Shown here: positions 1 through 64,000 of the stretch, piece by piece
How the letters are laid out: every line of letters starts with the position of its first letter
How positions within the stretch are numbered: position 1 is the stretch's first letter
Origin: Clostridia bacterium
GTDB taxonomy: Bacteria; Bacillota; Clostridia; RUG12999
Assembly (NCBI GenBank): GCA_017396395.1
Contig: JAFQMF010000014.1
Coordinates: 1,884-65,883 of the forward strand
Direction of reading: 5' to 3'
DNA: 64,000 nucleotides
Translations under genes and position numbers: made by a program
The notes under the pieces: model-generated
The model's database searches: none
What the model was told of the DNA's origin: nothing
The model's input: the letters and a program-made list of their open reading frames with translations, nothing else

Positions 1-162
1 CTTGTATCTTCACTTGGTAAGTTCTATGGTTTAGTAACAGGCATTAACGATTTAGATGCAATAATTATTGGTAAAGCTTTCGTTGTTATTAACGGACAGA
101 CACATTATGGAGCTCTTAAGTCAGTAGCTGTTGATACAGCTAAATGGCTTGGTACAAAATAA
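1..162 (+). CDS. 3' end of a gene truncated by the window edge, possibly a surface/secreted protein
   Basis: Frame 1 is open from base 1 to TAA at 160-162: LVSSLGKFYGLVTGINDLDAIIIGKAFVVINGQTHYGALKSVAVDTAKWLGTK. Codon usage resembles the well-expressed genes. The product cannot be identified from this fragment. Confidence 0.6.
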   Translation, partial: LVSSLGKFYGLVTGINDLDAIIIGKAFVVINGQTHYGALKSVAVDTAKWLGTK

Positions 163-197
163 TTAAGTGATTAGTCCTTGAAAGGAGACATATTATT

Positions 198-350
198 ATG
201 AAAAAAGTATTTCAGGCACCTGTAGCACAGGTGGTAAAATTCAATGCTCCTGACGTAATTTGCACAAGTACTCCTGTTGAGCCTACTGTTCTTGCTAACA
301 ATGGCGGAAACAATATAGGAACTCAAGATTACGCAGATTTACTTGGCTAA
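198..350 (+). CDS. 50-aa putative RiPP precursor peptide with a lasso-type leader
   Basis: Strong RBS AAAGGAG at 181-187, ATG at 198, TAA at 348-350. Translation: MKKVFQAPVAQVVKFNAPDVICTSTPVEPTVLANNGGNNIGTQDYADLLG. The FxxP motif resembles the YxxP RRE-binding motif of lasso leaders. It lies upstream of PqqD, kinase and peptidase genes and is below the ORF-track length cutoff. Confidence 0.8.
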   Translation: MKKVFQAPVAQVVKFNAPDVICTSTPVEPTVLANNGGNNIGTQDYADLLG

Positions 351-385
351 TTTTTAGGATTATTGAGTAAATGACCTTATGCAAA

Positions 386-534
386 CATAACCACCCGCCA
401 GGCGGGTGGTTATGATTGTCTAAAGGCTTCTCTGCAGGGAGTGAAGCCTTTAAAAAAGGTATATCAAAAACTAATAAACCCCACTAGAAGGGAAGGGGCT
501 TAATCCTTTCCCTAACCTTTGGGGAAAGGATTAA
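386..534. repeat. Cluster of inverted repeats downstream of the precursor gene
   Basis: CATAACCACCCGCC-a-GGCGGGTGGTTATG (386-414, perfect 14-bp arms); TAAAGGCTTC..GAAGCCTTTA (421-452); TTAATCCTTTCCC..GGGAAAGGATTAA (500-534). Confidence 0.8.
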
Positions 535-567
535 AAACTACATGACAGATAAAATGGAGGTATATCC

Positions 568-1008
568 ATGAAAAAAATTATAGTTTTATTAATGATTTTT
601 ATAATGGCAGTATCCATTACTGCTTTTGCAACAGAAAATATCAGCGTTTATATAGGCAACAAAAAACTTGAGTTTGATGTACAGCCTCAGTTAATTAATG
701 ACAGAACTATGGTACCTATGCGTAAAATTTTTGAAAGCTTAGGTGCTGAGGTAACATGGGTTGGAGAGGCAGAAACTATTGTAGCAACTCGTGATTCACA
801 GATTATAGTTATGGAAATAGGAAAATTAAGCTTTACCGTTACAGACGTAAAAACTGAAGTAACAAAAGAAGTTATTCTTGATGTTCCCCCTCAGTTAGTA
901 GAGAGCAGAACTCTTGTTCCTGTTCGTGCCATTTCAGAAACCTTTGGTTATACTGTAAACTGGGATGATGCTACCACAACCGTAACTATTTTAAGACCTG
1001 CGGCTTAA
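568..1008 (+). CDS. Secreted copper-amine-oxidase-N-terminal (stalk) domain protein
   Basis: Signal peptide MKKIIVLLMIFIMAVSITAFA; two repeats of the P.l...RTxVPxRxIxExxG.xVxW motif typical of Cu_amine_oxidN1. Confidence 0.85.
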   Translation: MKKIIVLLMIFIMAVSITAFATENISVYIGNKKLEFDVQPQLINDRTMVPMRKIFESLGAEVTWVGEAETIVATRDSQIIVMEIGKLSFTVTDVKTEVTKEVILDVPPQLVESRTLVPVRAISETFGYTVNWDDATTTVTILRPAA

Positions 1009-1009
1009 T

Positions 1010-1705
1010 ATGTTTTATATAAAATTAGCAGACTTAAAAATTAAAATTGAAAATAAATATGAATATATTTCAGATATGTGCAAGGATTATTTAACAGACG
1101 GGGGAAATGAAAATTTCTCCCTTTCTGTCACACAGGAGGAGATACTCCGAGAACAGGCAGGACAGGAAGGATTTCCTTTAGGGTATTTAGAAAGCCTTGC
1201 AATTTACCGCAAAATAGCTGAAATGCTTCCTGCATACGGAGGTTTTTTAATGCATGGTGCGGTAATTACCTATGAGGATACGGGGATAGCTTTTCTTGCA
1301 CGCTCAGGCGTAGGAAAGACTACCCATATTGTAAATTGGAAAAAACTATTTGGTGATAAAGTAAAACCTGTTAACGGGGACAAGCCTTTGGTACGGCTTA
1401 TTGATAACAACGTATTTGTTTATGGTACGCCCTGGGCAGGAAAAGAAAATGTTCATCGAAACACACGGGCAATACTGAAAAAGATTTGCTTTATTGAAAG
1501 AGATGTTAACAGTAGTGTAACAGAAATCTCTAAAAAAGAGGCATTTGAAAGATTTTTGCCTCAGGTATATCTTGATAAAAACTATACCGCATTTGGAGTT
1601 ATTGATGAATGTTTTAAAAAGTGTGAATTTTATTTAATTAAATGTAATAGGGATATTTCGTCAGCACAAACTGCATTTGACGGAATAATGACAAAGGGGT
1701 TATAA
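1010..1705 (+). CDS. HPr-kinase-like P-loop protein (PadeK/ScmC-like putative peptide kinase)
   Basis: LMHGA, Walker A ARSGVGKTT, NGDKP and YGTPWAGKE motifs; adjacent to a PqqD gene. Confidence 0.75.
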   Translation: MFYIKLADLKIKIENKYEYISDMCKDYLTDGGNENFSLSVTQEEILREQAGQEGFPLGYLESLAIYRKIAEMLPAYGGFLMHGAVITYEDTGIAFLARSGVGKTTHIVNWKKLFGDKVKPVNGDKPLVRLIDNNVFVYGTPWAGKENVHRNTRAILKKICFIERDVNSSVTEISKKEAFERFLPQVYLDKNYTAFGVIDECFKKCEFYLIKCNRDISSAQTAFDGIMTKGL

Positions 1706-1706
1706 A

Positions 1707-1973
1707 ATGAGAGTAAAAGAAGGGTTTGTTCTTCATACGGTTTGTGATGAAAATCTTGTTGTTCCAATCGGTAAGGCAACAGAGGAATTTCACGGAATGA
1801 TAAGGCTTAACGATACAGGTGCCTTTCTTTGGAAGCTTATGGACTCTGAGTTTTCTAAAGAAACTTTAGTTACGGCACTTCTTTCTGAATATGATGTGGA
1901 GCAGAAGGAAGCACAGGATACTGTAGAGGCATTTTTGAACAATTTAATAGAAAACGGAATTATACAAAAGTGA
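1707..1973 (+). CDS. PqqD-family protein / stand-alone RiPP recognition element (B1-like)
   Basis: 88 aa with the pattern LNDTGAFLW...LLSEYDVE..A...V..FL..L.ENGII. Confidence 0.9.
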   Translation: MRVKEGFVLHTVCDENLVVPIGKATEEFHGMIRLNDTGAFLWKLMDSEFSKETLVTALLSEYDVEQKEAQDTVEAFLNNLIENGIIQK

Positions 1974-2398
1974 AGGAAACAAGTATTAAGCAGGAACTAA
2001 AAGAGGGTAAAACCGTAATTTATTATACTATGGGTATTAGTATGGAGCCTCTATTAAAGGCAAGAAGAACTCATGTAGTTCTTACACCTGTGTCAAAACC
2101 CCAAAAGTACGATATCCTTCTTTATGAAAGACAAGACGGAAAATATGTTCTTCACAGACTTTTGAATATTAAAAATGACTTTTTTTATATTCGCGGAGAC
2201 AATACCTTTTACTTGGAAAAAATTCACCCAAGTCAGATTATAGGTAAAGTATCCAGAGTCTATCGAAATGGAAGATACATAGATGTAGAAAAAAGCTTTA
2301 TTTACAAGGTATATGTTTTGGTAAACATATGGAGTTATCCTTTAAGATTTTTCCGTTACAAGCTTAAAAAACTTCGTGCAAGAAAGCAACGGGGGTAA
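1970..2398 (+). CDS. S24/S26-family (signal-peptidase-like) peptidase
   Basis: GISMEP (catalytic Ser box), DILLY, VLHRL (His), RGDN and IIGKV motifs; the GTG start overlaps the PqqD stop (GTGA). Confidence 0.8.
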   Translation: MKETSIKQELKEGKTVIYYTMGISMEPLLKARRTHVVLTPVSKPQKYDILLYERQDGKYVLHRLLNIKNDFFYIRGDNTFYLEKIHPSQIIGKVSRVYRNGRYIDVEKSFIYKVYVLVNIWSYPLRFFRYKLKKLRARKQRG

Positions 2399-2399
2399 A

Positions 2400-3551
2400 A
2401 TGCTTATGAATAAAAAAATATTAAATACAACAAGTGATTTGTTATATTTGGTAAAGTGCGTTTTAAATGGTAATAAGGCTGACAAAAACCTTATCAATAC
2501 CGAACTAAAAAATATATATTTAATTGCAAAAGCTCACAATCTTTCTGCAATAGTTGCCTATGCTTTTTCAGATATGGATACTCAAGACTTTGCACCTGAA
2601 GAGCAAAAGGTAATTTCAGCCTTTATGGATGAAAAAAATAAGGCTAAGAGGAATATGGTGTTATTTGAGCTTGAGCGTAATGCCCTGACAGACTTTTTTG
2701 AGGAGCAGGGCATTTTGTATATGCTGATGAAGGGTGCGCTGATAAGCAAGCTGTACCCTAAAGCTTTTATGCGTCAGATGGTGGATAACGACATCTGGTT
2801 TGATATAGCCTATGGGGAAAAAGTCATAGAGTGGTTTAAAAATAGGGAATATAATTGTAAAGTGGAAGACACAACTATTCATTATACATTTACTAAAGCA
2901 CCTGTGCTGAATTTTGAACTGCATTATGCTCCTTTATTTGCTAAATTCTGGAACAACACTTTTCATGAGTACTATAAAGAAAAATTTGAAAACCTTATAG
3001 CTAATCATAAAGAAGGTTGTGTCCTTAAATTTTCAGATGAAGATTTTTTTGTTTATATTTTTGCACATGCATATAAGCACTACAGCAACAGAGGTACAGG
3101 ACTTCGCACCCTTGTGGATATTTACCTTTTAAACAAAGAATATTCTAAAAAAATTAATATGGAATATGTAAATCAGCAATTTGAAATTCTTGGTATAACG
3201 GAGTTTGCAAATGATATTATAAACCTTACGCATACTATCTTTCAAGGAAATGGAAATTTAAATAATAAACAAAAAAATATCCTTTCATTTGTTTCAGTAA
3301 GCAATGCTTACGGAAACAGCTACTCCATGGAATTAAACAAAATTAAGAAAGTAACAAACAGTTCAGCTAAAATTAATATATTTGTTAAGATTAAATATAT
3401 TTTAAAGCGAATTTTCCCAAGTGTTAAAAATTTAGATATAAAATATAAAAATGAGAAAAAATATAAAATTCCCATAATTTACATATGCAGATTTGTACGG
3501 GGATTTGGACGTGGGCTGAAAGAGTTAAAATCAATTATTAAAATAAAGTAA
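2400..3551 (+). CDS. Nucleotidyltransferase-family protein (NTP_transf_5-like), paralog 1
   Basis: MKG..I..LYP...MRQMVDNDIWF, NFELH and HAYKHY...GTGLRTLVDIY motifs. Start placed at ATG 2400 (or 2406) after GGGGG, not at the GTG at 2376. Confidence 0.8.
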   Translation: MLMNKKILNTTSDLLYLVKCVLNGNKADKNLINTELKNIYLIAKAHNLSAIVAYAFSDMDTQDFAPEEQKVISAFMDEKNKAKRNMVLFELERNALTDFFEEQGILYMLMKGALISKLYPKAFMRQMVDNDIWFDIAYGEKVIEWFKNREYNCKVEDTTIHYTFTKAPVLNFELHYAPLFAKFWNNTFHEYYKEKFENLIANHKEGCVLKFSDEDFFVYIFAHAYKHYSNRGTGLRTLVDIYLLNKEYSKKINMEYVNQQFEILGITEFANDIINLTHTIFQGNGNLNNKQKNILSFVSVSNAYGNSYSMELNKIKKVTNSSAKINIFVKIKYILKRIFPSVKNLDIKYKNEKKYKIPIIYICRFVRGFGRGLKELKSIIKIK

Positions 3552-3567
3552 GGGTTATGCAATAATT

Positions 3568-4707
3568 ATGACGGAACAATTATTTGTTGTTATGCAAGAT
3601 ATAGTTTATCTTATAGATTGCGTTTCAATGGAAAAGAAAGCTGATATTTCTCGGCTTAAATGCCAACTTAATACTATTTATAATTTTGCTAAACTAAACA
3701 GCTTATCGGCACTGATAGCCTATGCTTTTGAGGATGCTTTAAAATATTCTGACAGGGACAAGTCTGCTATTGTAGCATTTGAAGAAGAAAAAAACATAGC
3801 TATGCGTAATATGGTGCTCTTTGAACTGGAAAGAAATTGTCTTGTTGATTTTTTAAAGAAAAACGACATATTTCATATGATACTTAAAGGGGTACATATA
3901 AGCGATTTATATCCAAAACCTTTTATGCGTCAGGTGGCAGACAATGATATCTGGTTTGACAAGTCATATGAAAATCAGGTTGTCAGCTGGTTTAAGGACA
4001 GGGGATATACTTGTAAAATGAACGCTCCCGTTCATTATGAATTCACAAAAGAACCAGTGCTTAACTTTGAAATGCATCACACCTCTCTTTTTTCAAAAAG
4101 CGGATATGATGTTTTCTATGAATATTATAACGAAAAGCTTCAAAGCCTTGTTTTAAACAGCAAAGACTTTCAACTGAATTTTTCTGATGAAGATTTTTAT
4201 GTGTATATAATTTGTCACAGTTATAAGCATTATACTGAGGCAGGGACAGGCTTTCGAACATTAGTTGATTTGTTTTTCTTAAATAAAAAACTTTCAGAAA
4301 AGCTTAATCGTGATTATATAGACAGTCAGCTTAAAAAGCTGGGCATTTACGATTTCGAACAAAGCTTGCAGGAAATTTGCAAAGCGGTTTTCTTAAAGAA
4401 AAGCTTAGATGAAAAAAATAAAAAAATGCTTTTGTACATATTAAACGCAGGAACTTATGGAGATAGAGTTACCAATATGTCCAACAAAATAAAAAGGGTA
4501 ACGGGGGGAAAGGTTAATGCCTTTACAAAGGCTAAATATATTCTTTCAAGAGTGTTTCCAAAGCCTGAAATAATTAAGGAAAGATATGGTAAAATAGGTA
4601 TAGTGTTATTACCTGTATTTTACTTAATTCGTATTTTGCAGTGCATTTTTAAGGGATTTTCAAAAGGGTTAAATGAAATCAGGTGGATTTTAAAGGCAAA
4701 ACAATAG
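3568..4707 (+). CDS. Nucleotidyltransferase-family protein (NTP_transf_5-like), paralog 2
   Basis: LKG..I..LYP...MRQVADNDIWF, NFEMH and HSYKHY...GTGFRTLVDLF motifs; colinear with the upstream paralog. Confidence 0.8.
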   Translation: MTEQLFVVMQDIVYLIDCVSMEKKADISRLKCQLNTIYNFAKLNSLSALIAYAFEDALKYSDRDKSAIVAFEEEKNIAMRNMVLFELERNCLVDFLKKNDIFHMILKGVHISDLYPKPFMRQVADNDIWFDKSYENQVVSWFKDRGYTCKMNAPVHYEFTKEPVLNFEMHHTSLFSKSGYDVFYEYYNEKLQSLVLNSKDFQLNFSDEDFYVYIICHSYKHYTEAGTGFRTLVDLFFLNKKLSEKLNRDYIDSQLKKLGIYDFEQSLQEICKAVFLKKSLDEKNKKMLLYILNAGTYGDRVTNMSNKIKRVTGGKVNAFTKAKYILSRVFPKPEIIKERYGKIGIVLLPVFYLIRILQCIFKGFSKGLNEIRWILKAKQ

Positions 4708-4716
4708 GAGTTTGGT

Positions 4717-6402
4717 ATGAAAAATTCTACAGTAAAAAGACTTTCAAAGGTTATTGGAAAATACAAGTTTAATATTTTAGTTCTTAGTATTATACAGCTT
4801 ATCAGCGGTGTAATTACTGTATATTTTGCACTAGCTATGAAGCAGACAGTGGATTTTGCAGTGAGCAAAAGTGCTGAGGGATTTAAAATTTCCTTTATAT
4901 CCCTGATTTCTCTTGTTATATTTCAAATTTTATTGCATGTGTTTGCAAGATATTTTTACGAGCTTACCCTTGCAAATGTTGAAAACAGGTTTCAGTCAAG
5001 ACTATTTGAAACACTTTTAAACAAGGATTTTTCTGCTGTTACCGCTTTCCACTCAGGAGAATGGATGAACAGACTTACTTCAGATGTTTCAATTGTAACA
5101 TCAAGCGTTGTTAATATTATACCCTCTGCAGTAGGTATGATTGTGCGTCTTACAGGTGCACTTATAGTTATTGTGGCACTGGAGCCTAAATTTTTGTTAT
5201 TTTTGTTGCCTTGCGGATTAGGCGTAGCATTATTCAGCTTTTTATTACGAAAAAAAATGAAGAAAATGCATAAAAATGTTCGCGAAGCAGACGGAAGGCT
5301 CAGAGGATATTTACAGGAACAGTTAACAAGCGGTGTACTTATAAGATGTTTTGGTGCTCAGAAAGACACCCTTTCTAAAGCAAAGGGTTATATGGGAGAA
5401 TATAAAAGAGAGAGAATTAAAAAAAGCAATTTTTCAAACGCTGCAAATGTTCTTCTTTCTGTTGGTGTAAACGCACTTTATTTAATGGGACTGGGTTTTT
5501 CCTGCGTGCGTCTTTTAGCAGGAAGTATTACATATGGTACACTGACAGCACTATTACAGCTGGTGGGTCAGCTTCAGTCTCCTGTAATAGGTCTTACGGG
5601 AATTATACCAAGATTTTACAGTATGATTGCAAGTGCAGAGCGTCTTAATGAGGCAGAGGATTTTCCAGAGGATATTTCAGAAACTTTAATGGAATATGCT
5701 CCTGTAATGGAGTATTTTAATAAGGATTTTTTACAGATACAGTTTAATAATGTAAGCTTTGCATATCCGGGTTCTGAGGAAGATGAGGTAACCCATAATG
5801 CTAACTTAACCATAAATAAAGGGGATTGTGTTGCTTTAGTAGGTTATTCAGGCAGCGGAAAATCCACTTTAATCAAGCTGTTGTTATCCTTGTATTCGCC
5901 AACTAAAGGTGAGATTGTTTTAAAAGATAATAAAGGGGAAAGTATTCCTCTTACAGGAGCTTGGAGAAGGCTTTTTGCCTATGTTCCGCAGGATAACAGG
6001 CTTACCAGTGGGTCAATACGTGATGCCGTAGCTTTTTCAAGACCAAATGAAAGAGATAATGACAGCAAAATAATAGAGGCATTAAAGGTAGCATCTGCAG
6101 ATGAGTTTGTATTAAGCTTGCCAAAGGGAATAGATAGTATGCTAAGTGAGTGCGGTGGCGGAATATCCGAAGGGCAGATGCAGAGAATTGCAGTTGCAAG
6201 GGCTGTTTTTTCTGAAAGTCCCATACTTCTTCTTGACGAGGCGACCAGTGCACTTGACGGAAAGACAGAAAGCAGGCTTTTAGAAAATATAAAAAATATG
6301 ACAGATAAAACGGTGCTTTTAATTGCTCACAGGCCCGCAGCACTGGAAATCTGCAATAAGATATATGATGTAAGTGATAATGGAATAAATCAAATTAAGT
6401 AA
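4717..6402 (+). CDS. ABC exporter with fused permease and ATPase domains
   Basis: N-terminal TM helices, Walker A GYSGSGKST, signature variant ISEGQ, Walker B ILLLDE, H-loop IAHR; no C39 peptidase domain. Confidence 0.9.
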   Translation: MKNSTVKRLSKVIGKYKFNILVLSIIQLISGVITVYFALAMKQTVDFAVSKSAEGFKISFISLISLVIFQILLHVFARYFYELTLANVENRFQSRLFETLLNKDFSAVTAFHSGEWMNRLTSDVSIVTSSVVNIIPSAVGMIVRLTGALIVIVALEPKFLLFLLPCGLGVALFSFLLRKKMKKMHKNVREADGRLRGYLQEQLTSGVLIRCFGAQKDTLSKAKGYMGEYKRERIKKSNFSNAANVLLSVGVNALYLMGLGFSCVRLLAGSITYGTLTALLQLVGQLQSPVIGLTGIIPRFYSMIASAERLNEAEDFPEDISETLMEYAPVMEYFNKDFLQIQFNNVSFAYPGSEEDEVTHNANLTINKGDCVALVGYSGSGKSTLIKLLLSLYSPTKGEIVLKDNKGESIPLTGAWRRLFAYVPQDNRLTSGSIRDAVAFSRPNERDNDSKIIEALKVASADEFVLSLPKGIDSMLSECGGGISEGQMQRIAVARAVFSESPILLLDEATSALDGKTESRLLENIKNMTDKTVLLIAHRPAALEICNKIYDVSDNGINQIK

Positions 6403-6502
6403 CCCCGGAAGAAATTTTGTTGTATTTTATTTAATAACAGTTATTGCACAGTAAGAAGAATATATTCCAAAAAGCAGGTTATTTCAAATAATAAGTAAAA
6501 AT

Positions 6503-6540
6503 TGCCGATACAAAAAAGTTTTATGCTTTATGTATCGGCA
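6503..6540. terminator. Hairpin between convergent genes
   Basis: TGCCGATACA...TGTATCGGCA inverted repeat. Confidence 0.55.
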
Positions 6541-6544
6541 TTCT

Positions 6545-7126
6545 TTATTTCTTTTTATGTTTATTTTTTTTCTTTACTGAAAATCCAAAATCTCCCAGAT
6601 ACTTACCAAGTGTATAATAACTGCCGTGAGCATAAGCAAGAAGATCTGCTTTCCAAAGACAGATTTTTCCGTTTTTATCAATAAGATTGCTATCCACATT
6701 TACAGCAAGAATTTCTGCCATAAACACATTATGAGTACCAAGAGGAGTTTCGTTTATTACCTTGCACTCGATATTTACAGGACACTGAGAAATTAAAGGT
6801 GCAGATACACGGGTAGCATTTAAGGCAGTGAGCTTAAATTCAGCAAATTTATCAATATCTCTGCCACTTTTAACTCCGCAAATATCACAAACTTTAACAA
6901 GTGATGCTGGCACTAAATTTATAACAAACTGCCCTGTGCGTCTTATAATTTCATATGAATGTCTTGAGGGACGCACAGATATATATGTAATTGGCGGGTC
7001 TGTACACATAGTTCCTGTCCAGGCAACAGTAAAAATATTTTGCTGATTTTCGTCACCGCAGGAAACAAGTGTAGGTGGTACAGGGGAGAGCATAGCTCCG
7101 CCTTTGAATGTTGTTTTATTCATCAT
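6545..7126 (-). CDS. Flavin reductase-like (DIM6/NTAB) protein
   Basis: PVPPTLVSCG, TVAWTG, ISVRPSRHSY, CGVKSGRD and LGTHNVF motifs. Confidence 0.85.
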   Translation of the reverse strand: MMNKTTFKGGAMLSPVPPTLVSCGDENQQNIFTVAWTGTMCTDPPITYISVRPSRHSYEIIRRTGQFVINLVPASLVKVCDICGVKSGRDIDKFAEFKLTALNATRVSAPLISQCPVNIECKVINETPLGTHNVFMAEILAVNVDSNLIDKNGKICLWKADLLAYAHGSYYTLGKYLGDFGFSVKKKNKHKKK

Positions 7127-7137
7127 AGAAACCTACT

Positions 7138-7806
7138 TTATACATTTTCTATCTGCCAGTCAATTTTTTTCTCACCTATTGAGGAAAGTATGGCATTGGT
7201 TTTGGAAAAGTGCTTGCAACCAAAAAAACCGCCATAGGCAGAAAGAGGACTTGGATGTACTGTAGTAAGTACATAGTGATGGGGATTTGTAATATACTTT
7301 AGCTTTTCCTTTGCATTTCCACCCCAAAGAAGGAAGATTACAGGAGTTTTTCTTTCGTTAAGTGCTTTTATTACACTATCGGTAAAGGTTGTCCATCCAG
7401 TTTTTTTATGGGAATTTGCTTTTCCTTCCTCTACAGTAAGCACAGTATTAAGGAGCAATACTCCTTGCTTTGCCCACTTTTCCAAATATCCGTTATCAGG
7501 AATATAACAGCCAAGGTCGCTGTTTAATTCTTTGTACATATTACAAAGACTGGGCGGAATAGTAATACCTTTATTTACTGAAAAAGCAAGTCCGTGTGCC
7601 TGCCCCTGCTCGTGGTATGGGTCCTGACCTAAAATTACTACTTTAACATCATCATAATCAGTAAACTTAAAAGCATTAAATATACAGTCTTTTGGAGGAA
7701 ATATAGTTTTGTTTGCATATTCCTCATTTACAAAAGCCATAAGCTTTATAAAATAGTCTTTTTCCGTTTCTTGCTTTAAAACCTTATCCCATTTTGTATT
7801 AAACAT
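7138..7806 (-). CDS. ung: Uracil-DNA glycosylase, family 1
   Basis: GQDPYH, LLLNTVLTV and HPSPLS catalytic motifs. Confidence 0.97.
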   Translation of the reverse strand: MFNTKWDKVLKQETEKDYFIKLMAFVNEEYANKTIFPPKDCIFNAFKFTDYDDVKVVILGQDPYHEQGQAHGLAFSVNKGITIPPSLCNMYKELNSDLGCYIPDNGYLEKWAKQGVLLLNTVLTVEEGKANSHKKTGWTTFTDSVIKALNERKTPVIFLLWGGNAKEKLKYITNPHHYVLTTVHPSPLSAYGGFFGCKHFSKTNAILSSIGEKKIDWQIENV

Positions 7807-7814
7807 AATAACCT

Positions 7815-8672
7815 CTATTTTTTGTAGAAAATAACTGCAAATGCACCATCGCCGGTATTAATTCCGATTGTAGGACCAATGTAGGAAATGCCTGTTACTG
7901 TTATTCCTAAATTTTCTTCCATAGCATTTTTGAATTCTTCTGCTTTTTCAGGAATATCAGCGTGAACAATCCATATTTCAGAGGCATTTTCAATGCCTTC
8001 CTCTTTTGCAAGCTGAAGAAGCTTTGGAATAACCTTCTTTTTTCCTCGCACCTTTTCTTTTGACTCTACAAGTCCATCCTCAATAGAAAGTATAGGCTTA
8101 ATATCAAGAATGTCTGCAATAGTAGCAACAGAAGGTTTAATTCTTCCGCCTGCTTTCAAATATTTAAGATTATCAACCGCAAAAAGAGCAACCTGACGTT
8201 GAAGCATAGGATAAATTTTATCTAAAATCTGGGATTTATCAGCACCACTTTGTGCCATTTCTGCTGCAACTTCCGCAACTCGTCCATACATAAGGCTATA
8301 TGACATTGTGTCAATAACTTCCACATCCAGTTTTATTCCATCTTCTTCCAACATCTTGCAGGCAAGGTTTGCATTATTATATGTGCCGCTTCCTGCTTTA
8401 GATATAGTAAAGCATAAAACGGTGTCATAGCCTTCCTCAGCCGCCTCTTTATACGCATCATAAAAAGTGGTGGGAGAAATCTGTGAAGTGGTAGGAAGCT
8501 CAGACATTTCTTTCAGCTTTTTGTAAAATTCCTGATATTTAATATCATAATAGTCTAAAACAAGCTCTTCCCCAAACATAATATTTATGGGAAGTACTTT
8601 AATTCCGTATTTTTCAATAGCCTGGTAGCGTAAATCTCCCGCAGAGTCGCACATAATTTTAATTTTTGACAT
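7815..8672 (-). CDS. DegV-family fatty-acid-binding protein
   Basis: DSAGDL, PTTSQ, SGTYN, LKYLKAGGRI and IKPIL motifs. Confidence 0.92.
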   Translation of the reverse strand: MSKIKIMCDSAGDLRYQAIEKYGIKVLPINIMFGEELVLDYYDIKYQEFYKKLKEMSELPTTSQISPTTFYDAYKEAAEEGYDTVLCFTISKAGSGTYNNANLACKMLEEDGIKLDVEVIDTMSYSLMYGRVAEVAAEMAQSGADKSQILDKIYPMLQRQVALFAVDNLKYLKAGGRIKPSVATIADILDIKPILSIEDGLVESKEKVRGKKKVIPKLLQLAKEEGIENASEIWIVHADIPEKAEEFKNAMEENLGITVTGISYIGPTIGINTGDGAFAVIFYKK

Positions 8673-8693
8673 AACAATTCTCCTTACTGTATG

Positions 8694-9869
8694 TTATATT
8701 GATAACCATGCCTTAAGTACGTGATAAAAGGCTTGGAAAATATTCATTTTTTTTACTTCAACAGAGGTTTTTGCCTGTGTGGTAGAAACAAGCACATTAT
8801 CCACATATATATTAACTTTGCCTACCACACTGCCCTTTGGAACAGGGGCAACCAAGCTGTTATCAATTTCATATTCTGCCCTTACTAAACTTTTCTTGGA
8901 AGAGGGTATAAAGGCAGTTATATCCTTGTCACAGAAAAGAGCAACCTTAGACTTGTTGCCTCTTTGAACGTTAACATAAATTGTATTTCCCTCAGTGTCT
9001 TTCAAAATACCTTTTTTCTGTATAATTTCAGGAGTGAATGAGGAATAAGTATATTCAAAAAGATATTTTGCCTCAGAAAATCTGGTAGGACTGTCAGGAG
9101 CACCTAAAATAACACAAATAAGTTTAACATTATCCTTTTGTGCAGTAGCGGTAAGACAATATCCTGCTCCGTCTGTTGTACCTGTTTTAAGTCCCGTTGC
9201 ATACTGGTAGTTGGAAAGCAAGTTGTTTGTGTTAATAAGGGGGAAAGTACCATCCCGAAGGGTATCCGAAACAGTTGCGGAGTGAGCCATAATTCTTGGA
9301 TGATTAAGCAAAACCTCACGGGAGATTTTTGCAATATCACGAGCGGTAGAATAATGACCTTCTGCATCAAGACCGGAAGCGGTAACATAGTGGGTATCCT
9401 TTAAACCAAGCTTCTGTGCTCTTTTGTTCATAAGCTGTACAAAGGCTTCTTCCGACCCTGCAATATGCTCGGCAAGGGCAACAGCTGCATCGTTTGCACT
9501 TGGTATAGAGATACTCTTTAAAATATCATCAAGTGTCATTTTTTCACCGTCGTCAAGATATACACGGCTGCCGGGAGTTTCCTTTGCTGTTGCTGTTCCG
9601 GTAACAATTTCCGTAAGCTTAAGCTTTCCCTCCTCCAAATACTCATCTGCAATTAAAAGCACCATAAGCTTTGTTATACTTGCCATTGGCATTTTCTCAT
9701 CAGGATTTTTAGCCATAATTACATATCCTGTGTCTGCATCCATCAAAAGAATGGATTTTGCATCAAATGCATCAGGGTCAAGGTTGCAAAATGGCGAAGT
9801 TTGAGCATTTACACAAACAGATGAAAAACATAATATTAAAATCAGAATAACGCTGAATATTTTCTTCAT
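8694..9869 (-). CDS. D-alanyl-D-alanine carboxypeptidase (peptidase S11, DacA/DacF-like)
   Basis: Signal peptide; SxxK (ASITK), SAN and KTG motifs; C-terminal PBP5 domain. Confidence 0.92.
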   Translation of the reverse strand: MKKIFSVILILILCFSSVCVNAQTSPFCNLDPDAFDAKSILLMDADTGYVIMAKNPDEKMPMASITKLMVLLIADEYLEEGKLKLTEIVTGTATAKETPGSRVYLDDGEKMTLDDILKSISIPSANDAAVALAEHIAGSEEAFVQLMNKRAQKLGLKDTHYVTASGLDAEGHYSTARDIAKISREVLLNHPRIMAHSATVSDTLRDGTFPLINTNNLLSNYQYATGLKTGTTDGAGYCLTATAQKDNVKLICVILGAPDSPTRFSEAKYLFEYTYSSFTPEIIQKKGILKDTEGNTIYVNVQRGNKSKVALFCDKDITAFIPSSKKSLVRAEYEIDNSLVAPVPKGSVVGKVNIYVDNVLVSTTQAKTSVEVKKMNIFQAFYHVLKAWLSI

Positions 9870-9889
9870 ATATACAAATTCCTTTATTA

Positions 9890-11044
9890 TTAAAATACTA
9901 CAATAACACTTGTTTTAGCAGAGGAGGTAGTTATTTGCTTATAAGGTATTTGAAAAAAGTCAAGGACTTCTTCAACAGGAAGCATAGGTAGATTTCTCAG
10001 CACTATGCTGGCATCAGTATCCTGGGCACATACAAATTCGAATTTTTTACCTTCTCTGTTTGATATATAACCCTCATAATAATTTGAATATCCGTAATTG
10101 TTTTCCTCTGTTTCAACATGAGAGTAAAAGTCAGAACTGGGTATATGAATATAATAATCATAAAATCCGTAATATATGTCATTTTCCAGTGTGGGATGCA
10201 TAGTAAAATCCGCTTCACAGGCTTCCAAAATTTTAGCTATTCCATCTGCAGTCATATAAACTATGCCGTTATCCTTTATTATTGGTCTGCCTGTATCTGC
10301 AATAGGGAAAACCTGTCCGCCTGTTGTTTGAATACAGGTAAATGCATAATCTTTATAAGTAAATGGGTCAATATAATGCATACCATTATTTCTTTTTAGC
10401 TGGTATATTTTTAATCTAAGTAACATAGTAACCGCTTCTGCTCTTGTAAGGTATGAATAAGGAGCAAGCTCTCTTTTGTCATTACCCTGAATTATTTCGT
10501 GAGCAAAACAGGAGTATGCGGAAATTATATAAAGGTCATTAAAAAGGTCTCCTGAATCAGTAAAATGTTCAATTCCAACAAGTGCCTTTGCTGCATTTTT
10601 CTCGCTTAGCCGATGGGGCGGAGAAAGCTTAAGGCTTACTAAGGTATTATCAAAAAGCACATTTATCATAAGACGAAGTGCAGGAGAATCATAAAAGCCT
10701 ACTAATTCTTCCTGAGTAAAATTATTAAGTATTCCACATTCAAAGGCTTCGTTTACATATTCTGTGTACCACTGCTGACTATCTGTAATTTCAGGTCTGA
10801 GACCTGTAACAACAGGAACAAGCATAGCAAGCACTTCAGCTAATGTAATAGGGGAGTCCGGGTCAAACTTTCCTCCCGGATGTCCCTGAATAAGACCCAT
10901 AGCTGCAGCTTTTTCAATATATTCTTCGGCCCAGTGACCTGAAATATCACAGTAGGCGGGTGTATTTGCCGTAACAGCTACTGGAAATATCAAGCAAAAA
11001 AGCAAAATAAAAGATACAAGTTTGTTTATTAATTTTTTCATCAA
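9890..11044 (-). CDS. S-layer homology (SLH) domain protein
   Basis: Signal peptide; DISGHWAE..I..A...GLIQG...G.F.PD..IT.AE and TRAEA SLH motifs. Confidence 0.85.
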   Translation of the reverse strand: MMKKLINKLVSFILLFCLIFPVAVTANTPAYCDISGHWAEEYIEKAAAMGLIQGHPGGKFDPDSPITLAEVLAMLVPVVTGLRPEITDSQQWYTEYVNEAFECGILNNFTQEELVGFYDSPALRLMINVLFDNTLVSLKLSPPHRLSEKNAAKALVGIEHFTDSGDLFNDLYIISAYSCFAHEIIQGNDKRELAPYSYLTRAEAVTMLLRLKIYQLKRNNGMHYIDPFTYKDYAFTCIQTTGGQVFPIADTGRPIIKDNGIVYMTADGIAKILEACEADFTMHPTLENDIYYGFYDYYIHIPSSDFYSHVETEENNYGYSNYYEGYISNREGKKFEFVCAQDTDASIVLRNLPMLPVEEVLDFFQIPYKQITTSSAKTSVIVVF

Positions 11045-11252
11045 AATATCTTACTTTTTTAATTTAAAATTAAAAAAAGCATTCCTTTCAAGTGAAAATA
11101 TATACAGATATATTATATAATAATGGGGAGTTTTTGTCAATAAGAAATGCCCTTTGCATTTGAATTTTAATACCTGCGTAAAAATAATGACAAAAAAACA
11201 AAAATATGTTATAAACCGCTTTTTTTAAAGTTGCCAATAGGGGAAAATAGTA

Positions 11253-11281
11253 TTGACACTAACTGGAAAATAAAGTATAAT
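11253..11281 (+). promoter_or_regulatory. sigma-A promoter of alaS
   Basis: TTGACA-17 bp-TATAAT, perfect consensus. Confidence 0.8.
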
Positions 11282-11309
11282 AATAAGTAGATTATTTTTT
11301 TGAAAGGCA

Positions 11310-13949
11310 ATGAGTAGTATGGAAAAATTAGGACTTAATGAAATACGTGAAAGATATCTTTCTTTTTTTGAAGGCAAGGGACATCTTCGTATGCCCTCAT
11401 TCTCTTTAGTTCCGCAAAATGACCCAAGTCTTTTGCTGATTAATGCAGGTATGGCACCTTTAAAGCCTTATTTTACAGGAGCAAGAATTCCTCCCAGAAA
11501 AAGGGTTACTACTTGCCAGAAATGTATCAGAACTCCCGATATTGAGAGAGTTGGACATACTGCACGTCACGGCACTTTTTTTGAAATGCTGGGAAACTTC
11601 TCTTTCGGGGATTATTTTAAACATGAAGCTACTGCATGGGCATGGGAATTTATTACAAAAGACCTTAAAATGCCTGTAGATAAGCTTTGGGTTACTATAT
11701 ATCTTGATGATGATGAAGCCTTTGATATATGGACAAAGGAAGTAGGAGTTGACCCTTCTCATATTGTAAGATTAGGTAAGGAAGACAACTTCTGGGAACA
11801 TGGTACAGGTCCTTGCGGTCCCTGTTCTGAAATCTATTTTGACAGAGGGGTTGAAAAGGCTTGCAGTCCTGACTGTAAACTGGGATGCGACTGTGACCGA
11901 TATGTGGAATTCTGGAACCTTGTTTTCACTCAGTTTGACAAGGACGAAGAGGGTAATTATAACCGCCTTCCAAATCCTAATATTGATACAGGTATGGGAC
12001 TTGAACGTCTTGCTGCTATTATGCAGGGTGTTGACAACTTATTTGAAGTAGATACTGTAAGAAATATTATGATGCATATCTGTGATATTGCAGGTGTTAA
12101 GTATAATGATAATGAAAATACAGACGTTTCATTAAGAGTTGTAACTGACCATATCAGAAGCACTACAATGATGATTAGTGACGGCGTTCTTCCTTCAAAT
12201 GAAGGCAGAGGATATGTTCTTCGCAGACTTCTTAGAAGAGCTGCCCGTCATGGAAGACTTCTTGGAATTAAAGGTGCTTTTCTTGCAGATGTTGCAGGTA
12301 CTGTAATTAAAGAATCAGGAAACGCATATCCGCAGCTTGTGGAAAAGGCTGATTATATTAAAAAGATTATCAGCGTTGAAGAAGGAAGATTTAACGAAAC
12401 TATAGATAATGGTCTTCTTATATTGAACGAATATATTGACCAGACTAAAAAAGAGGGCAAATCCTCTCTTTCGGGGGAAAAGGCATTTAAGCTTTATGAT
12501 ACCTATGGATTTCCTCTTGACTTAACTGTGGAAATTCTTGCTGAGCAGGACTTATCAGTTGATAAAGAAGAATTTGACAGACTTATGCAGAACCAGAAGG
12601 ATACTGCACGTACTTCCAGAAAAGACGGCTCTTCATGGGATGCTGCCGATACAGCATATATCAGTGTAACAGAAGCTACAAACTTTGTAGGATATGAAAA
12701 TGATACACAAAAGGGTAAAATTCTTTTCCTTGCAACAGGAGGAGAGGGTGTTTCAACACTTAGTGCAGGTATGGAAGGTATTATCATTACCGATACAACC
12801 GTATTCTATGGCGAAGGCGGAGGGCAGGTAGGAGATACAGGTATAATTATAGGTGATAAAGGTAAGGCACAGGTAATTGATACAAAGAAAAATCACGATG
12901 GCGTTTATATGCATATTGCAAAGGTGCTTGAAGGTGAATTTAACTTGGAACAAACCGTAACCCTTGCAATTGATAAAGACAGAAGAGATGCTGTTTCCCG
13001 CAACCATTCCACAACACATATGTTGCAAAAAGCACTTAAAATGGTACTGGGAGGCCATGTTGAACAAGCAGGCTCTTATGTTGATGAAAAACGTCTTAGA
13101 TTTGATTTTGCTCATTTTGAAGCTATGACTCCGGACCAGATTGCTCAGGTTGAGGATATTGTTAATAAAGAAATTCTTGCTGGGGATGTTATCACTACTC
13201 AGGTGCTCCCCATAAATGAAGCTAAAAAACTGGGAGCAACAGCATTATTCGGTGAAAAATACGGTGACAATGTGCGTGTTGTAAAAATGGGAGATTTCAG
13301 TATTGAGTTTTGTGGTGGTTGCCATCTTACCAATACTGCAAATGCAGGAATGTTCAAGCTTCTTAGTGAAACAGGTGTTGCTGCAGGCGTAAGAAGAATT
13401 GAAGGTGTTACAGGACTTGGAGTTTTAGAATATATAAGAGAGAAAAATGCCCTTATTTCTAAGACTGCGGAAGCTTTAAAAACAACAGAGGGAGAACTTA
13501 TAACAAGAGCAAACGGAGTTATAAATGAAATCCGTGATTTGAAAAGTGAGCTTGAAGCTGCTAAATCCAAGCTTGCAGGGGGAATGCTTGATGAAATTAT
13601 TTCTCTTGCTCAGGTTAAAGAGGGAGTAAGTGTTATTGCTACACCCGTAAAAGGTATGAAGGGTGATGAGCTTAGAACTCTTTGCGACAAAATTAAGGAT
13701 AAGCTTCCTTGTTCTGCTATGATTATAGCAAGCGAGTCAGATGGCAAGATTACCTTTGTAGGTATGGCAACAAAAGAAGCTGTAGCAAAGGGAATTCATA
13801 TTGGAAATACCATTAAAGCTGCCACTTTGGTTGTTGGCGGTAACGGTGGCGGAAAGCCTGATATGGCTCAGGGTGCTGGTAAGGATGTTTCCAAGATAAA
13901 TGACGCAATAGAAGTGGCAAAGCAAACTCTTCTTGATATGATTAAATAG
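11310..13949 (+). CDS. alaS: Alanine-tRNA ligase
   Basis: NAGM, TFFEMLGNFSFGDYFK and DTGMGLER motifs, editing HxxxH and CGGxH, C-terminal GGG motif. The start may be ATG 11319. Confidence 0.98.
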   Translation: MSSMEKLGLNEIRERYLSFFEGKGHLRMPSFSLVPQNDPSLLLINAGMAPLKPYFTGARIPPRKRVTTCQKCIRTPDIERVGHTARHGTFFEMLGNFSFGDYFKHEATAWAWEFITKDLKMPVDKLWVTIYLDDDEAFDIWTKEVGVDPSHIVRLGKEDNFWEHGTGPCGPCSEIYFDRGVEKACSPDCKLGCDCDRYVEFWNLVFTQFDKDEEGNYNRLPNPNIDTGMGLERLAAIMQGVDNLFEVDTVRNIMMHICDIAGVKYNDNENTDVSLRVVTDHIRSTTMMISDGVLPSNEGRGYVLRRLLRRAARHGRLLGIKGAFLADVAGTVIKESGNAYPQLVEKADYIKKIISVEEGRFNETIDNGLLILNEYIDQTKKEGKSSLSGEKAFKLYDTYGFPLDLTVEILAEQDLSVDKEEFDRLMQNQKDTARTSRKDGSSWDAADTAYISVTEATNFVGYENDTQKGKILFLATGGEGVSTLSAGMEGIIITDTTVFYGEGGGQVGDTGIIIGDKGKAQVIDTKKNHDGVYMHIAKVLEGEFNLEQTVTLAIDKDRRDAVSRNHSTTHMLQKALKMVLGGHVEQAGSYVDEKRLRFDFAHFEAMTPDQIAQVEDIVNKEILAGDVITTQVLPINEAKKLGATALFGEKYGDNVRVVKMGDFSIEFCGGCHLTNTANAGMFKLLSETGVAAGVRRIEGVTGLGVLEYIREKNALISKTAEALKTTEGELITRANGVINEIRDLKSELEAAKSKLAGGMLDEIISLAQVKEGVSVIATPVKGMKGDELRTLCDKIKDKLPCSAMIIASESDGKITFVGMATKEAVAKGIHIGNTIKAATLVVGGNGGGKPDMAQGAGKDVSKINDAIEVAKQTLLDMIK

Positions 13950-13979
13950 TTTTTCTGGGGGAAAAAGGAGGAAAAGCAA

Positions 13980-14321
13980 ATGGAAGATTGTCTTTTTTGT
14001 AAAATTATAAAGGGTGAAATTCCTTCAAGTAAGGTTTTTGAAAATGAATATGTATATGCATTTAATGATATAAACCCTGTTGCCCCAGTGCATATTCTTG
14101 TTATTCCGAAAGAGCATATTTGCTGTGCCGACAAGGTAGATGAAAAAAACAGCATTTATATTGCAAAGGTATTTGAAGCCATTTCCCAAATTGCAAAAAA
14201 TCTTGACCTTAAAGAGGGATACCGAATTGTAAACAATTGCGGCGAAAATGCAGGGCAGACTGTTTTTCATATGCATTTTCATTTAATTGCCGGCACAAAC
14301 TTTGGCTGGCCACCATGCTAA
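13980..14321 (+). CDS. Histidine triad (HIT/HinT) nucleotide-binding protein
   Basis: CLFC and GQTVFHMHFHL motifs. Confidence 0.93.
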   Translation: MEDCLFCKIIKGEIPSSKVFENEYVYAFNDINPVAPVHILVIPKEHICCADKVDEKNSIYIAKVFEAISQIAKNLDLKEGYRIVNNCGENAGQTVFHMHFHLIAGTNFGWPPC

Positions 14322-14386
14322 AGATTAGAGTTTGAGGTCTTTAAACTCAGAAAGGAAGCTTTCCCTGGAAAGACATATGAAAAGTA

Positions 14387-14959
14387 ATGAAAAGTAACTT
14401 TTTTGCCTTTTTAAGCAGAATGAAATATATTAACCGCTGGGGACTTATGCGTAACAGCTATGTGGAAAATATTCAGGAGCACAGCTTGCAGGTAGCAATG
14501 ATTGCTCACGGACTTGCGGTTATAAGAAACAAATATTATGGCGGAAATGTGGACGCCAGAACAGTGGCAACCGTTGCTATGTACCACGATGCCAGCGAAA
14601 TTATAACAGGTGATTTGCCTACCCCTGTAAAATATCATAATAAAGAAATAATTTCTTCGTATAAAGATTTGGAGAAGATGGCAAACGAAAAAATTATTGG
14701 ATTTTTACCTGATAAAATGAAAGAAGACTATAAAGATATTTTCTTTTGCAGGGATGAAGAAATTTGTAAAATTGTAAAAGCGGCAGACAAACTGGGAGCT
14801 TATATTAAATGTATTGAGGAAACTAATGCAGGCAATAATGAGTTTTCTACTGCAAAAGAATCCGTTGGCAATTGGCTTGATAACTGTGATTTGCCGGAGG
14901 TAAAATTTTTTATGGAAAACTTTCTGGAAGGCTTTTCACTTACCCTTGACCAGATGTAG
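14387..14959 (+). CDS. yfbR: HD-domain 5'-deoxynucleotidase (YfbR-like)
   Basis: RMKYINRWGLMRN, EHS, YHD, TGDLPTPVKY and VKAADK motifs. Confidence 0.88.
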   Translation: MKSNFFAFLSRMKYINRWGLMRNSYVENIQEHSLQVAMIAHGLAVIRNKYYGGNVDARTVATVAMYHDASEIITGDLPTPVKYHNKEIISSYKDLEKMANEKIIGFLPDKMKEDYKDIFFCRDEEICKIVKAADKLGAYIKCIEETNAGNNEFSTAKESVGNWLDNCDLPEVKFFMENFLEGFSLTLDQM

Positions 14960-14971
14960 GAGATTATTTAT

Positions 14972-16633
14972 ATGAGTATTGTTAGAGATGACAGAGTCAG
15001 AGATTATATAATGCCGAAAAAAGTGATTTTTACAACAGGAGATACTGTGGAAAATCATAGCAGACTTCTTGATAATTCTAAAGCTCCTCAGGCATCCTTT
15101 GATGGAAGTAATGTTACCCTGTTAAAACCTCAGGGTGGATTTTTGCTTGATTTTGGAAAGGAATATCACGGCGGTGTGCAGATTATTGTGCAGAATATCG
15201 GAGAAAGTGCTGAGGGTAAACAGGCAAAACTCCGTGTTCGTTTTGGTGAATCTGCTATGGAGGCAATGAGTAATATTGGCGAAAAAGGTGCTACAAATGA
15301 CCATTCTCCCAGAGATGTGGAAATCGCTGTTTCTCAGCTTGGAAGTGTTGAGGTGGGAGCTACTGCTTTTCGTTTTGTAAGAATAGATTCCCTTTATGAC
15401 GGAGAAATTTCTATAAAGCTTGTAAGAGCAGTATATCTTCACAGAGACCTTGAGTACAAGGGGAGCTTTAAATGTAATGATGAGCTTTTAAATGAGATAT
15501 GGAAAGTAGGTGCCTATACAGTAGAACTAAATATGGGAGATTATGTATGGGACGGAGTGAAAAGGGACCGACTTGTGTGGATAGGGGATATGCATCCCGA
15601 AACCTCCACAATTCAGGCAGTTTTTGGGTATGATAAGGCGGTGCCTAAAAGTCTTGATTTAGTAAAGGCAGATACAAAACCCACATCCTGGATGAACGGA
15701 ATACCGTCTTACTCTCTTTGGTGGATAAGAATTCAGCACGACTGGTATATGCACACAGGAGATAAAGAGTATCTTCTTTGCCAAATAGATTACTTAAAAC
15801 AGCTTATAGATAATATTTCAGCACATATAAAAGAAGACGGAACAAATGATATAGGGGAAGGAAGATGGATAGGATATTTTATAGACTGGCCTACATCTGA
15901 AAATCCCGTTGCCCAAAGGGGCGGTGTACATGCTATTTTAGTGCAGGCTTATAAAGATGCTAAAGAAATCTTTACTGAAACAAATGAAAATGAGTATGCA
16001 GTAAAATGTGAAAAAATTCTTTTTTATCTTGAAAAGAATAAGCCATCTCACGGAAACAGCAAGGCGGCGGCATCTCTTTTGGCTCTTAGTAAGGTGCTGG
16101 ATGCAAAACAGGTTAATGAAACCCTTTTAAAAGAAAATCCATATAGTGATATATCAACTTTTTTAGGATATTATGTTTTAAAAGCAAGAGATCTGGCAGG
16201 GGATACAGAAGGTGCTCTTGACCTTATAAGAGTGTTCTGGGGTGAAATGTTAAAGCTTGGTGCTACCACCTTCTGGGAAGATTTCAATATGGACTGGTCA
16301 AAGGGTGCAAAGTCTATTGACACCATATTAAAAGAAGGCGAATATGATGTTCACGGAGATAACGGTGCATATTGCTATAAAGGATACCGCCACAGCTTTT
16401 GTCACGGCTGGGCATCAGGGCCTACCGCTTTTCTTTCAGAATGTGTGCTTGGTATAAGACCGGCTGAGCCAGGCTTTAAAAAGGTAAACATTAAACCTTC
16501 TCTTGGTAATTTGCAGTATGCAGAAGGAGAATATCCTACTCCATACGGAAGTATTTACGTAAAGCACGAAAAACAATCTGACGGAAGTATTAAAACTGAT
16601 GTTAAACTTCCTGAGGGTGTAGAAATTGCATAA
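14972..16633 (+). CDS. Alpha-L-rhamnosidase-like glycoside hydrolase (GH78)
   Basis: DGVKRDRLVWIGD, GATTFWE, SFCHGWASGP and PTPYG motifs; no signal peptide. Confidence 0.85.
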   Translation: MSIVRDDRVRDYIMPKKVIFTTGDTVENHSRLLDNSKAPQASFDGSNVTLLKPQGGFLLDFGKEYHGGVQIIVQNIGESAEGKQAKLRVRFGESAMEAMSNIGEKGATNDHSPRDVEIAVSQLGSVEVGATAFRFVRIDSLYDGEISIKLVRAVYLHRDLEYKGSFKCNDELLNEIWKVGAYTVELNMGDYVWDGVKRDRLVWIGDMHPETSTIQAVFGYDKAVPKSLDLVKADTKPTSWMNGIPSYSLWWIRIQHDWYMHTGDKEYLLCQIDYLKQLIDNISAHIKEDGTNDIGEGRWIGYFIDWPTSENPVAQRGGVHAILVQAYKDAKEIFTETNENEYAVKCEKILFYLEKNKPSHGNSKAAASLLALSKVLDAKQVNETLLKENPYSDISTFLGYYVLKARDLAGDTEGALDLIRVFWGEMLKLGATTFWEDFNMDWSKGAKSIDTILKEGEYDVHGDNGAYCYKGYRHSFCHGWASGPTAFLSECVLGIRPAEPGFKKVNIKPSLGNLQYAEGEYPTPYGSIYVKHEKQSDGSIKTDVKLPEGVEIA

Positions 16634-16636
16634 AAC

Positions 16637-16672
16637 AAAAGCTCAAAAATCCCTTAGGATTTTTGAGCTTTT
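16637..16672. terminator. Bidirectional intrinsic terminator
   Basis: AAAAGCTCAAAAATCC-ctta-GGATTTTTGAGCTTTT between convergent genes. Confidence 0.85.
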
Positions 16673-16680
16673 TTGTTTCT

Positions 16681-17889
16681 TTACTGTGCAGGAGTAATAA
16701 TATCCTTTCCGTTTTCATCTACCCCATCATCTCTGTACTGGTAGTCTATAGGCTCCTGATCTTCTTCTAAAGGTTTATGACTTGCTTCGATTTCAAGCAG
16801 CATTTCGTCAATTGCATCGGTATCTGCAATGTAGTATGAAACCCCGTTTATATCCTTTGCCTCACCGGGAAGCTGATATGTATTAATAGAGTTAACATCA
16901 AATTTTGACACAAAGCTTGCATACTGGAGTGCATCCTGCAGACTAATATTTGTATCAACAAAATCCATAACGGCAGGGATTATCTCTTTGTATTTTTTAA
17001 TTAAATCCGAATTAAGCTTCTGCTTGTATAGAGCCATTACAAAGTCGCGTTGAACCTGTGTTCTTGCAATATCTCCCATGGGATAACGCCTGAAACGCAC
17101 AAGCTGTTCAGCTTTGTCGCCGTCAAGGTGTTGCTGACCTTCTTTAAGATTTATATACAAATCCTGTTCAGGGTCACTATAATGCATATCCTGAGGAACA
17201 TAAAAATCAACACCGCCAATAGCGTCAATCACATTACGGAAGCCTTCGTAATTCATAAATACATAGTTATCAATTTTAACTCCCATAAGATTTTCTACCT
17301 GTTCAACAAGAAAATCTTCATCCCCGATATGTAAAGAAGCATTAATTCTGTGATATCTGTCACCAATTTTAATGCGTGTATCACGAAGGATTGAAATAAT
17401 ATCTACACTTTTAGTCTGTGCATCAAGCTGCACAAGCATTATTACGTCAGCATTGATTTTCTGCTTGTCCGAGCCGATAACCAGTACATTTTTATCAGTA
17501 AGCATAACAGGAGAAACTTCATCTACAATTTCAACAAAAAATTCCACTGAGTCACTCCAAGCAATTTTTGCGGCTTCAGAAGAAGAAAATCCATTTTTTC
17601 TTAAAGATATGTAATCATAAGCAAATATGCCCGCTCTCCAGGCTACCAGCATTAGTGCCGCTACAAGAAGCGTCAAGAAAAGGGAGCGAAGAAAAGTTTT
17701 AAAATGAAATTTATACTTTTTCCTGCGTCGTCTTTTTGGAGCAGAAACAGGAATTTCTTCCTTCATATACTCCTCATATACTTCATCTTTTGGCAATTGA
17801 ATTTCTTCGTTTAAAATGATTTCTTCGTCTGCTTCTATATTGTTCTGAGAAAGATTGTTTTCTTCACCATTAAATTCATTATAATTCAT
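16681..17889 (-). CDS. LCP (LytR-CpsA-Psr) family cell-wall glycopolymer ligase
   Basis: Single TM helix, then NVLVIGSD, SILRDT, IDAIGGVD, VRFR and GDIAR motifs. Confidence 0.9.
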   Translation of the reverse strand: MNYNEFNGEENNLSQNNIEADEEIILNEEIQLPKDEVYEEYMKEEIPVSAPKRRRRKKYKFHFKTFLRSLFLTLLVAALMLVAWRAGIFAYDYISLRKNGFSSSEAAKIAWSDSVEFFVEIVDEVSPVMLTDKNVLVIGSDKQKINADVIMLVQLDAQTKSVDIISILRDTRIKIGDRYHRINASLHIGDEDFLVEQVENLMGVKIDNYVFMNYEGFRNVIDAIGGVDFYVPQDMHYSDPEQDLYINLKEGQQHLDGDKAEQLVRFRRYPMGDIARTQVQRDFVMALYKQKLNSDLIKKYKEIIPAVMDFVDTNISLQDALQYASFVSKFDVNSINTYQLPGEAKDINGVSYYIADTDAIDEMLLEIEASHKPLEEDQEPIDYQYRDDGVDENGKDIITPAQ

Positions 17890-18021
17890 TTTTAAATTCC
17901 CCTTGTTAGTGTTTATAATGAGATATATTAAAGTATATCATTACTATAAATTAAAGTCAAGGAATTTACAAAAAATTTACACAATAGAAATATTTGGGTA
18001 ATAGGCTAATAAAAAAATAAA

Positions 18022-18048
18022 AAAATCCTATCTTTTCGATAGGATTTT
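18022..18048 (-). terminator. Terminator downstream of tRNA-Pro
   Basis: AAAATCCTATC...GATAGGATTTT hairpin with an adjacent A-run, which reads as a U-tract on the minus strand. Confidence 0.7.
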
Positions 18049-18054
18049 CGTTTT

Positions 18055-18130
18055 TGGTCGGAGTGACAAGACTTGAACTTGCGGCCCCTAGACCCCCAGT
18101 CTAGTGCGCTACCAGCTGCGCCACACCCCG
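18055..18130 (-). tRNA. tRNA-Pro (GGG)
   Basis: Minus strand reads CGGGGTGTGGCGCAGCTGGTAGCGCACTAGACTGGGGGTCTAGGGGCCGCAAGTTCAAGTCTTGTCACTCCGACCA: 76 nt, anticodon arm CTAGA-CTGGGGG-TCTAG, TTC loop, encoded CCA. Confidence 0.95.
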
Positions 18131-18223
18131 ATCTTTTACAACTGACTATGATATTATACCATAGTTTTTTTGAAAATGCAATACCTAATTTGAAAAAATA
18201 TAAATTTTTTTTGTAAAATAATG

Positions 18224-18252
18224 TTGCAAATATTTCCAGATTGTGTTATAAT
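18224..18252 (+). promoter_or_regulatory. sigma-A promoter
   Basis: TTGCAA-17 bp-TATAAT with an extended TG. Confidence 0.7.
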
Positions 18253-18308
18253 TATAACAAGTATGTTTATGCTTAAAATTTAAAGCTTTTGAAAGGAGCA
18301 GATAGAAT

Positions 18309-19001
18309 ATGAAATATTCAGCGGAAGTTGAAGCTATGTGTCCTCTTGCTAAGGGCGCATATCATGGTCCTGCACCTATCCCACAGGAAGGCAAATGGAC
18401 ACAGGTAAAAGAAATTAAAGACATTTCCGGTCTTACACATGGTATTGGCTGGTGTGCACCTCAGCAGGGTACTTGTAAGCTTACCTTAAATATTAAGGAA
18501 GGTATTATTCAGGAGGCTCTTGTTGAAACAATCGGTTGCTCAGGTATGACTCATTCAGCTGCTATGGCATCTGAAATCCTTGTAGGTAAAACCTTACTTG
18601 AAGCACTTAATACAGACCTTGTTTGTGACGCTATCAATACAGCTATGAGAGAACTTTTCCTTCAAATTGTATATGGTCGTTCACAGACTGCATTTTCCGA
18701 GGATGGTCTTCCTGTAGGTGCAGGTCTTGAAGACCTTGGTAAGGGACTTCGTTCTCAGGTTGGTACAACATATGCAACACTTAAAAAGGGTCCAAGATAT
18801 CTTGAACTTGCAGAGGGTTACATAACAAAGTGTGCTGTTGATAATGAAGGACAGATTATTGGTTACAAGTTTGTACACCTTGGCAAAATGATGGAAATGA
18901 TTACAAAGGGTATGGATGCAAACGAAGCTCTTGAAAAAGCAAGCGGACAATATGGTAGAGTTGATGATGCTGCAAAGCTTATTGACCCCAGACATGAATA
19001 A
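18309..19001 (+). CDS. IscU/NifU-N-like conserved protein, partner of GGGtGRT
   Basis: GWCAPQQG.CKL, ETIGCSGMTHSA and DLVCDAI show Cys spacing like NifU_N; adjacent to a GGGtGRT gene. Confidence 0.75.
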   Translation: MKYSAEVEAMCPLAKGAYHGPAPIPQEGKWTQVKEIKDISGLTHGIGWCAPQQGTCKLTLNIKEGIIQEALVETIGCSGMTHSAAMASEILVGKTLLEALNTDLVCDAINTAMRELFLQIVYGRSQTAFSEDGLPVGAGLEDLGKGLRSQVGTTYATLKKGPRYLELAEGYITKCAVDNEGQIIGYKFVHLGKMMEMITKGMDANEALEKASGQYGRVDDAAKLIDPRHE

Positions 19002-19022
19002 TCGAAAAGGAGGAATTTAAAA

Positions 19023-20021
19023 ATGGCTTTATTTGAAAGTTACGAAAGAAGAATAGATCAGATTAATGCTGAACTTGCAAAACATGGTATTTCCTCCATC
19101 GAGGAAGCTAAAAAAATCTGTGACGATAAGGGCATAGATGTATATAACATAGTAAAAGGTATTCAGCCTATCTGCTTTGAAAACGCATGTTGGGCATATA
19201 TCGTAGGTGCTGCAATCGCTATTAAGGATGGCTGCACAAAGGCTGCAGATGCTGCAGAAAAAATCGGTGTGGGACTTCAGTCCTTCTGTATTCCCGGCTC
19301 TGTTGCAGATGACAGAAAGGTTGGTATCGGTCACGGTAATCTTGGAGCGATGCTTCTTAGAGAGGATACAAAGTGCTTTGCTTTCCTTGCAGGTCACGAA
19401 TCTTTTGCTGCTGCTGAAGGTGCTATTGGTCTTGCAAGAAGTGCCAACAAGGCAAGAAAAGAAGACTTAAGAGTTATTCTTAACGGTCTTGGTAAGGACG
19501 CAGCTCAGATTATTTCAAGAATTAACGGATTTACTTATGTGCAGACTCAGTTTGATTACTACACAGGTGAAGTTACTGTTGTAAAAGAAATTGCTTACTC
19601 AAATGGGGAACGTTCAAAGGTTCGTTGCTATGGTGCTGATGATGTTAGAGAAGGTGTTGCTATTATGCACCTTGAAGGTGTTGACGTTTCCATTACAGGT
19701 AACTCCACCAACCCAACTCGTTTCCAGCATCCTGTTGCAGGTACATACAAAAAAGAATGTATCGAGCAGGGTAAGAAATACTTCTCTGTTGCATCAGGTG
19801 GTGGTACAGGACGTACACTTCATCCTGACAATATGGCAGCAGGCCCAGCTTCTTACGGTATGACAGATACAATGGGAAGAATGCACTCTGATGCTCAGTT
19901 TGCCGGTTCTTCTTCCGTTCCTGCTCACGTTGAAATGATGGGACTTATCGGTGCAGGTAACAACCCGATGGTAGGAATGACAGTTGCGGTTGCTGTTGCA
20001 ATCGAAGAAGCAATGAGATAA
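19023..20021 (+). CDS. GGGtGRT-family protein of unknown function
   Basis: Contains the family signature SGGGTGRTLHPDN. Confidence 0.92.
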   Translation: MALFESYERRIDQINAELAKHGISSIEEAKKICDDKGIDVYNIVKGIQPICFENACWAYIVGAAIAIKDGCTKAADAAEKIGVGLQSFCIPGSVADDRKVGIGHGNLGAMLLREDTKCFAFLAGHESFAAAEGAIGLARSANKARKEDLRVILNGLGKDAAQIISRINGFTYVQTQFDYYTGEVTVVKEIAYSNGERSKVRCYGADDVREGVAIMHLEGVDVSITGNSTNPTRFQHPVAGTYKKECIEQGKKYFSVASGGGTGRTLHPDNMAAGPASYGMTDTMGRMHSDAQFAGSSSVPAHVEMMGLIGAGNNPMVGMTVAVAVAIEEAMR

Positions 20022-20049
20022 CCCCTTTTTAATATAACGGTTAAAAAGA

Positions 20050-20079
20050 AAAAGCCAAGTGTATATACACTTGGCTTTT
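20050..20079. terminator. Bidirectional terminator
   Basis: AAAAGCCAAGTGTA-ta-TACACTTGGCTTTT. Confidence 0.85.
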
Positions 20080-20080
20080 G

Positions 20081-20686
20081 TTATATCCGCTGAAGTTCCA
20101 GCAGGGCATTATCTTTAATAATGCATTTACCGTGCTCCGATAGCATATATGGTAGAATAGTACCTTTTGTGTTTGTGGAAAATTCACTTATTTTTCCTGA
20201 AATTGCCTTATAGTAGCTTTCAAACTGAGGGGGAAGTGTAATATCCAAATAATACATATCCTGATATTCATATAATGTGTTATTTCCTTTTAAAAGCTTA
20301 GAGTAAAAGGGATAAATTCTGCCAAAACTGCAAATATCCTCAATATTATCAAACTCTGCTACAATACTAAGAAAAGTTTTACAACCTTGAGGCTGAAATT
20401 CCTTATCTTTTATTCTGTGAACAGAACGCTTTTCAGGGGCTATAGTCCTGCCTTGATTTTTTGTGACAAAAATTTCATAAACATTATTTTTACAAGGGCC
20501 TGCCTCTACAACTACCTGACAGTTGCGAAAGGAAATACCTGTTTCTTTTTCAGCCGCTCCTATAAGGTCCAGCATCATGGCATTATAATCAGGAATTTTG
20601 TTGCCGTAAAGGTTACTCCACTGAGTTATTTCACTGCTTTTAAGCTGAATTTTTATTCTATTTTCATTAATTTTTTTTATAATCAT
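20081..20686 (-). CDS. mecA: MecA-like ClpC adaptor protein
   Basis: N-terminal MIIKKINENRIKIQL; C-terminal F..IED, LY.Y...YYL and LSEHGKCIIKDNAL motifs. Confidence 0.75.
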   Translation of the reverse strand: MIIKKINENRIKIQLKSSEITQWSNLYGNKIPDYNAMMLDLIGAAEKETGISFRNCQVVVEAGPCKNNVYEIFVTKNQGRTIAPEKRSVHRIKDKEFQPQGCKTFLSIVAEFDNIEDICSFGRIYPFYSKLLKGNNTLYEYQDMYYLDITLPPQFESYYKAISGKISEFSTNTKGTILPYMLSEHGKCIIKDNALLELQRI

Positions 20687-20877
20687 ATATTTCTACTCCA
20701 AAAAATGTATGATACTATTATACCTTCATTTGCAAAAAAAAGCAATAGCAAAACATCAGTTTTTTTGTCTTTTATGTGTAAAATGGAAAAAACTCTTGTA
20801 ATATGCGTTTTTTTGTTGTATAATTATTACTATATAATAGGAACAATTATATCCATAAAGTTTAACGGAGGTGCCAT

Positions 20878-22200
20878 ATGGGCATTAAAACTTTCAAAGG
20901 CGGTATTCATCCAGGCTATATGAAAAAGCTTACAAAAAAATCTCCAATTATAAAACTTGAGGCAGGAAGACAGGTTGTAATTCCTCTTCAGCAGCATATA
21001 GGTAAAATATGTGACCCTCTTGTTAATAAGGGAGATTATGTAAAAGTAGGGCAGATAATAGGCGATGTAGATGCCTATGTTTCCTCACCTGTACATTCTT
21101 CTGTTTCTGGTACTGTTGTGGCAGTAGAACCAAGACTTTCCAATGGCGGTGTAGAGGTAAATTCTGTTGTTATTGAAAATGACGGTGAGTATATTGAGGA
21201 TGATACTTTAAATTTAAAGGGCAACTATGAGGAAATGTCCCGTGAGGAACTAATAGAAACTATCCGTAAGGCGGGTATTGTTGGTATGGGCGGTGCAGGC
21301 TTTCCTATGCACATTAAGCTTGACCCTAAGGATAGAAATATCAAATACATAATTCTAAACGGTGCAGAGTGTGAGCCTTATCTTTCTTCTGACCATCGTA
21401 CTATGATGGAACACGCTGATGAAATGATTTTTGGTATTAATGTTATGATGAAAATTTTAGGGGCAAGGCGTGCATTTATTGGCGTTGAAGATAACAAGCC
21501 TGATGTTATAGGACTGCTTCTAAAAAAAGGTCTGCCATATCAAATTGAAGTTGTTCCCCTTGAAACAAAATATCCTCAGGGCTCGGAAAAACATCTTATT
21601 AAAGCAATTACTGAAATTGAAGTGCCACATGGTAAGCTTCCCGCAGATGTGGGGGTGGTGGTAAATAATATTGATACCTGCATTTCCCTTTATAATGCTC
21701 TTGTACTTGGAAAACCCCTATATAGAAGAAGAGTTACGGTTTCAGGTAAAGCAGTTAAAAATCCAGGCGTATATGACGTTCCTGTAGGTATGAGCTTCCG
21801 TGAAGTATTTGAAGCGGCAGGGGGATTTACCAAAGATCCTAAGAAAATCATTATGGGAGGACCTATGATGGGTGCGGCACAGATTTCTCTTGATGTGCCG
21901 ATTGTAAAAACCACTTCCGGAATACTTGCATTTACCGAAAAAGAAGGAAGAGTGTATAAAGAAAGTCCTTGCCTTAAATGCGGAAAGTGCGTAGATGTTT
22001 GTCCTATGAACTTAATGCCGTATGTAATATCAAAAGCGGCAAGAAACGATGATATAGAAAAAGCGGCAAGGTATCATGCGTCAGACTGTATAGAATGTGG
22101 CTCATGTTCATATACCTGCCCATCACACAGATATTTGGTAGAGGGTATTCGCCTTGCTAAAACAAAGGTAACTGCCCTTGAAAAAAGTCAGAAAAGATAA
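20878..22200 (+). CDS. rnfC: Rnf electron transport complex subunit C
   Basis: FKGGIHP, GIVGMGGAGFP, NGAECEPY, GGPMMG and two CxxCxxCxxxCP motifs. Confidence 0.95.
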   Translation: MGIKTFKGGIHPGYMKKLTKKSPIIKLEAGRQVVIPLQQHIGKICDPLVNKGDYVKVGQIIGDVDAYVSSPVHSSVSGTVVAVEPRLSNGGVEVNSVVIENDGEYIEDDTLNLKGNYEEMSREELIETIRKAGIVGMGGAGFPMHIKLDPKDRNIKYIILNGAECEPYLSSDHRTMMEHADEMIFGINVMMKILGARRAFIGVEDNKPDVIGLLLKKGLPYQIEVVPLETKYPQGSEKHLIKAITEIEVPHGKLPADVGVVVNNIDTCISLYNALVLGKPLYRRRVTVSGKAVKNPGVYDVPVGMSFREVFEAAGGFTKDPKKIIMGGPMMGAAQISLDVPIVKTTSGILAFTEKEGRVYKESPCLKCGKCVDVCPMNLMPYVISKAARNDDIEKAARYHASDCIECGSCSYTCPSHRYLVEGIRLAKTKVTALEKSQKR

Positions 22201-22214
22201 AGGAGGAATACAAA

Positions 22215-23252
22215 GTGAATGAAAAATTTCAGGTGACCTCGTCACCGCATATACATAATGATTTCACAGTAAGAAGCATTATGCTGGATGTGGTAATTGC
22301 TCTTATTCCCGCTGGTCTTGCAGGTATATTTTACTTTGGTATTCACTCTCTTTGGGTAATACTTGCCAGTGTAATTTCCTGTGTTGTTTTTGAAACAATC
22401 TGGAATATTTTATTACATAAGAAAAATACGGTAGGGGACCTTAGTGCAGTTGTAACAGGACTTCTCCTTGCTTATAATATGCCACCTACAATTCCTGTAT
22501 GGATGGTAATTATTGGAGCATTATTTGCTATAATTATAGTAAAGCAGTTTTTTGGCGGTCTTGGACAGAACTTTATTAACCCTGCTCTTGGTGCAAGAGC
22601 CTTTATGCTTGCTTCCTGGGCAGGTGCTATGACTACCTGGGTTTCACCATCCCTTTTTGGTTCGGATGCTATGTCAAGTGCAACTCCTCTTTCTCTTTTA
22701 AAAGCAGGAGGAGAGGCATTACAAAATATGCCGGGAGTGCAGAAATTGTTTATGGGAGACGTTGGTGGATGTATCGGTGAAACTTCCGCTTGTCTTTTGA
22801 TCATTGGGGGTATTTACCTTGCTATGCGTGGTGTAATTAAATTACGCATACCTGTCAGTTTTATACTTACAGTTTCCGTATGTGCATTTTTATTTGCCGG
22901 CGGAAGTACCTTAGCAGAAAGATTGCAGTTTATGAGATGGCATACCTTTGCAGGAGGACTTTTTCTTGGTGCTATATTTATGGCAACAGATTATACCACC
23001 TCTCCCACAACTCCAAAGGGTGAACTTATTATGGGTATAGGCTGTGGACTTTTAACCTCTTTAATCAGACTTAAAGGGGGATATCCTGAAGGTGTAACCT
23101 ACGCTATCCTTATTATGAATATATTTACTCCTTTAATTGACCGTTATACAGTTCCTAAGCCTTTTGGCAGCAAATCAGGAAAAGAAAAGCTGGAAAAGAA
23201 GCTTATGAACTTTATAGCGAAAAAACAAGAAAAGAAGGAGGCTGCAAACTAA
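22215..23252 (+). CDS. rnfD: Rnf subunit D
   Basis: SSPH, KQFFGGLGQNFINPA, SATPL (FMN site) and FMATD motifs. Confidence 0.95.
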   Translation: MNEKFQVTSSPHIHNDFTVRSIMLDVVIALIPAGLAGIFYFGIHSLWVILASVISCVVFETIWNILLHKKNTVGDLSAVVTGLLLAYNMPPTIPVWMVIIGALFAIIIVKQFFGGLGQNFINPALGARAFMLASWAGAMTTWVSPSLFGSDAMSSATPLSLLKAGGEALQNMPGVQKLFMGDVGGCIGETSACLLIIGGIYLAMRGVIKLRIPVSFILTVSVCAFLFAGGSTLAERLQFMRWHTFAGGLFLGAIFMATDYTTSPTTPKGELIMGIGCGLLTSLIRLKGGYPEGVTYAILIMNIFTPLIDRYTVPKPFGSKSGKEKLEKKLMNFIAKKQEKKEAAN

Positions 23253-23950
23253 TGAATAACATTAAAGAGCCATTAAAGCTTGGAGGCATTTTAGGTGCTA
23301 TTGCGTTGGTGCTTGCCCTTCTTTTAGCCTTTGTAAATAATATAACAAAAGAAAGAATTGAAAAAGTAAATGCAGCAGCTTTGCAGCAGGGGCTTTTTGC
23401 AGTTATGGAAAACGCTGACCATTTTATTCCTATGGATGGTGTGGAGCTTGGAAACTCCTATGGAGTAAAAGTAGATGAAATGTACCTTGCAATGGATGCA
23501 AACGAGGATGTTATCGGTTACTGTGCTGTTGCAAAGCCTGGAGGTTATGCAGGAGAAATTGAAACTATTGTAGGTGTTGATTTATCCTTTAAAATTACAG
23601 GTGTAAATGTAACCTCAAATATGTCCGAAACTCCTGGTCTTGGTGCAAAAGCAACAGACAGTTCAAAGTTTACATATCAGTTTGCGGATAGACAATGGCA
23701 GGAAACTTCTCCCTTTGCAGTTACAAAGGATGGGGGAGATGTGGATGCCATAACAAGTGCTACAATTACCTCAAGAGCAGTAACAAACGGTGTTAATGCG
23801 GCTATTGAAGTTATGAACAACAACAGTATTTACGGCAGTTCAATTGCTGAAGGGGAAATTGTAGATGGAAAATATATTGTTCCAGCAAAGGAAAGAGAGC
23901 CTGAGGAAGGCGAGAACGCTGTAGAGGGGGAGGTAAGGGAAGATGAGTAA
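23252..23950 (+). CDS. rnfG: Rnf subunit G
   Basis: N-terminal TM helix, GYAGEI, ETPGLG and DAITSATITS FMN motif. Confidence 0.92.
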   Translation: MNNIKEPLKLGGILGAIALVLALLLAFVNNITKERIEKVNAAALQQGLFAVMENADHFIPMDGVELGNSYGVKVDEMYLAMDANEDVIGYCAVAKPGGYAGEIETIVGVDLSFKITGVNVTSNMSETPGLGAKATDSSKFTYQFADRQWQETSPFAVTKDGGDVDAITSATITSRAVTNGVNAAIEVMNNNSIYGSSIAEGEIVDGKYIVPAKEREPEEGENAVEGEVREDE

Positions 23951-24551
23951 AATGAAAACCTTTTTAAATGGTATTATTAATGAAAACCCATCTTTCGTTC
24001 AGTTACTTGGTATGTGTCCCCTTTTGGCAGTCAGTACATCTCTTAAAAATGCTGTAGGTATGGGACTTACAGCTACACTTGTGCTTATCTGTTCAAATGC
24101 GGTAATATCACTTCTTCGTAAGTTAATTCCGGGCAAAATCAGAATTGCTTCATATATTATAATTATTGCAGGTTTTGTAACTATGATACAGATGCTTTTA
24201 AAAGCGTATCTGCCTGAAATAAATAATGCACTTGGAGTATTTATTCCTTTGATAGTTGTAAACTGTATAATTTTAGCCAGAGCAGAAGCTTTTGCTTCCA
24301 AAAACGGAGTGCTTTTATCTATACTTGACGGTGCAGGTATGGGTCTTGGATTTACTCTTGGTCTTTCTGTTTTAGCAGTAATCCGTGAAATTTTAGGAGC
24401 AGGTCAAATATTTGGCTTTAACTTATTTGGTGAAAACTTTCAGGGTGTTACTATGCTGATTCTTGCACCGGGGGGATTTTTAACACTTGGTATTGTAATC
24501 GGTATTATTCAGCTTGTAAGAAGTAAAAAGAAGGAAGGGGGCAAAAAATGA
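23943..24551 (+). CDS. rnfE: Rnf subunit E
   Basis: ENP, LGMCPLLAV, IPLIVVNC and LAPGGF motifs. Confidence 0.93.
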   Translation: MSKMKTFLNGIINENPSFVQLLGMCPLLAVSTSLKNAVGMGLTATLVLICSNAVISLLRKLIPGKIRIASYIIIIAGFVTMIQMLLKAYLPEINNALGVFIPLIVVNCIILARAEAFASKNGVLLSILDGAGMGLGFTLGLSVLAVIREILGAGQIFGFNLFGENFQGVTMLILAPGGFLTLGIVIGIIQLVRSKKKEGGKK

Positions 24552-25129
24552 TGGGGAATTTATTTGTTATTGCCATTACTGCAATTCTAATGGAAAACTT
24601 TGTCCTTTCAAAGTTTTTGGGAATATGTCCTTTTCTTGGGGTTTCAAAAAAACTTAAAACTGCACTTGGTATGGGAGCAGCAGTTACTTTTGTAATTGTT
24701 CTTTCAGCGATTGTAACCTGGTGCGTGCAGAGATTTTTGCTTGTGCCTCTTAAACTTGAATATTTACAGACGATTGCTTTTATTCTTATAATAGCATCCC
24801 TTGTTCAGTTTGTGGAAATGGCACTTATGAAGCTTGTTCCGCCCTTATATGAATCACTTGGAATATATCTTCCTCTTATTACTACAAACTGTGCTGTGCT
24901 GGGTTCAGCAATTTTAATTCAGGATAACAATTACACCTTTATAGAAGGGGTTGTATATGCTTTTGCATCATCTATAGGCTTTATGCTTGCTATGGTTATG
25001 TTTGCAGGAGTGCGTGAACGTTTAGAGGATAGTGATATTCCGGAATTTTTAAAGGGATTTCCCATTACACTTATATCGGCATCCCTTTTATCACTGGCTT
25101 TTTTCGGATTTCAGGGACTAAAGTTTTAA
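24548..25129 (+). CDS. rnfA: Rnf subunit A
   Basis: FLGICPFLGVS and LGIYLPLITTNCAVLG motifs. Confidence 0.95.
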   Translation: MMGNLFVIAITAILMENFVLSKFLGICPFLGVSKKLKTALGMGAAVTFVIVLSAIVTWCVQRFLLVPLKLEYLQTIAFILIIASLVQFVEMALMKLVPPLYESLGIYLPLITTNCAVLGSAILIQDNNYTFIEGVVYAFASSIGFMLAMVMFAGVRERLEDSDIPEFLKGFPITLISASLLSLAFFGFQGLKF

Positions 25130-25141
25130 GGAGGGGCAGTT

Positions 25142-25933
25142 ATGATTAAAGCAATATTATTAGCTGCACTTGTGCTTGGAGGAATGGGAGTTCTTTTTGG
25201 CATTATTTTAGGAATTGCATCTAAAGTGTTTCATGTTGACAAAGATGAAAGAGTTGGCATGATACTTCAGGTACTTCCTTGTGCAAACTGCGGAGGCTGC
25301 GGATATGCAGGCTGTAGTGCTTATGCTGAGGCAGTTGTAAAGGGTACAGCATCTCCGTCAGGTTGTATTGTAGGCGGTGAAACCTGTGTTTCTAAAGTTG
25401 CTGATATTATGGGAGTGCAAGCGACAACTAAAGAAAAGAAGGTTGCCAGAGTTAAATGTGGAGGAAACTGCTTTGAAGCTCCCGCTAAATATGAGTATAT
25501 CGGTGTACAAAGTTGTGTGTCTGCTGCACGAATAGCAGGAGGACCCAAAAACTGTGAATACGGGTGTTTTGGTCTTGGCAGTTGTGCTAAAGTATGTCCC
25601 GCAGATGCAATTTCAATGAGTAACGGAATTGCATATGTAATAGAAAGCAAATGTGTTGCCTGCGGACTTTGTGTAAGTACTTGCCCCAGAAGAATAATTG
25701 AGCTTGTACCTGCATCTAAAGAATATACTGTAGTATGTAACTCAAAGGCTAAAGGTGCTAAGGTTACAAAAGTGTGTGATGTAGGCTGTATTGGATGTAA
25801 AATGTGTGAAAAGGCTTGTCCAAATGGTGCAATAACCGTAGAGGATAACCGTGCAAAAATTGATTATACTAAATGTACCAACTGTGGACTTTGCAGTGAA
25901 AAATGCCCCAGAAAGATTATAAAAAAGTTTTAA
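25142..25933 (+). CDS. rnfB: Rnf subunit B
   Basis: N-terminal TM helix, [10 protein letters not shown] and multiple ferredoxin motifs. Confidence 0.94.
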
Positions 25934-25940
25934 TAAAAAC

Positions 25941-25966
25941 AAGCTGGAATAATATTATTCCAGCTT
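25941..25966 (+). terminator. Palindromic hairpin after the rnf operon
   Basis: AAGCTGGAATAATATTATTCCAGCTT followed by ATTTT. Confidence 0.6.
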
Positions 25967-25985
25967 ATTTTCAGGAAAGTAGTGA

Positions 25986-27221
25986 TTGAAAATTATGCCT
26001 GATGTAGTTGTAATTGGCGGTGGTGCCGCAGGAATGATGGCGGGTATATCTGCATCACGATGTGGACAGAAGGTTCTTATAATTGAACAAAATAAAATGC
26101 TGGGCAGAAAAATGAGGATAACAGGCAAGGGAAGATGTAATGTTACAAATATTGCTTCAACAGATGAAATGATGCAGTTTATTCCCAAAAACAACCGCTT
26201 TTTATTCAGTGCCTTTAAAAATTTTGACAATAACGACCTTATCCAAATGCTGGAAGATGAAGGAGTTAAACTTAAAACTGAACGAGGCGGAAGAGTTTTT
26301 CCTCAGTCTGACAAAGCTGTTGATATTGTAAATGGACTTAGGAGCATTTTAGCAAAATGTAAAGTAACTGTACTGATTGGGGATAAGGTAACGGAAGTAC
26401 TAACAGAAAATGGTCAGGTTACAGGAGTTAAGACAGATAAAGGACGGACGGTTCTTACAAAAAAGGTGATTATCTGCACAGGAGGAAAAAGCTATCCTTT
26501 AACAGGCTCGGACGGGTCAGGATACGCCCTTGCAAAAAGTCTGGGACACAATATAACTCCTATTAAACCAGCACTTATTCCTCTGGAAACAGCAGAAAAC
26601 TGGGTGACAGAGCTTCAGGGACTTTCTCTTAAAAATGTAGCAGTAACACTGGAAAAAGCTTCGGGCAAAAAAGTGTATGAAGATTTTGGAGAAATGATAT
26701 TTACTCATTTTGGCATATCAGGTCCTGTTGTTCTTAGTGCAAGCTGTCATATAAATGATAATGAAAAGTATATTTTCTCTATAGATTTAAAGCCTGCCCT
26801 TGATGAGAAACAGTTAGAGGACAGGGTTCTTAGGGATTTTAAAGAAAATATGAATAAAAACTTTGAAAATGCTCTTTCGGGATTGTTTCCCCAAAAGCTG
26901 ATACCTGTAATTGTAAAATTATCAGGGATTGATAATTATAAAAAAGTAAATGTAATAACAAAAGAGGAACGTAAAAAACTGTGTTATATTACGAAGAATC
27001 TTAGACTCACTATTATTGGTACAATACCTATTGAGGAAGCTATTGTAACAGATGGGGGAGTACAGGTTAAGGAGATTAATCCTTCTACTATGGAGTCAAA
27101 GATTGTAAAAGGTCTGTTTTTTGCAGGAGAAGTAATTGATATTGTAGCATACACAGGGGGATACAATCTGCAGATTGCCTTTTCAACAGGGTATCTTGCA
27201 GGAAAAAGCGGAAAGGAATAA
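25986..27221 (+). CDS. HI0933/YhiN-family flavoprotein
   Basis: GGGAAGM, ITGKGRCNVTN, GRVFP, TGGKSYP.TGS.G.GY and TGGYNLQ motifs. Confidence 0.9.
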   Translation: MKIMPDVVVIGGGAAGMMAGISASRCGQKVLIIEQNKMLGRKMRITGKGRCNVTNIASTDEMMQFIPKNNRFLFSAFKNFDNNDLIQMLEDEGVKLKTERGGRVFPQSDKAVDIVNGLRSILAKCKVTVLIGDKVTEVLTENGQVTGVKTDKGRTVLTKKVIICTGGKSYPLTGSDGSGYALAKSLGHNITPIKPALIPLETAENWVTELQGLSLKNVAVTLEKASGKKVYEDFGEMIFTHFGISGPVVLSASCHINDNEKYIFSIDLKPALDEKQLEDRVLRDFKENMNKNFENALSGLFPQKLIPVIVKLSGIDNYKKVNVITKEERKKLCYITKNLRLTIIGTIPIEEAIVTDGGVQVKEINPSTMESKIVKGLFFAGEVIDIVAYTGGYNLQIAFSTGYLAGKSGKE

Positions 27222-27225
27222 TAAA

Positions 27226-27882
27226 ATGATTAAAGCGTGTATTTTTGATATGGACGGAACAACAGTAAACACAATAAATTCCATTAGCTATTTTGCTAAT
27301 AATGCACTTAATAAATTTGGACTTGCTTCCATTCCTACTAATGAATATAAAATAATGGTAGGTAACGGAGCAAAGGTGCTTGTGCAGAGAATGATAGATT
27401 ATACAGGGGGTACTGAGGAAGTTTTTCAGCAGGTATTAAATGAATACAACACCACCTATGATAATGATTTTATGTACCTTACACAGGCGTATGAAGGTAT
27501 ATTACCACTTCTTGAAAACCTAAAAAAAGCGGGAATTAAAACTGCTATTGTATCTAATAAGCCTCACAGCACAGCCCTTAAGGTTTCGGATAAGCTCTTT
27601 GGAGATAAGCTGATTGATATTTGTACAGGAGCAAAAGACGGTGTGCCCTTAAAGCCTGATCCTTCTTCTGTAATAGAAACCTTAAAAGAGCTTAATGTTA
27701 CTCCTTTGGAATGTTTATATATAGGGGATACTGCTGTTGATATGAAAACAGGCAAAGCTGCTGGAATTTATACGATAGGAGTATTGTGGGGATTTCGCAG
27801 CGAGGAAGAAATGAGAAACGCAGGAGCTGATGTGATTGTGGAAAAACCTGAAGAAATTTTTAAAATAGCAACTGAAAAATAG
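27226..27882 (+). CDS. HAD-superfamily hydrolase (phosphoglycolate-phosphatase-like)
   Basis: FDMDGT, SNK, KPDP and YIGDTAVD motifs; start moved to ATG 27226 after AAGGA. Confidence 0.88.
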   Translation: MIKACIFDMDGTTVNTINSISYFANNALNKFGLASIPTNEYKIMVGNGAKVLVQRMIDYTGGTEEVFQQVLNEYNTTYDNDFMYLTQAYEGILPLLENLKKAGIKTAIVSNKPHSTALKVSDKLFGDKLIDICTGAKDGVPLKPDPSSVIETLKELNVTPLECLYIGDTAVDMKTGKAAGIYTIGVLWGFRSEEEMRNAGADVIVEKPEEIFKIATEK

Positions 27883-27903
27883 TACTTCATAATTTTTTTA
27901 AAA

Positions 27904-28416
27904 TTGGAGATTAATATGACAAGTAAAGAATATTATGAAAAAATATATAAAATACTGGGAGCTTATACTCCAATAATGGAAGATTGCGGAAAGCTATGCG
28001 GGTCAGCCTGTTGTGAGGGTGAAGAAGATACGGGAATGTATCTGTTTCCGGGAGAAAAGCACCTTTATAACAAAGAAAAAGGCTGGCTGAAAATAATAAA
28101 AAGTGATTTTGAGTACAGCGATGGGAAATTTGCAGATATTCTTGTGTGTAAATCTTCTTGCCCAAGGGACAAAAGACCTCTTTCCTGTCGTATTTTCCCT
28201 CTGCTTCCTTATGTAAACGAGTATGGTGAAGTATCGGTAAAGCTTGACCCAAGAGGGAAAAGTGTCTGCCCAATAGTTAAAGCAGATTTGATGGAAGAAT
28301 TGAATAGTGAATTTGTAAAAAGAGTACTTAAAATAGGCAAAATTATGATGCATAGCTGTGCAAATGCTGAATTTTTATTTAATCTTAGCAGGCTTACGGA
28401 TGAATATGATTTATAA
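27904..28416 (+). CDS. Cys-rich conserved hypothetical protein (YkgJ-like metal cluster)
   Basis: DCGKLCGSACC and C...C.R..RPLSCRIFP motifs; the real start is probably ATG 27916. Confidence 0.65.
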   Translation: MEINMTSKEYYEKIYKILGAYTPIMEDCGKLCGSACCEGEEDTGMYLFPGEKHLYNKEKGWLKIIKSDFEYSDGKFADILVCKSSCPRDKRPLSCRIFPLLPYVNEYGEVSVKLDPRGKSVCPIVKADLMEELNSEFVKRVLKIGKIMMHSCANAEFLFNLSRLTDEYDL

Positions 28417-28501
28417 ATAAGAATTTTCATGATATGGATTTTTAAAAATGAAAATGTGAAAATAATTGGGCGTAATTATATCAATTATAGGTTAATAAAT
28501 A

Positions 28502-28525
28502 AAAAGGCAGGGAAACCTGCCTTTT
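28502..28525. terminator. Terminator
   Basis: AAAAGGCAGG-gaaa-CCTGCCTTTT. Confidence 0.8.
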
Positions 28526-29201
28526 ATGCTTTATAAATATATGTAATTGAGGGTCTGCCTCCTGTTGAATAATCAACCGAACTTACTATTTCTCCTTTTT
28601 CGCAAAGATAATTCATATATCGTCTGACAGTTACTCTTGAAAGACCTATATCATCCGAGATAACTTCGCTGGTAAGAGGTTTATTGGTGTTGCTTTGTAA
28701 ATAGCCACGCACCATTTCAAGAGTTTTTTCCTGAAGTCCTTTTTCCAAGGAGCTATCTGTTTCAGTATAGGAAGTAAGATATACAGAGTCAAGCTCCTTT
28801 TGAGTAAGCCGTGTATCTTTATCCACCAGCTGTCTTGATTTTATAAACTTATCCAGAGCCATCATAAATCTTGCTTTTTCGAAGGGTTTTACAAGATAAT
28901 CAGTTATTCCGAAAGCCATAAGCTTTTTGAAGTGCTCAGGCTCATTTACTGCAGTTACCAATATAACTCCGCAACTATATCCGTTCCCGCGAAGTTCACA
29001 CAAAAATATATCACCGCTCATAACTGGCATAAAAACATCCAGTACTATTAAATCTACAGGGTTCCCTTTTTTTAAAAATTCAAGAGCATCTCTGCCGTTT
29101 TCAAAGACCCCTGAAATATGAAAAGCCTTGTTTTCTTCAATATAGGTGCGGTTAAGCATCCTTACCATAGGGTCATCTTCCACAATAATAACATTATACA
29201 T
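28524..29201 (-). CDS. CitB/DctR/MalR-family response regulator
   Basis: VEDDPMV, LDVFMP, TA and DYLVKPF receiver motifs; C-terminal GLSRVTVRRYM and GRP. Confidence 0.9.
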   Translation of the reverse strand: MYNVIIVEDDPMVRMLNRTYIEENKAFHISGVFENGRDALEFLKKGNPVDLIVLDVFMPVMSGDIFLCELRGNGYSCGVILVTAVNEPEHFKKLMAFGITDYLVKPFEKARFMMALDKFIKSRQLVDKDTRLTQKELDSVYLTSYTETDSSLEKGLQEKTLEMVRGYLQSNTNKPLTSEVISDDIGLSRVTVRRYMNYLCEKGEIVSSVDYSTGGRPSITYIYKA

Positions 29202-29453
29202 ATTAAAACATCTCCTGAAAAAAGAAAGATTTCCTATATTCTACCACAAATTTTGCATAATATCAACATTTTCCCTCTTGTTTTTTGTATTACAAAAATG
29301 TTACAAAAAATTGTATATTTTTCACAAAGATAAAAAAAGTAATCAAAACAACTTTACTTTTATTTATTGTTATGATAAAATTATTAAGGATGGACAAAAT
29401 TTGCTAAAAACTGCAAAAATCCGTCTGAATAACAAATTTACGGAGGAATAGGT

Positions 29454-30812
29454 ATGAAATTAATTTACAACATTAAAGACAAACCACCTTTTGGTCAGCT
29501 GATTGTATTTGCAATTCAGCAGCTTCTTGCTATTATGACAGCAACTCTTGTTGTTCCTGTTATTATAGGAAATGGTATGAGTCCGTCAGCAGCACTTTTT
29601 GGTGCAGGCTTAGGTACACTTGTTTATGTTCTTTTTACAAAGGCAAGCAGTCCTGTTTTTTTAGGTAGCTCTTTTGCTTTTATTAACTCAATGTTTGTTG
29701 CTTTTGCAGGCGGCGTTTCGATGAGTCTTGGATATTTAGGACTTATCATAGGTGCGATATTTGCAGGTCTTGTATATGTAGTTATAGCTTTAATTGTTAA
29801 ACTTGTTGGAGTAGGCTGGATAAATAAGCTTATGCCTGCAGTTGTTATCGGTCCTACAGTTTCAATTATAGGTCTTTCTCTTGCAGGAAATGCAGTAGGT
29901 GATATTTTAAAAGGTAATTTAACAAGCGAAGCAGGTCAGCTTGCTTCTCCTTTTGCTTGTCTTCTCTGTGGTGTTATTACCCTTATTGTAGTTGCTCTTT
30001 GCTCTACATTTGGTAAGAAAACAGTAAGAATGATACCATTTATTATTGGTATTTTAGCAGGTTATGCAGTGGCTGCTGTTATGACAGCGATTGGATACGC
30101 TGTAGATTATGACGCTATTAAAATTCTTAATATTGCTCCCATTACAGACCTTGTAAAAGATGGTGTAACTTTAAGCACATTTGTTACCATGCCTGATTTT
30201 ACATTTCTTACAGCTTGGAAGGGTGTGGGCGAACTTAACGCTACATATATAGGCACAATTGCAGTAGCTTATATTCCTGTTGCCTTTGTTGTATTTGCAG
30301 AGCATATTGCAGACCACAAGAATATTTCAAGTATTATTGAAAACGACCTTCTTGAACAGCCTGGTCTTTCCAGAACACTTCTTGGTGACGGTGTAGGCTC
30401 AATGGTAGGTGCTTTCTTTGGAGGATGTCCCAATACTACATACGGTGAGTCTGTAGGTTGCGTTGCAATTAGTGCCTGTGCATCTGTTTATACTGTTATT
30501 GCTGCAGCAGTGCTTGCACTTTTGGTAGCTTTTATTTCACCATTTGTTGCTTTTGTAAATACTATTCCTTCTTGTGTAATGGGTGGTGTATGTATGACAC
30601 TTTACGGATTTATTGCAGTAAGCGGTCTTAAAATGATTCAGGCTGTAGATTTAAACGAAAACAAAAATCTTTTTGTTGTTTCCACAATCCTTATAGCAGG
30701 TATCGGCGGACTTAGTCTTACATTTGGCAAGGTAAATCTTACATCAATTGCTTGTGCTCTTATTCTTGGTATTGTAATTAATCTTATATTAAAGGACAAA
30801 AAAGCACAGTAA
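29454..30812 (+). CDS. NCS2-family uracil/xanthine permease (UraA/PyrP-like)
   Basis: FLGSSFAF, AEHIADH, LLGDG and PNTTYGE motifs; many TM helices. Confidence 0.9.
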   Translation: MKLIYNIKDKPPFGQLIVFAIQQLLAIMTATLVVPVIIGNGMSPSAALFGAGLGTLVYVLFTKASSPVFLGSSFAFINSMFVAFAGGVSMSLGYLGLIIGAIFAGLVYVVIALIVKLVGVGWINKLMPAVVIGPTVSIIGLSLAGNAVGDILKGNLTSEAGQLASPFACLLCGVITLIVVALCSTFGKKTVRMIPFIIGILAGYAVAAVMTAIGYAVDYDAIKILNIAPITDLVKDGVTLSTFVTMPDFTFLTAWKGVGELNATYIGTIAVAYIPVAFVVFAEHIADHKNISSIIENDLLEQPGLSRTLLGDGVGSMVGAFFGGCPNTTYGESVGCVAISACASVYTVIAAAVLALLVAFISPFVAFVNTIPSCVMGGVCMTLYGFIAVSGLKMIQAVDLNENKNLFVVSTILIAGIGGLSLTFGKVNLTSIACALILGIVINLILKDKKAQ

Positions 30813-30827
30813 CATTAAATAATCCAT

Positions 30828-30860
30828 AAAAAACTCCCTATTTTTATAGGGAGTTTTTTT
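30828..30860 (+). terminator. Intrinsic terminator
   Basis: AAAAAACTCCCTA...TAGGGAGTTTTTTT. Confidence 0.85.
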
Positions 30861-30880
30861 TGTTGGAAATTGCAAGATGA

Positions 30881-30909
30881 TTGACATTTTTGTAAAAGAA
30901 CTGTATAAT
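30881..30909 (+). promoter_or_regulatory. sigma-A promoter
   Basis: TTGACA-17 bp-TATAAT. Confidence 0.75.
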
Positions 30910-30957
30910 ATTTATAAGGAGTAAATTCCTAATTTAAAAAAACGGAGGATTATAGAA

Positions 30958-31440
30958 ATGAAAGTATGTAGTAAATGTCAGGCAAATCTTCCTGATGATG
31001 CAAAATTCTGCACCGCATGCGGGACGCAGTTTGAAACAGTAAATTCCCAAGGATATGTTCCGCCTCAGGGTTATTATAATGCATATTATGCTGACCCTAC
31101 AGACCATACAGCGGAATTTGATAAAAAAGATATTTCAGACAATAAGGTTATTGCAATGCTGGTTTATTTAATGGGATGGATTGGAATTATAATTGCACTT
31201 ATTGCATCTGGCAATTCCCCATATACATCCTTCCATGTTCGTCAGGCACTTAAATTTGCAGTAGTTGAAGCACTTCTTGGAATTATATCAATATTATTAT
31301 TCTGGACATTTATTGTTCCTGTTGCTGCTGGTATATGTTATATAATTTTATTTGTATTAAAGATTATTTGCTTCTTCCAGATTTGTAACGGAAAAGCAAA
31401 AGAGCCTGTAATTATCAGTTCACTTGGTTTTTTGAAATAA
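30958..31440 (+). CDS. Zinc-ribbon plus DUF4870-like membrane protein
   Basis: CSKC...FCTACG, then AMLVYL, FHVRQAL and three hydrophobic segments. Confidence 0.75.
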   Translation: MKVCSKCQANLPDDAKFCTACGTQFETVNSQGYVPPQGYYNAYYADPTDHTAEFDKKDISDNKVIAMLVYLMGWIGIIIALIASGNSPYTSFHVRQALKFAVVEALLGIISILLFWTFIVPVAAGICYIILFVLKIICFFQICNGKAKEPVIISSLGFLK

Positions 31441-31461
31441 TATCAGAATAGGAGAAGGAGT

Positions 31462-32454
31462 ATGTTTTGTAGAAAATGCGGTAAAGAAAATTCTGATGAA
31501 GCAAAATTCTGTGCAGACTGCGGGGAAAAACTTGTAACAGAAATTGTTGAAAAAACAAAAGAAAGTGGAGAACAGGCAGAAGCACCTGTAGAGGAAGCTG
31601 CAGCAGAAACAGTTACAGAAGATATTTCCAAGCCTGTTTACACTCAGCCTACAGAGGCAACAGGGCCTGTGGCAATACTTAAGAAGATAGGATCATCGTC
31701 CCTGTTTTTAACTATGACTATTTTAAATACTGTAATTGTTTTTTTAAGTGTTTTTGCAAGCAATTCAGGTATAAGACAGTTATATCATAATTTATTAAAA
31801 GCTCTTTATACTATGGGCGTGGATAATGAGGTTGTTTACAGATTTGAGCGGTCACTTTACTCAATAGGGCCTGCTACATTTATGTATTCGCTGTTTTTAT
31901 CTGTTTTCGCTATTTTGGTTTGCATTGGTCTTTGGATATGTTATGTGACTGCAAAGAATAAGGCTCCCATATTCAAAACAGGCGGACTTACACTTTTAAA
32001 AGTTGTACAGATAATTTCACTGGTATCGTGTTGCCTTTTAATGTTATTAGTTATAGTTATATTTGCAATTACAGCAATTGTACTTTCCTCAACTGTTGCG
32101 TATTATGGAAGTGATATGGTAACAGTATGGATTGCTTTGGCTGTTACAGCCTTTATCACATTGATTTTAATGTTGATTGATGTTATATTTTTTGCTAAAA
32201 TAGTTACTTCATTATCGAGTGCAATTAAAACAGCAAGAACTAATAAAGTTGTTGGAAATGCTTCTGCATTTGTAGGTATTTTTCTCTTTATTTCAGCATT
32301 CTTTGAGGCATTTAAAGCATTATTCACATTGATTACACCCGCATTAGGAATTCGGGCAATTATTAATTGTGCATTTGAAGTAATTGCAGGTATAGTAATT
32401 TTCAAGTACAGAAAAGAAATAAAAATGTTTAAGACTAAAAATAAGATTGATTAA
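31462..32454 (+). CDS. Zinc-ribbon domain membrane protein
   Basis: MFCRKCG...AKFCADCG, an acidic linker and about 6 TM segments. Confidence 0.75.
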   Translation: MFCRKCGKENSDEAKFCADCGEKLVTEIVEKTKESGEQAEAPVEEAAAETVTEDISKPVYTQPTEATGPVAILKKIGSSSLFLTMTILNTVIVFLSVFASNSGIRQLYHNLLKALYTMGVDNEVVYRFERSLYSIGPATFMYSLFLSVFAILVCIGLWICYVTAKNKAPIFKTGGLTLLKVVQIISLVSCCLLMLLVIVIFAITAIVLSSTVAYYGSDMVTVWIALAVTAFITLILMLIDVIFFAKIVTSLSSAIKTARTNKVVGNASAFVGIFLFISAFFEAFKALFTLITPALGIRAIINCAFEVIAGIVIFKYRKEIKMFKTKNKID

Positions 32455-32460
32455 TTAAAT

Positions 32461-32495
32461 AAAAAACTGGGAATCACAGGATTCCCAGTTTTTTT
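32461..32495. terminator. Bidirectional terminator
   Basis: AAAAAACTGGGAATC...GATTCCCAGTTTTTT. Confidence 0.85.
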
Positions 32496-33441
32496 ATATC
32501 CCATTTTCAAACCAAACATTTTTTATGCAAAAGGTTTTATTTTTAAGATATTCCAAATTTCCGCTGTTTTCTTTAAAGGCAAACTTTAGTTTGTATGAGC
32601 AAAGTAGCTGATAAGACTGATTTACCTTTTTATTAAAAGAATAATCGCCGTATTTTCCATCACCTAAAAGCGGGTGGCCGATATGCGCAAAATGTGCTCT
32701 TATCTGGTGAGTTCTGCCGGTGCCAAGATGTACTTCTAAAAGGGAATATTCCTTAAATTCCTTTAAAACCTTGTAGTGAGTAATAATAGTTTTGCCGTCC
32801 TTGCAAGGTTTTTTTGATACTGTAACCTGTTTTTTATTTTCGTCCTTTACAAGGTATCCTGTGAGAGTTCCTTCTTTGTGACTTAAATGTCCCATAACAA
32901 GGCATTTGTAGTATTTTTCAATTTCTCTTGCTTTTATTTTTTCATTTATAATACGAAGTGTTTCTGCATTTTTAGCAGCAATTACAATTCCTGATGTATT
33001 TCTGTCGATACGGTTGCAAAGAGAAGGCACAAAGGAATTTTCATTTTTAGGGTCATACTCTTTTTTGTCGTATAAGTATTTTAAAATCCTAAAAATGAGG
33101 GTATCAGTACTTCCTCTGTCGTCCTCGTGTACCACAAGACCTGTCGGCTTGTCTATAAGAAGTATATTTTCATCCTCATATACAATATTAAGAGTACTCT
33201 TTGATGATAAAAAGCTAAGACTATCCTCTTTTTTTTCAAAGAATTCGTCATTTATATACAGGGAAATAAGGTCATTTTCTATAAGTCTGTAGGAAAGCTC
33301 GCTTTTTTTGCCATTAACTTTAATTCTCTTTAAACGAATATATTTATATAGGAGAGATTGAGGAAGCAGGGGACAAGCCTTAGTAAGAAATTTATCAAGA
33401 CGTTGTCCGCTGTCATTTTTAGTTATAGTAAATTCTCTCAT
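32494..33441 (-). CDS. RluA-family pseudouridine synthase with S4 domain (RluC/RluD-like)
   Basis: QRLDKFL, KPTGLVVH, NRIDRNTSG and GRTHQIRAH motifs. Confidence 0.92.
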   Translation of the reverse strand: MREFTITKNDSGQRLDKFLTKACPLLPQSLLYKYIRLKRIKVNGKKSELSYRLIENDLISLYINDEFFEKKEDSLSFLSSKSTLNIVYEDENILLIDKPTGLVVHEDDRGSTDTLIFRILKYLYDKKEYDPKNENSFVPSLCNRIDRNTSGIVIAAKNAETLRIINEKIKAREIEKYYKCLVMGHLSHKEGTLTGYLVKDENKKQVTVSKKPCKDGKTIITHYKVLKEFKEYSLLEVHLGTGRTHQIRAHFAHIGHPLLGDGKYGDYSFNKKVNQSYQLLCSYKLKFAFKENSGNLEYLKNKTFCIKNVWFENGI

Positions 33442-33447
33442 AATAAT

Positions 33448-35280
33448 TTAATCCTTTTTGTTTTTAAAATACAGGTAGATTGTATCTGCCAGGTTTTTGC
33501 TAATACCTTTTACCTTTGAAATCTCGTCTGCTGAGGCATTTTCAATAGCCTTAATACTTTTAAAATGCTTAATTAAGTTTACCCTTCTCCCGCTGCCGAC
33601 TCCTGGGATATCCTCCAGTACAGAATGTACCATAGATTTGCTTCGGAGCTTTCTGTGGTAGCCGATAGCGATGCGGTGAACCTCCTCCTGAATCATACTA
33701 ATTAAACGGAAGGCTTCATCAGATACAGGAATTATTTCACCATCAATGCTGACCAGTGCTCTTGTTTTGTGATGGGAATCCTTTACCATTCCGTAAACAG
33801 GCACGTTTGCTCCTGCTTTTTTTACTACAGAGGCTATTACGCTTGCCTGAGCAATTCCGCCGTCTGCTAAAATCAGCTGAGGAATTTTTGAAAAACTACC
33901 TTTTTTATCATTTAAGTGGCTAAGTCTTCTTGTTAAAATTTCCTGAAGAGAGCCGTAATCATTTACACCTTCAATGGTCTTTATACGAAAATGACGATAT
34001 TCTGACTTTGCCAGTTCGCCCTCCTGAAATACCGCCATACTGCCTACAGAGTTCTCGCCTCCTGTGGTGGATATATCGTATGCTTCAATTCGGGAAACAG
34101 ATGAAAGTCCTATAGCATTTGCCAGTTGATTTGCCGCAATAATATTCCGTGCTTTATCCTGACCTGCACTTTTATTATAGTCGTAAATAGCCTTTTTACC
34201 ATTTTTAATTGCCATATCCATTGTTTCTCTGCCGGTGCCACGCATAGGAACTTTTATTTCCACCTTACAGCCTTTTTTTTCAGTCAGCCATTTTTCAATA
34301 TCCTGCACATTTTCAGGCAATATGTTTATATGAATTTCTTTTGGTATAAACTCACAGGTGGCATAAAACTGAGCCATAAAGTTTGCAGAAATGTCCCTTT
34401 CCTGTTCATAGCTTACCCCCTCAATCCACAGCTCTTCACGCCCTTGTAATTTACCTTTTCTGAAGGAAAAAACCTGAGCATTTGCAATTCTGGGACCTGA
34501 CACAATAGCAATAATATCTTTATCGCCGCTTCCTACAGAAACAATTTTTTGCTTTTCAAAAATACCTTTTAAATTGGCTATTTTATCTCTTATTTCCGCT
34601 GCCGCCTCAAAAAGCATATTTTCAGACAGAGCATACATCTGTTCCTCTAATTTGCTTATTAAAGTATCCTGCCTTCCCTCTAAAAAGTCAATAATTTCCT
34701 GAGTAATTTCTTTGTATTTTTCTTGAGATATTTTGCCCCCGCAAGGTGCAAGACACAGACCGATATAATGGTTTAAACATGGTCTGCCTTTTCCTATATC
34801 TCTTGGAAAAACTCTGTTGCAGGTACGAAGCTTAAAGGTTTTTCTTAAAATATCCAATGTATCTCTCACAATACCACCTGAAAAAGGACCAAAATATTTA
34901 CTGCCGTTTTTTTCAATTTTTCTTGCAAGTACAAGTCGAGGATAGGGGTCTTCCAAAGTAAGCCTGATATATGGATATGCCTTGCTGTCCTTTAAAAGAA
35001 TGTTGTAATAGGGCTTGTGTTTTTTTATTAAGTTACATTCCAGCACAAGAGCTTCCCATTCTGTATCAGTAATAATATACTCGAAATCATAAATTGCTGA
35101 TACCATACTGATTACTTTTGGAGTATGAGAGGAGTTTTTTGTGAAATACTGGCGAACTCTGTTTTTCAAACATTTAGATTTTCCCACATATATAATATTT
35201 CCGCCATTATCCTTCATAATATAAACGCCAGGTGACTCAGGCAAAGTTTTTAATTTTTCCTGCAAATTCACAAAAATCAC
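33448..35280 (-). CDS. uvrC: Excinuclease ABC subunit C
   Basis: GIY-YIG domain (PGVY..YVGK), UVR domain, RIEAYDIS, DGG and C-terminal HhH motifs. Confidence 0.96.
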   Translation of the reverse strand: MIFVNLQEKLKTLPESPGVYIMKDNGGNIIYVGKSKCLKNRVRQYFTKNSSHTPKVISMVSAIYDFEYIITDTEWEALVLECNLIKKHKPYYNILLKDSKAYPYIRLTLEDPYPRLVLARKIEKNGSKYFGPFSGGIVRDTLDILRKTFKLRTCNRVFPRDIGKGRPCLNHYIGLCLAPCGGKISQEKYKEITQEIIDFLEGRQDTLISKLEEQMYALSENMLFEAAAEIRDKIANLKGIFEKQKIVSVGSGDKDIIAIVSGPRIANAQVFSFRKGKLQGREELWIEGVSYEQERDISANFMAQFYATCEFIPKEIHINILPENVQDIEKWLTEKKGCKVEIKVPMRGTGRETMDMAIKNGKKAIYDYNKSAGQDKARNIIAANQLANAIGLSSVSRIEAYDISTTGGENSVGSMAVFQEGELAKSEYRHFRIKTIEGVNDYGSLQEILTRRLSHLNDKKGSFSKIPQLILADGGIAQASVIASVVKKAGANVPVYGMVKDSHHKTRALVSIDGEIIPVSDEAFRLISMIQEEVHRIAIGYHRKLRSKSMVHSVLEDIPGVGSGRRVNLIKHFKSIKAIENASADEISKVKGISKNLADTIYLYFKNKKD

Positions 35281-35366
35281 CTCCTAATTGTGAAAAAAAG
35301 GATATATTTACAAAGGTCTTCCCTATATAAATATATCCCCAAATTTATAGATAATTACTTTATAGA

Positions 35367-35639
35367 TTATTCAACAAAATCAGACTCTACAAGAGCAACA
35401 AGAGCATTAACTGCATCTTCCTCATCAGAGCCGCTTGCAATAATATTAATTGAACTACCTTGCATAATACCTAATGAAAGAACACCAAGTAAACTTTTTG
35501 CATTTACTTTTCTGGAATCGGTTTCTACCCAAATTGAACAGTCAAACTGATTTGCTTTTTGAATAAAAAAGGTTGCGGGACGAGCATGTAATCCCTCTTC
35601 ACGCTTTATTGTAACTTGGCTTGAATACATAATTTTCAC
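35367..35639 (-). CDS. ptsH: Phosphocarrier protein HPr
   Basis: GLHARPA (His15 motif) and NAKSLLGVLSL (Ser46 motif); the start may be ATG 35630. Confidence 0.9.
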   Translation of the reverse strand: MKIMYSSQVTIKREEGLHARPATFFIQKANQFDCSIWVETDSRKVNAKSLLGVLSLGIMQGSSINIIASGSDEEDAVNALVALVESDFVE

Positions 35640-35677
35640 TCCTTAGAAATAACCAACATTATAACTATTATAGTACA

Positions 35678-35706
35678 ATTATATAATTGTTTTCGAAAAT
35701 TGTCAA
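35678..35706 (-). promoter_or_regulatory. sigma-A promoter of ptsH
   Basis: Minus strand TTGACA-17 bp-TATAAT. Confidence 0.75.
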
Positions 35707-35788
35707 GAAGGTTGCAAAATTTTCTCACTTACACATAACTAAAGGGTAATTTATACTATAAAATGTATGAATAATGCACAATAAATTT

Positions 35789-36274
35789 TTACTTTTTGAA
35801 GAAAAAAAGCACCAATTTTTCAAAAGGTCTTTTTAATCTGATTTGTATAATTTCCTTAGGATGAATTTTTTCAACTAATACGGAATAAAGACCTATTCGA
35901 TTTGCTCCGTAAATATCCGTAAAAAGCTGGTCGCCTACCATAACCCCTTCCTCAACCGTTATTCCCATTTTTTTAAGGCAGGTATTATATGCCTCGCTTT
36001 TTGGTTTATGAGCTTTAAAATGATAGGGAAGATTAAGCTCAGTTGCAACAGGCTTAACTCTTGCTTCTCCGTTATTGGACATAAGGCAAATTTTAAAACC
36101 AATATTTAAAGCCTCTTCAATAAATTTTTTTGAAGCCTCTTCTATATAAAACTGTTCATCTTTGCAAAGAGTATTGTCAATATCAGATATAATACCCCTT
36201 TTTCCCTCATTCCATAACTTTTTTAAATCAATATGTGAAACAGATGGTAAATATTCTTTTGGAAATAGTTTCAT
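35789..36274 (-). CDS. yqeG: YqeG-family HAD IIIA phosphatase
   Basis: DIDNTL, SNN, AHKP and VGDQLFTDIYGANR motifs. Confidence 0.88.
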   Translation of the reverse strand: MKLFPKEYLPSVSHIDLKKLWNEGKRGIISDIDNTLCKDEQFYIEEASKKFIEEALNIGFKICLMSNNGEARVKPVATELNLPYHFKAHKPKSEAYNTCLKKMGITVEEGVMVGDQLFTDIYGANRIGLYSVLVEKIHPKEIIQIRLKRPFEKLVLFFFKK

Positions 36275-36344
36275 TATTTTATTTCTCCTGTTTTTGATAT
36301 TAATATTTTACATCATATTAAGGGAAAAAGCAAGTAAAAGTTAG

Positions 36345-36373
36345 TTGCAAAAAGATAAGGAATATGATATAAT
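36345..36373 (+). promoter_or_regulatory. sigma-A promoter upstream of the palindromic element and radical SAM operon
   Basis: TTGCAA-17 bp-TGnTATAAT. Confidence 0.7.
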
Positions 36374-36575
36374 GAGTTTAATCGTGAAACGATTAAACTC
36401 AGCGATATAAATTCCTGACGGAATTTGCGATATGTACTTCGTACGCGATATATCTTCGATGTGATATGTCCCTTCGGGACGAGATTAAGGAATTTATATC
36501 ATATCGCTTTGCTTGCAAAATATCGCAATCGAACTTTCGTGAGATTATATCGCACGAACGAAGTGAGTATATCGC
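36373..36575. repeat. Nested palindromic repeat element (REP/MITE-like or structured leader)
   Basis: 13-bp hairpin at 36373-36401; G(C/T)GATAT at 36402, 36427, 36445 and 36461, each followed by a mini-hairpin; ATATCGC at 36501, 36520, 36547 and 36569. Confidence 0.8.
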
Positions 36576-36641
36576 CAAAATTGGTGTCATCTAAATTGTT
36601 CGCTGATGTTACAATATATAGACTGTGTAAGGAGATAAAAT

Positions 36642-38495
36642 ATGAATGAATATATGACAAAAAAGCTGGACAGCGTGCTTCCTCTTGTGCAAAAGCCTGC
36701 AAGATATATAGGGGGAGAGCTTAACAGCATTATAAAGAATGCAGATAAAATTACCTCAAGATTTGCATTTTGTTTTCCTGATGTTTATGAGGTGGGTATG
36801 TCCCATCTTGGAATGAAAATTCTGTATCATCAGCTTAATCGCAGAGAGGATACATGGGTGGAGAGAGTATTTACTCCCTGGGACGACATGGAAATGCAGA
36901 TGAAAGAGAATAACATACCCTTATATGGTCTTGAAAGCAGGGACCCTTTAAAGGAATTTGATTTTGTGGGATTTACCCTTCAGTATGAGCTTTCATATTC
37001 TAATATTTTAAATATGCTTAAAATGGCGGATATTCCTATTTATTCCAAAGACAGAGGGGAAAATGACCCTCTTATTTGTGCAGGAGGCCCTTGTGCGTAT
37101 AATGGCGAACCTATTGCAGATTTTATTGACTTTTTCCTTCTGGGTGAAGGGGAAGAAATCTGGGAAGAGGTTCTTGATGCTTATGCACTTCACAAAAAAA
37201 ACGGTGGCAGTAAAAAGGATTTTCTTTTGAAAATTGCAAGGGAAATACAGGGAATTTATGTGCCAAGTTTTTATGATGTAAGCTATAATAACGATGGAAC
37301 AGTTAAAGAAATATCAATTAACACAGAGGGTGTACCTGAAAAAATCCGCAAGAGAATTATTGTTGATATGGACAAGGTATATTATCCCGATGCTTTTGTA
37401 GTACCTTTTATGGATATTGTCCATAATAGGGTTATGCTGGAAATTTTTCGTGGATGCATAAGAGGATGCCGTTTTTGTCAGGCGGGTATGATTTACCGCC
37501 CTGTGAGAGAAAAAAGTGCAGAAAATCTTTGTTTAGCAGGGGAAAATTTAATTTCCTCTACAGGCTATGAAGAAATGTCACTATCCTCTCTTAGCACCAG
37601 CGATTATACCCAGTTTGAAAAACTGGCAAACGGACTTATTGATATGGCAGAAAAGAAAAAGGTAAGCTTGTCCCTTCCTTCTCTCAGAATTGATAATATG
37701 TCCCTTGATATACTTAAAAAGGTGCAGACAGTACGAAAAAGCGGACTTACCTTTGCTCCTGAGGCGGGAACGCAAAGACTTCGCGATGTACTGAATAAGG
37801 GAGTTACTCAGGAAGATATTTTGCGTAGTGCAAATATGGTTTTTTGTGAGGGTTGGTCTAATGTTAAATTGTATTTTATGATGGGACTTCCTACTGAAAC
37901 CGACGAAGATATTGTGGGTATTGCAAGAACAGGGTATAGCGTGCTGGACTGCTTTAAAAAGTGCGATTCTCCTAAAAAAGCAAACAGAATAAATATAACT
38001 GTAAGTGTTTCCTCATTTGTTCCAAAGCCATTTACACCTTTCCAGTGGGAAGCACAAAATCCTATGGAAGAGCTTGTGAGAAAACAACAGCTTTTAAAGG
38101 ATACAATAAAAACAAGAGCCATTACCTATAATTATCATATGTCCAAAGTAAGCTGTCTTGAAGGTGTGTTTGCAAGAGGGGACAGACGGCTTTCGAAAGT
38201 TATTGAGCTTGCTTGCGAAAAGGGCTGTAAGTTTGACGGCTGGGACGAATTTTTTAAATATGATGCGTGGATGGAAGCGTTCTGCGAGGCAGGGCTTGAG
38301 CCTGAGTTTTATTCCCGGAGAAAAAGGGAGTTTTCTGAAGTTCTTCCTTGGGATATGGTAGATATTGGAGTTACAAAAGCCTTTTTACAAAGAGAATGTG
38401 AAAAAGCATATCGTGGAGAAACTACTCCCAACTGTCGTGAAAAATGTAGCGGTTGTGGTGCAAAATCCTTTGGAGGAGGTGTTTGCTATGAGTAA
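36642..38495 (+). CDS. TIGR03960-like B12-binding radical SAM protein
   Basis: KPARYIGGE, FPDVYEVGMSHLG, RGCIRGCRFCQAG (CxxxCxxC) and TFAPEAGT motifs; C-terminal C...C..CG. Confidence 0.88.
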   Translation: MNEYMTKKLDSVLPLVQKPARYIGGELNSIIKNADKITSRFAFCFPDVYEVGMSHLGMKILYHQLNRREDTWVERVFTPWDDMEMQMKENNIPLYGLESRDPLKEFDFVGFTLQYELSYSNILNMLKMADIPIYSKDRGENDPLICAGGPCAYNGEPIADFIDFFLLGEGEEIWEEVLDAYALHKKNGGSKKDFLLKIAREIQGIYVPSFYDVSYNNDGTVKEISINTEGVPEKIRKRIIVDMDKVYYPDAFVVPFMDIVHNRVMLEIFRGCIRGCRFCQAGMIYRPVREKSAENLCLAGENLISSTGYEEMSLSSLSTSDYTQFEKLANGLIDMAEKKKVSLSLPSLRIDNMSLDILKKVQTVRKSGLTFAPEAGTQRLRDVLNKGVTQEDILRSANMVFCEGWSNVKLYFMMGLPTETDEDIVGIARTGYSVLDCFKKCDSPKKANRINITVSVSSFVPKPFTPFQWEAQNPMEELVRKQQLLKDTIKTRAITYNYHMSKVSCLEGVFARGDRRLSKVIELACEKGCKFDGWDEFFKYDAWMEAFCEAGLEPEFYSRRKREFSEVLPWDMVDIGVTKAFLQRECEKAYRGETTPNCREKCSGCGAKSFGGGVCYE

Positions 38496-39129
38496 ATATA
38501 TTTTAAAATTTGAAAAAGCAGACAGCGTAAAATATGTGTCACACCTTGACCTGATAAGGGTTTTTGACAGGGCGATGCGTAGAGCGCAGCTTCCTATGGG
38601 GTATAGTCAGGGCTTTAATCCTCATCCGCTTATGACATTTGCTCATCCTCTTGGTGTAGGGGTTTCCAGTATAGGAGAGCTGGTGGAAATTACTACTGCA
38701 GAACATTTGCAGGAAAAGGAATTTTTAAATAGGCTACAGGAATTTATGCCAGTGGGCTTTAAGCTTATTGATATTAAAGAAATTGAAGGTAAAAACAACT
38801 TTGCCCGTCTTACCTCTGCTGATTATAAAATAAATATTGAAGGCAAGTTTCCTGAAAGCGACCTTGTAAAATCCTTTAATAAGCTTAAAGAAATTTTGAT
38901 AGATAAAAAAACAAAAAGCGGTATTAAAGAAACGGATATCCGCCCATTTATTCTTTCCTTTGAGGGGAATATGGGAGTTTATATGGCAAGACTTAAAACT
39001 GGTGCAGAAAATTTAAAGCCTGAACTTTTTGTAAAGGCATTGGAAAAATATATACCTGATTTTTCTCCTGAATGGGTACAGATTTTACGAGTGCAGTTAA
39101 ATGACGGGGAAGGGAATTCGCTTTTTTAA
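38488..39129 (+). CDS. TIGR03936/DUF2344 radical-SAM-associated protein
   Basis: YVSHLDL.R...RA.RRA.LP..YSQGFNPHP motif; ATG 38488 after GGAGG, overlapping the upstream stop. Confidence 0.88.
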   Translation: MSKYILKFEKADSVKYVSHLDLIRVFDRAMRRAQLPMGYSQGFNPHPLMTFAHPLGVGVSSIGELVEITTAEHLQEKEFLNRLQEFMPVGFKLIDIKEIEGKNNFARLTSADYKINIEGKFPESDLVKSFNKLKEILIDKKTKSGIKETDIRPFILSFEGNMGVYMARLKTGAENLKPELFVKALEKYIPDFSPEWVQILRVQLNDGEGNSLF

Positions 39130-39190
39130 TATGTAGAGTTACGAAGGTAATAAGATATACAGGCTATTTTAAGTATTGACAATTACTACC

Positions 39191-39240
39191 TGATGGTATA
39201 AAAAAAGACAGAATTAATTCTGTCTTTTTTTATACCATCA
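39191..39240. terminator. Perfect 50-bp palindrome, probably acting as a terminator
   Basis: TGATGGTATAAAAAAAGACAGAATT|AATTCTGTCTTTTTTTATACCATCA, between convergent genes. Confidence 0.8.
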
Positions 39241-39487
39241 TTTTGCTTGCATATTTTTGTTTTGTGGCAAGACCCCCTCTGATATGGCGTTCTTCTTTGT
39301 TTTTTCTTAGTACAGCACAGGCTTTTTTGGAGAGAGAAGGGCTGATTTCCCTTAGACGTTCTGATATGTCTTTATGTACAGTAGATTTTGAAATGCCGAA
39401 ATGACAAGCTGCAGCACGTACAGTTGCATTATTTGAAATAATATATTCTGCAAGTAAAACTGTTCTTTGCTCAATGTAATTTTTCAT
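39230..39487 (-). CDS. spoIIID: Sporulation transcription regulator SpoIIID
   Basis: MKNYIEQR, ATVR.AA..FGISKSTVHKD and RHIRGG.ATK.KY motifs; start set at ATG 39487 after GGAG. Confidence 0.95.
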   Translation of the reverse strand: MKNYIEQRTVLLAEYIISNNATVRAAACHFGISKSTVHKDISERLREISPSLSKKACAVLRKNKEERHIRGGLATKQKYASKMMV

Positions 39488-39517
39488 AAAAATCACTCCA
39501 TATATTCTACTTTGTAA

Positions 39518-39546
39518 AATATATGAAGTGAAGGCATTGATTATGA
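39518..39546 (-). promoter_or_regulatory. Putative sigma-E promoter of spoIIID
   Basis: Minus strand TCATAA...CATATATT fits ATA-16 bp-CATAcanT; spoIIID is sigma-E-dependent in Bacillus and Clostridia. Confidence 0.6.
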
Positions 39547-39657
39547 ATTTAAGATTTTGCAGTGGGATTTATAAATATGTAACCTTAGAATATGTATTAT
39601 TTATCTGTAATTGATAATAATATTGGAGAATTAATTTTTTAATAAGGAAGTAATGTT

Positions 39658-40953
39658 ATGAGTTCAGTATGGGAAAAAACTGCACAAAAAAATGAATTTA
39701 AAAGCCTTGACAGGGATATTAATACAGATGTACTGATAATTGGTGGCGGAATTACAGGAGTACTTTGTGCTTATGCTCTTTCAAAAGAGGGAGTTTCCTG
39801 TATACTTGCAGAGGCAGAAACAATAGGAAGCGGAATTACTAAAAACACTACAGCTAAAATTACTGTACAACATGGACTTATTTATAATAAGCTGATTAAT
39901 AAATGGGGAATAGAAAAGGCAAAAAAATATTTAGAAATAAATAAAACTGCACTTGAAAAATATATTAATATTTGCAAAAATATAAATTGCGATTTTCAAA
40001 AAAAAGATTCCTATGTGTATAGCATAAACAATTCAAATAAAATTGAAAAAGAACTAAAGGCTCTTGAAAAGCTTGGAATTAAGGCAGAATTTATAAAAGA
40101 TTTACCATTACCATTTTCTACTGCAGGTGCAGTGAAATTTTCAAATCAGGCACAGTTTAATCCACTTAAGTTTTTATATGAAATATCAAAGGAATTAAAT
40201 ATTTACGAGCATACAAGGGTAACAGAACTAATTGTAAATACAGCTGTAACAAAAGGCGGAAAAATTACTGCAAAAAAAATCATTGTTGCAACCCATTTTC
40301 CTTTTATAAATAAGCACGGCAGTTATTTTGTTAAAATGTATCAGCATCGGTCATATGTTATTGCCCTTGAAAACGCACCGAATATAAATGGAATGTATGT
40401 AGATGAAGCATTAAAGGGTATGTCCTTTCGAAATTATGAAAATCTTTTGCTTATAGGCGGAGGTGACCACAGGACAGGGAAAAAAGGTGGAAGCTACCAG
40501 GAATTAAGAAATTTTGCAAAAAAATATTATCCTGATTCAAAGGAAAAATTTCACTATGCAACTCAGGATTGTATGACACTTGATGAAATTGCTTATATAG
40601 GTGATTACAGTGGCAGCACAAAGAGTTTATATGTTGCTACAGGGTTTAACAAATGGGGTATGACAACTTCCATGGTAGCGGCTATGATTTTGTGTGATAT
40701 GGTACAAGGTAAACAAAATGATTTTGCAGAAGTTTTTTCTCCTTCAAGAAGTATTTTTCATCCTCAGCTTGCGGTAAATATTTTTGAGTCAACCTTAGGA
40801 CTTATAACACCAAAGGTAAAGAGATGTCCTCATTTAGGATGTGCACTTAACTGGAACAGGTATGAACATTCCTGGGATTGTCCATGTCATGGCTCAAGAT
40901 TTACAAAAGAAGGCAAGCTTATTGATAATCCGGCAACAGGAGATTTAAAATAA
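39658..40953 (+). CDS. FAD-dependent oxidoreductase with C-terminal Rieske motif (YhfW-like)
   Basis: IIGGGITG, TTAKIT, TGFNKWGMT and CPHLGC...WDCPCHGSRF motifs. Confidence 0.88.
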   Translation: MSSVWEKTAQKNEFKSLDRDINTDVLIIGGGITGVLCAYALSKEGVSCILAEAETIGSGITKNTTAKITVQHGLIYNKLINKWGIEKAKKYLEINKTALEKYINICKNINCDFQKKDSYVYSINNSNKIEKELKALEKLGIKAEFIKDLPLPFSTAGAVKFSNQAQFNPLKFLYEISKELNIYEHTRVTELIVNTAVTKGGKITAKKIIVATHFPFINKHGSYFVKMYQHRSYVIALENAPNINGMYVDEALKGMSFRNYENLLLIGGGDHRTGKKGGSYQELRNFAKKYYPDSKEKFHYATQDCMTLDEIAYIGDYSGSTKSLYVATGFNKWGMTTSMVAAMILCDMVQGKQNDFAEVFSPSRSIFHPQLAVNIFESTLGLITPKVKRCPHLGCALNWNRYEHSWDCPCHGSRFTKEGKLIDNPATGDLK

Positions 40954-40955
40954 AA

Positions 40956-40980
40956 AAAGAGCATCAATATGATGCTCTTT
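40956..40980. terminator. Bidirectional terminator
   Basis: AAAGAGCATCA-ata-TGATGCTCTTT. Confidence 0.75.
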
Positions 40981-40985
40981 AAAAA

Positions 40986-41654
40986 CTAATTATTAAAACT
41001 TGGCGCTGTTACATTGGCATTTCCAAATCCGTTTGAAGGTGAGGGACTGGACATATCAAAATATATTTTTGATGCTTTTGTTACACCGAAATCTTTGTTT
41101 GAGCCTGTATCCTGAACCTCGTTAAATGCCTGTCTGAACATAGCGTTATGGGCTTCTTCACGATTAAGAAGAAAATCAATTGTTTCCCTTACTTTTTTGT
41201 CATCAATCTGGCGGTAAAGGTATTCATAAACCACCTTTGCTCTTTGCTCAGATGCAATATTTGAAAGAATATCTGCACAAAGGTCACCTGTTACAGAAAC
41301 ATAATCACCTGTCCAGGAATATCCTGAAGCATTAATAAGACCGGGGTTTAAGCCTAATAATACATGGCTTTCAATTTCTCCTGCCTTAACCTCTTTTGCA
41401 TCTACATAATGGCCATTTAAAAGGTTAATTGTCTGTGCCACCATTTCCATATGACCAAGTTCTTCTGCCGCAATATCCAAAAATAAATCTTTGATTTTCT
41501 GGTCTTTTATACGAAAGCTCTGGGACATATACTGCATAGCGGCTTTAAGCTCACCGTTTGCACCACCAAGCTGTTCTTGCATAAGTGCCGCATAGTGAGG
41601 ATTTGGTTTTTCTACGCCTACCGGATGAAAAAGCTGTTTTTCGTGTTTAAACAT
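40986..41654 (-). CDS. Manganese catalase family protein
   Basis: EQLGGANGEL, EELGHMEM and REEAH metal-ligand motifs. Confidence 0.9.
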   Translation of the reverse strand: MFKHEKQLFHPVGVEKPNPHYAALMQEQLGGANGELKAAMQYMSQSFRIKDQKIKDLFLDIAAEELGHMEMVAQTINLLNGHYVDAKEVKAGEIESHVLLGLNPGLINASGYSWTGDYVSVTGDLCADILSNIASEQRAKVVYEYLYRQIDDKKVRETIDFLLNREEAHNAMFRQAFNEVQDTGSNKDFGVTKASKIYFDMSSPSPSNGFGNANVTAPSFNN

Positions 41655-41817
41655 ATTATCGCTCCTATTAATTATTTACATTTTACCACTTTTATTTTTT
41701 GCAAAGAAGCATAATAATATTCATATAATATTTTTAATTATTTTATAAAAATATAGAGATCAGAGAAATATCAGATTTTCTAAAAATAAAAAATTATAAA
41801 TTTACACAGGTATAAAG

Positions 41818-41855
41818 AAAAGCGAAATACCTTAATCATAAGATATTTCGCTTTT
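41818..41855 (-). terminator. Terminator of the ECF operon
   Basis: AAAAGCGAAATA...TATTTCGCTTTT. Confidence 0.7.
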
Positions 41856-41879
41856 TAATATTTATTTTAAATAAATTAA

Positions 41880-42857
41880 TTACTTGTTAATTGTAAAATC
41901 AATTGTGTTGCCGTTTACTGTTGCTGTAGCTCCAATAATAGTTGTAAAGAAATCAGCAGGCACATAAGTTCTTGCATCATTTACCAGAATAGGAGCACTT
42001 GAAAGAGTTTGTGGAACCATTTTAGCCTTGTTATAGCTGTTTACACCAATATTAAAGCCAACACCCATAGGAATTGTACCAACAGTTACTAACTGAAGAT
42101 TGTCGTCCCATTTAACTTCAAAACCCATAGCTTCAGCGATTGCTCTTACAGGGTAAAGTGCAATATCATTCTCATATACCACTTCACCTGCAATTTCCTT
42201 GCCGTTTACTGTAAAGTTTTGGATTTTTGCAGTTTCAGCATTTATCTGGTCAAGAATAACAATTTTAGATGCTACACCCTGTGCAGGAAGACTAAGAGTA
42301 AGAATATCTGTGTAGAAAAGGAAGCCTGAATCCTCTTTAATAGCGGACATATCAAGCTTGTCACCATTTAAGGAAGTGATTATAGTATCATTTGTAACTG
42401 TGATAACATAAGAACCGTCTTTTGTTTCAAGAGCGATTGTTCCTTCGCCATTTTCAATTTCCTTAACTTCGCCGAAAATAGGACGGATTTCAGAAGCTTT
42501 GTCACATACAATTACAACGTATCCGTAGCTCTGAGGGGGAAGACTTCTGGTTGTTTTTTCGTCAGCAACAATTTTTACAAGGTCGCCTTCTTTTAAATCG
42601 TTGATAGTGATTTTTTCACCATTAAGACCTACAAAAAGAGTGTTTTCGTCAGTGTTTATAGCAAACTCGGTTTCACCTTTAAATATAAGCATACCTTCTT
42701 CATTTGCTACAAATTCACCTTCTAAATTAACTTTTGTGTAGTTTTCTTCAAGGTTAATAGCAACTTCAGTTGAAGTTTCATTTGAGCTTGTTGCATTCGC
42801 ATAAGCGATGCTTCCTAAAAGTACTGTCATAAGAATAAAAGCAATAATTTTTTTCAT
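41880..42857 (-). CDS. Secreted protein with C-terminal copper-amine-oxidase-N (stalk) domain
   Basis: Signal peptide; two internal repeats ending TRSLPPQ and TLSLPAQ; C-terminal PVRAIAEAMGFEVKWD and RTYVP motifs. Confidence 0.75.
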   Translation of the reverse strand: MKKIIAFILMTVLLGSIAYANATSSNETSTEVAINLEENYTKVNLEGEFVANEEGMLIFKGETEFAINTDENTLFVGLNGEKITINDLKEGDLVKIVADEKTTRSLPPQSYGYVVIVCDKASEIRPIFGEVKEIENGEGTIALETKDGSYVITVTNDTIITSLNGDKLDMSAIKEDSGFLFYTDILTLSLPAQGVASKIVILDQINAETAKIQNFTVNGKEIAGEVVYENDIALYPVRAIAEAMGFEVKWDDNLQLVTVGTIPMGVGFNIGVNSYNKAKMVPQTLSSAPILVNDARTYVPADFFTTIIGATATVNGNTIDFTINK

Positions 42858-42882
42858 TTTTTGTTCCTCCTAAAAATTTTAA

Positions 42883-43572
42883 TTAATTTATAATTGAATT
42901 TAATAAATTTTCATTTTCTGTTTCAGTAAGATTATAAGTAGCAATACTGTATCCTACGGAGTTTTTAATTACAAATGCGGAAAATTCACTGTCTATTTTT
43001 GTAATTCCCGCTGTTGTTCCGTCAGGGTAAGTTTTAGTTTCCTGTGCAAGACTTATAACATCAGTTAAACGCTCACCAAATTTTGTTGTTGCAACATTAA
43101 CCGAAGCTTCATCCTTTACATATCTGAAAGTGTGAGAATCTTCAAGGATGTTTTGGTTTTCGTCAATGAAAAAACATACCTTTTCGTCAGTATCATTTGT
43201 AAAATCCTTTGGCACATCAAGTTTATCTTCCACATCCACACCAAGATATTCATAATACTCATTTAAAGAAAGAGTTTTCTGAAATTCATTTGTTTGTCCT
43301 GCGGGAGTAATGGTGCGTCCGTGCATTTCTATATTTGCTGTTGAAATGCCATCTTCTGTATCATCACTTTGCATTCCAAATGCAAATGCACATACAATTA
43401 CACAGGCGAAGGATGCAGCCATAAAAGCAAGCTTTCTGTAAGCAGGAAAAGTAACAACTTTTTTTTCTTGTCTTTTACTTGCCATTATGTTTTTAAACAT
43501 TTTATCCTTCTGAGCCTGAGTTGGAGTGATTTTATCAAAGCTATCAAAAAGCTGTCTTTCATTCATCATCAT
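42883..43572 (-). CDS. Putative single-pass membrane anti-sigma factor
   Basis: Short cytoplasmic N-terminus, one TM helix and an extracytoplasmic domain; overlaps the ECF sigma gene end. Confidence 0.7.
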   Translation of the reverse strand: MMMNERQLFDSFDKITPTQAQKDKMFKNIMASKRQEKKVVTFPAYRKLAFMAASFACVIVCAFAFGMQSDDTEDGISTANIEMHGRTITPAGQTNEFQKTLSLNEYYEYLGVDVEDKLDVPKDFTNDTDEKVCFFIDENQNILEDSHTFRYVKDEASVNVATTKFGERLTDVISLAQETKTYPDGTTAGITKIDSEFSAFVIKNSVGYSIATYNLTETENENLLNSIIN

Positions 43573-44056
43573 TCACCCCTATCATCAATTTAAGTTTTTC
43601 CCTTGCTACAGCCAGTCTGCTGCGAAGTGTAGCTTCGTTTACATCTAATATTTTGGCTATTTCATATGTTTTATAGCCTTCATAGTAGTAAAGATATACA
43701 GGTAAGCTGTATTTTTCGGGAAGTGCTTTAACTTGCTCCATTATACTGTCAGTATCTTTGTTATCCGAGTAGGTAGGCTCAGGAGCATCCTCCAAATGAT
43801 TCCTTTTGGATTTCCACCAGTGCTTAAAAAGGTTTTTGCATTCGTTTTTTGCAGCCACTATCAGCCAGCGGAGTATATGTTCATCGTCAGTAAATTCATT
43901 ATCGGAATTCATTAGCTTGATGAAAACATTTTGTACCACATCTTCTGTTTCTGCTTTTTCCTTTAACATCATAAAGGCTACTCGGTAAACTGTATTAACA
44001 TACTTTTCATATAAACGAGCTATTTCTTCGTCCGATCGTAACTCAGAAAAACTCAT
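43559..44056 (-). CDS. ECF RNA polymerase sigma factor (SigV-like)
   Basis: EDVVQNVF, WL...A.N and region 4 LP.KY...YLYYYEG..T.EIA.IL.....T..SRL motifs. Confidence 0.92.
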   Translation of the reverse strand: MSFSELRSDEEIARLYEKYVNTVYRVAFMMLKEKAETEDVVQNVFIKLMNSDNEFTDDEHILRWLIVAAKNECKNLFKHWWKSKRNHLEDAPEPTYSDNKDTDSIMEQVKALPEKYSLPVYLYYYEGYKTYEIAKILDVNEATLRSRLAVAREKLKLMIGVNDDE

Positions 44057-44158
44057 TTTTCAAAACACCTCCTAAAGGGCTTTCACTTATATAACAATTG
44101 AGAAAGTCAAAATGTTGGATAATTTTTAAAAAAAATTAAAAATTTTTCATAATCTTTA

Positions 44159-44194
44159 AAAAGTACCGCAAAAATCAGCCTTTGCGGTACTTTT
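44159..44194 (-). terminator. Terminator after engB
   Basis: AAAAGTACCGCAAA...TTTGCGGTACTTTT. Confidence 0.8.
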
Positions 44195-44205
44195 AATTTT
44201 TTGGT

Positions 44206-44811
44206 TTATCGTAAAATTGGCTTATCAATTTCCAGCATATCACATAAAAGCTCCCAGAAATCTTCTTTTCCTTCACCTGTTGTAGCAGAAAAAGGAATTA
44301 AAAAGTCATCCTCTGTAAAAGAAAGAGTATCAGCAATCAGCTGAAAATTTTCTTCCATTTGCTTTCTTGACAGCTTATCAATCTTTGTTGCAACAATAAT
44401 TAAGTATCCAAAGCGGTATCTTATCCATTCTGCCATTTGTATATCTTCTCTTGATGGCTTATGTCTGCTGTCAACAAGTAAAAAAGTCTGGCGAAGCTGC
44501 TTTCTGGTATTGAGGTAAGTGTCCATCATTTCACCCCAGCGTTTTTGCTCTGATTTAGAAACTGCCGCATAGCCATAACCGGGAAGATCCACAAAAAACA
44601 GCTGTGAGTCAATGTTAAAAAAATTTATCTGTGCAGTTTTGCCAGGTTTTCCGCTTGTTCTGGCAAGACTTTTTCTTCCTACTACTTTATTGAGGAAAGA
44701 AGACTTTCCCACATTGGACCTGCCCGCAAAAGCAACTTCAGGTCTGTCACCTGTAGGATACTGCTTGGGACTAACTGCAGAAACCTCTATTGATAAGTTG
44801 TTTAAATTCAT
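44206..44811 (-). CDS. engB: Ribosome biogenesis GTPase YsxC/EngB
   Basis: GRSNVGKSS, PGKT, DLPGYGYA and TKID motifs; start ATG 44811 after GGAG. Confidence 0.95.
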   Translation of the reverse strand: MNLNNLSIEVSAVSPKQYPTGDRPEVAFAGRSNVGKSSFLNKVVGRKSLARTSGKPGKTAQINFFNIDSQLFFVDLPGYGYAAVSKSEQKRWGEMMDTYLNTRKQLRQTFLLVDSRHKPSREDIQMAEWIRYRFGYLIIVATKIDKLSRKQMEENFQLIADTLSFTEDDFLIPFSATTGEGKEDFWELLCDMLEIDKPILR

Positions 44812-44998
44812 AAAAATCTCCATTCCGCCGCCTTGCATCGGCATAAATCGTGATAAAGCTTATCTCTTATCTGCAAGGGAAAGGGATAATAAGAGTTTTT
44901 TATGCACATCGCCTTTTTTCTATATGAGAGAAAAAATTTTTGCAGTGCAATTTAATCCGCTGAAGGATTAATGTGAAATAAGCTTCCGCTTCAATTAG

Positions 44999-47407
44999 CT
45001 ATATACGATTTGATATTTCCATACTTTTAGGAGGAATTGTATGTGCCATCATATTGCTGTTTACGGAAAAAGCACTTTTTTCAGGAATTTTGCAAAGGGC
45101 AGTTTTAAGCACCTGTTCAATAGAAGAAACAGGTATAAAGTTTATCTGCTCTTTAATATTGGAAGGTATATCCTCCAAATCCTTAACATTATCCTGAGGA
45201 ATAATAACAGTGCGAACACCGCTGCGAAAAGCCGCTATGGATTTTTCTTTAAGACCGCCAATAGGCAGAACCCTGCCGCGAAGAGTAATTTCTCCTGTCA
45301 TGGCAACATCACTTTTAACTGCATATCCTGAAAGTGCAGAAATAAGTGCAGTTGCCATAGTTATTCCTGCAGAAGGACCATCTTTAGGAGTAGCACCTTC
45401 AGGTACATGAATATGAATATCGCAGGTTTTATAAAAATCAGGAGATATTTTGTAATCCTCTGCTTTTGAACGAATATAGCTTATAGCTGTCATAGCAGAT
45501 TCCTTCATAATATCCCCAAGCTGACCTGTAAGCTCGGTTTTTCCGCTTCCCTGCATAACATTTACTTCAATTTCCAAAGTTTCTCCGCCAACCTGAGTCC
45601 ATGCAAGACCTGTAGCAATACCTACCGAAGGAGAAGTCTTCATCTTTTCAAAGGTATATTTATGACTACCTAAATAATCAGTAAGATTTCTGGAAGTTAT
45701 ACTGATAGACTTTTTATCTTCAGAAACAATCTTCTTTGCCACCTTACGGCAAAGGCTTCCTATTTCTCTTTCCAAATTACGAACTCCTGCCTCACGGGTA
45801 TAATAGTTTATTATATCATAAAGGGCATCGTCGGAGATTTTAAGAGTAGCTTTGGTAAGACCGTACATTTTATACTGCTTGGGAATAAGATGTTTTTTAG
45901 CAATATTAAACTTTTCTTCCATTACATAACCGCTTATTTCAATAAGTTCCATTCTGTCAAGAAGCGGACGGGGAATAGTATCAAGCTGATTTGCGGTAGT
46001 AATAAAGGTTACACGGCTAAGGTCGTAGGGAAGCTCTAAGTAGTTATCACGAAAAGTAGAGTTCTGCTCACTGTCTAAAACCTCCAGCATAGCAGAAGAC
46101 GGGTCGCCGTGATTATCTGCACAAAGCTTGTCAATTTCATCAAAAAGCATAAGAGGGTTGCTTGAGCCAGCCTGTTTTATGGCATTAATAATTCTGCCAG
46201 GCATTGATCCAAGATATGTCCTTCTGTGACCTCTTATTTCTGCTTCGTCACGAACACCGCCAAGTGCAATTCGTACATATTTTTTATTCATAGCCTTAGC
46301 TATGGATTTTGCAATAGAGGTTTTGCCCACCCCCGGAGGGCCTACAAGACAAAGTATAGGTGCTTTTGCATCAGGTGCAAGTTTGCGTACAGCAAGATAT
46401 TCCAAAATACGCTCTTTTACTTTAGAAAGCCCATAATGGTCCCGCTCTAAAACCTTCTCAGCTTTTTTAACATCTATACTGTCTCTTGTATATACTCCCC
46501 ATGGAAGCTGGCAAAGAAGGTCCAGATAATTTCTTATTACAGTTCCTTCGCCCATTCCTGCAGGGGTTTTAATAAGCTTTGATATTTCCCTGTCTGCCTT
46601 TTCCATAACCTCTTCAGGCAAATTCATTTTATCAAGCTTTTCGCGGTATTCGTTTACCTCTCCCATAATACCGTCTTTATCACCCAGTTCCTCCTGAATA
46701 ACCTTAAGCTGTTCCCGAAGGAAGTAATCACGCTGATTTTCCTCCATAGCAGACTTCACCTTCATATCAATATCAGCTGAAAGCTTTGCAATTTCACATT
46801 CACGGTTTAATATAATAAGAAGGTTTTCAAGACGCTCTTTAGGGTCAAGACTGTCTAAAATAATCTGCTTGTCCTTAATGGGAAGATCAAGATTTCCTGC
46901 AATAATATCACACATTCTTCCCGGATCTTCAGTAATCAACATAGAAGCAAATGCTTCAGGAGATACCTTACCGCTAAGCTCGGTAAACTTTTCAAATGCT
47001 GTGCGAAGCTTGCGTACAAGAGCCTCCACATTGTCTGAATATTTCACAAGGGTTTCAGGGTTACATTCTAAAATTTCGGCGGTAAAATAATCATGGCCGT
47101 AAGCAGTTAAAAGCTCAGCTCTGTTTATACCTTCTACCAGTACCCGTACAACCTTTCCAGACATATGAAGCACCTGAGTAATTTTTGCTATAGTACCCAC
47201 TTGATAAAGCTGATGGGGAGTAGGGTCGGAAATATTTTCATCAAACTGTGTAACCAGAAAGACAAGCTTGTCCTGCTCCATAGCCTTTTCAAGTGCATTT
47301 ATTGATTTTTGTCTGCCTACATCAAAATGCAGAACCATATATGGTAACACTACCAGTCCCCGAAGGGGTATCATTGGAAGCGTTAATTTCTTATGTGTAT
47401 TTGACAT
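44999..47407 (-). CDS. lon: Lon protease
   Basis: LON N-domain, [16 protein letters not shown] (catalytic Ser) and IGGLKEK motifs. Confidence 0.97.
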
Positions 47408-47509
47408 AATATCCTCCAGTGGAAAAAATTTATCTGTAAAAACAAATATACTATAATTATACTATATTTCAATAAAGTTTTCAATGTTTATTTATGGAAG
47501 TAAGGGCAT

Positions 47510-48274
47510 TTATACGTCAAATGGCGGTGAATAAAACACCTTTTCAAGTATAAGTCCCTGAGGCGGTGCAGTCATTCCTGCACGGCGTCTGTCAAGAGAG
47601 GTGATAATCTGGGGCATATCCAGATAGTTAAGTGTACCCGACCCCATAAACATAAGTGTACCGCATATTATACGCACCATATTATAAAGATAGCCGTCTG
47701 CGTGAAGGGTAATGGTAATTATATCTCCTTCCTTCTGGGCAGTTACACTATACATATTTTTTTCGTAAATTCTCTGGCTTCCGTCATTTGCCATAAAGGT
47801 GCGAAAATCGTGCTTTCCTACAAGACAGGAAGCGGCATATTTCACCTTTTCCATATCCACCTTTAAAGGGTAGTGCCAGGCTCTGTTATACATAAAAGCA
47901 TCACCGTGAGGTGCGTTTATAATTGTATAAGAATATATTTTAGAAATTGCTTTAAACTGGGCATGAAAATCAGAGGGTGCATCTGCTGCACGAATGGCAC
48001 GAATATCGGGAGGCAGACAGGTATTAAGTGCAAAAGGGATTTTTTCTGCAGGAATTTTTGCTTCTGTTTCAAAACTGCATACATATTCCCTTGCGTGAAC
48101 ACCTGCATCCGTTCTGCTACAGCCGTGAACAATCACTCGATTTTCATTTAAAATTGTACCAAGAGCTTCCTCTACACACTGCTGAACAGTTATAACATCA
48201 TTTTGTCTTTGCCAGCCGTGATAGTTTGTGCCGTCGTACATTAAAGTCAGTTTTATATTTCTCATTTCGTTCAC
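47510..48274 (-). CDS. truA: tRNA pseudouridine(38-40) synthase
   Basis: YDGTNYHGWQ, SRTDAGVHA, YNMVRI and TAPPQGL motifs. Confidence 0.95.
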   Translation of the reverse strand: MNEMRNIKLTLMYDGTNYHGWQRQNDVITVQQCVEEALGTILNENRVIVHGCSRTDAGVHAREYVCSFETEAKIPAEKIPFALNTCLPPDIRAIRAADAPSDFHAQFKAISKIYSYTIINAPHGDAFMYNRAWHYPLKVDMEKVKYAASCLVGKHDFRTFMANDGSQRIYEKNMYSVTAQKEGDIITITLHADGYLYNMVRIICGTLMFMGSGTLNYLDMPQIITSLDRRRAGMTAPPQGLILEKVFYSPPFDV

Positions 48275-49089
48275 CTGAAAAATTTAATAAAATCCAAATT
48301 ACCTACTATTATACATATTGCAGAGCATATACCGAAAACTAAAAATGCCTTTACATCAAGTGGGGTAATTTTAAGCTGTCTAAGCTTGGTGCGTCCTTCG
48401 CCTCCATGATATCCTCTGCATTCCATAGCAAGTGCAAGCTCGTCCGCACGGCGAAATGAGCTGATAAAAAGTGGTATTAATAAAGGAACCATAGACTTGG
48501 CCTTTTTAATAAGACCACCTGTGTCAAAATCTGCTCCTCTTGCTGACTGTGCCTTCATAATTTTATCTGTTTCTTCTACAATAGTAGGAATAAAACGAAG
48601 TGCAATAGTCATCATCATAGCAAGCTCGTGTGCAGGAAATTTTAACTTTTGAAGTGGCTTTAAAAGCCCCTCAATACCATCGGTAAGTACAATGGGAGAG
48701 GTGGTATAAGTCATAAGAGAAGTGCCTGCAACAAGATAAATAAGGCGAAGAGCCATAATAATTGTTGCATATATTCCTTCGTAAGTAATATGAAGCCAGC
48801 CGTATTTAAATACATAAGTACCGCTTGTCATAAAAAGATTAAGCACAGCAGTAAAAATTATAAAAATATAAATGGGTTTAATGCTTTTTAATATAAATTT
48901 AATTGGAATTTTAGAGGAAGAAATCAGCAGTGCAATAAAAACACCAGTAAGCAGATAACCCACAATATTATTCACAATAAAAAGTATTACAACAAGGGAA
49001 ATGGTAAGTATAATTTTTGTTCTGGGGTCAAGTCTGTGAATTACTGAATTACCCGGGATATACTGTCCCAGTGTTATATCTGAAATCAT
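48271..49089 (-). CDS. ecfT: ECF transporter transmembrane component
   Basis: HRLDPRTK, ALRFIP, AQSARG and AMECRGY motifs. Confidence 0.93.
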   Translation of the reverse strand: MISDITLGQYIPGNSVIHRLDPRTKIILTISLVVILFIVNNIVGYLLTGVFIALLISSSKIPIKFILKSIKPIYIFIIFTAVLNLFMTSGTYVFKYGWLHITYEGIYATIIMALRLIYLVAGTSLMTYTTSPIVLTDGIEGLLKPLQKLKFPAHELAMMMTIALRFIPTIVEETDKIMKAQSARGADFDTGGLIKKAKSMVPLLIPLFISSFRRADELALAMECRGYHGGEGRTKLRQLKITPLDVKAFLVFGICSAICIIVGNLDFIKFFR

Positions 49090-49095
49090 TTATGG

Positions 49096-49944
49096 TCATC
49101 CTCTCATAAGCTGTGTTATAGCGTCATATGCCATATCGGTGGTGTAAATATCATTGGAAAGTGGGTATCCTTTTTTTCGCAAAATATCCGCAAGTTTAGT
49201 AATTTGCGGAACAGATAAATGAAGATTTTCCAGTTCTTTTTCTCTGCGGAAAATTTCGCTGACGCTTCCCTCCATAGCAACAGTGCCGTCACTCATAACA
49301 ACAACTCTGTCACATATCTTTGCAACATCCTCCATACTGTGGGAAACAAGTATAACAGTAAGCTTTTGCTCCTTGTGAAGTCTGGAAATGCTGTTTAGAA
49401 TATCCTCTCTGCCTTTAGGGTCAAGACCTGCTGTTGGCTCATCTAAAATAAGCACTTTTGGTTTCATGGCAAGTATTCCCGCAATAGCAACACGTCTTTT
49501 CTGACCCCCTGACAAATCAAAGGGAGATTTATCTAATATTTCTTCTTTTAAGCCAACATAAGCTATTGACTCATATACTCTTTCACGAATTTCTCTGTCT
49601 GACAACCCCATATTTTTAGGACCGTAGGAAATATCTCCATATACTGTTTCATCAAAAAGCTGATACTCAGGGTACTGAAAAACAAGACCTACATTAAAGC
49701 GAAGATTTTTAAGGTCACCTTTGTTTTCACCCACACATTTTCCATCTATCAGGATTTTTCCGCCTGTAGGCTTTAAAAGTCCGTTAAGATGTTGAATTAA
49801 TGTAGATTTTCCCGAACCGGTGTGCCCAATAAGTCCCACAAAGCTGCCACTTTTTATTTCAAGGTTAACATTTTTAATTGCAGTATGGGAAAGGGGAGAA
49901 CCGGGCATATAAATATGTTCAAGATTTTCTATTTTAATATCCAT
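49096..49944 (-). CDS. ecfA2: ECF transporter ATPase A2
   Basis: GHTGSGKST, FQYPEYQLF, LSGGQ and DEPTAGLDP motifs; start set at ATG 49944. Confidence 0.92.
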   Translation of the reverse strand: MDIKIENLEHIYMPGSPLSHTAIKNVNLEIKSGSFVGLIGHTGSGKSTLIQHLNGLLKPTGGKILIDGKCVGENKGDLKNLRFNVGLVFQYPEYQLFDETVYGDISYGPKNMGLSDREIRERVYESIAYVGLKEEILDKSPFDLSGGQKRRVAIAGILAMKPKVLILDEPTAGLDPKGREDILNSISRLHKEQKLTVILVSHSMEDVAKICDRVVVMSDGTVAMEGSVSEIFRREKELENLHLSVPQITKLADILRKKGYPLSNDIYTTDMAYDAITQLMRG

Positions 49945-49945
49945 T

Positions 49946-50800
49946 TTATTCACCAATTTTTTTATATTTTTCAGGGTCGCCAAGAAGCTTTGAAAGTTCA
50001 TTTGCACAATCTTCTACGGTAAGCTTGTTGTATTCAAGGGCGTGTCCTGATTGTCTTAATCTGTACATAAGGTCTGTAACCTGAGGAACATCAAGTCCAA
50101 GCTCCTTTAAAAGAGCCACATTTGCAAATACAAGCTGAGGAGTATCATCTATTAAAATTTTACCATCATCAATTACAATTACCCTGTCTGCCTGAGCTGC
50201 CTCATCCATATAGTGAGTAATTAAAAGACAGGTAATTCCCTGCTCCTTGTTAAGGGTTTTTATAGCCTCAATTACTTCTTTTCTCCCACTTGGGTCAAGC
50301 ATAGCGGTAGGCTCATCGAAAATAATGTATTTGGGTGACATGGCAATAATGCCCGCAATTGCAATTCTCTGCTTCTGACCTCCTGAAAGGTTATGGGGTG
50401 CCATATCTTTTTTGTGGTACATATTAAGGGTTTTTAAAGAAAAATCAACTCTCCTTCGTATTTCGTCAGGAGCTATACCCATATTTTCAGGACCGAAAGC
50501 AACATCCTCCTCCACAACAGAAGCTACAATCTGATTGTCAGGATTTTGAAAAACCATTCCCACAGTTTTGCGAAGTGCTGCAAGAAGTTTTTCGTCCGAT
50601 GTGTCAATTCCATCCACATACACCTTCCCGCCTGAGGGAAGAAGTATGCCATTAAGCTGCTTTGCCAGAGTAGATTTCCCTGAGCCGTTATGACCCAAAA
50701 CTGCCACAAACTGACCCTCTTGTACATTTAGGTTTACAGATTTGAGTACAGGCTGAGAATTTTCTTCATATGTAAAACTAAGGTTTTTGATTTCTATCAA
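49946..50800 (-). CDS. ecfA1: ECF transporter ATPase A1
   Basis: GHNGSGKST, FQNPDNQ, LSGGQKQR and DEPTAMLDP motifs. Confidence 0.92.
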   Translation of the reverse strand: MIEIKNLSFTYEENSQPVLKSVNLNVQEGQFVAVLGHNGSGKSTLAKQLNGILLPSGGKVYVDGIDTSDEKLLAALRKTVGMVFQNPDNQIVASVVEEDVAFGPENMGIAPDEIRRRVDFSLKTLNMYHKKDMAPHNLSGGQKQRIAIAGIIAMSPKYIIFDEPTAMLDPSGRKEVIEAIKTLNKEQGITCLLITHYMDEAAQADRVIVIDDGKILIDDTPQLVFANVALLKELGLDVPQVTDLMYRLRQSGHALEYNKLTVEDCANELSKLLGDPEKYKKIGE

Positions 50801-50820
50801 TTAAGGTCCCTCCAAAGGAA

Positions 50821-51687
50821 TTATTTGTACCATCTTGAGGTAGCACCACAGGGGAGAATAAGTCCTGAAGAAGAAATAGGAAGTCCTATTTCTTCGCTGT
50901 GAGCTTCGCCGCCAAACCTTTTCTTTAAGGTAAGAGAAAGTATATTTGATACTACAATGGGTGATATACCTGTAGTATAAGAGTTTATCATAAAAAACAG
51001 GGGATTGTCTGACAAAATCTCCATACAGCTTTCAATAAGCTTAAAAAGCTCATCTTCAAATTTCCATACTTCACCATTTGGACCTCTGCCGTAGGAAGGC
51101 GGATCCATAATAATAGCATCGTATTTTCTGCCTCGTCTTTGCTCTCTTGCTACAAATTTCTGTACATCATCCACAATAAACCGTACAAATTTATCTTCAA
51201 GACCGCTGGAGATGATATTTTCCTTTGCCTGAGCAACAATACCCTTTGCTGCATCCACATGAACAACTTCCTCAGCACCTGCATATGCTGCCGCAACGGT
51301 AGCACCGCCTGTATAAGCAAAAAGATTAAGCACCTTTACAGGGCGGTTTGCACCCTTTATTTTTGAGATAATAAAATCCCAGTTTGTGCCCTGCTCGGGG
51401 AAAAGACCTGTATGCTTAAACCCCATAGTTTTAATGTTAAAGGTAAGGTTTTCGTAATTTACCTTCCAACTGTCGGGCAGAGTTCTTTTATACTCCCAGT
51501 GTCCGCCCCCTTCATTACTTCTTATGTAATGTGCATCAGCCCTTTTCCATAAAGAGGGCTGTGACTTTTCCTTCCATATAACTTGAGGGTCGGGACGGGC
51601 AAGAATAATATCTCCCCAACGTTCTAATTTTTCACCGCCACCCGCATCTATAACTTCAAAATCCTTCCATTTATCTGTAAGCCACAT
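50821..51687 (-). CDS. Class I SAM-dependent methyltransferase (RlmI/RlmK-like)
   Basis: HTGLFPEQ, VLNLFAYTGG and DPPSY motifs. Confidence 0.85.
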   Translation of the reverse strand: MWLTDKWKDFEVIDAGGGEKLERWGDIILARPDPQVIWKEKSQPSLWKRADAHYIRSNEGGGHWEYKRTLPDSWKVNYENLTFNIKTMGFKHTGLFPEQGTNWDFIISKIKGANRPVKVLNLFAYTGGATVAAAYAGAEEVVHVDAAKGIVAQAKENIISSGLEDKFVRFIVDDVQKFVAREQRRGRKYDAIIMDPPSYGRGPNGEVWKFEDELFKLIESCMEILSDNPLFFMINSYTTGISPIVVSNILSLTLKKRFGGEAHSEEIGLPISSSGLILPCGATSRWYK

Positions 51688-51830
51688 AAGTTTTTCTCCT
51701 TTTTAGGACTTTTGTACACAATAATTCATTATAATTATACCATAAATACCCTCTCGGGTCAAGAAAATGAGGCAAAAAAACATACCGAAACTGTAAAAAT
51801 AAAAAAATATGTGAAATTTTAAAAAAATAC

Positions 51831-51859
51831 TTGATTTTTGATTTTGATTGTGTTATAAT
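51831..51859 (+). promoter_or_regulatory. sigma-A promoter of rpmE
   Basis: TTGATT-17 bp-TGnTATAAT. Confidence 0.6.
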
Positions 51860-51952
51860 AGCTGATGTATGTTTTTATTGTATAATAATTATTGAATTAA
51901 TTGAGATACAATTATTAAATAATTGCAACTTTAGAAAAAGAGGTGAAAAGAG

Positions 51953-52156
51953 ATGAAGGCAGGTATCCATCCCGATTACAAAGCTACAACAATTACTTGT
52001 GCTTGTGGTGAAGTTATTGAAACAGGTTCAACAAAGGAAAACATCCGTGTTGAAATTTGTTCAAAGTGCCATCCCTTCTTTACAGGCAAACAGAAGCTTG
52101 TTGACACAGGCGGTCGTGTAGAGAAATTCAGAAAGAAATATGGCATACAGGAGTAG
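51953..52156 (+). CDS. rpmE: 50S ribosomal protein L31, Zn-binding form
   Basis: MKAGIHP, CACG and [10 protein letters not shown] motifs. Confidence 0.97.
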
Positions 52157-52194
52157 TAAGCAGTCGCTTTCTCTCTTACAAAATTAAAAAAATA

Positions 52195-52225
52195 CGGAGG
52201 AATGAAAAATTCCTCCGATTTTTTT
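52195..52225. terminator. Bidirectional terminator
   Basis: CGGAGGAAT...ATTCCTCCG flanked by A- and T-runs. Confidence 0.8.
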
Positions 52226-52233
52226 ATGTCTTT

Positions 52234-54669
52234 TTATAAAATTGCAACTTTGTCATCAGTAAAGTCCACTGTTACAGTACTTCCGTCACCAATGTTTTTA
52301 TCCAACATCTGCTCCGCCAAAACGTCCTCAATTTTAGACTGAATGGCTCTTTTTAAAGGTCTTGCACCATATATTGGGTCAAAGCCTTCACTGCTGATAT
52401 ACTCAATTACTTTATCTGTAAACTGTGCCTTTATGCCGTTTTCAGCAAGTCTTTTTGAAAGCCCCTTAAGTAAAAGAGCAGAAATTTCCTTAACATTTTC
52501 CTTAGAAAGTCTGTGGAAGACAATTATATCATCAAGTCTGTTTAAAAACTCAGGGCGAAAAGCTTTTTTAAGTTCGCAAAGCACATTTTCCTTAATTTTT
52601 TCATAGCTTTTATCTTCGCTTTCTTCTTCCTTAAAGCCCATACTTCTGTCATTTTCCGTAATAAGTCTTGCACCGATATTAGAGGTAAGAATTATTACAG
52701 TATTTTTAAAATCTACCTTTCTACCCTGTGCATCAGTAACGGAGCCTTCATCTAAAATCTGTAAAAGTACGTTAAATACATCAGGGTGAGCCTTTTCGAT
52801 TTCATCAAATAAGATTACGCTGTATGGCTGTCTGCGTACCTTTTCGGTAAGCTGACCCCCTTCATCGTATCCCACATATCCAGGAGGTGAGCCGATAAGT
52901 CTTGATACAGTATGCTTTTCCATATATTCTGACATATCAACACGGATAATTTTATCTTCACTGCCAAACATAGCATCTGCAAGTGCTTTGGAAAGCTCAG
53001 TTTTACCAACCCCTGTAGGGCCAAGGAATATAAAACTTCCAACAGGCCTTTTAGGGTCTTTAAGTCCTACTCTGCCTCTGCGAATTGCCTTTGCCACCGC
53101 AGTTACAGCTTCCTCCTGACCTACAACTCTGCCGTGAAGGACTGTTTCTAGGTTTTTCAGTTTTTCTCCTTCCTCCTGTTTAACCTTGCTGGCGGGGATG
53201 CCTGTCCATTGTGCGATTTTTTCTGCAATATCCTCAGAAGTTACAATAAGAGTTTGGGAAGAAGTTTTTTCCTTCCACAAAGCCTTTTCTTTTTGTAAAA
53301 CTTCCTGTTTTTGTTTTTCCTGGTCACGAATAGACGCAGCACGTTCGTAGTCCTGATTTGTAATTGCCTCTTCTTTTTCCTTGCGAAGCTTTTTAATTTC
53401 CTCCTCCATATCAGAAAGCTCAGGTGGGCAGGTCAGGGACTTAATTTTTACACCGGAAGATGCTTCATCTACAAGGTCAATAGCCTTGTCGGGCAAAAAT
53501 CTGTCAGTTATATACCTTGCAGAAAGCTTTGCTGCAGAAATAAGTGCATCATCTGTGATTTTCACCTTGTGGTGTGCCTCATATTTATCACGGATACCCT
53601 TTAAAATCTCAATAGTATCCTCTACAGTAGGCTCTCCTACAGTAACAGGCTGAAATCTTCGTTCCAATGCAGAATCTTTTTCGATATATTTTCTGTATTC
53701 GTTTATGGTAGTTGCACCAATAACCTGAATATCACCTCTTGCAAGAGAGGGCTTTAAAATATTCGCTGCATCTATAGAACCTTCTGCTGCACCTGCACCT
53801 ACAATGGTATGAAGCTCGTCAATAAACAAAATTACGTTGCCTGCGGCTTTTACTTCATCAATAGCTTTTTTAAGTCTTTCTTCAAATTCGCCGCGATATT
53901 TTGCTCCTGCTACCATAGAAGAAAGGTCAAGACAAAATACCCTTTTACCTTTTAATACTTCCGGGATATCACCTGAAACTATACGTTGTGCAAGACCTTC
54001 TGCTACGGCAGTTTTACCAACACCCGGCTCGCCGATTAAACAAGGATTGTTTTTTGTTCTTCTGCTAAGTGTCTGGACTACTCGTTCAATTTCTTCGTTT
54101 CTTCCTATAACGGGGTCAAATTTACCTTCCTTTGCAGCTTTTGTAAAATCTGTACCAAAGTTTTCAAGGGTAGGCGTGGTAGATTTACTTTCCTTTTGTG
54201 CTCCTGCAGTGCTTCCGCTTTGCTGACGGATATTTGATGAAATAACGCTGTAAAGGTCACGGACATTTATGCCCATTTCACCAAGCAGTCTCAGTGCCAG
54301 ACCTTCACCCTCCGAAATAAGAGCAAGAAGAATATGCTCGGTACCGATATATCTGTTACCCAGTCTTGCTGCCTCTTGAACGCTAAGCTGTAATACGCTT
54401 TTTGTTCGGGGGGTCATTTCCACCACTCTGCCGTTTTCTAAAGTATAGGGGTGGTTAGCATAATACTTTTCCAGTTCTTTTATAATTCTATCGTAGTTAA
54501 CTCCTTTAGCCTGCAGGATTTTACTTGCCATAGATTCGGAAACTTTGGAAAGTCCTGCTAACAGATGCTCTGTTCCAAGTACTCCGTGACCCATAGAAAT
54601 TGCACACTCCTGAGCATATCTTAAAGCCATTTCGGCTTTTTCTGAAAAATTAAAACCATTTACATACAT
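52234..54669 (-). CDS. clpC: ATP-dependent Clp protease ATPase subunit ClpC
   Basis: Two Clp-N repeats, GEPGVGKT, UVR middle domain, GPTGVGKT and GARPL motifs. Confidence 0.96.
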   Translation of the reverse strand: MYVNGFNFSEKAEMALRYAQECAISMGHGVLGTEHLLAGLSKVSESMASKILQAKGVNYDRIIKELEKYYANHPYTLENGRVVEMTPRTKSVLQLSVQEAARLGNRYIGTEHILLALISEGEGLALRLLGEMGINVRDLYSVISSNIRQQSGSTAGAQKESKSTTPTLENFGTDFTKAAKEGKFDPVIGRNEEIERVVQTLSRRTKNNPCLIGEPGVGKTAVAEGLAQRIVSGDIPEVLKGKRVFCLDLSSMVAGAKYRGEFEERLKKAIDEVKAAGNVILFIDELHTIVGAGAAEGSIDAANILKPSLARGDIQVIGATTINEYRKYIEKDSALERRFQPVTVGEPTVEDTIEILKGIRDKYEAHHKVKITDDALISAAKLSARYITDRFLPDKAIDLVDEASSGVKIKSLTCPPELSDMEEEIKKLRKEKEEAITNQDYERAASIRDQEKQKQEVLQKEKALWKEKTSSQTLIVTSEDIAEKIAQWTGIPASKVKQEEGEKLKNLETVLHGRVVGQEEAVTAVAKAIRRGRVGLKDPKRPVGSFIFLGPTGVGKTELSKALADAMFGSEDKIIRVDMSEYMEKHTVSRLIGSPPGYVGYDEGGQLTEKVRRQPYSVILFDEIEKAHPDVFNVLLQILDEGSVTDAQGRKVDFKNTVIILTSNIGARLITENDRSMGFKEEESEDKSYEKIKENVLCELKKAFRPEFLNRLDDIIVFHRLSKENVKEISALLLKGLSKRLAENGIKAQFTDKVIEYISSEGFDPIYGARPLKRAIQSKIEDVLAEQMLDKNIGDGSTVTVDFTDDKVAIL

Positions 54670-54709
54670 ATTAAATCATTCCTTTCGTGGAACAAACTTT
54701 ATTCCCGTT

Positions 54710-55264
54710 TTACAAATCCTGTATCCTTTTGATTTCATCACGATATTTTGCGGCATCTTCATATCTTTCTTCTTTTACCGCTTTTGAAATCTTTTCTGAA
54801 AGCTTGGAAATCTTATCTTCGCGGCTTTCCTCTTTTTCTTCTGCTTTTTTGCTTGCACTAACCCTTGCAAGGTCAATCTTGTCCTTGAAGGTTTCATAAC
54901 ACATAGCACAGCGGAATTTACCTGTTTTCTCAAAATCCTGCAAGGTGCCGCCACAGTAAGGACAGGAATCATTAGAGGAGGCGTTTTCAGGAAGAGTATC
55001 AAAGCTTCTTTCAAGTCCCCAAAAATCATTCATTATAGAGTCTAAAAGTGCTATTTGTTTTCTCATTCCGCCAAAAAGCGACCCGCTGAAGAAATCAGTG
55101 CCAAAAAAGTTATTTTGTATAATCTGTCTTTGACGCTGAAAATCCTCCATTACACCCATTTTGTCAGCACAGCTCTGGCAAAGATTATGCTGAGTCTTCT
55201 TACCATTTATAGTTTTTGAAAAAAATACACTTGCTTCATTTTTACCACATTTTGAACATAACAT
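54710..55264 (-). CDS. mcsA: McsA-like protein (four CxxC motifs plus UVR domain)
   Basis: CSKC, CQSC, CPYC and CAMC motifs, C-terminal E.YEDAA.YRD.I; located between ctsR and clpC. Confidence 0.85.
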   Translation of the reverse strand: MLCSKCGKNEASVFFSKTINGKKTQHNLCQSCADKMGVMEDFQRQRQIIQNNFFGTDFFSGSLFGGMRKQIALLDSIMNDFWGLERSFDTLPENASSNDSCPYCGGTLQDFEKTGKFRCAMCYETFKDKIDLARVSASKKAEEKEESREDKISKLSEKISKAVKEERYEDAAKYRDEIKRIQDL

Positions 55265-55306
55265 AACTCATTCCTCCAAATTCAATATATTTATAAAATT
55301 GCAAAT

Positions 55307-55750
55307 TTATATCAAATTAACAAGCATACTTTTAAGTATGCGTGCACGAAGAGCATCACGAAGCGGATTAGCTACGGCTATTACCTTATCTGTAATTCCG
55401 CTGCATATAAGCTTTGCTTCCTTTGGGGATATAACATCATATCCCACAAGATTTGCCACCAGTATCTTTGCGGTAGGGTAGTCAATTGTATCACCAATAG
55501 AATTTACTATGTGCATAATAGGGTTTGTGCCCTGCATAGCTATCTTTTTAATGGTAATACCTCCGCCTCCACCTCGTCGGCTTTCTACAATATAACCTCG
55601 CTCGTTTGTAAAGCGGGTTGCTATAACATAATTTATCTGAGAGGGGACACAGCCAAATCTTGAGGCAAGCTCATTTCTTTGAAGCTGTACATAATCCTCT
55701 TCTTTTAATGCCTCACTGATAAACTGTTCTATTATATCACTTATACCCAT
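55307..55750 (-). CDS. ctsR: Class III heat-shock repressor CtsR
   Basis: ISDIIE.FI, CVPSQINYV..TRF and ESRRGGGG motifs. Confidence 0.95.
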   Translation of the reverse strand: MGISDIIEQFISEALKEEDYVQLQRNELASRFGCVPSQINYVIATRFTNERGYIVESRRGGGGGITIKKIAMQGTNPIMHIVNSIGDTIDYPTAKILVANLVGYDVISPKEAKLICSGITDKVIAVANPLRDALRARILKSMLVNLI

Positions 55751-55773
55751 TTTTATTTCCTCCTAGACATTAT

Positions 55774-55803
55774 AGTCAAATTTGACTTTGACTTTCTTTG
55801 ACC
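55774..55803 (-). promoter_or_regulatory. CtsR operator
   Basis: Minus strand GGTCAAA-GAA-AGTCAAA (55787-55803) matches RGTCAAA-NAN-RGTCAAA, with further heptads at 55781-55787 and an inverted one at 55774-55780. It lies just downstream of TTGAAA-17-TATAAT (55813-55841). Confidence 0.88.
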
Positions 55804-56030
55804 TTCGGTGTTATTATATACATTTTTGTGCATTATTTCAACTATGTTAAAAGACTAAATATGCTGAAAATTTTAAATTAGGTCGTGTTTTCTTTTGATT
55901 TCTTTAAAATTCAACTACTTTTGAAGGCTATTGCAAAAATATATTTTTGTTAAAATTATCAATGGAAAAACAGACGAATTTATGTTATAATATGGAAAGA
56001 CAATGAATAAGTCAGAAAGGAAGATGTATA

Positions 56031-56957
56031 ATGAATAAGGATTTACTTTCACTTCACACACTTTCCTGTGAAGATATTTATGAAATTTTAGACCTTGCAG
56101 ATAAGCTTAAAGCAGAACATAAAGCAGGAATTGAACATCATATTTTAAAGGGCAAAACTCTGGGTATGATATTTGCAAAATCCTCTACAAGAACAAGAGT
56201 TTCCTTTGAAGTTGGTATGAGTCAGCTTGGCGGTCACGCACTTTTCTTAAGCTGTAATGATATACAGCTGGGAAGAGGAGAAACAATTTATGATACGGCT
56301 AAGGTTCTTTCAAGATTTTTAGATGGTATTATGATAAGAACTTTTTCTCAGGAGGATGTGGAAGAGCTTGCAAAACACGCTTCCATTCCTGTAATTAACG
56401 GTCTTACAGACCTTTTACATCCTTGTCAGGTTTTGGCAGATTTACAGACAATCCGTGAATATAAAGGAACACTTAAGGGTCTTAAAATGTGCTATATCGG
56501 TGACGGAAACAATATGACAAACACACTTATTCAGGGAGCTGCCAAGGTAGGTATGGATATAAGCTGTGCTTCTCCAAAGGGTTACACCTGTGATATGAAT
56601 GTTGTTATGGAAGCTGAAAAGGATGCTATTGCAATGGGCAGTAAAATTGAACTTACAACTGACCCTGAAATCGCTATTAAAGATGCTGATATAATTTATA
56701 CAGATACATGGGTTTCTATGGGACAGGAAGAGGAAAAAGCTAAGAGAATTAAGGATTTTGAAGGCTTTGAAATTACTCCCCAGCTTATGAAAAAAGCTAA
56801 GTCTGATGCAATATTTATGCACTGCCTTCCTGTTTATAGAGGATATGAAGCGTCAAGTGAAGTTGTAGATGGACCCCAGTCGGTTATTTTTGATGAGGCA
56901 GAAAACAGACTTCATGCACAAAAGGCAGTTTTAGTAAAACTTATGGGAAATAAATAA
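56031..56957 (+). CDS. argF: Ornithine carbamoyltransferase
   Basis: STRTR, HPCQ, DTWVSMG and HCLP motifs. Confidence 0.95.
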   Translation: MNKDLLSLHTLSCEDIYEILDLADKLKAEHKAGIEHHILKGKTLGMIFAKSSTRTRVSFEVGMSQLGGHALFLSCNDIQLGRGETIYDTAKVLSRFLDGIMIRTFSQEDVEELAKHASIPVINGLTDLLHPCQVLADLQTIREYKGTLKGLKMCYIGDGNNMTNTLIQGAAKVGMDISCASPKGYTCDMNVVMEAEKDAIAMGSKIELTTDPEIAIKDADIIYTDTWVSMGQEEEKAKRIKDFEGFEITPQLMKKAKSDAIFMHCLPVYRGYEASSEVVDGPQSVIFDEAENRLHAQKAVLVKLMGNK

Positions 56958-56963
56958 AAATTT

Positions 56964-56994
56964 TACGCACTCATTATGTGGGTGCGTATTTTTA
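56964..56994 (+). terminator. Intrinsic terminator
   Basis: TACGCACTCA...TGGGTGCGTA followed by a T-run. Confidence 0.7.
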
Positions 56995-57071
56995 TTACAT
57001 AACTATTAAATTTTTGAAAACCCTTTACTTTTGAAAAAAATTGTTATATACTAATAATTGGAATAAATAAC

Positions 57072-57110
57072 AGTCAGTCGCAATTACCTGACTTAAATTA
57101 AAATAAGGAG
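57072..57110 (+). ncRNA. preQ1 class I riboswitch
   Basis: AGTCAG-TCGCAATTAC-CTGACT-TAAATTAAAATAAGGAG: a P1 stem, UCGC loop and A-rich tail running into the RBS, as in the Thermoanaerobacter preQ1-I aptamer; directly upstream of queT. Confidence 0.82.
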
Positions 57111-57119
57111 ATGTTTATT

Positions 57120-57614
57120 TTGAAAAAAGGGACTTTACGGGGCATCACTACTGCTTCAGCAATTTCAGCAATTTATGTAATTTTAACGCTTTTTCCAGGG
57201 ATAAGTGTGTTATCTTTTGGACCTCTTCAGGCAAGAATATCAGAAGTACTTTGTGTTTTGCCTGTATTTACCCCCTGGGCAATACCAGGCCTTGCAGTAG
57301 GCTGTTTTGTGTCTAATATGCTGGGAAGTGTGGGTGTAGCTGATATGATTTTCGGTACTCTTGCAACACTTATCGCATCAGGCGCGAGCTATTATTTGAG
57401 AAAATATCCTCTTGGGATTTCTCTTATACCGCCGGTGCTTTTTAATGGTATTATAGTAGGAAGTATGCTCACTTTTGTATATATGAACGGAAGTAAAACC
57501 GCACTTATTTATAATATTCTTACGGTATCTGCAGGGGAAATGGCGGTGTGTTATCTGCTTGCTCTTCCTTTTGGAGTATATTTAAAAAAACATAGTAATA
57601 TTTTTAATATATAG
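57120..57614 (+). CDS. queT: QueT-family queuosine-precursor ECF S-component
   Basis: AIYVILT, SFGPLQARISE.L..LP, GL..GC...N and DMIFGTLAT motifs. TTG 57120 is favoured as start by RBS spacing, because ATG 57111 abuts the RBS. Confidence 0.85.
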   Translation: MKKGTLRGITTASAISAIYVILTLFPGISVLSFGPLQARISEVLCVLPVFTPWAIPGLAVGCFVSNMLGSVGVADMIFGTLATLIASGASYYLRKYPLGISLIPPVLFNGIIVGSMLTFVYMNGSKTALIYNILTVSAGEMAVCYLLALPFGVYLKKHSNIFNI

Positions 57615-57646
57615 TAATTATTTATGGCAGAAATGGAGATTTTTGT

Positions 57647-58474
57647 ATGAGACATGTGCTTGGTATATATATTGAGGGCAGACTCTGGCAGACTGTAGTC
57701 TTGGATGATTTTCCAGGTTTTAATACAGGGGAGCCTGTAACTATAGGCAGAAGAGAAACCTGTGATATATGCATAAAAAAGAATACTGTATCAAGACAGC
57801 ATGCACAAGTGAAAAAAGTGGGACCTTATGTTGAAATTGTAGATAGCGGAAGCCTTAACAAGCTAAATTATAAGGGTAAAATATACGAAAAAATCCGTCT
57901 TGAAAATGGTATGAAAATTGCTATAGGTGGAAGTATTTCTGACCCTGAAACTGTTGTTATTATGTATATCCAGTCAGGTGCAGAAAAAAAGAAGGAACAA
58001 AAAAACGATTTTATTGAAAATGCTAAAGAGGGTATAGAAAAAATAAAAAATAAAATTGACCCTGTAAATATAGAAAAAGCTTCACCTTCTAAAAAGAGCA
58101 AAGGAAAAAGAAGGCTTCTTGCCTTTATGATAGACTTTGCAATCAGCGTATTTATGTGCATTGGTCTTTGCGGAATTATAGTGATACCTTTTGGCATAGG
58201 GGGAATAATAAAATACATACTTGTGCTGTGCGTTATGGCAGTTTTCTGGCTTTATTATGCACTTGGAGAATCGGGAGAAAACTGCAGTACAACAGGGAAA
58301 ACCATAATGCAGCTTAAAGTGGTGAACGTTAATGGAGAAAGACTCAGCTTTTTAAAAGCTTCTGTTCGTTTTGCTTCCAAGCTTCTTTCGGTTTTCACAT
58401 TGTTTTTGCCGGTGTTTGGAAAATTCAGATGTTTGCATGATGTTATAGCAGGCACTAAGGTGATAAACAGATAG
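57647..58474 (+). CDS. FHA domain plus RDD-family membrane protein
   Basis: FHA motifs IGR...CDI....VSRQHA and D.GSLN; RDD motifs RRLLAFMID, TTGK....LKVV and LHD.IAGT.V. Confidence 0.85.
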   Translation: MRHVLGIYIEGRLWQTVVLDDFPGFNTGEPVTIGRRETCDICIKKNTVSRQHAQVKKVGPYVEIVDSGSLNKLNYKGKIYEKIRLENGMKIAIGGSISDPETVVIMYIQSGAEKKKEQKNDFIENAKEGIEKIKNKIDPVNIEKASPSKKSKGKRRLLAFMIDFAISVFMCIGLCGIIVIPFGIGGIIKYILVLCVMAVFWLYYALGESGENCSTTGKTIMQLKVVNVNGERLSFLKASVRFASKLLSVFTLFLPVFGKFRCLHDVIAGTKVINR

Positions 58475-58495
58475 AAAACAAAATAGGTATTTAAT

Positions 58496-58536
58496 AAAAA
58501 AATGGCATTTGCAAATATTTGTAAATGCCATTTTTT
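58496..58536. terminator. Bidirectional terminator
   Basis: AAAAAATGGCATTTGCAAAT/ATTTGTAAATGCCATTTTTT. Confidence 0.8.
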
Positions 58537-58582
58537 GTTGCTTTGTGACTTAGCAAATTATTAAATTAAAAATAAATCTTAT

Positions 58583-59086
58583 TTATTTTTTGTAAACACC
58601 TGTAATCTCTGCCACATACATTCTGTGATAATCCTTCTGGGTATAATTTTTCAGTAATTCTTCATCAATAAAACCGCTTTGTTGTATATCTCCAAAGTAA
58701 AGCTTTTTACAGGTAAGTGAAAGAAATCCTTCTTCGATAAAAGCCGTTTCGTTTTCTATATGAAGATTAAAACCGCATTCTTTTATTTTGTCTTTATCCC
58801 TGCCTGAAACTTTTCCACAAAAACCAAGTTTTTCACGAAAGCTTTCTTCAAGAAAAGAGAGAGAAAAGTTTTGGCAGTTTTCCATTAATTCATAGGTGTA
58901 ACGCTGTGGGCGAATGAAAACAAAAACCACATTTTTACCCCATAAAACTCCTGTTCCTCCCCAGCTTGCAGTCATAGTATTATAACTGCCATCAGGTTTT
59001 TGAGTAGTAACAAGCATCCATGTCTTTCCAATTAAATCAAAACTGTTTTCAAGTATTTTATCAGGTGTTATTTTTTTAAATTCCAT
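58583..59086 (-). CDS. Flavin reductase-like protein
   Basis: W.LVT, NTMTASWGG.G.LW, IRPQRYT and SGRD.DK motifs. Confidence 0.85.
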   Translation of the reverse strand: MEFKKITPDKILENSFDLIGKTWMLVTTQKPDGSYNTMTASWGGTGVLWGKNVVFVFIRPQRYTYELMENCQNFSLSFLEESFREKLGFCGKVSGRDKDKIKECGFNLHIENETAFIEEGFLSLTCKKLYFGDIQQSGFIDEELLKNYTQKDYHRMYVAEITGVYKK

Positions 59087-59238
59087 TACATTTATCTCCC
59101 TTGCTTTTTTAAGTTATTGTACCATACTTATGTTAAAACATAAATATGCAAAATATACAAAAATATACCATGGATATATGGCATTTTGCCTTATATAAAA
59201 TATTACTGAAAAGACTGTGATAAAATTGGAAGAAAAAT

Positions 59239-59267
59239 TTGACATATTTATTTTTTTGGTGTATAAT
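59239..59267 (+). promoter_or_regulatory. sigma-A promoter
   Basis: TTGACA-17 bp-TATAAT. Confidence 0.75.
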
Positions 59268-59329
59268 GTTTTTAGTATGCAATACTAAATCACTCAGTTT
59301 ATTAAACTTGAAAGGGAAGGAATGTAAAA

Positions 59330-61030
59330 ATGAATAAATACGGAATTTATAAATATCCCCTTTACAAAACAAGGGAAATAACAGATATTCGTGATATGAT
59401 AAGGTCAAGTACCGAAATATTTGGAGATAAGCCTGCTTTTCTTGTAAAAAAGACAGATAAGTATGAGCCTGTCAGCTACAAGGAATATATGGCAGATGTA
59501 AATGCTCTTGGAACAAAGCTTATGAATATGGGCTTAAAGGGTGAAAAAATTGCTGTAATAGGCGAAGCTTCTTATGCGTGGGCAGTAAGCTATATGGCTG
59601 TAGTATGCGGTGTAGGTGTTGTAGTTCCTCTTGATAAAGAGCTTCCAAGGGAAGAAATTATAAACCTTATTGAAATTGCAGACGTTAAAATGATTATTCA
59701 TTCCGAAAAGGTTAAAAACCTAGAAGGCATTTATGATGACAAAAAAGTTTCTATGGGTATGGAGCTGGATGAGCTGATTGAAGAAGGTAAGGTTCTTCTT
59801 GCAAATGGTGACAGAACATATTTGGATGCTGAAATTGACAGAGAGGGTATGTCTATTCTTCTTTTCACTTCAGGTACAACAGGTATGGCAAAGGGCGTTA
59901 TGCACAGCCATAATACAATTTGCGAAAACCTTATGCAGATGCCAAGACTTGTAGAAATCGGTCCTTGGGATACATTTCTTTCAGTGCTTCCTATACACCA
60001 TACATATGAATGTACCTGTGGTTTTCTTTGTCCATTATATATGGGAGGTACCATTGCACACAGCGAGGGACTCAGATATATTACCAAAAACTTAAAAGAG
60101 GTTAAACCTACCATTATTCTGGGTGTACCTCTATTGTACGAAAAAATGTACAATAATATTTTTAAGGCTATTGAGAAAAAAGGTCTTACTAAAAAGGTTA
60201 ATGGAATTATAAAAGCAAGCAACGCTCTTAGAAAAGTGGGTGTTAACCTTACAGGGGTTTTGTTTAAGTCGATTACCGATAATTTAGGCGGAAGACTTCG
60301 CATTTTAGTAAGTGGTGCTGCTGCAATTGACCCTAAGGTAGCACAGGGCTTTAAAGATCTTGGTATAAATTTTGTGCAGGGGTACGGACTTACAGAGTGT
60401 GCTCCTATAGCGGCTCTTAACAGAGATAAGTATTCGAAAAATGATGCTGCAGGACTTCCTCTTTACGGGGTGGAAATTCGCATTGAAAATCCTAACGAAT
60501 TAAATATTGGCGAAATTATGATTAAGGGAAAAAACCTTATGCTGGGTTATTATGAAAATTCACAGCTTACAGCTGAGGCAATTGAGGACGGCTGGTATCA
60601 CAGCGGTGACCTTGGATATATTGATGAAGACGGATTTATTCATATTACAGGCAGAAAAAAGGATGTTATCGTTACAAGTAACGGAAAGAATATTTTCCCT
60701 GAAGAACTGGAAACATACCTTTCCAGAAGCCCCTATATTGCCGAAAGCTTTGTAAGAGGCAAAGAAAAGGGCAACGACCTTACTGTAGCAGCACAGATTA
60801 TTCCTGATTATGATGAAGTAAAAGCACAGCTTGGTGAAGGTTATACACAGGAAATGCTTATTGACCTTATTAAAGAAGAAATTACAAAGGTAAACGAGGT
60901 TGTACAAGACTATAAGAGAATAGCAACTTTCAGTATAAGACAGCGTCCCTTTGATAAAACAACAACTCATAAAATCAAAAGATTCAGTGAGGAAAATCTT
61001 TCTGAAGAAGGAAATATTCAGAAAAAATAG
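59330..61030 (+). CDS. Long-chain acyl-CoA synthetase (AMP-binding)
   Basis: FTSGTTGMAKG, QGYGLTE, SGDLG and GRKKD..V..NGKNIFPEE motifs. Confidence 0.9.
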   Translation: MNKYGIYKYPLYKTREITDIRDMIRSSTEIFGDKPAFLVKKTDKYEPVSYKEYMADVNALGTKLMNMGLKGEKIAVIGEASYAWAVSYMAVVCGVGVVVPLDKELPREEIINLIEIADVKMIIHSEKVKNLEGIYDDKKVSMGMELDELIEEGKVLLANGDRTYLDAEIDREGMSILLFTSGTTGMAKGVMHSHNTICENLMQMPRLVEIGPWDTFLSVLPIHHTYECTCGFLCPLYMGGTIAHSEGLRYITKNLKEVKPTIILGVPLLYEKMYNNIFKAIEKKGLTKKVNGIIKASNALRKVGVNLTGVLFKSITDNLGGRLRILVSGAAAIDPKVAQGFKDLGINFVQGYGLTECAPIAALNRDKYSKNDAAGLPLYGVEIRIENPNELNIGEIMIKGKNLMLGYYENSQLTAEAIEDGWYHSGDLGYIDEDGFIHITGRKKDVIVTSNGKNIFPEELETYLSRSPYIAESFVRGKEKGNDLTVAAQIIPDYDEVKAQLGEGYTQEMLIDLIKEEITKVNEVVQDYKRIATFSIRQRPFDKTTTHKIKRFSEENLSEEGNIQKK

Positions 61031-61110
61031 AAAAATTTAAAAAAAGACTTGTATTTTATGTTTTTTTATGATATACTAATGGTAGATAGATTATACAAGT
61101 ATGATTTTAA

Positions 61111-61145
61111 AGGTGGGTTTTGCAAGAAACCCACTTTTGTTTTTG
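61111..61145 (+). promoter_or_regulatory. rimP leader hairpin (attenuator-like)
   Basis: GTGGGTTT-tgcaag-AAACCCAC followed by TTTTGTTTTT, between the promoter region and the rimP RBS. Confidence 0.65.
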
Positions 61146-61165
61146 TATTTGAGTGAGGTGAAAAA

Positions 61166-61624
61166 ATGGGGAAAATTGAAGAAAGCGTAAGACCTATAGC
61201 GATAAATGCCTGCACAGAGCTTGGGTACGAACTTTATGATGTGGAGTACAAAAAAGAAGGCCCTGACTGGTACTTAAGGGTTTTTATTGACAAAAAAGAA
61301 GGTATCGGCGTTGATGACTGTGAAAAATACAGCAGATTTATAAGTCCGATTCTTGATGAAAAAGACCCTATAGCAGAAAACTATATTTTAGAGGTTTCCT
61401 CTCCGGGAATGTTCAGAAAGCTGAATACAAAAGAGCATTTTGAAAGATATATGGGACAGGAAGTTGAAATTAAACTTAAAAGGTCTATAGAAGGAAAAAA
61501 GAAGTTTGGCGGAAAACTTGCCTCATATATTGACGGCAAGGTTATTATAAATACTCCCAACGGGGAAGTATCCGTGGAAAAAGAAGATTATATGTATGTA
61601 AAACTCAATCCTGAGTGTTTTTAA
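61166..61624 (+). CDS. rimP: Ribosome maturation factor RimP
   Basis: LRVFID, DDCE..SR, LD..DPI and Y.LEVSSPG motifs. Confidence 0.95.
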   Translation: MGKIEESVRPIAINACTELGYELYDVEYKKEGPDWYLRVFIDKKEGIGVDDCEKYSRFISPILDEKDPIAENYILEVSSPGMFRKLNTKEHFERYMGQEVEIKLKRSIEGKKKFGGKLASYIDGKVIINTPNGEVSVEKEDYMYVKLNPECF

Positions 61625-61647
61625 AAAAAGGAGGAGAAGAAAAGCAA

Positions 61648-62805
61648 ATGGCAAGCATTAACGAATTGCAGATGGCACTTGAACTTCTGGAAAAGGAAAA
61701 AGGTATCAATAAAGAGTATATGATTGAGGCATTTAAAGGTGCACTTATTCATGCTTATAAGAAAAATTATAAAGATGAGTGCGAAAACATTGATATTTCA
61801 ATCAGTGAAAAGGGAGTAGTAAAGGTTATAGCTTCCAAAATAGTTGTGGAGGATTTTAACGAAGAGCTTGGTGCCCTTGACAATCAAATTTTACTTACTG
61901 ACGCAAAACAGTATAAAGCTAGGGTTAAGGTGGGAGATACATTAAAAATTGAAATTGCTCCCAAAGATTTTGGCAGAATTGCCGCACAAACAGGTAAGCA
62001 GATTATTCTTCAGAAGCTGAGAGAAGCTGAAAGAGAAAAGATATTAGAGGAATTTGCTATTAAGTCAAATGACATTATTTCTGCTACTGTCAGAAGATTT
62101 GAAAAAGTAGAACCCAGAGTGATTGATGGTCAGGTTGTAAAGCAGGATAAACCTAAAATCAATGTTATTTTAGATATTGGCAATGCTGAAGCAACAATGA
62201 CTTCAAGAGAACAGGTTAAAGGTGAAAATTATACATTAAATGACAAGCTTAAGGTACTTGTTATGGATGTTAAAAATACTGCAAAGGGTCCGTATATACT
62301 TGTTTCAAGAGCACATGCAGACCTTGTTCGCCGTCTTTTTGAAAGAGAAGTTCCTGAAATTGGTGAAGGAATTGTGGAAATTAAGAGTATTTCAAGAGAA
62401 GCAGGTGTGAGAACTAAAATTGCAGTTTGGTCAAATGACCCTCAGGTTGATCCAGTTGGTGCCTGCGTGGGTAATCACGGTAGCCGTGTAAATGCGGTGG
62501 TAGAAGAGCTTTGGGGAGAAAAGGTGGATATTGTTAAATTCAGCGAAGATCCTACAGAACTTCTTACTGCTGCAATAAGTCCTGCTAAAGTGCTGGAGGT
62601 TATTATTTGCGATGAATGGGAAACAATAGGCAAGAAGGAAGCAACTGTTTTGGTGGATGAAGGACAGCTTTCACTTGCTATTGGCAAAGAAGGTCTTAAT
62701 GCAAGACTTGCAGCAAAGCTTACAGGCTGGAAAATTGATATTAAAAGCAGTGAGCAGTATATTGCCCAGATGAAGGAACAGGGTGCAGATATAATTACTG
62801 AATAA
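61648..62805 (+). CDS. nusA: Transcription termination factor NusA
   Basis: FGRIAAQT.KQ, EVPEI, REAG.RTKIAV, GACVG..G.R and LAIGKEG.N.RLA motifs; ATG 61648 after GGAGG. Confidence 0.96.
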   Translation: MASINELQMALELLEKEKGINKEYMIEAFKGALIHAYKKNYKDECENIDISISEKGVVKVIASKIVVEDFNEELGALDNQILLTDAKQYKARVKVGDTLKIEIAPKDFGRIAAQTGKQIILQKLREAEREKILEEFAIKSNDIISATVRRFEKVEPRVIDGQVVKQDKPKINVILDIGNAEATMTSREQVKGENYTLNDKLKVLVMDVKNTAKGPYILVSRAHADLVRRLFEREVPEIGEGIVEIKSISREAGVRTKIAVWSNDPQVDPVGACVGNHGSRVNAVVEELWGEKVDIVKFSEDPTELLTAAISPAKVLEVIICDEWETIGKKEATVLVDEGQLSLAIGKEGLNARLAAKLTGWKIDIKSSEQYIAQMKEQGADIITE

Positions 62806-62826
62806 AATATAAGCGGGGGATTTTAA

Positions 62827-63408
62827 TTGACTACAAAAGTGCCGCAGAGAAGATGTGTCGGCTGTATGGTTTCCAAAGACAAACCTCAGGTTTTGAGAGT
62901 TGTTAAAAATAAGGAGGGAGAAATCCTTTTTGATATAAAAGGGAAACTGGAAGGCAGAGGAGCGTATGTTTGCAAAAGTACAGAGTGCCTTGAAAAGGCA
63001 ATTAAAACAAATGCACTGAAAAGAGCACTTAAAAGTGAAATTCCACAGGAAATTATTACACTTTTAAGGGAAGAAATTTCTCGTAAAGATTTTATTGAGG
63101 CAAATGATGATAATTTACTTAAAATATGGGGATTGTTAGGACTTTGTGCAAAGGCAGGTAAACTTTCTTATGGTGACAGCGGAGTTTATGAAGCTGTTAC
63201 AAAAGGAAAGGCAGAACTTGTGATTTTAGCACAGGATTGCGGAAAAAATACAAGTGAAAAGTTTCAAATTTTGTGTAAAGAAAAAAATACAAAAATAATA
63301 ACACTATCCCAAAAGAAAGATATTGGCAAAGCGGTGGGCAAGGATGAAAAGGCTGTAATTTCAGTAAATGACACAGGCTTTGCAAAGTCGCTCCTTGAAA
63401 AGCTATAA
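62827..63408 (+). CDS. Fused YlxR (RnpM/DUF448) and YlxQ (L7Ae-like) protein
   Basis: N-terminal half PQRRCVGC...GRGAYVC...C; C-terminal half LLGLCAKAGKL..G, LVILAQD, IGKAVGK and D.GFA; one continuous frame. Confidence 0.85.
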   Translation: MTTKVPQRRCVGCMVSKDKPQVLRVVKNKEGEILFDIKGKLEGRGAYVCKSTECLEKAIKTNALKRALKSEIPQEIITLLREEISRKDFIEANDDNLLKIWGLLGLCAKAGKLSYGDSGVYEAVTKGKAELVILAQDCGKNTSEKFQILCKEKNTKIITLSQKKDIGKAVGKDEKAVISVNDTGFAKSLLEKL

Positions 63409-63443
63409 GGGAGCGTAAAAACAGCGTAAGGAGGAATTAGTTT

Positions 63444-64000
63444 ATGGCTAAACCGGTTGTTAAAATAAAAGTTAACGAACTTGGAAAAGATTTTGGCAAA
63501 ACAGGAAAGGATATGCTTGCTCTTTTAAAAGAGATGGGTATTGAGAAAAAAAGCAGTACCAGCGGACTTGAACCTGAAGAGCTTAATATGTTTTTTGAGC
63601 TTATTGTTCATATGAATGAAACAAGTGAGGATATCACTCCTATTCTTACTAAAGGAGAAGCTGCACAGGAAAAGCCTGAAAAGAAAGAAGAAACTAAAGC
63701 TGACAAGATAATTAATACAGAGGAAAAAACTGTTGAAGATAAGTCTTCAGATAAGGAAGAGAAAAAAGAACAGGAAGCACCTGTTTTAGAAGAAAAAGAG
63801 GAAAAGGAAAAAGATCAGGAGTACAGAAATACTCGTGCTGATGCTGTTGACCTTAAAAAGTTTGAGGATGAGGAAAAAATTCAGGAGCTTGTTTCTAATA
63901 TTAAAGACGATGATACTCAGTCCAGAAAACAAAAAATTAAAAAAGGTGCAAATAAAACTGCTAAAAATAATAAACAGGCTGAAATTAAGCCTGTAAAAAA
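63444..64000 (+). CDS. infB: Translation initiation factor IF-2, N-terminal part, truncated by the window edge
   Basis: RBS AAGGAGG and ATG 63444; MAKPVVKIKVNELGKDFGKTGKDMLALLKEMGIEKKSSTSGLE is IF2_N-like and is followed by a charged linker; canonical position after nusA-ylxRQ. Confidence 0.9.
   Translation, partial: MAKPVVKIKVNELGKDFGKTGKDMLALLKEMGIEKKSSTSGLEPEELNMFFELIVHMNETSEDITPILTKGEAAQEKPEKKEETKADKIINTEEKTVEDKSSDKEEKKEQEAPVLEEKEEKEKDQEYRNTRADAVDLKKFEDEEKIQELVSNIKDDDTQSRKQKIKKGANKTAKNNKQAEIKPVK

Follow-up and report, generated by a model that had tools for sequence, protein, structure and literature searches.

A 50-codon gene heading a Clostridia operon probably encodes the precursor of an LPP-type phosphopeptide

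The closest described relatives of the locus analysed here are the linear polyphosphorylated peptides (LPP), known from the lppAKBSDN cluster of Paenibacillus alginolyticus DSM5050 (Popov et al., Nat Commun 2026;17:6633, PMC13381572). A literature search found no other paper on the LPP system, and the main text of that report mentions neither Clostridia nor the gut. [quoted passage not shown] The precursors have a conserved N-terminus, YxxPxVLxHQxIxFETxxS, followed by variable C-termini, and were mined with the motif Px9Fx[T/A]. In a heterologous host, the kinase LppK adds one to four phosphates to core residue Ser3 before the precursor is cleaved, and the substitutions S3A, S3T and S3Y abolish this phosphorylation. 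The peptidase LppS cuts after T-1 and frees a phosphorylated C-terminal 45-mer, whereas the unphosphorylated precursor is poorly cleaved. LppS requires the RRE protein LppB, and residues F-3, E-2 and T-1 of the leader matter for cleavage whereas core residues 1-5 do not. The leader is held by LppB through Y-16 and P-13, with Asp70 of LppB hydrogen-bonding the Tyr hydroxyl, and an Asn (N33 in LppB) marks the RREs of LPP clusters. No effect of LppN was visible in the published heterologous host (PMC13381572 for all of these points).

A second group of described systems, the paeninodin- and pseudomycoidin-type lasso clusters, resembles the present operon in having an HprK-like kinase, a nucleotidyltransferase, a PqqD B1-type RRE, an ABC exporter and a YxxP-type leader, as set out in PMC6993621 and PMC7533575. 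The operon differs from these clusters, as described there, in having neither a lasso cyclase nor a cysteine-protease B2, and its peptide has no ring-forming acidic residue. The acceptor Ser would lie beside the leader junction in our peptide, whereas in paeninodin and pseudomycoidin it is C-terminal.

The window (the whole stretch of 64,000 nucleotides analysed here) belongs to a gut Clostridia MAG, uncultured and with a small genome (1.28 Mb in 19 contigs, 92.6% complete), a host unlike that of the described LPP cluster. The features of the locus are collected in Table 1. All operon genes downstream of the precursor gene lie on the plus strand, separated by small gaps or overlapping. The peptide gene heads this series, and the view of the first-pass annotation that the peptide is a precursor belonging with the PqqD and S26 genes is supported. 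[quoted passage not shown] Since it carries the full LPP gene set, we filed it as an LPP-type cluster. It departs from the published cluster, as described in that report, in having two NTP transferases and an additional secreted protein with a PF07833 domain, and in its position downstream of a gene for a large secreted protein, the published one being embedded in a capsule locus. Beyond the operon, window positions 6545-13949 hold minus-strand genes of housekeeping appearance, among them an 879-aa frame (11310-13949) resembling alanyl-tRNA synthetase (translations read by eye).

Table 1. Features of the locus and of related loci. Positions without prefix are those of the window; E values and models as obtained in this analysis.
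Feature	Position	Strand	Evidence or remark
3' end of large secreted repeat protein gene	1..162	+	>=680 aa, Flg_new/InlB B-repeat domains, runs to contig end
Ribosome-binding site AAAGGAGA	181..188	+	read from sequence; GGAG to ATG, 10 nt
Precursor peptide gene, 50 aa	198..350	+	ATG start, stop included; translates exactly to MKKVFQAPVAQVVKFNAPDVICTSTPVEPTVLANNGGNNIGTQDYADLLG
Predicted precursor layout	leader ~residues 1-23; core/tail 24/25-50		Phe5-x-x-Pro8, Asp19-Val-Ile and Thr23 in leader; invariant Ser24; core/tail acidic and hypervariable
Three strong hairpins behind precursor gene	381-419, 421-452, 500-534	+	RNA fold
Small secreted protein, copper amine oxidase N-terminal-like PF07833 domain	568..1008	+	Pfam E 4.2e-33
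HprK-like P-loop kinase (LppK-like), 231 aa, presumed Ser24 kinase	1010..1705	+	AF2 pLDDT 93.5, Foldseek
Discrete PqqD-type RiPP recognition element (LppB-like)	1707..1973	+	PF05402 E 8.8e-18
Archaeal/ER-type signal-peptidase-like S26 leader peptidase (LppS-like)	1970..2398	+	TIGR02228 E 5.1e-6, below cut-off
PF14907 nucleotidyltransferase copy 1 (LppN-like)	2376..3551	+	Pfam E 9.1e-34
PF14907 nucleotidyltransferase copy 2 (LppN-like)	3568..4707	+	Pfam E 2.6e-30
MsbA-like ABC exporter (LppD-like)	4717..6402	+	ABC_membrane and ABC_tran; best NCBIfam MsbA_rel E 1.3e-76, below cut-off
Putative four-helix membrane protein, 150 aa, directly before kinase	L010:2675-3142, L012:4243-4710, L013:5527-5979, L019:5534-5995, L020:5550-5996, L043:3222-3668		
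Second HprK-like/PqqD pairs	G001:C21, G012:C8, G014:C7, G020:C34, G013:C200 (L112-L116, L120-L122)		

The kinase of the window had no Pfam, NCBIfam or meaningful PDB sequence match. Its predicted structure, on the other hand, gave PEP carboxykinase and HprK/P (1kkl_B, E 1.7e-6) as top Foldseek matches with a probability of 1.00. The P-loop SGVGKTT was invariant in an alignment of 23 sequences (A1), homologues carry precomputed PF07475 and PF27840 assignments, and of 1,860 candidate proteins 1,436 fell into the family at E <= 1e-3. Six homologues (P0034, P0070, P0081, P0085, P0091 and P0097) of about 360 aa also contain a Peptidase_S24 domain and are probably kinase-peptidase fusions.

For the PqqD protein, the best PDB sequence match was 9x8z_B (E 3.8e-6), which is LppB in the LppB-LppA leader complex (PMC13381572), ahead of the lasso B1 proteins 9x90_B (4.5e-4) and 6jx3_B, suggesting a closer kinship to LppB than to lasso B1. 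Its N35 occupies the position of LppB N33, and this Asn is present in 25 of 26 relatives. In a single pairwise alignment read by eye, Asp70 of LppB falls on Thr72 of the window protein, with Asp71 adjacent. Together with the Phe that replaces the Tyr of the described LPP leader, this Thr is suggestive of a matching change on the two sides of the contact.

In the S26-type peptidase, the residues Ser24, His62 and Asp77 (enzyme numbering) were invariant in 40/40 family members. The comparison with signal peptidase I (PDB 4me8_A, E 0.0013) placed a His where the bacterial enzyme has a Lys, and relatives of the peptidase pass PF00717. The assignment to the archaeal/ER type was made from the family alignment and the matches to TIGR02228 and 4me8_A. 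With the SipW-type signal peptidases (archaeal/ER-type, S26B) the protein shares the GxSMxP Ser box, the HR box, in which His replaces the bacterial Lys, and the GDN box. It differs from them in having no N-terminal membrane anchor before the Ser box, and it would act on a cytoplasmic RRE-bound leader instead of a Sec signal peptide.

The open reading frame at the head of the operon, its peptide and its ribosome-binding site were as the first-pass annotation had given them, and the translation confirmed that Ser24 is the only Ser and that the peptide ends in Gly. The description of the peptide as unannotated was right in that it is nameless and matches no Pfam or NCBIfam family; nevertheless an identical 50-aa protein, also nameless, was already recorded in the protein collection and in the ESM Atlas. 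A word-indexed protein search with the peptide returned only itself. An exhaustive phmmer search of 1.84 billion representatives returned, besides the peptide, three long repetitive proteins that match the TSTPVEPT stretch and were not taken as relatives. Unnamed clusters of 48-49 aa in the ESM Atlas (score ~0.9) were kept as a lead only.

The reality of the gene was addressed at two levels. A leader HMM of 24 columns was built from small ORFs of other genomes only, the window peptide being excluded, although the seed ORFs had initially been recruited by phmmer with this peptide at weak E-values; they match one another at E 1e-10 to 6e-17. Among 47,369 six-frame stop-to-stop segments of the genome, the ORF was the sole match to this profile (E 9.5e-5; runner-up E 2.5). 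A near-identical contig from another strain (sequencing run X6, depth 3.4) showed 10 differences over positions 154-727. The 217-nt spacer that follows the ORF had 8 of them and the 153-nt ORF itself a single one, a synonymous C>T change at 254 in the third position of codon 19 (Asp). The 50-codon ORF is a genuine gene.

The spacer itself is strongly structured. The predicted fold of positions 345-570 had an energy of -79.8 kcal/mol (z -6.2, none of 200 shuffles as good) and a terminator-like site lies at 395-409. In the third hairpin, which has a 16-bp stem, the changes of the strain contig at 503/504 and 530/531 are paired and amount to two compensatory base-pair swaps, while those at 400 and 516 fall in hairpin loops. 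The hairpins occur nowhere else in the genome, and a search of positions 1-1100 with Rfam gave no family above the gathering score. The three hairpins probably act as a partial terminator or as RNA-stabilising elements.

We searched for relatives of the peptide through its kinase. A pattern scan, with one genome per species, yielded at least 600 stretches, of which at least 571 encode a kinase relative, and the best 80 loci of these were analysed. The iterated leader HMM detected 26 related small ORFs in 19 of these best 80 loci, nearly all of them near the kinase gene and on its strand. Five tandem copies of the precursor were found in one locus, L077. This locus is labelled as a Synergistaceae MAG; in a quick tree its kinase sits among Clostridia, a placement that points to transfer or to a binning error. 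Within the bacterial family of the window, 5 of the 24 other genomes held the strongest full-length matches to the kinase, five in number and 47-58% identical to it; the 4 genomes from the window's own genus gave no match. The precursor was present at 4 of these 5 same-family kinase loci, two of which duplicate loci already in the set.

Alignment of the 26 ORFs and the window peptide by hmmalign gave the leader consensus KKYxxPEIxVIxFxxxD[IV][IV]x[TA]S(G). The aromatic position is Tyr in 20 and Phe in 5 of 26 sequences, and the Pro is found in 19/27. The Asp before the junction is kept in 24/26 and is followed by two hydrophobic positions, the first Ile in 16 and Val in 10 of 26, the second, three residues before the Ser, Ile in 21 and Val in 5 of 26. 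The next column, two before the Ser, is variable (T 11, Q 9, C 2, others), and the one directly before the Ser holds Thr in 15 and Ala in 6 of 25 sequences. The Ser was found in 25/25 and a Gly after it in 14/19. In a MAFFT alignment of the window peptide with 25 members (A2), Ser24 was the only invariant column and Asp19 the only column at or above 90%; left out of A2 were L084 and L077:766, which match the leader partially, L077:1109, which has no start codon, and L094 and L096, which duplicate L012 and L019. In L077, the junction is preserved in four of the tandem copies, where the Ser is preceded by K, S, D or R and a Thr stands one place earlier. Column entropy was low across the leader and exceeded 3 bits at every tail position directly past Ser-Gly. 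We used column entropy in place of pairwise identity of tails and leaders, which is uninformative because free gapping inflates the identity of the tails. The proposal that the Thr-Ser pair is the key site of the peptide is thus borne out: across the 26 aligned members Ser24 alone is invariant, and conservation stops there. The family appears to be divergent in its leader, which pins down this single invariant Ser.

Compared with the leader of the described LPP precursors, only an outline is kept. The published motifs, YxxPxVLxHQxIxFETxxS and Px9Fx[T/A], are absent; the two systems have in common an aromatic-x-x-Pro motif of the kind bound by the RRE ([Y/F]xxP), a hydrophobic-x-[T/A] sequence with a conserved Ser close behind it, and a conserved N-terminus followed by a highly variable C-terminus. 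The spacing from the Pro to the -3 position is 13 in the window peptide and 10 in LPP (P-x12-[IV] against P-x9-F). For a cut before the Ser of the [TA]|S junction, the conserved Ser would be at +1 (+2 in L077), against +3 in LPP, and the core would have 27 residues, against 45 in the LPP of PMC13381572.

The tails are 7-34 aa long, rich in G, T, D, E and N, and net-negative in 25/26 members. Despite their variability they contain shared motifs: WLDSWN ends both precursor copies of L043, a C-terminal stretch is common to the copies of L012, and LDEDELPP is shared by L044 and L055, which come from different species and whose leaders are about 50% identical.

Taken with the composition of the operon, these observations make it likely that the ORF encodes an LppA-like precursor of an LPP-type RiPP. 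By homology to the P. alginolyticus system, the N-terminal residues up to about position 23 would serve as leader, with Phe5-x-x-Pro8 and the following beta-strand binding the PqqD protein. The HprK-like kinase would add one or more phosphates to Ser24, which is the probable phosphate acceptor, being the only Ser of the peptide and the LPP kinase being Ser-specific. The S26-type peptidase, aided by the PqqD protein, would take off the leader by a cut immediately upstream of Ser24. Further decoration of the phosphate may fall to the two PF14907 nucleotidyltransferases, and the MsbA-like pump would export the acidic core of 27 residues. The Thr-Ser pair most likely marks the junction of leader and core. 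The sequence [IV]-x-[TA] before the Ser mirrors the F-x-[T/A] of LPP and so favours a cut after Thr23, which would place Ile21 at -3, Cys22 at -2 and Thr23 at -1 and give a core beginning with phospho-Ser. This assignment is uncertain, since the distance from the Pro to the cut is three residues longer than in LPP, since the spacing from the aromatic residue suggests instead a cut after Val20 or Ile21, since in L077 the residue preceding the Ser is K, S, D or R, and since the family profile misses the LppA leader, whose chain was not found at E <= 10 in a profile search of the PDB. All three candidate sites, after Val20, Ile21 or Thr23, leave Ser24 on the C-terminal fragment. Counted against the LPP reading were the departures of the leader from the published consensus, the Thr aligned with Asp70 of LppB, the detection of a family precursor in only 19 of the best 80 related loci, the absence of a PqqD gene from the loci of the nearest kinase relatives, and the lack of a visible effect of LppN in the published host.

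These nearest relatives (L010, L012, L013, L019-L021, L024 and L043) have a reduced gene set consisting of the precursor, a PF07833 or SLH protein, a putative four-helix membrane protein, the kinase and the peptidase; L027 has the same set without the gene of the membrane protein. Neither a PqqD nor a nucleotidyltransferase nor an ABC gene was found at these loci, and the leaders at L010, L012, L013, L019, L020 and L043 still carry YxxP. In L024, an SLH-domain protein holds the slot that the PF07833 protein has in the window. In five genomes with PqqD-less loci, a PqqD gene is found at another site, paired with an additional and longer HprK-like gene (286-303 aa; Table 1). For three of them (G001, G012 and G014) the ORFs listed around this second pair included no recognisable peptidase gene or precursor, and a pair of this kind is absent from the genome of the window. 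When the neighbouring genes were clustered by single-sequence phmmer and BLAST, PqqD, S26 and nucleotidyltransferase genes were under-called, and the counts of ABC genes were not used because the iterated ABC HMM drifted onto the P-loop of the kinase. Many loci that lack this precursor family (L028, L035, L037, L039, L046-L049, L064 and L067) have a lipoprotein gene directly upstream of the kinase. These lipoproteins have a signal peptide ending in Cys, a long low-complexity region rich in S, T, D and E, and conserved C-terminal motifs, either GG[ST]DPYVEDIF or DILGP[GD]WT[PL]PQ-like with [Y/W]xxP. They may be other substrates of the kinase, PqqD protein and peptidase.

A rival explanation is a secreted signalling or surface-associated peptide, whose leader would be an export or processing signal only and whose tail alone would be active, with the kinase acting elsewhere. 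The hypervariability of the tails and their lineage-specific C-terminal motifs resemble the way in which pheromones diversify; the closest loci have a putative four-helix membrane protein and lack PqqD, nucleotidyltransferase and ABC genes; and the precursor gene directly follows genes of large secreted proteins. We nevertheless regard this explanation as unlikely. The invariant Ser beside the junction would need another explanation, the window locus has the full LPP enzyme set, and every locus has the kinase gene as a neighbour, a constancy to be read with the fact that the loci were found by the kinase.

The first-pass annotation had proposed the reverse arrangement, in which cleavage occurs after Ser24, the RRE-bound N-terminal 24-mer with its C-terminal Ser, phosphorylated or not, serves as product or carrier, and the tail is a follower to be discarded. 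A Ser at -1 fits the small-residue rule of type I signal peptidases, this Ser is invariant, the N-terminal half is the conserved half, and the paeninodin-type kinase has been reported to act on a C-terminal Ser (PMC7533575). The enzymology of LPP, as given in PMC13381572, goes the other way: the kinase acts on an internal Ser, the peptidase cuts N-terminal to the phospho-Ser after F-x-[T/A], to which the [IV]-x-[TA]|S of the family is parallel, and the phosphorylated C-terminal fragment is the released product. A cut after Ser24 would moreover put the most variable column of the junction at -3. The motifs kept in the tails between paralogues and between species argue against a disposable tail, as does the acidic character common to the tails. 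As for the sequence logo suggested as a check, conservation did end at Thr-Ser with variable tails behind it, but this outcome does not discriminate between the two arrangements, because an ordinary leader-core precursor, in which a conserved N-terminus and a variable C-terminus are normal, gives the same pattern. We consider this reversed arrangement improbable.

It is very improbable that the peptide is a lasso precursor whose cyclase and B2 protease are encoded elsewhere or in the part of the genome that was not assembled. In its favour speak the [Y/F]xxP motif of the leader, a Thr near the junction and, shared with paeninodin-type clusters, the kinase, nucleotidyltransferase and ABC genes; the best NCBIfam family of the PqqD protein is lasso_PqqD_Bac (E 4.2e-11, below cut-off), and a genome complete to 92.6% leaves some room for missing genes. 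The argument already made against a lasso ring was confirmed: taking Thr23 as -2 makes Thr25 the first core residue, and core positions 7-9 then read V-L-A, without Asp or Glu. At the level of the whole genome there was no match to PF13471 (B2) and no credible cyclase, the Asn_synthase family (PF00733) giving two weak partial matches in frames of 353 and 367 aa on another contig. In the operon the S26-type peptidase occupies the place of B2, and the ORFs listed for the related loci, only a few of these loci being scanned against Pfam, included no recognisable lasso cyclase or B2-type gene. Finally, that positions 198-350 are a chance, untranslated ORF can practically be dismissed, for, although no Pfam or NCBIfam family matches the peptide, the ORF has a good ribosome-binding site, is the only match in its genome to a profile built from other genomes, keeps its position relative to homologous kinases in many species, and differs between strains only at a synonymous site.

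We return to the LPP reading and to the genes that precede the precursors. In at least 15 of 28 instances, the precursor starts between -8 and +35 nt from the stop codon of a gene for a large secreted protein. Such upstream proteins range from 457 to more than 1,777 aa (window 1-162 with L008:3-2045, and L010, L012, L013, L019, L020, L024 and L043). Their C-terminal 160 aa, those of the window protein included, form one similarity network, and the large protein and the precursor are duplicated as a unit in L012 and in L043. For the C-terminal domain of the upstream protein, AF2 gives an all-beta model of low confidence (pLDDT 59.2). One tentative and rather doubtful joint reading is that the LPP-like phosphopeptide is one half of a two-gene cassette with the large secreted protein, and that the S/T/D/E-rich lipoproteins of the relatives are alternative, follower-recognised substrates. 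The phosphorylated, anionic peptide may then be the cognate ligand, anchor or modifier of the surface protein or of the PF07833/SLH wall protein and not a free antibiotic.

LPPs were first described in 2026, and mainly from Bacilli. The present locus and its relatives place LPP-type machinery in many uncultured gut Clostridia, with the kinase family in at least 571 species-level genomes. On the sequences compared here, what appears to be new relative to the published LPPs is the divergent leader and the conserved pairing with large secreted proteins. The leader with its single invariant Ser, the existence of minimal loci without RRE and the consistent link of the precursor to genes of large secreted proteins are handles on the role of the phosphopeptide, offered here by a compact and complete operon of 6 kb. 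If the cassette reading were true, it would give LPPs their first function.

Follow-up and report, generated by a model that had tools for sequence, protein, structure and literature searches.

The operon at positions 198-6402 of the window (the whole analysed stretch of 64,000 nucleotides from contig JAFQMF010000014.1 of a Clostridia bacterium) is the gut-Clostridia version of an LPP-type cluster and not a new class, and judged from its genes it is probably a biosynthetic gene cluster of the LPP RiPP type. The linear polyphosphorylated peptides (LPP), encoded by lppA-K-B-S-D-N, have been described for Bacilli, among them Paenibacillus alginolyticus DSM5050 (Popov et al., Nat Commun 2026;17:6633, PMC13381572). 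According to that paper, the SpI/SipW-like peptidase LppS cuts the leader off a cytoplasmic precursor and requires for this cleavage the RRE LppB, which presents both; the HprK-like LppK polyphosphorylates a single Ser, an NTP transferase as well as a pump of MsbA-like type are further core genes, and the pathway is functional without a cyclase. A sequence-only reading had proposed a cyclase-less, RRE-dependent cluster for a linear phosphorylated RiPP, which is now supported by the homology to the LPP genes, and the novelty that it had considered has been overtaken by the LPP paper.

The genes of the operon are closely spaced, all on the plus strand, and follow the order A-[CuAO]-K-B-S-N-N-D. 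The confirmed ORFs code for an LppA-like precursor of 50 aa (198-350), a secreted single-domain Cu_amine_oxidN1 protein of 146 aa that is regarded as accessory (568-1008), an LppK-like HprK-related P-loop kinase of 231 aa (1010-1705), an LppB-like discrete RRE of the PqqD family with 88 aa (1707-1973), an LppS-like soluble S26 peptidase of the ER/archaeal type with 142 aa (1970-2398), two LppN-like NTP_transf_5 nucleotidyltransferases (2400-3551 and 3568-4707), and an LppD-like MsbA-type ABC exporter with fused TMD and NBD (4717-6402). All genes named in the sequence-only reading are thus present, but the Cu_amine_oxidN1 gene was missing from its title. The co-directional arrangement with 1-bp gaps and overlaps that it had noticed is borne out by the ORFs and by the junctions, which read TAA-T-ATG at 1008/1010, TAA-A-ATG at 1705/1707 and GTGA at 1970. 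A further junction of this kind, TAA-A-ATG at 2398/2400, makes the ATG at 2400 the more likely start of the first nucleotidyltransferase gene in comparison with the GTG at 2376.

For the comparison with Bacilli, 48 loci of 8 kb were used that had been found via the published leader logo, which after back-translation matched 48 stretches, all of them in Bacilli. HMMs built from Clostridial proteins only detected the kinase in 36, the RRE in 39, the peptidase in 32, the ABC transporter in 34 and the nucleotidyltransferase in 30 of these loci, with best E values of 1.5e-17 for the kinase, at the K position, and 2.3e-23 for the peptidase, and the order A-K-B-S-D-N is present in half of them (24/48). 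By BLASTP, the proteins of the window match those of Bacilli LPP loci with 31% identity over 547 aa (ABC exporter, E 3e-63), 35% over 60 aa (RRE, E 1.4e-10), 33% over 110 aa (peptidase, E 9e-9) and, in the case of the kinase, no more than 21% over 113 aa (E 5e-4). These similarities show that genes K, B, S, N and D of the window are homologous to the LPP genes of Bacilli. Four of the features that characterize LPP clusters are found in the window as well, namely an SpI-like peptidase beside a discrete RRE, an RRE of LppB type, an HprK-like kinase, and LppN together with LppD, and the two systems share the six core functions, the K-B-S order and the lack of a cyclase. There are also differences. 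The hosts belong to the Clostridia (gut and rumen MAGs) instead of the Bacilli, and in a quick tree the peptidases of both classes are split on one branch with an SH-aLRT of 100. The nucleotidyltransferase gene of the window is duplicated and lies upstream of the pump gene, the operon contains the extra secreted CuAO_N1 gene, the genome of the window has no lasso cluster, and the cassette follows a giant surface-protein gene, whereas the published LPP cluster is described at a capsule locus (PMC13381572).

The precursor gene is preceded by the Shine-Dalgarno sequence AAAGGAGA, 9 nt upstream of the start, and is single-copy in the genome (E 1.3e-14). Its leader is predicted to comprise residues 1-23, MKKVFQAPVAQVVKFNAPDVICT, with FxxP at residues 5-8 and the end ...DVICT, and the core would begin with Ser24. 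The precursor family consists of 26 small-ORF matches. In 24 precursors, Ser24 is the sole invariant column, with a conserved leader and a hypervariable core. The residue ahead of the invariant Ser is T (16 sequences), A (7) or L (1), and a hydropathy scan detected no hydrophobic segment in the precursor. The pattern therefore points to a cleavage after Thr23 and to Ser24 as phospho-acceptor; an alternative cut two residues earlier would put the Ser at +3. The Clostridial leader type is [Y/F]xxP…D[IV]Ix[T/A]S, and like the leaders of Bacilli it carries [Y/F]xxP and ends with hydrophobic-x-[T/A] before the cut. These are the only features that the leader of the window shares with the published consensus YxxPxVLxHQxIxFETxxS, which it does not match, nor does it match the looser published motif Px9Fx[T/A], as its own spacing is Px12Ix[T/A]. 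Clostridial leaders are thus 3 residues longer from the Pro to the cut and have no VLxHQxIxFET block, and a regular expression of the published logo matched at the Clostridial loci nothing but an ORF of 37 aa, which lies on the other strand, 3.4 kb from the kinase gene. The cores differ too: Clostridia have the invariant Ser at +1, whereas 40 of 44 Bacilli cores have a Ser at +3, and the Clostridial cores have a median of 28 aa and a net charge of -3 versus 46 aa and +2 in Bacilli. A search with the leader model found no cis precursor in 36 of the 46 peptidase-bearing loci that have at least 1.5 kb upstream. The genes of the RRE or the precursor are sometimes located elsewhere in the genome in case of the Clostridial loci.

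The PqqD protein (PF05402, E 8.8e-18) is an RRE of LppB type, as judged from its sequence. Its best match among solved structures is LppB (9x8z_B, E 3.8e-6), and the RREs of lasso systems rank behind it (PbaB1, 9x90_B, E 4.5e-4; TfuB1, E 8e-4). N35 of the window RRE aligns with N33 of LppB, which has been reported to be needed for binding and to be replaced by Gly in paeninodin RREs (PMC13381572), and this Asn is invariant in all 38 Clostridial RREs. The Tyr-binding position of the RRE also co-varies with the first residue of the leader, as seen in the 10 loci with an RRE as well as a cis precursor: a Tyr-first leader is paired with Asp at the position of LppB-D70 in 6/6 loci, and leaders with another first residue (F, F, N, F) are paired with non-Asp residues (T, S, A, S) in 4/4, so that all ten fit, including the window with its F in the leader and T72 in the RRE. 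Membership in the HPr-rel-A system was considered and rejected, as the score with TIGR04353 (PqqD_rel_X) is 22 bits at a cut-off of 35 and the kinase has no NCBIfam match.

The kinase of the window has no Pfam or NCBIfam match of its own, and its family profile no PDB match at an E of 0.01. Eight of the 12 family members match PF07475 at E<=1 (best 2.7e-5), S99, G100, G102, K103, T105, H106, D124 and K125 are invariant in the family, and an alignment with the bona fide HprK of the same genome by hhalign gave a probability of 90%, which relates to only 29 columns around the P-loop. At the level of the family, the assignment as LppK-like, HprK-like kinase can be made by sequence, and it is weak for the protein of the window alone.

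The peptidase matches TIGR02228 (E 5e-6; 26 bits, under the cut-off of 51.85) and PDB entry 4me8 (E 1.3e-3), and the best PDB matches of its family profile are SEC11A (E 1.6e-3) and SEC11C, with the motifs SMxP, HR[IV] and GDN aligned. Across 45 sequences, G22, S24, M25, P27, D48, H62, R63 and D77 do not vary, and Ser24, His62 and Asp77 (with Glu83) are candidate catalytic residues. Like the LPP peptidases, the enzyme is of the soluble SipW-like type and has Ser/His/Asp as well as a conserved segment at the N-terminus, and the signal-peptidase-like enzyme that had been proposed to replace B2 corresponds to the role of LppS (PMC13381572). The aligned motifs and the invariant Ser, His and Asp are shared with SipW and SEC11 (S26B in MEROPS). 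Since the profile matches bacterial signal peptidase I as well as SEC11, it could be argued that the peptidase of the window is a genuine signal peptidase of SipW type that processes its secreted neighbours, the giant surface protein and the product of the Cu_amine_oxidN1 gene, in the manner of tapA-sipW-tasA, and that it does not act on the small ORF. The genetic context would fit, as the small ORF and the cassette lie behind the gene of a giant secreted protein in 12 of 20 cases and the secreted CuAO_N1 protein is encoded within the operon. Signal peptidases, however, work on the outer face of the membrane, and the enzyme of the window, of only 142 aa, has no TM-like segment (maximum KD19 0.97), which together with the low TIGR02228 score led to the rejection of a housekeeping SipW-type signal peptidase. 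Unlike in SipW and SEC11, the gene is coupled to that of an RRE, translationally by the GTGA overlap; this RRE co-varies with the leader of the small peptide, and instead of a Sec signal peptide it presumably cuts a leader peptide in the cytoplasm. The trio of kinase, RRE and peptidase is found also away from giant protein genes, and the published LppS acts on a cytoplasmic precursor in an RRE-dependent manner (PMC13381572). It is thus very unlikely that the enzyme serves the secreted neighbours, and an LppS-like function is preferred.

Paeninodin-type lasso clusters of Bacillota have much in common with the cassette: their [Y/W]xxP leader is read by a discrete PqqD RRE, their precursor is phosphorylated at a Ser by an HprK-like kinase, and genes for NTP_transf_5 and an ABC exporter have an accessory role. 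As all four are usual accessory genes of such clusters and the leader has a lasso-like [Y/W]xxP motif, the cassette might be regarded as the remnant of a lasso-peptide cluster from which cyclase and B2 have been lost and which now has no product. In the window, an Asn-synthetase-like cyclase and a transglutaminase-like B2 are lacking, the leader would be removed by a serine peptidase, and the RRE carries Asn at a position that is Gly in paeninodin RREs. Beyond the window, for which the absence of cyclase and B2 had been noted, neither was detected on the rest of the contig or elsewhere in the genome. The upstream 1883 nt of the contig contain nothing but the 3' end of a surface-protein gene, PF13471 (B2) has no match in the whole genome, which is 92.6% complete, and PF00733 gave only two short and weak matches (31 and 24 bits), both on another contig, where the ORFs concerned have 353 and 367 aa. 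Membership in a lasso peptide cluster, which calls for a PF00733 cyclase and a PF13471 B2, was hence rejected, with the contig covering only 1.9 kb upstream. In the five closest genomes no lasso machinery was found near the cassette; PF13471 gave no match in them, and the lone strong PF00733 match there is on another contig. A decay is hardly credible also because every ORF is intact and tightly coupled, catalytic and binding residues are invariant in 38-45 homologues, the cyclase-less set recurs widely, and the Bacilli counterpart works without a cyclase (PMC13381572).

An LPP-type pathway, the steps of which are inferred by analogy with LppAKBSDN of P. alginolyticus, would begin with the 50-aa precursor in the cytoplasm. 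The FxxP leader would join the PqqD RRE in the form of an additional beta strand, the invariant Ser24 would receive one or more phosphates from the HprK-like kinase, and the soluble SipW-like Ser/His peptidase, assisted by the RRE, would cleave past Thr23, at a pattern with a hydrophobic residue in position -3, an arbitrary one in -2 and Thr or Ala in -1 that resembles the published Fx[T/A] (PMC13381572). The product would be an acidic 27-residue core with phospho-Ser as first residue, to which the two NTP_transf_5 enzymes may attach another group before the MsbA-like pump exports the finished peptide. The exporter has the domains PF00664 and PF00005 but no peptidase domain and no C39, and its best NCBIfam matches are MsbA-related models, under their cut-offs. 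The nucleotidyltransferases (PF14907; E 9.1e-34 and 2.6e-30 for copies 1 and 2) are 44% identical and both full length, and copy 2 has a C-terminal hydrophobic segment at 341-364. As for LppN, no activity was seen and the final LPP product was not identified by Popov et al., who propose a missing partner or substrate (PMC13381572), and the related PsmN has been linked to the glycosylation of a phosphorylated lasso peptide (PMC7533575). As NTP_transf_5 is a core LPP gene and is duplicated here, it is possible, though not the likelier outcome, that the phospho-Ser is an intermediate and that the two enzymes make a nucleotidylated or sugar-phosphate-linked peptide, possibly on a surface polymer. 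Against this, of 32 Clostridial loci that have the peptidase and 5 kb or more downstream, just 7 contain nucleotidyltransferase genes, which thus are not obligatory for the family, and the ORFs of the cassette include no glycosyltransferase and no sugar-nucleotide gene.

The gene upstream of the cassette (3' end at 1-162, plus strand) codes for a secreted surface protein of more than 680 aa with InlB B-repeat domains (PF18998, E 1.1e-9; PF09479, E 7.3e-8); its ORF (3-2045 of the contig) runs off the contig end, and the precursor gene begins 35 nt past its stop. The Cu_amine_oxidN1 protein (PF07833, E 4.2e-33) has a hydrophobic N-terminus (residues 1-27), and its gene is found at homologous Clostridial loci, in a cluster of 10 loci, but at none of the 48 Bacilli LPP loci and outside the published LPP core. 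The position directly behind the gene of a giant secreted protein and the presence of a gene for the secreted Cu_amine_oxidN1 protein within the operon suggest a cell-surface role of the peptide. This placement of the precursor is a hint at the purpose of these peptides, and the link keeps a surface role alive, including the peptide-primed surface modification of the sequence-only reading. Rather speculatively, the LPP-type peptides of gut Clostridia could be dedicated partners of giant surface proteins, with the precursor translationally coupled to the adhesin-like gene, an exported phosphopeptide that tethers, primes or regulates the giant protein, Cu_amine_oxidN1 maybe as receptor, and enzymes, even the RRE, that serve several modules of adhesin and peptide in trans. 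The partner peptide would then be acidic, phosphorylated, and further decorated where nucleotidyltransferase genes occur.

Similar gene sets had been expected to be common in Clostridia, and rightly so, as 573 of 599 candidate stretches were confirmed and the peptidase profile was found in 113 of the 301 Clostridia genomes sampled. The kinase is missing from all four other genomes of the same genus, and the cassette is therefore accessory and was probably transferred. Between the precursor and the Cu_amine_oxidN1 gene, the intergenic region (351-567, plus strand) contains three strong stem-loops, with an MFE of -79.8 kcal/mol (z -6.2) that was reached by none of 200 shuffled sequences; it includes a terminator-like site with a weak T run at 395-409 and presumably acts as a transcript-stabilising or attenuating element.

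The cassette at 198-6402 of the window consists of eight ORFs, all on the plus strand and co-directional, and ORF calls together with domain matches confirmed the gene set that had been read from the sequence alone. It begins with a 50-aa peptide (198-350, behind a strong Shine-Dalgarno motif), the putative precursor, followed by a 146-aa Cu_amine_oxidN1 (CuAO_N1) protein whose N-terminus resembles a signal peptide (568-1008; PF07833, E 4e-33), a 231-aa P-loop protein regarded as an HprK-like kinase (1010-1705), an 88-aa PqqD protein as the RRE (1707-1973; PF05402, E 9e-18), and a 142-aa S26-like peptidase (1970-2398). Two NTP_transf_5 copies, NT1 (2400-3551; PF14907, E 9e-34) and NT2 (3568-4707; PF14907, E 3e-30), and a 561-aa ABC exporter in which TMD and NBD are fused and a peptidase domain is absent (4717-6402) complete the operon. 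The tight junctions claimed earlier, gaps of one nt at 1008/1010 and 1705/1707 plus a GTGA overlap at 1970, are all seen in the sequence, and there is an additional 1-nt gap at 2398/2400, which is why ATG 2400 is the likely start of NT1. The two NT proteins are 44% identical, their genes are the only PF14907 genes of this genome, and a PDB search with NT1 gave no meaningful match. As the downstream genes lie on the opposite strand, the cassette ends at 6402; the four minus-strand genes there (6545-9869) are housekeeping-like by eye (flavin reductase-like, uracil-DNA glycosylase, DegV-like, D-alanyl-D-alanine carboxypeptidase). On the other side, the window starts 1883 nt into its contig, and these 1883 nt contain only the 3' part of a gene that continues beyond the contig end and encodes a protein of >680 aa with InlB B-repeat domains. 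Between the precursor and the next gene (351-567) there are three strong stem-loops at about 385-414, 421-452 and 499-537 (MFE of the region -79.8 kcal/mol, z -6.2), none followed by a clear T run, and these are possibly a stabiliser or an attenuator that sets the precursor:enzyme ratio.

The class to which this cassette belongs has already been described: it is a Clostridial variant of the linear polyphosphorylated peptides (LPPs), which were defined from Bacilli by Popov et al. (Nat Commun 2026;17:6633; PMC13381572). According to the main text of that paper, of the LPP core gene products, LppS is a SipW-like SpI peptidase, LppB serves as a discrete RRE, LppK is an HprK-like kinase, LppD an MsbA-like pump and LppN an NTP transferase that is uncharacterised, and the precursors have a leader of the form YxxPxVLxHQxIxFETxxS. 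In B. subtilis, LppK transfers up to four phosphates onto core Ser3, LppS (S29, H68, D93) cuts after Thr-1 and requires LppB for this, and no activity was seen for LppN; the clusters are located in capsule loci of Bacilli, often adjoining paeninodin-type lasso clusters (PMC13381572). The terms 'Clostridi', 'Ruminococc', 'Lachnospir', 'gut', 'surface protein' and 'copper amine' do not occur in this main text, and further literature searches did not bring up Clostridia or surface proteins in this context either, although the supplements of PMC13381572 may list Clostridial members. The present analysis adds a distinct precursor type, a high prevalence in Clostridia, a co-variation of leader and RRE, and a link to giant surface proteins.

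The relation to the LPPs was examined by back-translating the published leader logo into a DNA pattern and by searching the resulting 8-kb Bacilli loci with HMMs made solely from Clostridial proteins. All 48 stretches that matched the pattern came from Bacilli, and half of them (24/48) had the order precursor-kinase-PqqD-peptidase, then mostly followed by ABC and NT genes. The Clostridial HMMs matched the kinase in 36 of these 48 loci (best E 1.5e-17), PqqD in 39 (9e-14), the peptidase in 32 (2.3e-23), the ABC exporter in 34 (6e-161) and the NT in 30 (7e-20), and it is this homology to the LPP genes of Bacilli that supports the sequence-only reading of a linear phosphorylated, non-lasso, RRE-dependent RiPP-like system. 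The two branches nevertheless differ: the Clostridial leader lacks the VLxHQxIxFET block, the cores have a median of 28 aa and a net charge of -3 (n=23) whereas those of Bacilli have 46 aa and +2 (n=44), the NT gene is duplicated in the window, and the secreted CuAO_N1 protein, encoded in the window operon and in homologous Clostridial loci (a cluster of 10), is found in 0/48 Bacilli loci. A regex for the Bacilli logo gave one chance-like match in the Clostridial loci, and in a quick ML tree of the peptidases without outgroup the classes are split by a single branch (SH-aLRT 100), with the window peptidase on a long branch. Six Paenibacillus loci (L158, L166, L174, L182, L188, L192) have an LPP-logo precursor with a short, Cys-containing core that is not followed by kinase-PqqD-peptidase; instead, there are NT, PqqD and other ORFs of ~250-300 aa and, in three loci, a 593-633-aa ORF, which is possibly a different pathway using the same leader.

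The absence of a lasso cyclase and a B2 peptidase, claimed before for the window, holds for the whole genome assembly (1.28 Mb, 92.6% complete), as a PF13471 profile search had no match and PF00733 gave just two weak partial matches (ORFs of 353 and 367 aa) on a different contig. PF13471 was also not found in the five closest kinase-bearing genomes, and the one strong PF00733 match among these (genome G011) is on another contig than the cassette.

The closest solved structure to the window RRE is LppB itself (9x8z_B, E 3.8e-6), followed by PbaB1 (E 4.5e-4) and TfuB1 (E 8e-4). In the phmmer alignment to 9x8z_B, whose chain numbering is the paper numbering plus 18, as verified on ten named residues, N35 of the window aligns with LppB N33, and this Asn is invariant in all 38 Clostridial RREs; the N33A exchange almost abolished binding in LppB, and the position is a Gly in paeninodin RREs (PMC13381572). 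T72 aligns with LppB D70, which forms a hydrogen bond to the leader Tyr (PMC13381572). Among the 10 loci having an RRE and a precursor gene at the same locus, a leader Tyr coincides with Asp at the D70 position in 6/6 cases (L111 and L101 are such Tyr/Asp loci) and a non-Tyr leader with a non-Asp residue in 4/4, the window pairing Phe with Thr; since the loci are related to each other, these counts should not be read as a formal probability. Binding of these leaders by these RREs in the manner of LppB would nevertheless produce just such a pattern, and the co-variation would carry the published recognition rule over to a second class.

The precursors themselves form a family: starting from a profile of the window peptide and its look-alikes, 26 small ORFs were found, 24 after removal of a duplicate locus (L046, a duplicate of L034). 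At their N-terminus they have the motif [Y/F]xxPxhxhhxhxxxD[IV]Ix[T/A]S in common, and the tail behind it is hypervariable. In window numbering, Ser24 is the sole invariant column and D19 is conserved to >=90%; Ser24 is preceded by T (16), A (7) or L (1), and the first motif position is occupied by Y (18), F (4), N (1) or a gap (1). The window precursor is the only copy in its genome, a leader-only HMM found no more precursors among all ORFs of the 92 annotated loci, and a PDB search with the precursor gave nothing meaningful. At another group of loci with kinase and PqqD (L039, L062, L074; also L092, L102, L107), the same leader type is combined with Cys-rich cores and an adjoining ~450-460-aa protein that is radical SAM/SPASM maturase-like by eye; the leader and RRE may be common to two chemistries.

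The peptidase has the motifs GxSMxP, HR[ILV] and GDN, and G22, S24, M25, P27, D48, H62, R63 and D77 do not vary among 45 homologues. The window protein matched bacterial signal peptidase I in the PDB (4me8, E 1.3e-3) and TIGR02228 below the cut-off, and the top matches of the family profile were human SEC11A (E 1.6e-3) and SEC11C (E 2.3e-3) with Ser, His and Asp aligned; a protein homologue search with the window peptidase returned only the query itself. As there is also no TM-like segment, the peptidase is predicted to be a soluble protein with an ER/archaeal-type (SipW-like) fold. The kinase has no own family match in Pfam or NCBIfam, and PDB searches with the window protein and with the kinase profile gave nothing meaningful. 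PF07475 was matched at E<=1 by 8 of 12 relatives (best 2.7e-5), and hhalign against the HprK of the same genome (PF07475, E 9.5e-73) reached a probability of 90%, with 29 aligned columns around the Walker A loop; 'HprK-like' is a fair but weak label for this single protein.

By homology with and analogy to the LPPs, the RRE would bind the leader via F5-x-x-P8, the kinase would phosphorylate Ser24 as the likely acceptor, and the peptidase would cut after Thr23, where the window sequence I21-C22-T23 (hydrophobic-x-[T/A]) is alike to the Fx[T/A] given in the main text of PMC13381572. The NT enzymes may add a further group, and the pump would then export an acidic 27-residue peptide. Alternatively, the cut could take place after I21, and this would keep the Ser at +3, where it is found in 40/44 Bacilli cores, but Ile would then be at -1, and as small residues at -1 are the rule for a signal-peptidase-type pocket, this fits less well than the cut after Thr23.

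Another recurrent feature of the Clostridial precursors is their position behind genes of giant proteins. Twelve of the 20 precursors with >=700 nt of upstream sequence have their start -11 to +35 nt relative to the stop codon of an ORF of >=600 aa that runs in the same direction; these ORFs span 642 to >2854 aa and, when their N-terminus is included, carry signal peptides and a mixture of adhesin-like domains. A shared C-terminal domain of these proteins was considered and dropped, as there are at least two C-terminal similarity groups with heterogeneous Pfam content. From gene position, the link suggests a cell-surface role for LPP-type peptides. Precursor-like ORFs were found elsewhere in 4/5 genomes that have a cassette but no adjacent precursor, with eight in Ruminococcus flavefaciens Y1, and in the stretches examined several directly follow large secreted proteins (four of them in R. 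flavefaciens) and some flank a ~160-aa lipoprotein. Repeated modules of this kind lie far from the modification cassette in R. flavefaciens Y1 (L142-L145) and in genome G064 (L147), in the order large secreted protein, precursor-like ORF, ~160-aa lipoprotein, second precursor-like ORF, and some of their cores are very short, with 7 residues after the Ser.

The RRE can be sited elsewhere as well: in 5/5 genomes with precursor-kinase-peptidase loci that lack an RRE, a PqqD homologue (E ~1e-30) is encoded at another place, beside a ~290-aa kinase paralogue. As precursors and RREs can thus be located elsewhere in the genome, the system is modular and able to work in trans. Three second loci (L129 to L131, in genomes G008 (C7), G011 (C21) and G018 (C8)) have the ~290-aa paralogue followed by PqqD, in G011 also with a peptidase, and no precursor was detected nearby; they could be the source of an RRE that acts in trans for the RRE-less precursor-kinase-peptidase loci. 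Seven RRE-less loci (L033, L034, L036, L038, L043, L051, L052) have a ~150-aa membrane protein between precursor and kinase, several of them also a Cys-rich 60-88-aa protein, and one of each (from L033 and L036) had no match in Pfam.

A pattern scan based on the kinase alignment in species-representative genomes gave at least 599 stretches, at least 573 of them confirmed; the 80 kept come from gut and rumen Clostridia, except one from Bulleidia, and were annotated with purpose-built family HMMs together with 11 loci from relatives and the window (L123 had no called kinase ORF). Among the matches listed for the 77 loci with >=1.5 kb downstream, a peptidase is encoded within three genes of the kinase in 44, PqqD in 33 and both in 28, and among those listed for the 32 peptidase loci with >=5 kb downstream, there is an ABC gene in 12 and an NT gene in 7; kinase-PqqD-peptidase-(ABC)-(NT), as in Ruminococcus flavefaciens Y1 (L114), is the commonest layout of the annotated loci. 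The kinase was found in 0/4 other genomes of the window's genus. The peptidase profile (E<=1e-12) had a match in 113 genomes of an evenly drawn Clostridia sample of 301 (100/268 high-quality genomes; 68/177 genera), so that in this sample the Clostridial branch is much commoner than the Bacilli LPPs, the RREs of which are reported in the main text of PMC13381572 for 80/9173 Bacilli genomes, albeit by a different counting method. To a family known just since 2026 and, in that main text, from Bacilli, the window adds a distinct Clostridial branch with its own leader type, short acidic cores and a recurrent link to giant secreted adhesin-like proteins, and with it the testable hypothesis that LPPs have a cell-surface role in abundant bacteria of gut and rumen, the cultured Ruminococcus flavefaciens among them.

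Two groups of loci in this collection have other surroundings. In four Acutalibacteraceae (L060, L069, L071, L082), no leader-type precursor was found upstream of kinase-PqqD-peptidase-ABC, and the upstream genes, judged by eye, encode an acyl-carrier-like protein, a dockerin-like secreted protein and a small lipoprotein with a conserved GG[ST]DPYVED end. A kinase sub-group without peptidase (L057-L059, L078, L087, L090, L104) lies beside a conserved gene pair, one gene of which is tRNA adenosine deaminase-like by eye, and this sub-group probably belongs to a different functional context.
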